This document shows, in pieces, positions 1 through 30,301 of a stretch of 30,301 nucleotides of DNA. The DNA is taken from contig JBMFOP010000033.1 of the NCBI GenBank assembly GCA_049969675.1, forward strand, positions 1-30,301, written 5' to 3'. The stretch's first letter is position 1. Each line of letters opens with the position of its first letter. A program made the translations under genes and the position numbers. Origin of the DNA: Myxococcota bacterium (GTDB lineage: Bacteria > Myxococcota > SpSt-1050). Under the pieces are notes generated by a model. The model was not told the origin of the DNA. It did not search any database and was given only the letters and a program-made list of their open reading frames with translations.

Positions 1-7
1 CTTTTAT

Positions 8-27
8 TTCTCCTCTGAGAAGGAGAA
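8..27. repeat. Short hairpin TTCTCCT-ctgaga-AGGAGAA, possibly a degenerate relative of the right-end repeats
   Basis: 7-bp inverted repeat at 8-14 / 21-27, similar to the TTCCCCTCT..AGGGGAA units. Confidence 0.3.
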
Positions 28-116
28 TGAATTCTACAACTTTAGGTCGTGAAAAATGTCTTGACAGATGTGGGGTGATATGCTAATAAGTAATTTCTAA
101 ATGAAGGAGAATTAGA

Positions 117-674
117 ATGACAAAGAAAGCAAAGATTGAATTTAATGAGAATGTGACAGAACATACCATCGTAGGGGGAAGGGCAATTAAGCGAGTTGGG
201 AAAAAGACTAAAGTACCTATTGGTATTGAACGGATATTACTACTTGCCGCTTCTAATTCCGATTTTAAGAAGAGGTTGATTGAAAATAGAGATGCAGTCA
301 TAGATGAGATGAAGGATGCTCTCACCGAATCCGAGCGATTAATCATTGAAAACATACCTGATGAACAGTTGAGATTTATGATTCAGACAATAGATATAAA
401 AAGCTCCAGCAGAAAAAAATTCTTTAAGAGTGTTGCTGTCGCCTGTGCGATTGCAATTGCCTCAAGTGCTACTAACCTATCCTGTGAAGGTGAGACAGAA
501 ATGCCTGATGTTGATGTTCCAGAATATCATGATGTAGGTGGATTACATACTGATATACTAACAGACATACCTAAAGATGAGACAATTATGTTGGATGTCC
601 CAGTATCTTTTGAAACTGGAGGGGATAGGCCAGATATCCCGGATGATTCGTCTGATGTAAATGAAGAAGAGTAA
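117..674 (+). CDS. NHLP-leader-like / internal Tat-lipoprotein-signal protein, putative radical SAM substrate (RiPP-like precursor)
   Basis: SD AAGGAG at about 104-109. IERILLLAASNSDFKKRLIENRDAVI resembles the NHLP leader core (A..D..FR..L..DP). It is followed by SRKKFFK, a hydrophobic stretch, NLS-C123 and an acidic tail. The stop overlaps the next ATG (TAATG). Confidence 0.7.
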   Translation: MTKKAKIEFNENVTEHTIVGGRAIKRVGKKTKVPIGIERILLLAASNSDFKKRLIENRDAVIDEMKDALTESERLIIENIPDEQLRFMIQTIDIKSSSRKKFFKSVAVACAIAIASSATNLSCEGETEMPDVDVPEYHDVGGLHTDILTDIPKDETIMLDVPVSFETGGDRPDIPDDSSDVNEEE

Positions 675-2128
675 TGGAATATAATCAAAAGGACATAACC
701 CTTATCAATTTAAATATGTTGACAATAAGACACAGGGATATTATTGAGCGTGAGCCGCATATCGTGTTAGGTCCACTTTACCTCATTGCTCAATTGAATA
801 GAGATGGGATAAGTGTTGATTTTAGAGATTATCAGCTCTGCAATTATGAGGAGTTATTTACATTAGATAGCTTTTTATCATTCTGTAATAATCCCTCAAA
901 AATTATAGGTATCTCTGTTATGGCAAATCTTTTGCATTTTGCGATACTTGCTGCAAAGGCTCTTAAAGAGAGATATCCAGATAGAGTTATTATACTTGGA
1001 GGCGTGGGTCCTTATGGGGTTGAAGAGAAGATTCTGACACGCTTCCCATTCATAGATATTATCGCATACGGTGAGGGAGAAAGAAACATCTCTGCACTTG
1101 TATCTGCCTTACATTATAATAGAGACCTTTCAGAGATAAAAGGCATCTATTACAGAATGGATGGAAAGATTATTAAAAATCCCCCTTCTGAGCGTATTAC
1201 CGAACTTGATAAGATGGGATTGCCTGCATACTATGCCATTGATTACAGGAAATATTCTGGCTGCAATATCATTACATCAAGGGGATGTCCATATCTCTGT
1301 AGTTTTTGTAGTGTAGCCCCAATATGGGGGAGGTGCCCTCAATTTCGCAGGCCTGAATCCATTGTTAAAGAGATGGTCTTCCTGAATAGAGAATATGGAG
1401 TTGAACTGTTTTTATTTCAGGATGAATTCTTCGTAAACTCCAGGGATAGGGTAATAGAATTCTGTAGATTATTAAAGGCATCTGGCTTAAAAAATATTAT
1501 GTGGAAGGCATTTGCTCGTATTAACCTCACCGATGAAAGAGTACTCAAGGAAATGGGTAAGGCAGGTTGTATTGAGATTAGGTACGGTATTGAATCGGGC
1601 TCAAATAAGGTACTAAGTCGTATAAAAAAGGGATTTACCATCGAAGAGGCTGCGGGAGTCGTCTCAAAGGCTATAAAATTTATCCCGAGGGTTGATACAT
1701 TCTTTATCTGGGGATTTCCTTTTGAAACGATAAAAGACTTTTATTCTACAATATTTCAGATGATACATTTTAGACTTATTGGCACAAGGGTATTACCTTC
1801 ACTTTTGTGTTATCTTCCTCAAACAGATATTTATATAGAATATAAAAATATAGCAAAGTTTGAATTCTATCCTTATCTGTTGCCAGAATATATGATTACT
1901 GGACACGAGCTGTTTGATAATGGCAGATTGATGGTAATTGAAAAATATAGAGATTATTATAAATTTATCAATGAACATCCAGATATCTTTACCGGATTTT
2001 TTCAGATAGATATAGAGAATAATATTTTACCTAAATTTGAGTTATTGAAAAAACACGGTTTCTATTCTCCTTCAGAAGTGGCTGATGCAAAGACAGAGTC
2101 CTGCGGGGCACACTCACCAAGAATTTAA
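674..2128 (+). CDS. B12-binding domain radical SAM protein (class B methyltransferase-like)
   Basis: Cobalamin-binding N-domain (LGPLYL, IIGISV, IILGG, YGEGE). Radical SAM motif TSRGCPYLCSFC at about 1274-1309. FQDE and GIESG motifs. Confidence 0.93.
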   Translation: MEYNQKDITLINLNMLTIRHRDIIEREPHIVLGPLYLIAQLNRDGISVDFRDYQLCNYEELFTLDSFLSFCNNPSKIIGISVMANLLHFAILAAKALKERYPDRVIILGGVGPYGVEEKILTRFPFIDIIAYGEGERNISALVSALHYNRDLSEIKGIYYRMDGKIIKNPPSERITELDKMGLPAYYAIDYRKYSGCNIITSRGCPYLCSFCSVAPIWGRCPQFRRPESIVKEMVFLNREYGVELFLFQDEFFVNSRDRVIEFCRLLKASGLKNIMWKAFARINLTDERVLKEMGKAGCIEIRYGIESGSNKVLSRIKKGFTIEEAAGVVSKAIKFIPRVDTFFIWGFPFETIKDFYSTIFQMIHFRLIGTRVLPSLLCYLPQTDIYIEYKNIAKFEFYPYLLPEYMITGHELFDNGRLMVIEKYRDYYKFINEHPDIFTGFFQIDIENNILPKFELLKKHGFYSPSEVADAKTESCGAHSPRI

Positions 2129-2215
2129 AAGAAAATCAATTCTTATCTATTTGACTTTTTGAGCTTATTATAATAGGAGATTCTACCTCTTATATGGAGA
2201 AAAGGAGGTATCAAA

Positions 2216-2452
2216 GTGAATACTGAGGAGAGAAGATGCAAGATTAATGGTTGCAAACGCCCATACAGGGCAAAGGGGTATTGCAATACACATTATAAGA
2301 TGTGGAGAAGGGGTGAGCTCCCCAAGAAGAGATTCAGTTGGTGCATCAAACCCGAATGCAAGAACAGGGCCCTCTATGGTAAGGTGTGTGCAGACCACTA
2401 CAAAGGTTTAAAGAAGAAATCAGAGGGCAAACCAGCGCAGGCGGCTCCATAG
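2216..2452 (+). CDS. Small basic protein with two C-x4-C-x9-C-x2-HY zinc-finger repeats (myxobacterial 'vegetative protein'/VegA-type motif)
   Basis: GTG start with AGGAGG at 2203-2208. Repeats CKINGCKRPYRAKGYCNTHY and CIKPECKNRALYGKVCADHY. Lys/Arg-rich. Confidence 0.8.
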   Translation: MNTEERRCKINGCKRPYRAKGYCNTHYKMWRRGELPKKRFSWCIKPECKNRALYGKVCADHYKGLKKKSEGKPAQAAP

Positions 2453-2507
2453 GCATAGTCACATACAAAAAATTGAAATTATAACTTCTTATAAAAGGAG
2501 ATAAGTT

Positions 2508-3716
2508 ATGACAGGTAAAGAGATAATGGAGATGACTGAGGAATATGGTGCACACAATTATCACCCACTTCCGGTGGTGCTCACAAAAGGGAAAGGTATC
2601 TGGGTATGGGACAGCGAAGGGAAGAAATATATAGATATGCTCAGTTGCTATTCGGCGCTCAATCACGGGCATAGGCATCCCGCACTGATTAAGGCTGTAA
2701 AAGAGCAGATAAATAAACTCACCCTCACCTCAAGGGCATTTTATAATGAACAGCTCGGACCGTTCTGTAAAGAACTCGCTGAGCTATGTGGAATGGATAT
2801 GGTGCTACCTATGAACTCCGGTGCAGAGGCAGTAGAGACGGCTATCAAGATTGCCCGCAAATGGGGTTATGTAAAGAAGGGCGTAAAACACTACGATGCA
2901 GAGATTATTGTATGTGAAAACAATTTCCACGGTAGAACTGTGACCATAGTATCATTTTCTACTGAGCCGCTTTATCGGGATGAATTTGGACCATTTACCC
3001 CGGGATTTAAGGTAATTCCCTTTGGGGATACAGATGCGCTTGAGAAGGCAATCTCTCCAAATACAGTGGCATTCCTTGTTGAGCCAATACAGGGAGAGGC
3101 TGGAATAAATGTCCCACCAGACGGATTCTTAAAGAATGCTTATGATATCTGCAGGAAAAATAATGTATTATTGATGTTTGACGAGATTCAGACTGGTCTT
3201 GGCAGGACTGGAAAATTCTTTGCTCACCAATATGAAGAGGGTGTAAAGCCAGATGTGTTGATTCTCGGGAAGGCGCTGGGTGGAGGGATCTACCCTGTCT
3301 CAGCCGTTGTATCAAATAAAGAGGTACTGGGGCTCTTTACCTGGGGAGAGCACGGTTCAACATTTGGTGGAAATCCGCTTGCCGCCTATATCGGGAGAGT
3401 GGCATTAAGAATCCTCAAGGAGGAGAGACTCACCGAGAACTCCTATGAGATTGGAAACTACTTTATGGAGAAACTCAGAAAAATCAAATCCCGACATATA
3501 AAAGAGGTAAGGGGTAAAGGACTGTTGATAGGAGTTGAATTACACAAAGAGGCTGGCGGCGCCAGAAGATTCTGTGAGGCTCTAATGAAAGAGGGACTTC
3601 TCTGTAAGGAGACCCATGAAAATGTCATTAGATTTGCACCTCCGCTCATTATCAAAAAGAAGGATATCAACCTCGCAATAAGGAAGATAAAGAAGGTCTT
3701 CCAAGAGCTGGATTAA
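2508..3716 (+). CDS. rocD: Ornithine--oxo-acid aminotransferase
   Basis: GAHNYHPLPVV, YSALNHGHRHP, LTLTSRAF, MNSGAEAVETAIK, EPIQGEAG, DEIQTGLGRTG, HGSTFGGNPLA. SD AAGGAG upstream. Confidence 0.95.
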   Translation: MTGKEIMEMTEEYGAHNYHPLPVVLTKGKGIWVWDSEGKKYIDMLSCYSALNHGHRHPALIKAVKEQINKLTLTSRAFYNEQLGPFCKELAELCGMDMVLPMNSGAEAVETAIKIARKWGYVKKGVKHYDAEIIVCENNFHGRTVTIVSFSTEPLYRDEFGPFTPGFKVIPFGDTDALEKAISPNTVAFLVEPIQGEAGINVPPDGFLKNAYDICRKNNVLLMFDEIQTGLGRTGKFFAHQYEEGVKPDVLILGKALGGGIYPVSAVVSNKEVLGLFTWGEHGSTFGGNPLAAYIGRVALRILKEERLTENSYEIGNYFMEKLRKIKSRHIKEVRGKGLLIGVELHKEAGGARRFCEALMKEGLLCKETHENVIRFAPPLIIKKKDINLAIRKIKKVFQELD

Positions 3717-3877
3717 AATCTCTTCATTTTTATCTTTTTCATATTTTCTTGACACTTATTTCTAATAGACTTACAACTCCTGTTTGATGTCTGATTGCTT
3801 TATACATCAATTCGCAGGTAAAATTTTATTAATTTTTTTATCAAAACATAGGGGGATATAATTTAAGGAGGAGTTTT

Positions 3878-5332
3878 ATGAAGAAGATTGATTTTTCACT
3901 CAAGAATTTATCACAATTATTTCCAAAAGAATTTACTAAAGAGCAGATATCAAAGGCACAGACCATTTTCTTAAAAGAGATCTCATTTTCATTGCACAAA
4001 TTCTATCGCGGAAAAATAATGACAATCCCGAAGGCTGGGATTTATGGATTTAACTGGTTTAATATCTGGTATACACCGGGTGTCTCTGTTGTTTCAACAT
4101 CAATTAGAGATGACAATAATCTCTCATTTGAGCTCTCAAATAGAGGGAATCTTGTGGCGGTGGTATCAGATTCAACAAGGGTACTCGGCGATGGGGATGT
4201 AACACCTCCGGGTGGACTGGGAGTGATGGAAGGGAAGGCATTTCTGATGAAATATTTAGGCGGTGTGGATGCAGTGGCTCTATGCATTGATAGCCGAAAT
4301 GAAAAGGGCGAGCACGACCCGCAGAAGATAATAGACTTTGTCAGGATGGCTGAGCCGAGTTTTGGTGCGGTAAATCTGGAGGATATCTCACAGCCACAAT
4401 GCTACAAGGTGCTGGATACATTGCGTGAAGAGTGTGAGATTCCGGTCTGGCATGATGATGCTCAGGGGACCGGCTCTGTCACACTTGCGGGACTTATTAA
4501 TGCACTAAAAATTGTGAGGAAAAAGATTGATAAGGTCAAAATAGTATTTTACGGTGCCGGTGCTTCAAATACAACGATTGCACGTCTTATCATCAAGGCT
4601 GGTGGGAATCCGGAGAATATGATTATGTTTGATACAAAGGGTGCACTTCATAAGAATAGAGAAGATATCAGGAATGACCCTGCATTTTATAGAAAGTGGG
4701 ATCTCTGTTTACAGACAAATCCACAGTGCATTGATGGAATTGAAAATGCAATGGAGAATACAGATGTACTAATCAGTCTGAGTAAACCGGGTCCTGATAC
4801 CGTAAAGCAGGATTGGATTAGAAAGATGGCTGATAAGGCAATTGTATTTGTCTGTGCAAACCCGATTCCCGAGATTTATCCTTATGCCGCAAAGGAGGCG
4901 GGGGCTTATATCGTTGCGACCGGCAGAGGGGACTTCCCAAATCAGGTGAACAATTCACTCGGTTTTCCCGGAATACTTAAGGGTGCACTACTTGTCAGGT
5001 CCCGAAAGATTACAGATGAGATGGCAATTACAGCAGCATACTCTATAGCAAAATTTGCGGAGAAGAAGGGGATAAATCCCGAGAGGATTATGCCCACAAT
5101 GGATGAGACCGAGGTATTTGCGCATGAGGCGGCAGATGTAGCGATGGAGGCAATCAAAAATGGAGTTGCCCGTATAAAGATATCCAGAGAGGAGGCATTT
5201 AAGACCACACTCAGAGATATAAAAGAGGCGCGCTCACTTGTGAAGACCCTGATGGATAAGAATTTTATCAAAAGGCCCCCAAGGCAGGTGCTCATAGATG
5301 CACTCAACAGGGCAATAGAAAAGGTAAAATAG
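3878..5332 (+). CDS. NAD(P)-dependent malic enzyme
   Basis: YTPGVS, VMEGKA, NLEDI, WHDDAQGT, GAGA, ANPIPEIYP, ATGRGDFPNQVNNSLGFPG. SD AAGGAGG upstream. Confidence 0.93.
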   Translation: MKKIDFSLKNLSQLFPKEFTKEQISKAQTIFLKEISFSLHKFYRGKIMTIPKAGIYGFNWFNIWYTPGVSVVSTSIRDDNNLSFELSNRGNLVAVVSDSTRVLGDGDVTPPGGLGVMEGKAFLMKYLGGVDAVALCIDSRNEKGEHDPQKIIDFVRMAEPSFGAVNLEDISQPQCYKVLDTLREECEIPVWHDDAQGTGSVTLAGLINALKIVRKKIDKVKIVFYGAGASNTTIARLIIKAGGNPENMIMFDTKGALHKNREDIRNDPAFYRKWDLCLQTNPQCIDGIENAMENTDVLISLSKPGPDTVKQDWIRKMADKAIVFVCANPIPEIYPYAAKEAGAYIVATGRGDFPNQVNNSLGFPGILKGALLVRSRKITDEMAITAAYSIAKFAEKKGINPERIMPTMDETEVFAHEAADVAMEAIKNGVARIKISREEAFKTTLRDIKEARSLVKTLMDKNFIKRPPRQVLIDALNRAIEKVK

Positions 5333-5334
5333 AT

Positions 5335-6534
5335 TCAGGATTTTTCTATGAAGAATCTATGCAGTATTCTTACTGTATCTCTGACCTGAACTGATGGTAT
5401 AATTGCTGAGATTCTGAATGATGAGGTTGTAATGCCTATCAGCTCAACATTATTGTTATTCAGGATATCCAGCATATTTCTCATATTTGAATAGTCTGAA
5501 TTTATTCCATCACCTATGAGAGAAACTGTGCCTGTATCCTCTCTCAATAATACTGAACCTCCAAATCTTTCATCTATCAACCGCTTAAAATTTCCAAAGT
5601 CGTGAATATTCTCTATAGAGAAAGCCAGACTCAAAAAATATCCTGCATTATCCTTTTCAAATCTAATCTGCTTACCAAGAATCCTGTAGGCATCCAGAAT
5701 CTCAAAGAGCGATTGTACATCTCTGTAATACTGAAATCTCTTCTGCAAAAGGATGATATTCTCCTCATAGGTGACACCGATAATGTTGTTTTTTTTCTGT
5801 GATAAAAATTTGTCAATAACAGTTCCGCTACCATCTGAAAAGGTAGATTTGCAATATATAGCTATTCCCTTCTTCTTGGCAAATTCAACTGCCTGACTAT
5901 TTAGGACCTTTGCACCAGCCTCTGCATACTCCTGCATAGATTGATAAGATATCTGACTTATCTTTTCAATATTATCCACCACCCTTGGGTCAGCTGAGTA
6001 AACGCCATCCACATCACTATAGATTTCACAATACTCTGCATCAAGAGCGGCTGCGAGTGCCACAGCTGTTGTATCAGAGCCACCTCTTCCGAGCGTGGTA
6101 ATCTCCTTCTTATATGAGATACCCTGATACCCTGCCACAATGACTATCTTCCCCTTTTCAAGCTCATCTGTAATTCTAAAAGGCCTTATCTCAATGATCC
6201 TTGCATTGTTATGACTATCATTTGTAATAATTCCAGATTGAGAACCTGTAAGTGAGATTGCCTCATAGCCAAGTTTACCTATTGCCATTGATAAAAGTGC
6301 CATACTGATTCTCTCACCAACAGACAGCAGCATATCCAGCTCTCTTCTATGAGGATTGGGATTTACACTCCTTGCAAGATTTAAGAGATTATCAGTTGTA
6401 TCACCCATTGCAGAGACCACAACCACCACATTATATCCCTTCTTCCTTGTTGCCACTACCTTTTCCGCAACCCTCATTATCTTTTCAGGTCCCGCAACAG
6501 AAGACCCTCCAAATTTCTGAACTACAATCTTCAT
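5335..6534 (-). CDS. lysC: Aspartate kinase
   Basis: [43 protein letters not shown]-terminal ACT-like region. ATGA overlap with cysS. Confidence 0.92.
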
Positions 6535-7988
6535 CTCTCAATCCTCCAGATGGTACCCTCTGGTGTATCCATAACAGATATCCCCATCTCAAGGAGTCTG
6601 TTTCTTATCTCATCCGATTTTGCAAAATTCTTCTCCTTACGAGCTAAAGCCCTCTCCTCAATCAACTTCTTTACAGCCTCAATATCAATCCCGAGTCTCT
6701 GTGCTTTTAGCAATGTAATTTCCTTCAAAGCCACAGATGGAACCTTATCCATAATGCCCAGAATATCACCTATAGTTTTTGCTTTTTCTCTAATGTATAA
6801 GAGAGAGGATTTTAGTACATCCTTTGGATACTGACCTCTTTTAAGCAATATATCATTTGCAATTCTTAATATATTGGATAAATTGGCAAGCCCTTTTGCC
6901 ATATTAAAATCATCGTCCATCGCCTCAAAAAACTCCTCAATGTTCTTATCTACCTCTTCTTTTACCGGGATATCTTTTACTGGTGTATTAAAATTGCCTA
7001 TTGCATTATTTATATCTCTCAATGTTGAATAGTAATACTCTACCCTTCCCTCTGCCTCAGAGATTGAATCAATAGAATAATTAATCGGGCTCCTATAATG
7101 TGTACCGAGCATAAAATATCTGAGTGCCTCTGGATAATACTTTGCGGTAACCTCTCTTATGGTAAAGAAATTGCCGAGGGATTTACTCATCTTCTCCTCA
7201 TTGATATTCACAAATCCATTGTGCAGCCAGTACTTTACAAATGGAACTCTGTATGCCGCTTCAGATTGAGCTATCTCATTCTCGTGATGCGGGAATATAA
7301 GGTCTTTACCTCCTCCGTGGATATCAAATGTAGTTCCAAGATATTTTGTGCTCATCGCAGAGCATTCAATATGCCAGCCGGGTCTCCCCTTTCCCCACGG
7401 AGAATCCCAGAATGGCTCACCCGGTTTACTCTCCTTCCAGAGTGCAAAGTCAAGTGGATGTCTCTTCTGTTCATTTACCTCAACGCGTGCCCCTGCCTTC
7501 ATATCATCCAGTCTTCTACCAGAGAGTTTCCCGTAACCCGGAAAGGATTCTACAGAGAAATAGACATCTCCACCTGATACATAGGCGTAACCATTATCAA
7601 TTATTTTTTGAATGAGCGCAATAATCTCATTGATATGTTCGGTGACCTTCGGCTCTATATCCGCCTTCAATACATTTAAAGACTCCATATCAATATAAAA
7701 TTCCTTAATATACTTCTCTGTAATCTCTTCGGTCTTAACCCCAAGTTCATTCGCCCTCTTAATAATCTTGTCATCCACATCTGTAAAATTTCTCACATAG
7801 GTAACCTTAAACCCCTTGTATCTTAAATATCTTAAAATAACATCAAAGGATATATATGCCCTTGCATGCCCGATGTGACACATATCATAGACTGTAACTC
7901 CACAGACATACATCCTGATTTCATTGGGTGAAAGTGGAATCAACTCCTCCTTCTTCCCTGAAATTGTATTAAATACCTTTATTCCCAT
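6531..7988 (-). CDS. cysS: Cysteine--tRNA ligase
   Basis: [55 protein letters not shown]. Confidence 0.98.
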
Positions 7989-7989
7989 A

Positions 7990-9405
7990 TCACTCTCCCT
8001 TTGAGAAGTAATTTATTATCCTCTCCACTCTAAACTTTACCCTTTCTAACCCAAGAAGTTTTACTATGTCCCTAAGCGCCGGCCCCTTCTCCCTGCCAGT
8101 AATTGCGATTCTCGGCATCATAAAAACAGCGATAGGTTTAATATCCTTCTCCTCAATATATCTTCTTAAAGGTTCTTCATTGAAATTATCACCTGATATA
8201 GACTTAAGAAAGATATTCATAATTTCAACAAACATATCCGCACCACAGAAGAGTTTATGCGTTTTCAGAGTATGTATTACCAGATCTATATTAAAATCAT
8301 CATCAAACAGAAATGCCGAGACATCACGAAGTTCGTTCAATGTAAATATCTCCTCCTTGAATACCCTCACAAACTCTCTGTCAACTCTATCTCCCCTTTC
8401 ACCCATAAAATTTTTGAAATGCAGGGTGAGAGAATCTTCATCAGCCCCTCTTATTGCCTCTCTATTGAGAAACTTCAATTTCTGCATATCAAATATTGCA
8501 GGTGCAGAACTCACCCTCTCCAGTTGAAATAGTTGAGACATCTCATCAAGGCTCAATATCTCCTTATCCGTTTCAGGAGAATAGCCCAACCTATAGAGAT
8601 AGTTCAGAAGTGCAATCGGGAGAAATCCCGAGCCCCTGAATTCTGCTACAGAGGTTGCACCATCTCTTTTTGAAAGAGGTTTCTTACCCTTCCCAAATAT
8701 AAGTGGCAAATGGGCATAACGCGGTATATCAGCCCCAAAGGTCATAAGTAGTGCAATCTGCCTTGGGGTCTGGTCCAGCAGGTCCTCTCCTCTTATCACA
8801 TCTGTTACACCCATCAGCATATCATCAATGGTACAGGCAAAGTTATAAGCCGGAACCCCATCCGCCCTTACAATTATGGGGTCACCCATTATTGCGGGAT
8901 TGAATACTACCTCCTTTCTCACCACATCCTCAAATTTAATGATATCAAAATTAGAAAATCTAAATCTATATGTAAAGGGCTTCCCCTCCGATTTCAGTCT
9001 GTTTCGTTCAGTTGCCGGGAGATTTGAACACCTGCCGTCATACACCGGGGGTTTACCGGATTTCAGTGCAATCCTTCTTCGCTCTTCAAGCTCCTGCGGC
9101 GTACAGAAGCACTCATATACTACCCCCTTTTCAATCAACTGATTTAGATATTCTCTGTAGATATGCATCCTCTCAGACTGCCTGTAAGGGCCTTCATCAT
9201 ATCCAAGATTCAACCACGACATATCTTCAATTATAGCCTCAGAATATTCTGGTTTTGAACGTTCTGTGTCTGTATCTTCAAGCCTCAAGATGAATTTCCC
9301 ATTGTGCCTCTTTGCAAACAGATATGCAAATAGTGCGGTCCTTGCATTCCCTATATGCAACTCACCTGTTGGGCTCGGCGCAAATCTGGTTCTAACTGTC
9401 CTCAT
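7990..9405 (-). CDS. gltX: Glutamate--tRNA ligase
   Basis: RFAPSPTGELHIGNAR, RLEDTD, CFC...YDGRC, LSKR, plus a C-terminal anticodon domain (RIAITG...GP). ATG at 9405 preferred over TTG at 9411. Confidence 0.93.
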   Translation of the reverse strand: MRTVRTRFAPSPTGELHIGNARTALFAYLFAKRHNGKFILRLEDTDTERSKPEYSEAIIEDMSWLNLGYDEGPYRQSERMHIYREYLNQLIEKGVVYECFCTPQELEERRRIALKSGKPPVYDGRCSNLPATERNRLKSEGKPFTYRFRFSNFDIIKFEDVVRKEVVFNPAIMGDPIIVRADGVPAYNFACTIDDMLMGVTDVIRGEDLLDQTPRQIALLMTFGADIPRYAHLPLIFGKGKKPLSKRDGATSVAEFRGSGFLPIALLNYLYRLGYSPETDKEILSLDEMSQLFQLERVSSAPAIFDMQKLKFLNREAIRGADEDSLTLHFKNFMGERGDRVDREFVRVFKEEIFTLNELRDVSAFLFDDDFNIDLVIHTLKTHKLFCGADMFVEIMNIFLKSISGDNFNEEPLRRYIEEKDIKPIAVFMMPRIAITGREKGPALRDIVKLLGLERVKFRVERIINYFSKGE

Positions 9406-9407
9406 TC

Positions 9408-10031
9408 TCAATCATCTTCCTTGTTGAAAAATCTGAGATATATATCCCTGAGATTATATATCAACACACCAAGAAGGATTATATAAATAGACAGTGTGAA
9501 AAAATCACCATAAGGCCTCTCACCTACAATCAATACACCACCTCTATCATCAAAATGCCTTCCAAGTTTATTTACAAAGAAATCCCGTGCCTGATTAAGC
9601 TCCCTCTGATTGGGATATTTTGCAAATTTGATGAATCTCCCTATCCTCGGCCCGGTATCAAGTCCTTCATCTCTTCTGCTCTTATTTAATTCAACAGGTT
9701 CTTTTACCAGAAGTGTAGTATTCCCCATAAATACATAGTAATTGTATGTCTTTGTAAAAAAGAAATATATGTAACTGTCACCTCTCAGCATCCTCGGATC
9801 CGGAATACCAGAGACAGATATATATCTATTGTGAAGAAGTTTCTCGGGATTCAACCTATCCGCCTCACCAAGCATAATAGGTTCGGGTCTTGAAAAGAAG
9901 AAAGAGATATCCTCAATGTAGTAATACATCAATCCAACAGAGAGAATTATCATTATTATAGAGATATATACCGGTCTTCTCTTCCTCTTTTCACCACTAT
10001 CTCTGCCCTGATTCATCTCTAATTCATCCAT
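9408..10031 (-). CDS. Hypothetical membrane protein (N- and C-terminal TM helices around a soluble domain)
   Basis: A basic patch precedes hydrophobic ISIIMIILSVGLMYYY. C-terminal hydrophobic FFTLSIYIILLGVLIY. First gene of the gltX-cysS-lysC run. Confidence 0.75.
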   Translation of the reverse strand: MDELEMNQGRDSGEKRKRRPVYISIIMIILSVGLMYYYIEDISFFFSRPEPIMLGEADRLNPEKLLHNRYISVSGIPDPRMLRGDSYIYFFFTKTYNYYVFMGNTTLLVKEPVELNKSRRDEGLDTGPRIGRFIKFAKYPNQRELNQARDFFVNKLGRHFDDRGGVLIVGERPYGDFFTLSIYIILLGVLIYNLRDIYLRFFNKEDD

Positions 10032-10108
10032 AAGTAAAAGCCCCTGGAAGAAAGTGCATTTGCTTATTATAACAGAATGTAAATAATTTCAAACTTAAAT
10101 AATCAGAT

Positions 10109-10136
10109 AAAAAAAGCCCCGGTATCTCCGGGGCTT
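10109..10136 (-). terminator. Rho-independent terminator of the porin gene
   Basis: Perfect 9-bp stem AAGCCCCGG (10114-10122) / CCGGGGCTT (10128-10136) with a 5-nt loop. The A-tract at 10109-10115 gives a U-tract on the minus strand. Confidence 0.88.
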
Positions 10137-10158
10137 ATAAATCAGGTATAATTTATAC

Positions 10159-11319
10159 TTAGAAATTTACACCGAGTTGAAGGATGGCGGTCTGAAGATT
10201 GATATCTTCTGCCTTCCCATCTTTATTTATAAACTGAGCCGCCTTAACTGGAATAATCTTCTCATAAGATAATGTGAGTTTGGCAAATTCTGAGAAGTAG
10301 TAATTGATTCCACCCGTAATCTGTGAGAATTCATTGTCATTTATTGAATCATCTGGCTCAATGAATCCATATCTAACCACAGGGGCGAGCTTAAGGGTTG
10401 TAAATTTATATCCCAGCATTACATATGCACCATACGAAAAATGCGGATTGAATTCTACCTTTTGATTCTCTAAATCAATCTTTTTGGTCTCAGTCTGTCC
10501 AAAGATGACCTCTGATGCAAAGATAATATTATTGTAATTACTCTCAAGGTCGACCCCACCTCTCCAGAATCTCCTATTTGCATCAAAGTCATCATATGCA
10601 TCCTTGAGCCCATAATACCCAGAGAGACCAACAGAGAAGAGATTATGTGAATAACCGACTCTACCGACTATATCTTTGAATTTGTTGCCATAATCTCTAT
10701 CCTTTGAGATATCCACTCTGTTCTCCTCACTCCTATACATACCTGCACCATTTACAATACCCACTTTATAATTGAGACCCTTATATTCCCCATATGCATA
10801 CATACCGGTATCTCTGAGGTAGGGGAAGAATCCGAGCTGTCTGCCATAATATTTATGCCCTGTACCAACCGCAAGAGAGTAACTCACAAGCTCAAGGTCA
10901 TAAGGGGACCTCATTACCTCATAGCCAAATGGGATTGTAAACTGACCGGCTCTCAGAGAAATATAGTCGTGCAACTTTATATTAACGAACAGGTCCATCA
11001 ATTGTAGTAGATTATATGTATAGACATCATTTTTATCGGCTGGATTGGTAACATTATTCTGATACGCCATAAAATCAATCTGCCCAAAGAATGAGACGAC
11101 ATTTGAAAGTTCTACATTTGTCTTCAGCCTTGCCCTTGCAAGTGCAAAACGGGAATCTGACTGAGCGGCATAATATGTTACACCATTTGCATCTTTTAGT
11201 GCCACTCCATTATCTTTGTACAGATACCACATCTGGGCAAAGCCATGCACATCAAGGTCTGCAGCGAAGACAGCAGTGGGGACGGATAATACAATCATTA
11301 GCACCAGCAATCTCTTCAT
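10159..11319 (-). CDS. Outer-membrane porin, phosphate-selective porin O/P-like beta-barrel
   Basis: Signal peptide ending AVFA-AD. Motifs RARL, RAGQFTIPFG, RDTG, NGAG, GINYY. Terminal Phe. SD AAGGAGG at 11335-11329 favours the ATG at 11319. Confidence 0.8.
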   Translation of the reverse strand: MKRLLVLMIVLSVPTAVFAADLDVHGFAQMWYLYKDNGVALKDANGVTYYAAQSDSRFALARARLKTNVELSNVVSFFGQIDFMAYQNNVTNPADKNDVYTYNLLQLMDLFVNIKLHDYISLRAGQFTIPFGYEVMRSPYDLELVSYSLAVGTGHKYYGRQLGFFPYLRDTGMYAYGEYKGLNYKVGIVNGAGMYRSEENRVDISKDRDYGNKFKDIVGRVGYSHNLFSVGLSGYYGLKDAYDDFDANRRFWRGGVDLESNYNNIIFASEVIFGQTETKKIDLENQKVEFNPHFSYGAYVMLGYKFTTLKLAPVVRYGFIEPDDSINDNEFSQITGGINYYFSEFAKLTLSYEKIIPVKAAQFINKDGKAEDINLQTAILQLGVNF

Positions 11320-11352
11320 AATCAATAACCTCCTTAAAAAATTGGTGAACCA

Positions 11353-11382
11353 AATTTATATACATCAATCACAAAAAGTCAA
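11353..11382 (-). promoter_or_regulatory. Candidate sigma70 promoter for the porin
   Basis: TTGACT (11382-11377), 18-nt spacer, TAAATT (11358-11353), upstream of the SD. Confidence 0.4.
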
Positions 11383-11750
11383 CCGAATTAAACAATTATA
11401 AAGTCTCACTGCTCTCCAAAGTAATAGTCTCTCTTCACCGCTGTCCAGAATAATCTGATTTGATAAGTTAACTATTTGTAAAATAAGGATTCTGGACGGG
11501 CAAAACTGAATGTCTATTCATCCAGCCCAATTCTTATTGCCTTTCTGCTCATAAAATTTTCTACTTTCTATAATGAAATATTCTTTTCAGTAGTTCAGCA
11601 CTATGGGTCTTAAATACTCTCCTCACTATCATATTTTTATTATGCCCCGCTGTTTATGCCCTTACCACTACAATGCCCCAATTCTGGTCTGAATACTACC
11701 ATCATTATTACTTAAAAATTGGGTAATTGGTGCTAAATATCTTTGAGTCT

Positions 11751-13193
11751 TCAATTAAAGTCTATTTTGGGAATATCTGCTACAGTCTGAACTTTTATAA
11801 AATTTGTCTCTCCTCTTCTGGGGATTGGCATACCACCAGTAATGATACAGGTATCTCCCTTACTTATCTTCTTCTCCTTCAAAAGCATCATTATTGCCCT
11901 ATCAATCAGATGGTCTGTATTCTTCTCATATTTGATTAGCATCGGGATGACACCTCTTAAGAGAGCAAGGGCATTGAGGACATTTTTATCAGGGGTAAAT
12001 GCATAGATAGGTAGATGAATATGATATTTTGAGATTATCTCTGCAGTCCTACCCGATTGTGTAAATGTAATAATACATCTTATCTTCTGCTCCTCAGTAA
12101 TCTGTTTTACGGCATTTGCAATAGAATGTATCTTACTACTATTATCGTGAGTGCAACCTGTATTAGACCCGACAGAGCTATCCAGACTCTTATGACTCTC
12201 AGATTCAATAATAATTCGCTTCATCATCCTCACAGTCTCAATGGGATAATTCCCCGAGGCAGTCTCACCTGAGAGCATCAAAACATCTGCCCCATCATAA
12301 ACGGCATTGGATATGTCAGTCACCTCTGCGCGGCTCGGAATCAGTGCATTCATCATTGATTCTAACATCTGAGTGGCAACAATTATCGGCCTCTTTACCT
12401 GATTTGCCCTGGCGATAAGCCTCTTCTGAATCACAGGGACCTGATAGACCGGAAGTTCAATCCCGAGGTCACCCCTTGCCACCATTATCATATCAGTTAC
12501 CTCAAATATCTTATCAATCGCTCCGAGTGCCTCTGGCCTCTCTATCTTTGCAATTATTCTCATCCTGCTCTTATGTCTGTTTAATATCTCCCTCAACTCT
12601 ATAATATCATTATGAGACCTCACGAAAGAGAGCGCCACATAGTCAAAACCGAGCCTGATTCCAAATAAGAGGTCCTCTCTATCCTTTTCAGTCAATGCAG
12701 GGATTTTCAGTTCTGTCTCGGGAAGATTCAATCCTTTGTGCGATTTAACCAATCCACCAACAGAGACTCTGGCAAGGAATGAATTCTTTCCTTTATTTAT
12801 AACTCTTAAGACTATCTTCCCATCATCAATAAGAATCCTCTCCCCTTCCTTGACCGAATTAATGACCTCTTGATAACTAAAAGGTATAAACTTCTTTGAA
12901 CTGTCAGATTGCCTGAGTCCCACCTCAATAATCTCCTCCGGTTTAATCTCTATAGCCCCATTGATATCGTCCACTCTTATCTTTGGTCCCTGCAAATCCA
13001 TAACGGTGGCGACCGGGATTCTTAATCTATTTGAAACCTCTCTCACCATCCTGTAATTTTTGAGATGTGTACTATGGTCACCATGAGAAAAATTGAACCT
13101 TACCCCTCTTGAGCCCTCCTTTATTAATCTTTCTATGATTTCCGGTCTTGCAGAGGCCGGCCCTATGGTAAACAATATCTTTGCAAGATTCAT
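11751..13193 (-). CDS. pyk: Pyruvate kinase
   Basis: KILFTIGPAS, RFNFSHG, DLQGPKIR, AKIE, MVARGDLG, ATQMLESM, DVLMLSGETA. Confidence 0.97.
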   Translation of the reverse strand: MNLAKILFTIGPASARPEIIERLIKEGSRGVRFNFSHGDHSTHLKNYRMVREVSNRLRIPVATVMDLQGPKIRVDDINGAIEIKPEEIIEVGLRQSDSSKKFIPFSYQEVINSVKEGERILIDDGKIVLRVINKGKNSFLARVSVGGLVKSHKGLNLPETELKIPALTEKDREDLLFGIRLGFDYVALSFVRSHNDIIELREILNRHKSRMRIIAKIERPEALGAIDKIFEVTDMIMVARGDLGIELPVYQVPVIQKRLIARANQVKRPIIVATQMLESMMNALIPSRAEVTDISNAVYDGADVLMLSGETASGNYPIETVRMMKRIIIESESHKSLDSSVGSNTGCTHDNSSKIHSIANAVKQITEEQKIRCIITFTQSGRTAEIISKYHIHLPIYAFTPDKNVLNALALLRGVIPMLIKYEKNTDHLIDRAIMMLLKEKKISKGDTCIITGGMPIPRRGETNFIKVQTVADIPKIDFN

Positions 13194-13777
13194 CTTCCCT
13201 CCACCGTGTTACTACTCAACCCTTTGCAAATCTTAAAATATTCGTGTTCATATTCTATACCCCACCCATCTGTGCAGCTCTGCCCGGAGGGGCAATCAAT
13301 GTTGCTCCTGCACACTTTATAACATTTAAGAGTCTTATCAATAAGAGATAGACACACCATTCCACATTTGCAATCTGAATGAATCTCACAGTTTGAGCCG
13401 ACTGTGGAACTCCCACACTTTCTGCATACTCCACCGCACTCAACAAATGGATAACAGGACTCATCAGAGGCACACTCCTCACTTACTCCTATATTTGTGC
13501 AGGGCTTACCCTGAACTATATCACCTCTCCCTGCATCACCTCCTGTAACATCTCTTGAAATAGCATCTGAATCATCTTCTCCTGCATCCATAATATTCAC
13601 ACTCTCCAAAAACTTACTTCCATCAAAATATAGATTATCCCCTGCATTAAGAGTATCAGATAGGACATCTCTAATTGAGCCATCTATCTCAGTTATGACC
13701 CCACAGTGATACGGAATCTTCTCAGACTCACAGGAGATTAAAATTAAAATCATCAAAACAAATAAAGAGTATCTCAT
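13190..13777 (-). CDS. Cys-rich lipoprotein (myxobacterial disulfide-repeat type)
   Basis: MRYSLFVLMILILIS-C lipobox, Asp-rich linker and 15 Cys in the C-terminal region (e.g. CRSNIDCPSGQSC). ATG at 13777 preferred over GTG at 13795. Confidence 0.75.
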   Translation of the reverse strand: MRYSLFVLMILILISCESEKIPYHCGVITEIDGSIRDVLSDTLNAGDNLYFDGSKFLESVNIMDAGEDDSDAISRDVTGGDAGRGDIVQGKPCTNIGVSEECASDESCYPFVECGGVCRKCGSSTVGSNCEIHSDCKCGMVCLSLIDKTLKCYKVCRSNIDCPSGQSCTDGWGIEYEHEYFKICKGLSSNTVEGR

Positions 13778-13812
13778 ATCTGACCTATCCTCCACAAACC
13801 TTATACAACAGA

Positions 13813-15261
13813 TTATCTATTAATTAAATCATTTTTTTCATCAAAAGGACCGAGATAAGGGACAAAATCAGGTTCAAAATTAAATACAGTAATTGTAACC
13901 ACCTTATCTTCCTTCTCAGGAAGACCTATCCCGGACTTTACAATCCCGGGTATCCAGAGGAGCTCATCATGAGATGTAATAACAGGGAGTATTTTGCGAA
14001 ATCTGACAGGGACTTTCCTGTTGATAAATATCTTCTTTACTTTTACATACCTCTTATAGTGTCCACTATAAATTCTGTCACCATCTTCAAAGATTCTTAT
14101 AGAAAAAGGGAAGCTGAACTTCTCAAGGCTTAAGAAGATCTGAGGATAATTTGCCCTCATCTTTCTCCCCAGCTCAAAGGCAATCTCAACATCCAGCCAA
14201 TAGAGTTTATATCTGCCAAAACTCTTAATAACAATCGGCTTATACTCCATCAGGTCTGAAAACATCTGTTTTATATGAGGGATGTGCCCCATACTGACCT
14301 TCCCATACTCACACCTTATTACTATATCAGATGTAAGCCTGTAAAAGCTGCTCCCTCTGGCCTTAAGTAGAAAATCAATGGCACATCTGATATTATCAGA
14401 ATCTATTCTGCGCGAGACATTTAGATTTGAGATAATATCCAGTAGAAAATATCTCCTCAACTCCATAGGAATATCTATAAAATCCCTCTGTTCAAATGTG
14501 GCAATGGAAAAGTCCTCATCATATTTAACCTTTTGTAAATATCCATTCAATGTCTTATTTAAAAGCATCCTCAATTGAGCCGCATCTTCAGCAAGAGAAT
14601 ATAGCGCCTCTTCAATATTAGGATTGAAATGTTTTTTTAGATACGGTATCAGATCCAATCTCACCTTGTTTCTCAGATATCTTTTATCACGATTTGTATA
14701 ATCTTCAACGAACTTTATCTTATGACCTCTTATATATTCCATCACCTCTGTTCTTGATAGAATAAGCAAAGGCCTTATAATTCGTTCGTCTCTATTGAGG
14801 AGTATACCTGAAAGGCTTTTAATGGTGGTGCCTGAGATTATCCTCATCAGGAGCGTCTCAGCCTGATCCGACAGGGTATGCCCGGTCGCAATCAGATTAT
14901 ATCCAAATTCATCAGCAATACTCAAAAGCGCGTTATATCTCTCTTCACGAGCCCTCTGTTCAAGTGACCTCTTCTCACTCTTTCTCGCGCCAAATATATA
15001 TACCTCTCTCCCATAAAATGGGATATCCCGTCCTGCACACTCACTCTCAACAAATTGCATATCTTTGTGTGAATCAACCCTCATCTTATGGTCTATATGT
15101 GCTACTCCAATCTCAAAGCCCATAATAATAGATAGATTATCCATAATATCAAGTAGAGCCATAGAGTCCGGACCACCAGAGACAGCAAGCAAAATTCTAT
15201 CACTGCCCTTTATTAACGAATTGGATTCAATAAATTCCTTTACCCTAAAGAGAGTCTTCAT
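13813..15261 (-). CDS. tilS: tRNA(Ile)-lysidine synthetase
   Basis: PP-loop AVSGGPDSMALL, AREERY, TGHTLSDQAET, IRPLL, RNKVR, and a C-terminal KKIFINRKVP...R..LP domain. Start is 15261 (ATG) or 15297 (TTG). Confidence 0.93.
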   Translation of the reverse strand: MKTLFRVKEFIESNSLIKGSDRILLAVSGGPDSMALLDIMDNLSIIMGFEIGVAHIDHKMRVDSHKDMQFVESECAGRDIPFYGREVYIFGARKSEKRSLEQRAREERYNALLSIADEFGYNLIATGHTLSDQAETLLMRIISGTTIKSLSGILLNRDERIIRPLLILSRTEVMEYIRGHKIKFVEDYTNRDKRYLRNKVRLDLIPYLKKHFNPNIEEALYSLAEDAAQLRMLLNKTLNGYLQKVKYDEDFSIATFEQRDFIDIPMELRRYFLLDIISNLNVSRRIDSDNIRCAIDFLLKARGSSFYRLTSDIVIRCEYGKVSMGHIPHIKQMFSDLMEYKPIVIKSFGRYKLYWLDVEIAFELGRKMRANYPQIFLSLEKFSFPFSIRIFEDGDRIYSGHYKRYVKVKKIFINRKVPVRFRKILPVITSHDELLWIPGIVKSGIGLPEKEDKVVTITVFNFEPDFVPYLGPFDEKNDLINR

Positions 15262-15311
15262 AGATAAAAGGATAGACTTTAATATCCCAATTTTCAATCC
15301 ATTTCTTTATG

Positions 15312-15339
15312 TTGAAAAAATGAATTTTGATGCTAAAAT
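15312..15339 (+). promoter_or_regulatory. Candidate sigma70 promoter (extended -10) for the phosphodiesterase lipoprotein
   Basis: TTGAAA (15312-15317), 16-nt spacer, TG-n-TAAAAT (15331-15339), then GGAG at 15352-15355 and ATG at 15362. Confidence 0.45.
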
Positions 15340-15361
15340 AGATTTTAATGTGGAGATAAAA

Positions 15362-17659
15362 ATGAAATCTATTTATTTATTTGCCCTTTCTCTCGTCATT
15401 TCACTCTATATTTCTGGTTGCACAGAAGAATCCAATCATTTTGAAGATGCAACCGGAGATGCCATCTTAACTGACACAGATATTGAAGACATCCTAAAAT
15501 CCGATATATCCTTACAAAAGAACAAATCAGTAAAAGTATCTGTCAGGAGTAGATTTCCATCCTCAAAGGGCGGTGAGGAGATAAGACTTATTACATTTTC
15601 AGGCAGCGATTCAATAATACCTGAGGAGTCGGAGTATACAGATTCATTTATTTTTGAGACAGATAAAGTCCTTTCAATCTCCCTTAACAACAATGAGGGT
15701 CTTCTGGCATTTATTGATAAAAATGGGAGTGGAAAATTAGACAGCGGAGATTATTTTGGAATCTTAAAGGCGTCTGAGATAGAAGATGGAGGGAGATATA
15801 TCCTCTACATTCAATCATATATCCCATTTGAGAGAAATCTGGAGCAGGGGCTAAACGGCAATGAGATTGCAGTATTTGGGAGAATAAGAGATAAATTATC
15901 TGAGGCAGATGGGCTCTCAATGATTATTACAAAGATAGGAGATGAATATTATGTCTATTCAAAGATTGGAACAATCTCATTTAAGAGGATATTTGAAAAT
16001 GGAGAATATAAATATCCGGTAAATATCATCTCGGGAAAAAACCCAATTGATAATACAGATGCAAAATTACTTTATACATTTGAAGAGGAGTTAAATGCAG
16101 GGTCCAATCCAGAAGGGACTCAATATAGCGGTTATGAAGTAAATGATAGAAGGATATCCTTCATTGAAGAGGATAAGACCTCATACCCTTTTGCATATGA
16201 ACGAATTGCACAGATATTTGATGATCCGAATAGTGGAGATATAATCGGTCTCCCAATGCCCTATGGAGATGGTCTATATGAGATAGGCGCCCACGGACAT
16301 CTGGACATTACACAATCAAGAGCGCCTCTCATATTCTCCGGGGCTGGCGTCCGGAAGGGACTGCTATATGAAAATCCAGTAAAAGCCGTGGATATAGCAC
16401 CTACCATTATCAGGATGATGGGAGGGAAAACGCTCATAGGCACAAACAAATTCAATCAACTGACAGATGAGAACTATCTCAGAAGGCAGGATGGAGATGT
16501 AATCTCTGATATACTTAATGGTGAGACACCGGAATATGCCATTATAATCGTCTCTGATGGCCTCTCCCATACAGAATTACAGAGGGCGTTTGAGGATGAG
16601 AGCTATAATATCCCAAATATTAAATTACTCAAAGAGAATGGTACCTACTTTAAGTATGGACATATTACAAATTACTTCTCTGTAACCATCCCTTCACATA
16701 CCACTATTGGGACCGGGCTCTATGCTGGACATCACGGAATTGTCAATAATCTCTACTATTTACGAGATAATGCCCGTCTTCTTACACTGATTGACCTCGG
16801 AGTGGGACCCGCACAATATTTAAGAGATGAGGTTGAGACCATATTTGAGGCATATCACAGAAACTTCGGGAGGTATAATGAAAAGGGTAATACAAACGGA
16901 AGATTTACTGCCTCAATAAATGAGCCCTGCACCCGAGGTGCGACATACGCCACTCTTGAATCCCTCATATATGACTTCGCCTCCTATCAATATGAACCTC
17001 TACCAATTATTGATGAACTTAGACAGGTTACCTCTGCCGACAATACAGCCGTAAATCAGATGATATATCTCTTTGAGAAAAGCAATCTACCTCTTCCAAA
17101 CCTTGTAATGATAAATCTCACCTCAACTGATGGGGCAGGGCACATCTACGGCCCACATTCTGATATGATAAAGAAGGTGCTGGAGCAGACAGATTTTAGA
17201 ATAGGGAAGATAATTGAGCTCTATAAAAAGGCTGGCATATTCGACAGGACCGTCTTTGTATTTACCGCTGACCATGGGATGGAGATTCAGGATAGAAATC
17301 GCTCATTTGAATATAAGATTGATGGAACAGATGTCTCTGTGCCGTTACTTGACGAATTGAATATAAAATACACCGGTGGACTACCATTTATCTATTTTAC
17401 AACTATGAGGTATGAAATCAGTCAGCCTCTCACAACTGGAATCAGCAACTATGTGTTTAATGTATTTGATGAGGATAGGGGGTTCCCTCTCAAATCGGCG
17501 AAGGTAACTATCAGTCAAAATGAAAATGCCATATCCTGTAATACAGATGAGAGAGGGACCTGCAATATCTCTATTGAATTTAAGGAAGGGAAGGCAAGAT
17601 TACGAATAGAACATAGTAGTTACAACTTTATTGAAGAAGAAATAGAGGTTCAAAGATAG
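15362..17659 (+). CDS. Alkaline phosphatase superfamily (nucleotide pyrophosphatase/phosphodiesterase-like) lipoprotein, apparently circularly permuted
   Basis: MKSIYLFALSLVISLYISG-C lipobox. Motifs VSDGL, TIPSHTTIGTG..HHGIVNN, DGAGH.YGP and TADHG. GAHG...VDIAPT lies upstream of them. C-terminal beta-sandwich-like tail. Confidence 0.85.
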   Translation: MKSIYLFALSLVISLYISGCTEESNHFEDATGDAILTDTDIEDILKSDISLQKNKSVKVSVRSRFPSSKGGEEIRLITFSGSDSIIPEESEYTDSFIFETDKVLSISLNNNEGLLAFIDKNGSGKLDSGDYFGILKASEIEDGGRYILYIQSYIPFERNLEQGLNGNEIAVFGRIRDKLSEADGLSMIITKIGDEYYVYSKIGTISFKRIFENGEYKYPVNIISGKNPIDNTDAKLLYTFEEELNAGSNPEGTQYSGYEVNDRRISFIEEDKTSYPFAYERIAQIFDDPNSGDIIGLPMPYGDGLYEIGAHGHLDITQSRAPLIFSGAGVRKGLLYENPVKAVDIAPTIIRMMGGKTLIGTNKFNQLTDENYLRRQDGDVISDILNGETPEYAIIIVSDGLSHTELQRAFEDESYNIPNIKLLKENGTYFKYGHITNYFSVTIPSHTTIGTGLYAGHHGIVNNLYYLRDNARLLTLIDLGVGPAQYLRDEVETIFEAYHRNFGRYNEKGNTNGRFTASINEPCTRGATYATLESLIYDFASYQYEPLPIIDELRQVTSADNTAVNQMIYLFEKSNLPLPNLVMINLTSTDGAGHIYGPHSDMIKKVLEQTDFRIGKIIELYKKAGIFDRTVFVFTADHGMEIQDRNRSFEYKIDGTDVSVPLLDELNIKYTGGLPFIYFTTMRYEISQPLTTGISNYVFNVFDEDRGFPLKSAKVTISQNENAISCNTDERGTCNISIEFKEGKARLRIEHSSYNFIEEEIEVQR

Positions 17660-17666
17660 ATTTTCA

Positions 17667-19640
17667 TCATTTATTAATAAAGATCTCTGTGTAATCATCT
17701 TTTAATAGATTCTGTTCCGAAAGTCTGAAGAGTTGAATGAGCTGGGATATCAATGCCGCCTTTTTGATGGCGTCATTCTCTGACCATGTCCTGCTTTTGA
17801 TCTCAATAAAGTTTCCCCCTCCGGTTGGATTTGTAATCTCATCAACATTTATTGCAAAATCTATTCCTTTATAGAGAATTCTGTATCGCTTCCTCTTCTT
17901 ATTGATCTCGAAGATCCTGTCGGGCTGGAAATACTCTTTATAAAATCTCAAAGATTTGTCAGCGATAGATGAGAAGCAGGAACCGGAGAGCAATACAAAG
18001 TTTGGAAACTCCTTTTCATAAGCCCTATCCACAAGGGTAAGCGTATAGATAGTTTCAATGAGCCTCCCGTTCTCTGTTACCTCATCCTCTCTATACCTTA
18101 TCTTTGCAGTCTGGTTATTAAAGAGGAGATATGTATCAAACTGGTCACGGGTGGATTTTCGTATAAGTTTGATATTCTCATTTGCAATCAGTTCATCAAT
18201 ATCCACGGTCTTATCTACCTTTGTTTTCACCTGAACCTCAAATGTCTCCTTCCATTCAATACCGCCTATCGCAAGCAACTTATCCACAAGACTTGATTCA
18301 CGTTTATACATAAATGCAGTGATATCTCCTGAGAGTGACTCTATATGTTTAAGGATATAATCCTCATCCATGGTCAGAATCTTTCTATCAAGCATAATCA
18401 CCTTTCCATCAATTATCACATCATTTACATCTGAGGCCTTGGCTGCATATACTATCCGGGAATATACACTGTCCTGTAAAATATTGTACGCAGGTATATT
18501 GTGAACACCGCTCATATCCAGAGTAATTATATCTGCCCTTTTGCCCACTTCAATGGAACCTATCTGACTCTCAAGTCCAATTGCCCTTGCACCTTCAATT
18601 GTTGCCATACGAATGACCTTTCTGGCTGGCACCACTGTTGGATTAAAGAGCATCCCCTTGGGCAGCAGGGCTGTCAATCTCATCTCCTCAATCATATCGT
18701 GGTCATTATTTGAGCCGGCGCCATCAGTCCCGATTGCTACATTTATTCCATTTTCAATCATTGCCGCAACGGGGGCGATTCCACTCGCAAGCTTCAAGTT
18801 ACTGGTTGGGTTATGGGCTACTCCCACATTCCGCCCTGACAGTATCTTCATATCATTTTCATTGATATGCACGCAGTGGGCAGCGATGGTCTTCACATCA
18901 AAGACTCCAAGACTCTCAAGATACTCTATAGGTGACATCCCCCACTCTCTTCTTGCACTCTCCACCTCAAATGAGGTCTCAGCAAGATGTATAAGAACCG
19001 GGATATTGTAATCCTCTGCTATCTTCCTTGCCTCCTTCAAAATCTCCGGAGTGCAGGTATAAGGAGCATGCGGTGCAATGGCTGGAGTAATCAATCTATG
19101 TCCTCTCCACTCCTCAATAAATGCCCTTGCATACTTAAATCCAATATCATAAGAGATGGCATCAGGGGAAGGGAATTTGAGCACAGTCTCACCGCATATC
19201 CCTCTCATACCAAGTTCGGAGGCAGCGCCTGCTATTACATCTTCATAGTAGTACATATCCACAAAACAGGTCGTGCCACTCTTTATCATCTCAAGGGCAG
19301 AGAGCAATGTCCCCCACCTGCAGAATTCCTTGTTTACAAAGTTCTTCTCAACAGGGAATATATACCCGTATAACCAGACATCAAGTCTCAGGTCATCTGC
19401 AATCCCTCTCACAAGACTCATAGGCAGATGTGTATGTGCGTTTATCAGCCCGGGCATCACAATCCTCTGCGAACAATCAATGACAGTTGCGGCAGAATAT
19501 TGGCTCAGGGCATTATCTCCTATGTATTTTATCTCCCCATCCAGAATTACAATATCAGCATTATTGAGTATTCGTTCAGATTTATCCATCGTGACAACTG
19601 TCCCACCTCTTATAATTACATCTGCCTTCTGTAACATCAC
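17667..19640 (-). CDS. mtaD: 5'-methylthioadenosine/S-adenosylhomocysteine deaminase-like amidohydrolase fused to a C-terminal CYTH-like domain
   Basis: PGLINAHTH, GTTCFVDMY, PHAPYT, IHLAET, AAHCVH, HNPTSNLKLASG, GTDGAGSNN. About 195 extra C-terminal aa carry FEVQVK, DTY, RYR, KKRKRY, NVD and FIEIK. Confidence 0.85.
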   Translation of the reverse strand: MMLQKADVIIRGGTVVTMDKSERILNNADIVILDGEIKYIGDNALSQYSAATVIDCSQRIVMPGLINAHTHLPMSLVRGIADDLRLDVWLYGYIFPVEKNFVNKEFCRWGTLLSALEMIKSGTTCFVDMYYYEDVIAGAASELGMRGICGETVLKFPSPDAISYDIGFKYARAFIEEWRGHRLITPAIAPHAPYTCTPEILKEARKIAEDYNIPVLIHLAETSFEVESARREWGMSPIEYLESLGVFDVKTIAAHCVHINENDMKILSGRNVGVAHNPTSNLKLASGIAPVAAMIENGINVAIGTDGAGSNNDHDMIEEMRLTALLPKGMLFNPTVVPARKVIRMATIEGARAIGLESQIGSIEVGKRADIITLDMSGVHNIPAYNILQDSVYSRIVYAAKASDVNDVIIDGKVIMLDRKILTMDEDYILKHIESLSGDITAFMYKRESSLVDKLLAIGGIEWKETFEVQVKTKVDKTVDIDELIANENIKLIRKSTRDQFDTYLLFNNQTAKIRYREDEVTENGRLIETIYTLTLVDRAYEKEFPNFVLLSGSCFSSIADKSLRFYKEYFQPDRIFEINKKRKRYRILYKGIDFAINVDEITNPTGGGNFIEIKSRTWSENDAIKKAALISQLIQLFRLSEQNLLKDDYTEIFINK

Positions 19641-19680
19641 TCACCTGCCTGAATATATTTTATAAGAGATTGTGTACACA

Positions 19681-20610
19681 CTATTTCGCTGGCTGCTGGG
19701 TGGGTTGCTCTTTCTTCCCCTCAATAAATTCTTCATTGAGTTTTACATTCCCACTCTCTTTTAGCCCTTTAAGGAAGTTCTGATAGATCTCATTTCTCTT
19801 AATTGTAGCAAGTCTTGCCTTAAGAGAGTCCTTCACCTCCTCAAAGCCTCTACTCTGCGGTGGAATCTTCTTAATAAATTTTATAACATGATACCCCTGT
19901 GAGGTCTTAACCGGCCCAATTATTTCATTAGGCTTTTTTGCAGAGAATGCCGCCTGTGCAATATCGGGCCTTGCATCCCTTGTAAAAGGTGGAAGGTCAC
20001 CAGCCCTGCTCTTTGTAAACTGGTCAATTGAGAGATTTGATGCAAGGGTTCCAAAGTCCTCACCCTTCTTTAACCTCAAAATTATATCAGCCGCCTCTTT
20101 CTCCTGAGAGAGGACCATATCCATTATCTTGACCTGTTCCGGGACATTAAACTCCCTATCGTGTTCTTTATAGTATTTCTCAGCCTCTTCATCAGAGACC
20201 TTTATCTCCTCCTTTATCAGGTCCTTCTGAATAAACTCTGTCATTAGTTGCCTCTTATAATTCTCTATCCTGTTTATATAATCGGGATTCTTATCAAGTC
20301 CACGCCTTTTAAACTCCTGCTCAATCAATCTTGAATTAATCAGGGTATCAATTATATACTTCTTACCCTGCGGTGAGTTTGCCCACTCCCTCTGCCCCTG
20401 AGGAAGGGTATTCACATACTTATCAAAGTCATCCTTTGTAATCTCCTCAGAACCTACAACCGCCACTACATCCTGAGAAATACCACCTTTAGGCTTTGGT
20501 GTCTGCTTTACCATACCGGGCTCCTGAACCTTCTCCTCATCCTTCTCATTGCAGGCAAAGAAAAGTCCCAACACAATAAATACGATTGTAATAACTGCCA
20601 GTCTCTTCAT
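19681..20610 (-). CDS. Parvulin-type peptidyl-prolyl isomerase lipoprotein (PrsA/SurA-like foldase)
   Basis: FFA-C lipobox, GEDFGTLASNLSID, GDL, GPVKTSQGYHVIK. SD AAGGAGG. Confidence 0.9.
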   Translation of the reverse strand: MKRLAVITIVFIVLGLFFACNEKDEEKVQEPGMVKQTPKPKGGISQDVVAVVGSEEITKDDFDKYVNTLPQGQREWANSPQGKKYIIDTLINSRLIEQEFKRRGLDKNPDYINRIENYKRQLMTEFIQKDLIKEEIKVSDEEAEKYYKEHDREFNVPEQVKIMDMVLSQEKEAADIILRLKKGEDFGTLASNLSIDQFTKSRAGDLPPFTRDARPDIAQAAFSAKKPNEIIGPVKTSQGYHVIKFIKKIPPQSRGFEEVKDSLKARLATIKRNEIYQNFLKGLKESGNVKLNEEFIEGKKEQPTQQPAK

Positions 20611-20628
20611 AATAAAAACCTCCTTAAA

Positions 20629-21444
20629 TTAGATAACAGGCTTTGATGAGATAACACAACTAATCTCAGCAGTCAAGGTTATAGGTTTCTCCTCCAGAAC
20701 CTCAATTAATAGATCCTTCACCCTGCTGGTAGTCTCTTCCCAGTTCACAATAGATGAGACAGAGTACTTAAAGAGAGGAAGGATAATAAAATAAAAATAG
20801 GGCATATCCATAATGTTGGCACCGCTCTCAAAATTGATTGAGATGCTCCTCTTCTCTCTCCGAATGACATCCAGTCCAAAAGATGAGAATGTCTCTTCTA
20901 TCTCATCCTCTGCAATAAGATTATTTAGTGCCTCCTCCATCGCTATAAGATATGGATTTTCATCAATGGTCTTTAATATACCAATATAGTGTTCAAAGAA
21001 ATCCTTAAAAGCCCCTTTGTGAACCAATGTGCATATAAATGCACCACCAGCCGTCAGATAGTCCCTTATCCTCTCAACACTCTTATGTGAATGCTTATTT
21101 ATATTTGAATTGGAGAGGAATACATAGTCAAACACCCCTTTATCAAAATTTGATAGCTCAGAATCTTTCTTAAAATATATTACATTCTGAAATGCGAGTG
21201 TTGCCTCCTTTGCAAACTGGAGCATATCTCTTGAGGGGTCAATTGCGATTATTGAACTATTATCCGGAACTCGTTTAGCAAGTTCATATGTCAGAAATCC
21301 ATTTCTACAGTTTATCTCAAGCGCCTTTACCGGCACCCTCGGCTTATCAAACAATTTTAGTATCAGATTTGAATGTTTCTTCTGCCATATCGGGAAGATT
21401 AACTGATTATAAAGTTCAACAATTGTCTTATCCCTTTGCTCCAT
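20629..21444 (-). CDS. Class I SAM-dependent methyltransferase-fold protein (degenerate motif I)
   Basis: ALEINCRNG (motif I), IIAIDPSRDML, FDYVF, LTAGGAF. Start uncertain (21444 ATG or 21483 TTG). Confidence 0.7.
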   Translation of the reverse strand: MEQRDKTIVELYNQLIFPIWQKKHSNLILKLFDKPRVPVKALEINCRNGFLTYELAKRVPDNSSIIAIDPSRDMLQFAKEATLAFQNVIYFKKDSELSNFDKGVFDYVFLSNSNINKHSHKSVERIRDYLTAGGAFICTLVHKGAFKDFFEHYIGILKTIDENPYLIAMEEALNNLIAEDEIEETFSSFGLDVIRREKRSISINFESGANIMDMPYFYFIILPLFKYSVSSIVNWEETTSRVKDLLIEVLEEKPITLTAEISCVISSKPVI

Positions 21445-21569
21445 ATCGTTGCGTATAATAATATTTTTATAAGGAAATGGCAATAACTAAATTATGTCAA
21501 TATTTACAATATACTTTGCTCGTTCTCACCATAAATCGCAAATCTTCAATAAATGATTTTAGCTATAAT

Positions 21570-22253
21570 TTACTCTTTTTTCAGAATCTTTACCTCTATC
21601 TTACCATTTAAGGCGTCTGCGAATTTTCTGGCATCTGCATCACTTCCTACAATCTCTCCATAGTGCATAGGAATTGCAACCTTTGGTTTTATGTCAAGAG
21701 CCGCTTTTACGGCCTCATCCGCAGTCATAACATAGGTACCGGATACCGGAAGAAGTGCTATATCAGTCTTAAAGTTTTTCATCTCAGGTATATAGTCTGT
21801 ATCACCTGCTATGTAAATTCTAATCCCCTTTGCCTTGAAGATATAGCCCACCCAGTTATTGCCCTTTGGATGAAATTTCTTATTGATATTGTATGCCGGG
21901 ACCGCCTCTATCTCAATGCCCTCAACAGTTAATCTTTCTCCCGGTTTTACCGTCTTTACCTGACCCTTGAGTTTCTCTTTACAATCTGGAGTTGTAACAA
22001 TAATGGTGCTCTCCTTTGTTATTTTAGCAATATCCTCCACCGAGCAGTGGTCAAAGTGATCGTGAGTAATTAAAATTATGTCAGCCTTCTCCCCTTCCTT
22101 TATCCTGAAAGGGTCGGTATAGATGATCTTTTCGGCATCAATCCTGAATGAATCATGCCCGAGCCAGTGAATGAACGAAATATCCATCTTCTCACCTCCA
22201 TATAGATATCCTGTTGTTAGAAATAAAAAAAATAAGACCTGAAGGGTTCTCAT
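21570..22253 (-). CDS. MBL-fold metallo-hydrolase
   Basis: WLGHDSFRI, THDHFDH (HxHxDH), YIAGDT, PMHY. Starts at 22253 and 22187 both have SD sequences. Confidence 0.9.
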   Translation of the reverse strand: MRTLQVLFFLFLTTGYLYGGEKMDISFIHWLGHDSFRIDAEKIIYTDPFRIKEGEKADIILITHDHFDHCSVEDIAKITKESTIIVTTPDCKEKLKGQVKTVKPGERLTVEGIEIEAVPAYNINKKFHPKGNNWVGYIFKAKGIRIYIAGDTDYIPEMKNFKTDIALLPVSGTYVMTADEAVKAALDIKPKVAIPMHYGEIVGSDADARKFADALNGKIEVKILKKE

Positions 22254-22279
22254 CTGTAAACCTCCTATCAAAGTCTTGA

Positions 22280-23926
22280 TTATGAGTCATGCTCCTTCCT
22301 CTCTGAAAGGAGTTGGTATGCTATCTCTATAGCCTTCTTTATCTTCTCTTTGACCTTCTCCTCAACTCTGAGTTTATTCATCAGTTTATTTGCCTTCTCT
22401 TCAAGAGCCCTCTTCTCCTCCATAAGAGCCTTCTTCTCCTCTGTAAACTGATTCCTCTCCAGCTCAAATGCATTTTCAAGGGTAGCCTTATCATCTCTCA
22501 TCTGATTCAGGTCATCTTCCAGAGCCTTCTTATCTGCCTCCATATGTAGCATCTTCTCTTTCAATTCAGCGATATTCTTCTTGAGGTCTTCGGCTTCAAA
22601 CTTAAATGGTGCAAGTTCATTGACCTGTTTCTGAAGGTCGTTTATTTTCATCTCAAGCTCTTTTATGACTGTATCCTTCGTCTTAATCAACTTTTCAAGT
22701 TCGCCCGTCTTACCTTTGCTCTCCTGTGCATCTTTGCGATGTGTCTCAATCTCACCCTGAAGATTTGCTATCTGCTCCATCAGTGCTGCCAGTCTCTCAT
22801 CAGCCTCTCTCTCCTTCTTATCCATCTCCTCCTGAAGTTTGTGAATCTCCTCCTGCCTTGAGGCAATCTGGGTCAGAAGTTCTGTTACCTGTGAATCAAG
22901 TCTCTGCCGTTTGGATATCTCCTCCTGTAATTCCCTCTCCTTTTCCTTCAACCTGTTATTGAGCTCAGCGGTCGCAGAGGATCCGGATGCCTCCTTTGTC
23001 TTCTGAGTCTGTCTGAGTTCCTCTAACTGCCTCTTCAGGGTATTGATCTCTGAAAGTAGATTCTTATTCTCTTCTTCAAGAGACTTTAGTTTCCTGTCGT
23101 CAAAAGATTCTTTTGACCTTGGGACGACTACCTCTTCTCTCTCCTCCTTCTCCTCAATAGATATATCCCCGATGTCTCCCTTGAGAGAGTCAAGTTCTTT
23201 ATCAATTTCAGATGAATCAGATTCAATGGCGATATCATCAGCCGAGATCCCATCTTTCTTCAATTCATCCTCAATGGAGATATCAAGGGCTGCATCCTCA
23301 GAGCTTGCAACCGGTTCCTTTATCTCCTCAAAGGCGCTATCAAGTGCATTCAGGTCATCGTCTTTGAAGAGGTCTCCCTCCGACTTATGTGCACTCTCTT
23401 CTGCAGGCGACTCCTCAACAACAAGATTGCTCAGTTCCTCTTCGGAGAGATTTATCTCTTCTTCTTTAGGTTCTGATGCCTCCTCTTTTATATCTACATC
23501 ATCAAGTGAGAGTTCAATCTCCTCTTCAACACCCTCTGATACCTCTGGCAGACCTATAAGATTTTTAATTCTATCAATTAACTCTTTTGGTTCAAACGGC
23601 TTTATCAGATATTCCTCCGCATGCGTCTTGAGTTTCTTATGTTGCTCAAAGGTCTCTGGTGTGGCTTCGCTTGAGATAAGGATGAGCGGAATAGATTTTA
23701 GTTTATTATCTTTTTTTAATTTATTGCATATTGAATAACCACTTGTCTCTGGGAGTTCAACACAGAGTACGATGAGGTCTGTGGGACTCTTCTTAATAAA
23801 ATCCAGTCCCTCATCTCCGTTGGGGAAGATATCTACCTCAAATCCCTTTTTGTTTAGTTCATTTTTGAGAATATTTGCAAAATCTCTCTCTGCCTCAATA
23901 AGGGTAATATGTCTCTTCTCTGCCAT
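22280..23926 (-). CDS. FrzS/AglZ-like pseudo-receiver + acidic linker + coiled-coil protein
   Basis: Receiver fold with Cys in place of the phospho-Asp (DLIVLCVELP), GYSICNKLKKD, QHKKLKTHAEEY..KP. Followed by an E/D-rich linker and a long heptad coiled coil. ATG at 23926 preferred. Confidence 0.82.
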   Translation of the reverse strand: MAEKRHITLIEAERDFANILKNELNKKGFEVDIFPNGDEGLDFIKKSPTDLIVLCVELPETSGYSICNKLKKDNKLKSIPLILISSEATPETFEQHKKLKTHAEEYLIKPFEPKELIDRIKNLIGLPEVSEGVEEEIELSLDDVDIKEEASEPKEEEINLSEEELSNLVVEESPAEESAHKSEGDLFKDDDLNALDSAFEEIKEPVASSEDAALDISIEDELKKDGISADDIAIESDSSEIDKELDSLKGDIGDISIEEKEEREEVVVPRSKESFDDRKLKSLEEENKNLLSEINTLKRQLEELRQTQKTKEASGSSATAELNNRLKEKERELQEEISKRQRLDSQVTELLTQIASRQEEIHKLQEEMDKKEREADERLAALMEQIANLQGEIETHRKDAQESKGKTGELEKLIKTKDTVIKELEMKINDLQKQVNELAPFKFEAEDLKKNIAELKEKMLHMEADKKALEDDLNQMRDDKATLENAFELERNQFTEEKKALMEEKRALEEKANKLMNKLRVEEKVKEKIKKAIEIAYQLLSERKEHDS

Positions 23927-23966
23927 AATATAAAATCCTTTCTCTTGATATGAAAGAGCAGGTAAA

Positions 23967-23996
23967 ATAATATGATAATTTAACACCATTTGTCAA
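23967..23996 (-). promoter_or_regulatory. Candidate sigma70 promoter for the FrzS-like gene
   Basis: TTGACA (23996-23991), 18-nt spacer, TATTAT (23972-23967). Confidence 0.45.
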
Positions 23997-24119
23997 ACCT
24001 AAAATTAACAATTTAAAGAGAATGGTGTCCGCAGATAAAGTCTGACAATCCCATCCAGAATCTATTGTTCTGGTTGATGATTACCTCTTTTTTTGATATG
24101 AACATTTTTATATTGTGAG

Positions 24120-24905
24120 GTGTTTATGGATTTCATTGACTTTTCTGAGTTTATAGCAAAGGTAGATGAACTCAACAGGAGAGGTGAGGAGTTTGTAATA
24201 TGTACTGTCGTAGAGAGCATCGGCTCTTCTCCACAAAGGCCCGGTTCAAAGATGGTAGTCGCATCAGACGGCAATACTTATGGGACGGTAGGTGGTGGAA
24301 TTGTGGAATCAAGCACTATTGAGAAGGCAGAAGAGATGCTCAAAAAGAGGCTCTCCCCCACAATAATCGGATTTGAATTAAATGAAAAGGGTGAAGGGCT
24401 CTGTGGTGGCTCAATGAAGATATATCTGGAAGGCATTTATAAGAAATTAAAACTGCTTATATTCGGGGCCGGGCATGTCAGTGAGGCGGTCTGTGATATT
24501 TTTAAGAGATTAAATTACCAGATTACTGTCTTTGACGATAGAGAAGAACGGCTTAATCTACATCCTTTCAGTCATTGTAATAGAATCTGCGCAGAGTATT
24601 CACGGTTAGAGGAGTATATCATTTGTGATGAGGAGACAGATGTCCTGATAATGACTCCAAGCCATAAATACGATTTTGAAGTTGTAAAGAGGCTCTTAAA
24701 GATGCCTTTTCGTTCGCTCGGACTTTTGGGCTCAAAGCGGAAGCGGGTTGAACTCATAGAATATCTACGGTCTGAGGGCTTTAAGGAAGATGCGATTACA
24801 AAGGTCAGAATCCCTGTGGGATTGGAGATCGGTTCACACACACCATACGAGATTGCAATCTCAATTGCGGCAGAGATGATAAAGATGAAAAGAGAGACAG
24901 GATGA
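24120..24905 (+). CDS. xdhC: XdhC/CoxI family molybdoenzyme maturation factor
   Basis: GSSPQRPGSKM, GTVGGG, CGGSM, FGAGHV, GLLGSKRK, PVGLEIGSHTPYEIAISIAAE. Start is 24120 (GTG) or 24126 (ATG). Confidence 0.9.
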   Translation: MFMDFIDFSEFIAKVDELNRRGEEFVICTVVESIGSSPQRPGSKMVVASDGNTYGTVGGGIVESSTIEKAEEMLKKRLSPTIIGFELNEKGEGLCGGSMKIYLEGIYKKLKLLIFGAGHVSEAVCDIFKRLNYQITVFDDREERLNLHPFSHCNRICAEYSRLEEYIICDEETDVLIMTPSHKYDFEVVKRLLKMPFRSLGLLGSKRKRVELIEYLRSEGFKEDAITKVRIPVGLEIGSHTPYEIAISIAAEMIKMKRETG

Positions 24906-25459
24906 AATTATCAGCCATCATACTCGCAGCGGGTGAGGGGAAGAGGATTGGAGTACCCAAAGCCATACTGAGAATTAAAGATGAATTTCTGGCAGATATT
25001 CAGTTTGAACTCCTAAGTTCGCTCAGGATAGAGGATATAAAAATTGTGATAGGGGCAAAGGCATCAGAGATTAAGCGACTCCTCAAGAATAGGAGAGCAG
25101 TGGTGATAAATGAAAAATACAGTGATGGCCAGTTTAGCTCTTTAGTTTGTGGTATAAAGGCAATAGCAGATGCCGATGGTCTGATTATCCTCCCGGTAGA
25201 TACATATCCTCTTGAAAAAGATGTCGTCTCCTGGCTAATCTCTGAATTTGAAAGAGAGTTTGATGCCACAATACCTGTTTATATGGGGAGAAGGGGCCAT
25301 CCGATAATACTCTCCAATACCTTTGCCAGAGGACTATTAAATTATAATATCAGAGAATCAAGGCTGGATTATATTTTGAGGAAATCTAATACTAAACTTG
25401 TTGAAGTCAACACACCAACAATTCTAAACAATGTAAATACAACCAGTGATATCAGGTAG
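24902..25459 (+). CDS. mocA: Molybdenum cofactor cytidylyltransferase-like nucleotidyltransferase
   Basis: ILAAGEGKRIG.PK, GQFSSL..G, PVD.YP, GHPI, NVNT. ATGA overlap with xdhC. Confidence 0.75.
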   Translation: MKLSAIILAAGEGKRIGVPKAILRIKDEFLADIQFELLSSLRIEDIKIVIGAKASEIKRLLKNRRAVVINEKYSDGQFSSLVCGIKAIADADGLIILPVDTYPLEKDVVSWLISEFEREFDATIPVYMGRRGHPIILSNTFARGLLNYNIRESRLDYILRKSNTKLVEVNTPTILNNVNTTSDIR

Positions 25460-25661
25460 TTTTAATAGAGAGTCAACTATTAAGAGTAAATCCTATTAAA
25501 TACGATTCACGAATCACAATCAGGAATAGTAAGCAAAAACGGGGAGTATGAGATAGGGAACTGAAGGGGCTCTTTATTATAACTTCAGTAATCAGGAATA
25601 TTTTTATTTGCTCAAATTGGGCTTATGTGTTAAGAAAAACCTGTCTTTTAAGGAGGAAATT

Positions 25662-27125
25662 ATGAGTAGATTAAGAAGAATCGGAGTAAGCAATAATGAG
25701 CCTCTCCTCTTTGAGATAGAACACTTAACAGATTCAAAGGAGATAAAGACTGAAGGGATTAAGATAGATTCAAAATATATAAGGGATGACTCTCCCCGGA
25801 TACCCGAGCTTGATGAGGTGAGCGTGGTCAGACATTATACAAGGCTTTCTCAGTGGAACTATGGAGTTGATACAGGGATGTACCCTCTCGGTAGTTGCAC
25901 TATGAAATACAATCCGAAATTCAATGAATATGCAGCAAGGCTATATGGCTTCTCGGGTATTCATCCTTATACCCCGGAGGAATTGATGCAGGGGGTCCTC
26001 AGAGTTATCTATGAGACAGAGAGATACCTCTCTGAAATTGGGGGGTTTGAGAGGGTCACGATGCTTCCATCTGCAGGTGCACACGGCGAATTTACCGGTA
26101 TAATGATGGTGAGAAAGTATCATCTTGATAGAGGTAACCCGAGGAAGAAGGTCCTGATTCCGGATACAGCTCATGGGACAAATCCAGCCTCCTGTGCTCT
26201 AAATGGATATGAAGTTGTTCAGATAAAATCTTCATCCGCTGGTTATCTTACAAAGGAGGAGCTCCTAAAACATATAGATGAAGATGTGGCTGCACTTATG
26301 GTCACCAATCCAAACACACTCGGGATCTTTGAAAAGGATATAGCAGAGATTGCGGAGATCCTGCATTCAAGAGGTGCGCTATTATATTGTGATGGTGCAA
26401 ATATGAATTCACTGATAGGTATTGCAAGGCCGGGAGATATGGGGGTGGATGTACTTCAATATAATCTCCACAAATCCTTCTCAACTCCTCACGGCGGTGG
26501 AGGACCCGGCTCTGGACCTGTGGGTGTCTCAAAGAGACTCTCTGATTACCTTCCGGTTCCGGTCGTGGAGAGAGATGGAGATAGATATTATCTCAAATAT
26601 GATTTACCTAAAAGCATCGGTCAGATAAAGGCTTTTATGGGCAACTTTGGAATCATCCTCAGGGCGTATGCATATATTAGAGCGATGGGTGCAGAGGGAC
26701 TTAGGAGGGCAACCGAATTTGCAGTCTTAAATGCAAATTATATCAAAAAACGCCTTTCAGAATACTATCACCTTCCATACAATACACCCTCAATGCATGA
26801 ATGTGTATTTACAGGTAGGAGGCAGGAGGAGAAGGGCGTCACCACAATGGATATTGCAAAGAGGCTTATTGACTATGGATTTCACCCACCTACAGTCTAC
26901 TTCCCTCTGGTGGTTCACGGCGCAATAATGATTGAGCCCACAGAATCAGAGAGCAAGGATTCTCTTGATAAGTTTATTGAGGCAATGATAAATATTGCAA
27001 AAGAGGTAGAGCAGAACCCGCAGTTGGTAAAGGATACACCTGCTCTCTCTCCGATATCAAGGGCAGATGAGGTGAAGGCGGCAAAGGAGCTCAGACTTAC
27101 TTATACATCAAACAGGTGTAGTTGA
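25662..27125 (+). CDS. gcvPB: Glycine dehydrogenase (decarboxylating) subunit 2
   Basis: VVRHYTRLSQ, YPLGSCTMKYNP, AGAHGE, AHGTNPAS, YCDGAN, NLHKSFSTPHGGGGPG, MIEPTESE. SD AGGAGG at 25651-25656 fixes the ATG at 25662. Confidence 0.95.
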   Translation: MSRLRRIGVSNNEPLLFEIEHLTDSKEIKTEGIKIDSKYIRDDSPRIPELDEVSVVRHYTRLSQWNYGVDTGMYPLGSCTMKYNPKFNEYAARLYGFSGIHPYTPEELMQGVLRVIYETERYLSEIGGFERVTMLPSAGAHGEFTGIMMVRKYHLDRGNPRKKVLIPDTAHGTNPASCALNGYEVVQIKSSSAGYLTKEELLKHIDEDVAALMVTNPNTLGIFEKDIAEIAEILHSRGALLYCDGANMNSLIGIARPGDMGVDVLQYNLHKSFSTPHGGGGPGSGPVGVSKRLSDYLPVPVVERDGDRYYLKYDLPKSIGQIKAFMGNFGIILRAYAYIRAMGAEGLRRATEFAVLNANYIKKRLSEYYHLPYNTPSMHECVFTGRRQEEKGVTTMDIAKRLIDYGFHPPTVYFPLVVHGAIMIEPTESESKDSLDKFIEAMINIAKEVEQNPQLVKDTPALSPISRADEVKAAKELRLTYTSNRCS

Positions 27126-28756
27126 TGCCGCTTTTAAGAGATATCTTCTATCGCAAGACAATTGATAAAATTATCTCTGATTCTGAAAATAGTGAGAGGT
27201 CACTTAAGAGGGTGCTTAAGGCATCAGACCTCATCCTTTTAGGGATTGGAGCCATTGTTGGCGCGGGGATATTTGCAACAGTAGGAACTGCTGCGGTGGG
27301 AGATACAGCAAGACCCGGTGCCGGCCCGGCACTCATAATCTCATTTATACTGACGGCTATCGCCTGTGGCTTTGCCGCACTGTGTTATGCAGAGCTTGCA
27401 TCAATGGTCCCTATCTCTGGCTCTGCATATACTTACGCCTATGCCACACTCGGACAGGTGATTGCATGGATAATAGGATGGGACCTGATTATTGAATATG
27501 CCGTCGGGAATGTAGCGGTCGCAATCAGCTGGTCGGGGTATTTTAAGGAATTGATCGCTGGGTTTGGAATCGTGATTCCCGAATGGCTTACCACGGATTA
27601 CAGGAGTGCATTTCACGGTGAGAGCATATACAGGGCAGCAACTATGATGCTCAACGGAGTAAATACAGATTTGATAAAGAATGAGTATAAAGAGGCATTT
27701 GCATATATCTCGGACCAGCTGAACAGCGGGGTGACACTGGATTTCATTCAGAACTCATTCTTATCAGCCCACAGGGCAGTTACAAATTCTCCACATATCT
27801 TCTCCATTCCCATAATATTTAATCTCCCGGCTGTTTTGATTGTTCTCGCTATTACGATTGTCCTTGTGATTGGCATAAAGGAATCCTCACGGTTCAACGC
27901 CATTATGGTTGGAATCAAGCTTCTGATACTCGGATTCTTTATAATTGTTGGCCTATTTTATGTAAAGCCAGAAAACTGGACCCCGTTTGCCCCCAACGGC
28001 TGGGCCGGAATCCACTCAGGTGCGGCTATCGTATTCTTTGCTTATATCGGTTTTGATGCAGTCTCAACCGCCGCAGAGGAGACCATAAATCCGGGCAGAA
28101 ATCTACCCATCGGAATAATAGGTTCGTTGATTATCTGCACAATAATCTATATCCTTGTTGCAGCGGTGCTGACAGGTATGATTCCACTCTCTGCATTTAC
28201 ACAATCAAATAAGGCTGAACCATTGACAGTTGCTATGAATTATCACAATCTGGGATGGGTGGCGGGTATAATATCGTTTGGCTCAATCGTAGCACACACA
28301 GCTGTACTGCTGGTCTTTCAGCTCGGTCAACCGAGGATATTCTTCTCAATGGCGAGAGATGGACTGCTTCCAGAATCCTTTGCAAAGGTTCACAGGAGAT
28401 TTAAGACACCTTATGTTACAACTATTCTTACCGGAGTTTTGGTGGCATTCTTTGCTGCGTTTACAAACATTGATGAGATGGTGGACCTCACAAATATAGG
28501 GACCCTCTTTGCATTCATCCTGGTCTGTCTGGGTGTAATTGTATTGAGGATAAGAGACCCCGGGCGCAGGAGGGCATTTAAATCACCTCTCTTTCCATTC
28601 GTACCGATTCTCGGGATGATAAGCTGTCTATATCTGATGCTCGGACTACCACATATCACATATTTAAGGTTTGCAATATGGCTCATAATTGGGCTTGTAA
28701 TATATTTCATTTACGGATATAGAAAGGCGAAGGCACTCATCAAGGAGGAGAGATGA
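27125..28756 (+). CDS. APC family amino acid permease (cationic amino acid transporter/YfnA-like)
   Basis: LGIGAIVGAGIF, CYAELASMVPISGSAY, FFAYIGFDAVSTAAEE, PRIFFSMARDG, IGTLFAF. TGATG coupling to gcvPB. Confidence 0.93.
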   Translation: MPLLRDIFYRKTIDKIISDSENSERSLKRVLKASDLILLGIGAIVGAGIFATVGTAAVGDTARPGAGPALIISFILTAIACGFAALCYAELASMVPISGSAYTYAYATLGQVIAWIIGWDLIIEYAVGNVAVAISWSGYFKELIAGFGIVIPEWLTTDYRSAFHGESIYRAATMMLNGVNTDLIKNEYKEAFAYISDQLNSGVTLDFIQNSFLSAHRAVTNSPHIFSIPIIFNLPAVLIVLAITIVLVIGIKESSRFNAIMVGIKLLILGFFIIVGLFYVKPENWTPFAPNGWAGIHSGAAIVFFAYIGFDAVSTAAEETINPGRNLPIGIIGSLIICTIIYILVAAVLTGMIPLSAFTQSNKAEPLTVAMNYHNLGWVAGIISFGSIVAHTAVLLVFQLGQPRIFFSMARDGLLPESFAKVHRRFKTPYVTTILTGVLVAFFAAFTNIDEMVDLTNIGTLFAFILVCLGVIVLRIRDPGRRRAFKSPLFPFVPILGMISCLYLMLGLPHITYLRFAIWLIIGLVIYFIYGYRKAKALIKEER

Positions 28757-29586
28757 AGAAGAGAGTGACCATAAACTATCTAATGGAGATGAAAGAGAGA
28801 CGGGAGAAGATTACGATGCTTACAGCATATGACTTCCCGACTGCGAGATTGGTGGATGAGGCTGGAGTAGACTGTATCCTCGTCGGTGATTCTCTCTCCA
28901 ATGTGGTGATGGGATATCCGGATACAAGGCCGGTGACGATGGAAGAGATGATTCATCATACAAAGATGGTCTCGCGAGCCGTAAAAAACTCCTTTCTGAT
29001 AGGCGATATGCCATTTATGAGCTATCAGGTCAGTGTGGAGGAGGCACTTAGAAATGCCTCCAGATTTATAAAAGAGGCACTCGTGGATGCTATAAAATTG
29101 GAAGGCACATATTTTGAGACTATAGAGAGGCTCACAGAGGCGGGGATCCCCGTTGTCGGGCATCTGGGGCTCACCCCACAGAGCGCCTCACTATTGGGTG
29201 GATATGTGGTTCAGGGGAAGAGTTCAGATAAGGCAAGAGAGTTGATCAAGAGTGCCGAACTAATTGAGCGTTCTGGCGCAATTATGCTTGTGCTTGAGAT
29301 GGTCCCCAAAGAGGTCTCCTCAATCATTTCAAAGAGACTCAAGATTCCAGTGATAGGGATTGGGGCCGGGATGGAGTGTGATGGGCAGGTACTTGTATTT
29401 CACGATATGCTCGGACTCGGTGGTAATTTTAAGTTCTTAAAGAAATACGCAAATCTTCAGGAGATTATTTCAAAGGCGATAAGTGAGTATATTTCAGATG
29501 TCAAACAGAAGAGATTTCCTTCAGACGAAAATTCATTCTCTATGCCAGATAGTGAGTATAAGAAACTCAAAAGATTTTATAAATAA
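28753..29586 (+). CDS. panB: 3-methyl-2-oxobutanoate hydroxymethyltransferase
   Basis: MLTAYD, LVGDSL, GDMPFMSY, KLEG, GHLGLTPQS, IGIGAG, DGQVLVFHDMLG. Confidence 0.97.
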   Translation: MKKRVTINYLMEMKERREKITMLTAYDFPTARLVDEAGVDCILVGDSLSNVVMGYPDTRPVTMEEMIHHTKMVSRAVKNSFLIGDMPFMSYQVSVEEALRNASRFIKEALVDAIKLEGTYFETIERLTEAGIPVVGHLGLTPQSASLLGGYVVQGKSSDKARELIKSAELIERSGAIMLVLEMVPKEVSSIISKRLKIPVIGIGAGMECDGQVLVFHDMLGLGGNFKFLKKYANLQEIISKAISEYISDVKQKRFPSDENSFSMPDSEYKKLKRFYK

Positions 29587-29927
29587 AGTCACTTTTACAT
29601 TAAATATTATTCCTACTGCTATCCAAAATAATCTTCTTTGAGAAGAAGTTAACTATCTATAAAATAATGAATCAGTCAGCCATAGATGGTAAAATAACAT
29701 TGCTAAAAGTTGTCCACAACAACTAAATCCCTTTATTCCTCATTCTGTCCTCCACTCTATCACAATCTTATAAAACACATCCTTTGATAATATCTGTAGA
29801 ATTTACTATGCCAATTTATCGTTTTTTTACCACCCAGAGGTTTTTTCAGAGATACTATTCAACCCTTTGCTTAAGCAGGGAGTTGACCATTTGATTCCCC
29901 AGCTTATAGTTTGTTGAGCGATACCTC

Positions 29928-30209
29928 ATTCCCATCTTTAAGAGGGGTGTCAAATATCACGTGGTATTCCCATCTTATAGAGGGGTGTCCCGAAGGGATG
30001 GGGTGTTTAATTCCCCTCTTTGTGAGGGGTCTGGGGTGTTTAGAGGGGTGTCTGCGAATACCCCGTCAACCTTCGGTTGCCACCCCTTTATTTAAAGGGG
30101 AAATAGACGGGGTGTTCATAACTACACGTCAACCTCTGGCTGCTACCTCTTATGTGAAGGGGGAACTACCCCGTCCGAATCTATCGTCCACCCATTCACG
30201 GAAGGGGAA
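29928..30209. repeat. Cluster of about 6 degenerate REP-like double-hairpin elements (TTCCCCTCTT-n-AGAGGGGTG-hairpin-CGGGGTGT)
   Basis: Forward copies at 29928-29951, 29966-30007 and 30010-30040. Inverted copies at about 30058-30104, 30123-30165 and 30167-30209. Confidence 0.75.
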
Positions 30210-30301
30210 AGGAAAAAACGATTGCAAAAGTTAAGATACATATGCGACATTAGGGATTGATGGATTTTTTATTTAAAAGCATACAGGATATTTAGTAGAA
30301 T

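Follow-up and report, generated by a model that had tools for sequence, protein, structure and literature searches.

A two-gene locus of Myxococcota as a candidate leader-dependent, B12 radical SAM-linked route to modified lipoproteins

Described systems nearest to the locus

Lipoprotein RiPPs were described in 2026 as the DAG-RiPPs, DybA/DybH and NedA/NedBC (PMC13056109). As set out in the main text of that paper, a cytoplasmic enzyme acts on a conserved, sometimes repeated motif, and the product is exported, lipidated on Cys, and cut by signal peptidase II, all steps that we also propose here; signal peptidase I serves the sister precursors, large proteins are among the substrates, and there is no dedicated exporter. 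The DAG-RiPP enzymes are MNIO proteins that work on Cys motifs in leaderless precursors with an N-terminal signal, whereas the enzyme of the present locus is a B12 radical SAM protein and the signal of its precursor starts at residue 98, preceded by a folded, conserved domain that is modeled as docked on the enzyme. The DAG-RiPP authors expect lipidated RiPPs to be leader independent or follower based, and the terms "Radical SAM" and "Tat" occur zero times in their main text, the supplements lying outside this count. An earlier note on this DNA knew of no characterized system with such an architecture; that statement has to be narrowed because modify-then-lipidate RiPPs are known, but it holds insofar as the DAG-RiPPs of the PMC13056109 main text have neither a leader domain nor a radical SAM enzyme. 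No title or abstract opening in our literature search describes such a pair, the subscription journals lying mostly outside the search, as did the supplementary Table S6 and datasets of PMC13056109. The pair differs from the DAG-RiPPs as a proposed leader-bearing, B12 radical SAM-linked route and would be a new variant of lipoprotein RiPP.

Polytheonamide PoyB and PoyC are the B12 radical SAM partners of a proteusin precursor. Split borosins (SonA/SonM), in which a non-radical enzyme carries out backbone N-methylation, and the LigA fold resemble the pair in having a four-helix recognition domain that docks on a methylating enzyme (Z 4.8-5.1, a weak likeness), but split borosins have no export signal. 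The proteusin/NHLP family (TIGR03793) shares with the present family a nitrile-hydratase-related helical leader, a B12 radical SAM partner, and several precursors per enzyme, but its conserved region is defined as ending at a Gly-Gly cleavage site (Haft 2010, PMC2887384). Set against that description, the present precursor has no Gly-Gly end, no peptidase-ABC exporter, and no heterocycle-rich core, and its conservation ends with a signal peptide and Cys. The nearest leader model is that of Os1348/PosA/PflA (NF038399, 6LK7), which as described in PMC12636437 also has no double Gly, no cluster protease, and an enzyme that reads a short motif distant from the leader; in contrast, HEXXH and MNIO-nitroreductase enzymes act on PosA, for which no export signal is described there, and our query scores below the 40-bit cut-off of the model. 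MgmA/QCMT (methyl-coenzyme M reductase glutamine C-methyltransferase), a B12 radical SAM peptide C-alpha methylase that converts Gly to D-Ala in vitro (PMC13469106), matches the enzyme best in structure and sequence (9CCB, E=4.5e-23), but the identity is 22 percent, the TIGR04014 score is 92 versus 360 bits, and MgmA, as that paper presents it, is archaeal, with a cytoplasmic substrate and no leader-bearing precursor. ApyD (NF050148), the top NCBIfam match, and the TIGR03975 RiPP C-methyltransferase are likewise B12 radical SAM enzymes that act on RiPP precursors, but the scores are 158 versus 750 and 91 versus 282 bits, and of their models (645 and 606 positions) just the shared core aligns.

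A conserved gene pair

The window, by which we mean the whole stretch of 30,301 nucleotides that was analyzed, begins at a contig end, so the left flank is absent from the assembly; the earlier note had recorded that genes to the left were not visible. Its two-gene unit was recovered with both ORFs and their overlap in place (Table 1).

Table 1. Features of the precursor-enzyme locus (positions within the window)
Feature	Positions	Strand	Remarks
Cassette extent	32-2122		absent from one run X1 contig (empty-site form); joint 31 to 2123
Shine-Dalgarno-like GAAGGAG	103-109	+	precedes precursor ATG; from reading the sequence
Precursor gene ORF1	117-674	+	185 aa; N-terminal motif, NHLP-clan leader, internal export signal, Cys, acidic core
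TIVGGR motif	165-182	+	residues 17-22; conserved; low confidence in model
NHLP/Os1348/LigA-clan four-helix leader	213-395	+	residues 33-93; predicted enzyme dock
Internal Tat-like export signal	408-482	+	residues 98-122; S-R-K-K-F-F-K and weakly hydrophobic helix
Cys123	483-485	+	predicted site of diacylglyceryl attachment and of signal peptidase II cleavage
Degenerate motif copy 1, V-G-G-L-H-T-D	534-554	+	G142...D146; fits G-x3-D; below matrix threshold
Motif copy 2, T-G-G-D-R-P-D	615-635	+	G169...D173; predicted modification site; 13.8 bits, threshold 7
TAATG stop/start overlap	672-676	+	translational coupling; TAA of ORF1, ATG of ORF2
Enzyme gene ORF2	674-2128	+	484 aa; B12-dependent radical SAM; subfamily uncurated
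N-terminal beta-hairpin/loop	722-760	+	R19, E25, R26, E27, H29; possible motif-reading surface
CxxxCxxC [4Fe-4S] motif	1286-1309	+	C205, C209, C212; invariant in alignment A1
Outer barrel helix 354-369	1733-1780	+	center of predicted leader-docking site
Flexible C-terminal S-C-G-A-H-S-P tail	2099-2119	+	conserved; pLDDT under 50

ORF1 and ORF2 are a conserved unit across related loci. In the neighborhood survey the precursor was present at 67 of 89 enzyme loci. When the count is confined to the 60 loci that have 900 nt or more upstream, it was present at 57, in 50 of these cases on the same strand and within 150 nt, and at the other 3 the enzyme had no visible precursor. Within the phylum, the enzyme occurred in 9 of 401 genomes and the precursor in all nine, and just two other strong precursor matches were obtained from the 401 genomes, both at contig ends. 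These counts bear out the linkage to an adjacent leader-signal-tail ORF that the earlier note had named as its test. Two to five precursor paralogues per enzyme were common at related loci, and no third gene recurred in 87 of them, no other neighbor being found in more than five. Enzyme distance tracked the distance between adjacent leaders (Mantel rho 0.71, permutation maximum 0.19, 63 loci), a correlation that kinship alone could yield.

The precursor family emerged solely by way of the enzyme neighborhoods. A single-sequence search with the precursor was insufficient, matching just itself and one 95 percent variant, whereas a profile built iteratively from enzyme-neighborhood seeds converged at 103 matches, and the unnamed family comprises 1,794 clusters at 50% identity (E<=1e-10). 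Atlas searches with the precursor and with the C-terminal portion of the enzyme returned no named family, and no paralogous precursor was found elsewhere in the host genome. The contig scan with the single enzyme sequence returned just a distant Clostridium match, which was excluded from all counts.

The empty-site form was seen in one public contig (run X1), with 31 letters on the short side of the joint, and homology with three congeners begins at approximately 2141-2148. No junction repeat longer than five bases was found at the cassette ends. Viral contigs contained no relative and plasmids just a 32 percent match, so these searches turned up no carrier element. The scan for promoters and terminators performed at chance level (10 versus 9.6) and gave no site 5' of ORF1; a TTGACA at 61-66 is not claimed as a promoter.

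Leader domain, enzyme, and predicted docking

Three features had been overlooked in the earlier note, namely the TIVGGR motif of the precursor, its G-x3-D repeat, and the SCGAHSP tail of the enzyme. The TIVGGR motif was conserved to T74, I67, V77, G85, G72, and R82 percent in 97 precursors, and residues 11-30 were modeled at pLDDT 54-62. The leader domain that follows was modeled at pLDDT 89-97. In the query alone, NF038399 (Os1348 NHLP clan) matched residues 37-86 at E=0.0031 (17.6 and 18.9 bits, both under the cut-off of 40) and NHase_alpha matched residues 33-82 at E=0.091; TIGR03793 gave no match at E<=1. Among 61 aligned precursors, matches at E<=0.01 numbered 61 for NF038399 (5.4e-13 in the best relative), 38 for PF14407, and 16 for NHase_alpha, and TIGR03793 matched three weakly (best E=0.00038). 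The family profile matched PDB 6LK7 (Os1348) at E=3.1e-6 and also nitrile hydratases. The top folds for the leader model were DesB, LigA, borosin MroM, and SonA, with weak Z scores of 4.8-5.4, and Foldseek with this model returned nothing at E<=0.001. No Gly-Gly cleavage site closes the conserved region; conservation continues through R-x-x-F, the hydrophobic helix, and G-C. The NHLP resemblance claimed earlier for residues ~33-92 is real at the level of the clan and family but weak in the query copy, and a proteusin-type leader is not upheld since the query has no TIGR03793 match, no Gly-Gly end, and no PCAT. As judged from these profiles, the leader belongs to the NHLP clan and is Os1348/PosA-like, not a TIGR03793/proteusin leader.

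ORF2 is a cobalamin-binding CxxxCxxC enzyme as the earlier note had read it. PF04055 (Radical_SAM) covered residues 199-360 with 66.4 bits (cut-off 29.5), PF02310 (B12-binding) covered residues 30-142 with 27.1 bits and E=4.1e-6, under its cut-off of 32.1, and a B12-binding domain was listed in all 120 homologues among the matches listed. The top folds for the enzyme model were the cobalamin-binding radical SAM structures MgmA, TsrM, OxsB, TokK, CysS, and AprD4; since MgmA barely beats the other five, the fold gives no reaction prediction. None of the 25 matches listed to named subfamilies (ApyD, BchE, HpnJ, MgmA, rSAM_ocin_1, CUAEP-tail, and ArsL) reached its cut-off, the 158 versus 750 bits given above being the best. 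The hairpin residues R19, E25, R26, E27, and H29 were 91-100 percent conserved in 92 sequences, with strands at E17-19 and E24-26. His-on cobalamin by way of the invariant H29 was considered, but the TokK alignment puts the invariant N85 at the Trp of TokK SCYVWN, a stretch whose Trp we take to cover the lower face of the cobalamin. In the C-terminal tail, C477, G478, S481, and P482 were invariant in A1, and the exact motif was present at 71 of 89 loci and in 114 of 120 proteins. Methyl transfer gives no explanation for this near-invariant tail. Selenocysteine in the tail was rejected, as no TGA occurred at its Cys in 89 loci.

The complex model of leader and enzyme scored 0.80, compared to 0.00 for the best of three controls; solved complexes reached the mark of this scale in 116 of 157 cases and mismatched pairs in 2 of 215, counts that apply no more than roughly to our own alignments. 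The runs shared at least 51 percent of contacts, and the partner pLDDT was at least 65. The interface comprised precursor residues 31-96 and the outer barrel helices of the enzyme, where F361 and Q362 are 97 percent and 92 percent conserved, and no RRE family matched the enzyme. The predicted docking is consistent with the earlier proposal that the enzyme binds the leader and suggests that the leader is recognized at the outer barrel helices without an RRE.

Repeated motif, export signal, and proposed route

The 62-aa acidic tail was described correctly in the earlier note and contains 21 Asp/Glu, but the target of the enzyme is probably a specific repeated motif and not the acidic tail in general. 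The motif G-x-x-P-D occurred 157 times in 94 cores versus 10.3 in shuffles, and in an independent set G.RPD occurred 187 times in 95 of 129 representatives versus 1.1 expected. For 23 acidic cores, G-x3-D was found 65 times versus 28.4 +/- 4.7, and other spacings were not enriched. Precursors carry one to seven copies at the fixed spacing; the query has two, one of which passes the threshold of the family matrix (7 bits, with 2.25 sites expected in shuffles), and in 15 of 94 cores no motif scores on the matrix. The stretch before copy 1 is duplicated in one variant (P0002). Acyl-carrier-like (PP-binding) domains, normally cytoplasmic, were found in 9 of 85 long representatives, and cargoes also include carboxypeptidase-regulatory-like and TonB_C domains. 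The modified peptide of the earlier note is often a protein instead because Cys is missing from 13 of 94 precursors and large cargo domains are present in many. From its sequences, the unit of leader, signal, and motif behaves like a portable tag joined to many different cargoes.

The earlier Tat-like lipoprotein signal at residues 98-123 is present as a segment, but the query has RK in place of twin arginine (consensus S/T-R-R-x-F-L-K) and a non-canonical lipobox, N-L-S-C, with Asn at -3, a position that varies across the family. The signal Arg and Phe were conserved at 83 and 89 percent in 97 precursors; in 94 precursors RRxF occurred in 40, two basic residues in 14 more, and RA in 22, the twin arginine being eroded in one large derived clade. 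The formate_TAT model gave E=0.16 with the query precursor, TIGR01409 matched 9 of 61 relatives, and the family profile matched the NapA signal peptide at E=0.72. The hydrophobicity of the h-region was 2.27 in the query and 1.9-2.1 in family medians, compared to a median of 2.91 and a 10th percentile of 2.38 for 113 host lipoprotein signals picked by pattern. Of 94 precursors, 81 have a Cys located 14-28 residues beyond the conserved Phe, and in 76 it follows G/A/S. The host genome, 99.9 percent complete, carries TatC (E=3.1e-69), Lgt, and LspA; no C39 peptidase (PF03412) was found in it, with a control that gave a signal in 7 of 14, and no PCAT exporter or protease recurred in the 87 related loci, in agreement with the earlier note.

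With modest confidence, we favor a minimal two-gene modification system that proceeds by leader docking, motif C-methylation, Tat-like export, lipidation, and LspA cleavage. In the cytoplasm, the folded NHLP-clan domain would dock on the outer helices of the radical SAM barrel, and SAM, the [4Fe-4S] cluster, and cobalamin would bring about C-methylation of every G-x-x-(P)-D motif that the unstructured core contains. The internal, weakly hydrophobic signal would carry the already modified protein across the inner membrane, Lgt would lipidate Cys123, and LspA would cut before it, on the assumption that LspA can cleave a signal that is internal and preceded by a folded domain of 90 residues. No dedicated protease or exporter would be needed because LspA would remove leader and signal in one step. 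For the query, the product would be an acidic peptide of 63 residues, anchored by lipid and modified at one or two motifs, and relatives without Cys may use a signal peptidase I-type site to release soluble cargo protein. Since Gly and the Asp four positions later are the sole constant residues of the motif, methylation of the Gly C-alpha to D-Ala is tentatively the single most likely reaction; methylation elsewhere in the G-x3-D motif is about as likely. The full combination, a portable modify-then-export tag of leader and Tat signal in which the B12 enzyme writes D-Ala from Gly in G-x-x-P-D and the signal peptidase serves as leader protease, is doubtful.

Substrate and export could be the same and the chemistry different, an unlikely reading in which a radical formed at the Gly of the motif or at a neighbor leads to a cross-link, thioether, epimer, or backbone break, and the Cys/His tail is an H-atom donor, sulfur donor, or metal ligand. 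The tail is near-invariant though disordered in the model, other B12 radical SAM families in NCBIfam have Cys-bearing tails (CUAEP-tail and RCCLKC-tail ArsL, with our enzyme far below their cut-offs), radical SAM epimerases use a Cys H donor, QCMT also epimerizes according to PMC13469106, and ThnL is described as forming thioethers. Nevertheless, the tail was naturally lost in about five lineages (L044, L048, L064, L066/L067, and L084), of which L044 retains perfect motifs, no TGA replaces its Cys, and B12 radical SAM enzymes of known function are mostly methyltransferases in the account of PMC12931638.

It is less likely again that the small protein is an uncleaved membrane tether or transducer whose domain holds the enzyme, whose helix spans the inner membrane, and whose TonB-like spacer or cargo is periplasmic, the enzyme acting on a lipid or small molecule. 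The complex model gives docking and not catalysis on the tail, the TonB_C cargo and Pro-rich spacers recall TonB topology, and the twin arginine is poorly retained; yet a tether has no need for the conserved G/A/S-Cys or for a motif repeated at fixed spacing, the frequent paralogues are as with substrates, and for a permanent anchor the hydrophobicity of the helix is low. A multi-core classical RiPP, with each motif a short core that is modified and excised by housekeeping proteases into small diffusible peptides after transient anchoring, is very unlikely: the repeats are separated by variable low-complexity spacers, the last is often near the C terminus (Gly seven residues from the end in 21 of 79), and the cluster of PosA/PflA, the closest of the named leader families, lacks a protease as described in PMC12636437, but there is neither a conserved protease gene nor a conserved cleavage signature between repeats, and in many members the motifs flank folded cargo domains.

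If the favored two-gene route is true, it would be a leader-dependent route to lipoprotein RiPPs, which the DAG-RiPP authors deemed unlikely in the main text of PMC13056109, and it would show how an N-terminal leader and an export signal can be accommodated in one precursor. As a two-gene system that can be expressed directly, the pair lends itself to testing how a B12 radical SAM enzyme recognizes a leader without an RRE, and it could become a tool for site-specific C-methylation directed by a tag; were the D-Ala reading true, this would be the first natural Gly-to-D-Ala protein modification that we have found described. Approximately 1,800 distinct precursor clusters are currently annotated as hypothetical, and RiPP logic would reach beyond small diffusible products to take in envelope lipoproteins and secreted proteins in several phyla of uncultured bacteria.

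Gene pair and linkage across genomes

Contig C33, in a host assembly of 3.05 Mb that is 99.9% complete, begins with the 30,301 bases of the window. The earlier note had described a two-gene unit with a TAATG overlap, and both reading frames were confirmed, ORF1 as the precursor gene and ORF2 as the B12 radical SAM enzyme gene.

Features of the gene pair, the precursor core, and the right flank
Feature	Position	Strand	Details
ORF1 (precursor)	117-674	+	185 aa
ORF2 (B12 radical SAM enzyme)	674-2128	+	484 aa
Cys/His-rich ORF	2216-2452	+	78 aa; two C-x4-C-x8-C-x2-H-like repeats
Motif T-G-G-D-R-P-D	residues 167-173 of window precursor		13.8 bits
Degenerate motif V-G-G-L-H-T-D	residues 140-146 of window precursor

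ORF2 scored above the cut-off for the radical SAM core and slightly below that for the B12-binding domain, and none of the 25 NCBIfam families listed reached its cut-off (best ApyD, 158 of 750 bits). Its predicted structure (pLDDT 91) matched the folds of MgmA/QCMT, TsrM, OxsB, TokK, and CysS. Apart from the self match, the best 120 homologues listed were 52 to 65% identical over their full length, and the other B12 radical SAM genes of the host were less than 30% identical to ORF2. Judged from sequence, the enzyme is a distinct subfamily, marked by a charged N-terminal hairpin (R19, E25, R26, E27, and H29), M83/N85, F361/Q362, and a flexible SCGAHSP tail. Named homologues came from metagenome-assembled Myxococcota, Deltaproteobacteria, Desulfomonile, Aminicenantes, and Eremiobacteraeota, and an Atlas cluster that matched the enzyme's C-terminal portion was mostly Planctomycetota. 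The SCGAHSP tail was lost at loci L044, L048, L064, L066/L067, and L084; the precursors of L048 and L067 also lacked canonical motifs, and that of L044 kept them. Three host clusters of four to five tandem B12 radical SAM genes (contigs C44, C52, and C110; about 14 genes) were unrelated to this subfamily and had no ORF1-type precursor.

Linkage was scored at 89 loci, a few of them near-duplicates, namely the top 80 among 429 matches in metagenomes and nine genome loci including the window. A precursor was present at 67 of these, and at 57 of the 60 loci having at least 900 nt upstream, 50 of them with the precursor on the same strand and within 150 nt. Precursors were often arrayed, with two to five per enzyme locus, and no third neighbor gene recurred in more than five loci. 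No precursor was in view at L026, L041, or L052. A Ser/Thr kinase gene lay near the enzyme at five loci (L026, L038, L050, L005, and L025), directly upstream of it at L026. With three candidates per genome scored, the enzyme was detected in nine of 401 genomes from the phylum, and strong precursor matches occurred in 11, namely the same nine and two whose contigs stop at the place expected for the enzyme; two further genomes gave weak partial precursor matches. A profile of 61 precursors retrieved 1,794 clusters at 50% identity (E ≤ 1e-10). The L115 locus (4666-7872) appears degraded, enzyme residues 1 to 360 sharing a frame with the leader and the remainder lying in another frame. At L111 (6914-10919), three further precursors lie 3 to 6 kb upstream, two of ∼570 aa with a large cargo that by eye resembles TonB-C/AgmX-type domains.

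Accessory state of the cassette

The cassette is accessory here, because neither gene had a match in three congeners (85-97% complete), the left flanks differ, the GC3 of the two genes is low (5th and 9th percentile among long host ORFs), and one contig of sequencing run X1 skips it. That contig joins position 31 to 2123, leaving out the cassette (32-2122) and also removing the enzyme stop region, and its short side has 31 letters; another covers the enzyme gene's end (1941-2113). As judged from the one contig, X1 may contain both cassette-bearing and cassette-free forms. Homology with the congeners starts at about 2141-2148, and each of them carries different genes to the left of the common 78-aa and aminotransferase genes. 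Position ∼2141, left of the 78-aa gene (L116-L118), is a rearrangement point at which each congener differs. A short hairpin (TCTCCT-loop-AGGAGA region, 7-28), located where the contig starts and directly left of the joint, was not called as a terminator. The 78-aa ORF, kept before the aminotransferase gene in two congeners (G002 and G003), matched no family above cut-off and, from its sequence, is likely a small zinc-binding protein.

Leader, export signal, and core motif

Among 97 non-redundant precursors, conservation covered, in this order, TIVGGR, a helical domain (33-93), R-x-x-F, a helix rich in Ala, and G-C. ORF1 alone gave weak matches to NF038399 of the Os1348 NHLP clan (E = 0.0031, residues 37-86), NHase_alpha (E = 0.091), and formate_TAT (E = 0.16, residues 96-124). 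In the 61 aligned precursors, NF038399 matched all at E ≤ 0.01, PF14407 matched 38, and TIGR03793 only three; a profile search matched 6LK7 and nitrile hydratases, and the best, weak, fold matches of the leader model were DesB, LigA, a borosin methyltransferase, and SonA. These family, profile, and fold matches place the leader in the NHLP clan. The NHLP leader proposed earlier therefore holds at clan level but not for NHLP proper, defined in the available text of PMC2887384 by a Gly-Gly end and an exporter, both absent here. The absence of a PCAT exporter or protease from the window, noted earlier, also stands, as none recurred at related loci and the host genome gave no C39 peptidase match.

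When the enzyme and residues 10-125 of the precursor were modeled as a complex, the proposed docking was predicted, with a score of 0.80 versus 0.00 for the best control; among solved complexes 116 of 157 reach the score mark, and among mismatched pairs 2 of 215 do, a calibration only roughly applicable to our self-built alignments. Model runs shared at least 51% of contacts, with partner pLDDT of at least 65, and the modeled leader (31-96) packs on enzyme helices 323-335, 354-369, and 457-465, centered on F361. The model supports leader-enzyme binding and is silent on catalysis.

Signals were scored in 94 precursors, three truncated ones being left out. A Cys lies 14 to 28 residues past the conserved Phe in 81, preceded by G/A/S in 76; the 13 without Cys mostly carry long cargoes, several after A-x-A-like sites. 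At the Tat-like signal claimed earlier, RRxF occurs in 40, two basic residues in 14 more, and RA in 22, the loss of the twin arginine being concentrated in a single derived clade. The window precursor is atypical, with RK in place of RR and N-L-S-C at the Cys. Compared with lipoprotein signals that a simple pattern selected from the host, the signal helix has a lower hydrophobicity. TatC, LspA, and Lgt are all encoded by the host, the Lgt matches (three pieces, likely two genes) adjoining lspA (C4, 330-2567).

Cores carry one to seven copies of (T/S/P)-x-G-(I)-(R/Q)-P-D-x-P. The pattern G..PD occurred 157 times in 94 cores versus 10.3 in shuffles, with matrix sites in 79. Selection on the leader alone gave 150 best representatives, of which 129 were parseable, and 95 of these held G.RPD (187 occurrences versus 1.1 expected). 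In 23 acidic cores, including that of the window protein, only Gly and the Asp at +4 were constant, this spacing occurring 65 times versus 28.4 ± 4.7 and other spacings at chance. Of the same 150, 85 long representatives were scanned for cargoes; PP-binding-like domains were found in nine besides one fused case, carboxypeptidase-regulatory-like in four, and TonB_C in two, the majority having no family. Acyl-carrier-like (PP-binding) domains that follow the export signal and are flanked by motifs recur (P0123, P0135, P0144, P0147, and L085:929-1972), an odd cargo for an exported protein. In P0002, a variant of the window precursor, eight residues shortly ahead of motif copy 1 are tandemly duplicated, which may be a route of repeat expansion or an assembly artefact (975-nt contig).

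Proposed mechanism and relation to known systems

The analysis shows the genes, their linkage, the enrichment of the motif, and the presence of the machinery in the host. The leader domain would dock on the enzyme, as modeled, the motif would be methylated, and the product would be exported after modification and lipidated, with LspA then removing leader and signal; we consider this scheme, as a whole, somewhat probable. By analogy, Gly C-alpha methylation is suggested as the reaction, because the Gly is invariant and QCMT, the nearest structure, makes D-Ala from Gly, in vitro according to the available text of PMC13469106; identity to QCMT is 22%, and the match is little better than to enzymes of other reactions. 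A rival is non-methylating radical chemistry using the enzyme's Cys/His tail. Other readings make the precursor an uncleaved membrane tether, or the system, with its repeated motif, a multi-core RiPP.

Like the DAG-RiPPs, RiPP-lipoprotein hybrids, as far as PMC13056109 describes them, the methylation and lipidation scheme would combine the modification of a repeated motif in the cytoplasm with later lipidation and cleavage by signal peptidase II. The ORF1/ORF2 system is not a member as described there, because DAG-RiPPs have an N-terminal signal and no leader and are made by an MNIO enzyme, and lipidated RiPPs were expected by those authors to be leader-independent. With proteusins it has leader type and enzyme class in common, but it is no proteusin. 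Our literature search found no description of a precursor and B12 radical SAM pair of this kind; the system is apparently undescribed, and it is real and conserved.
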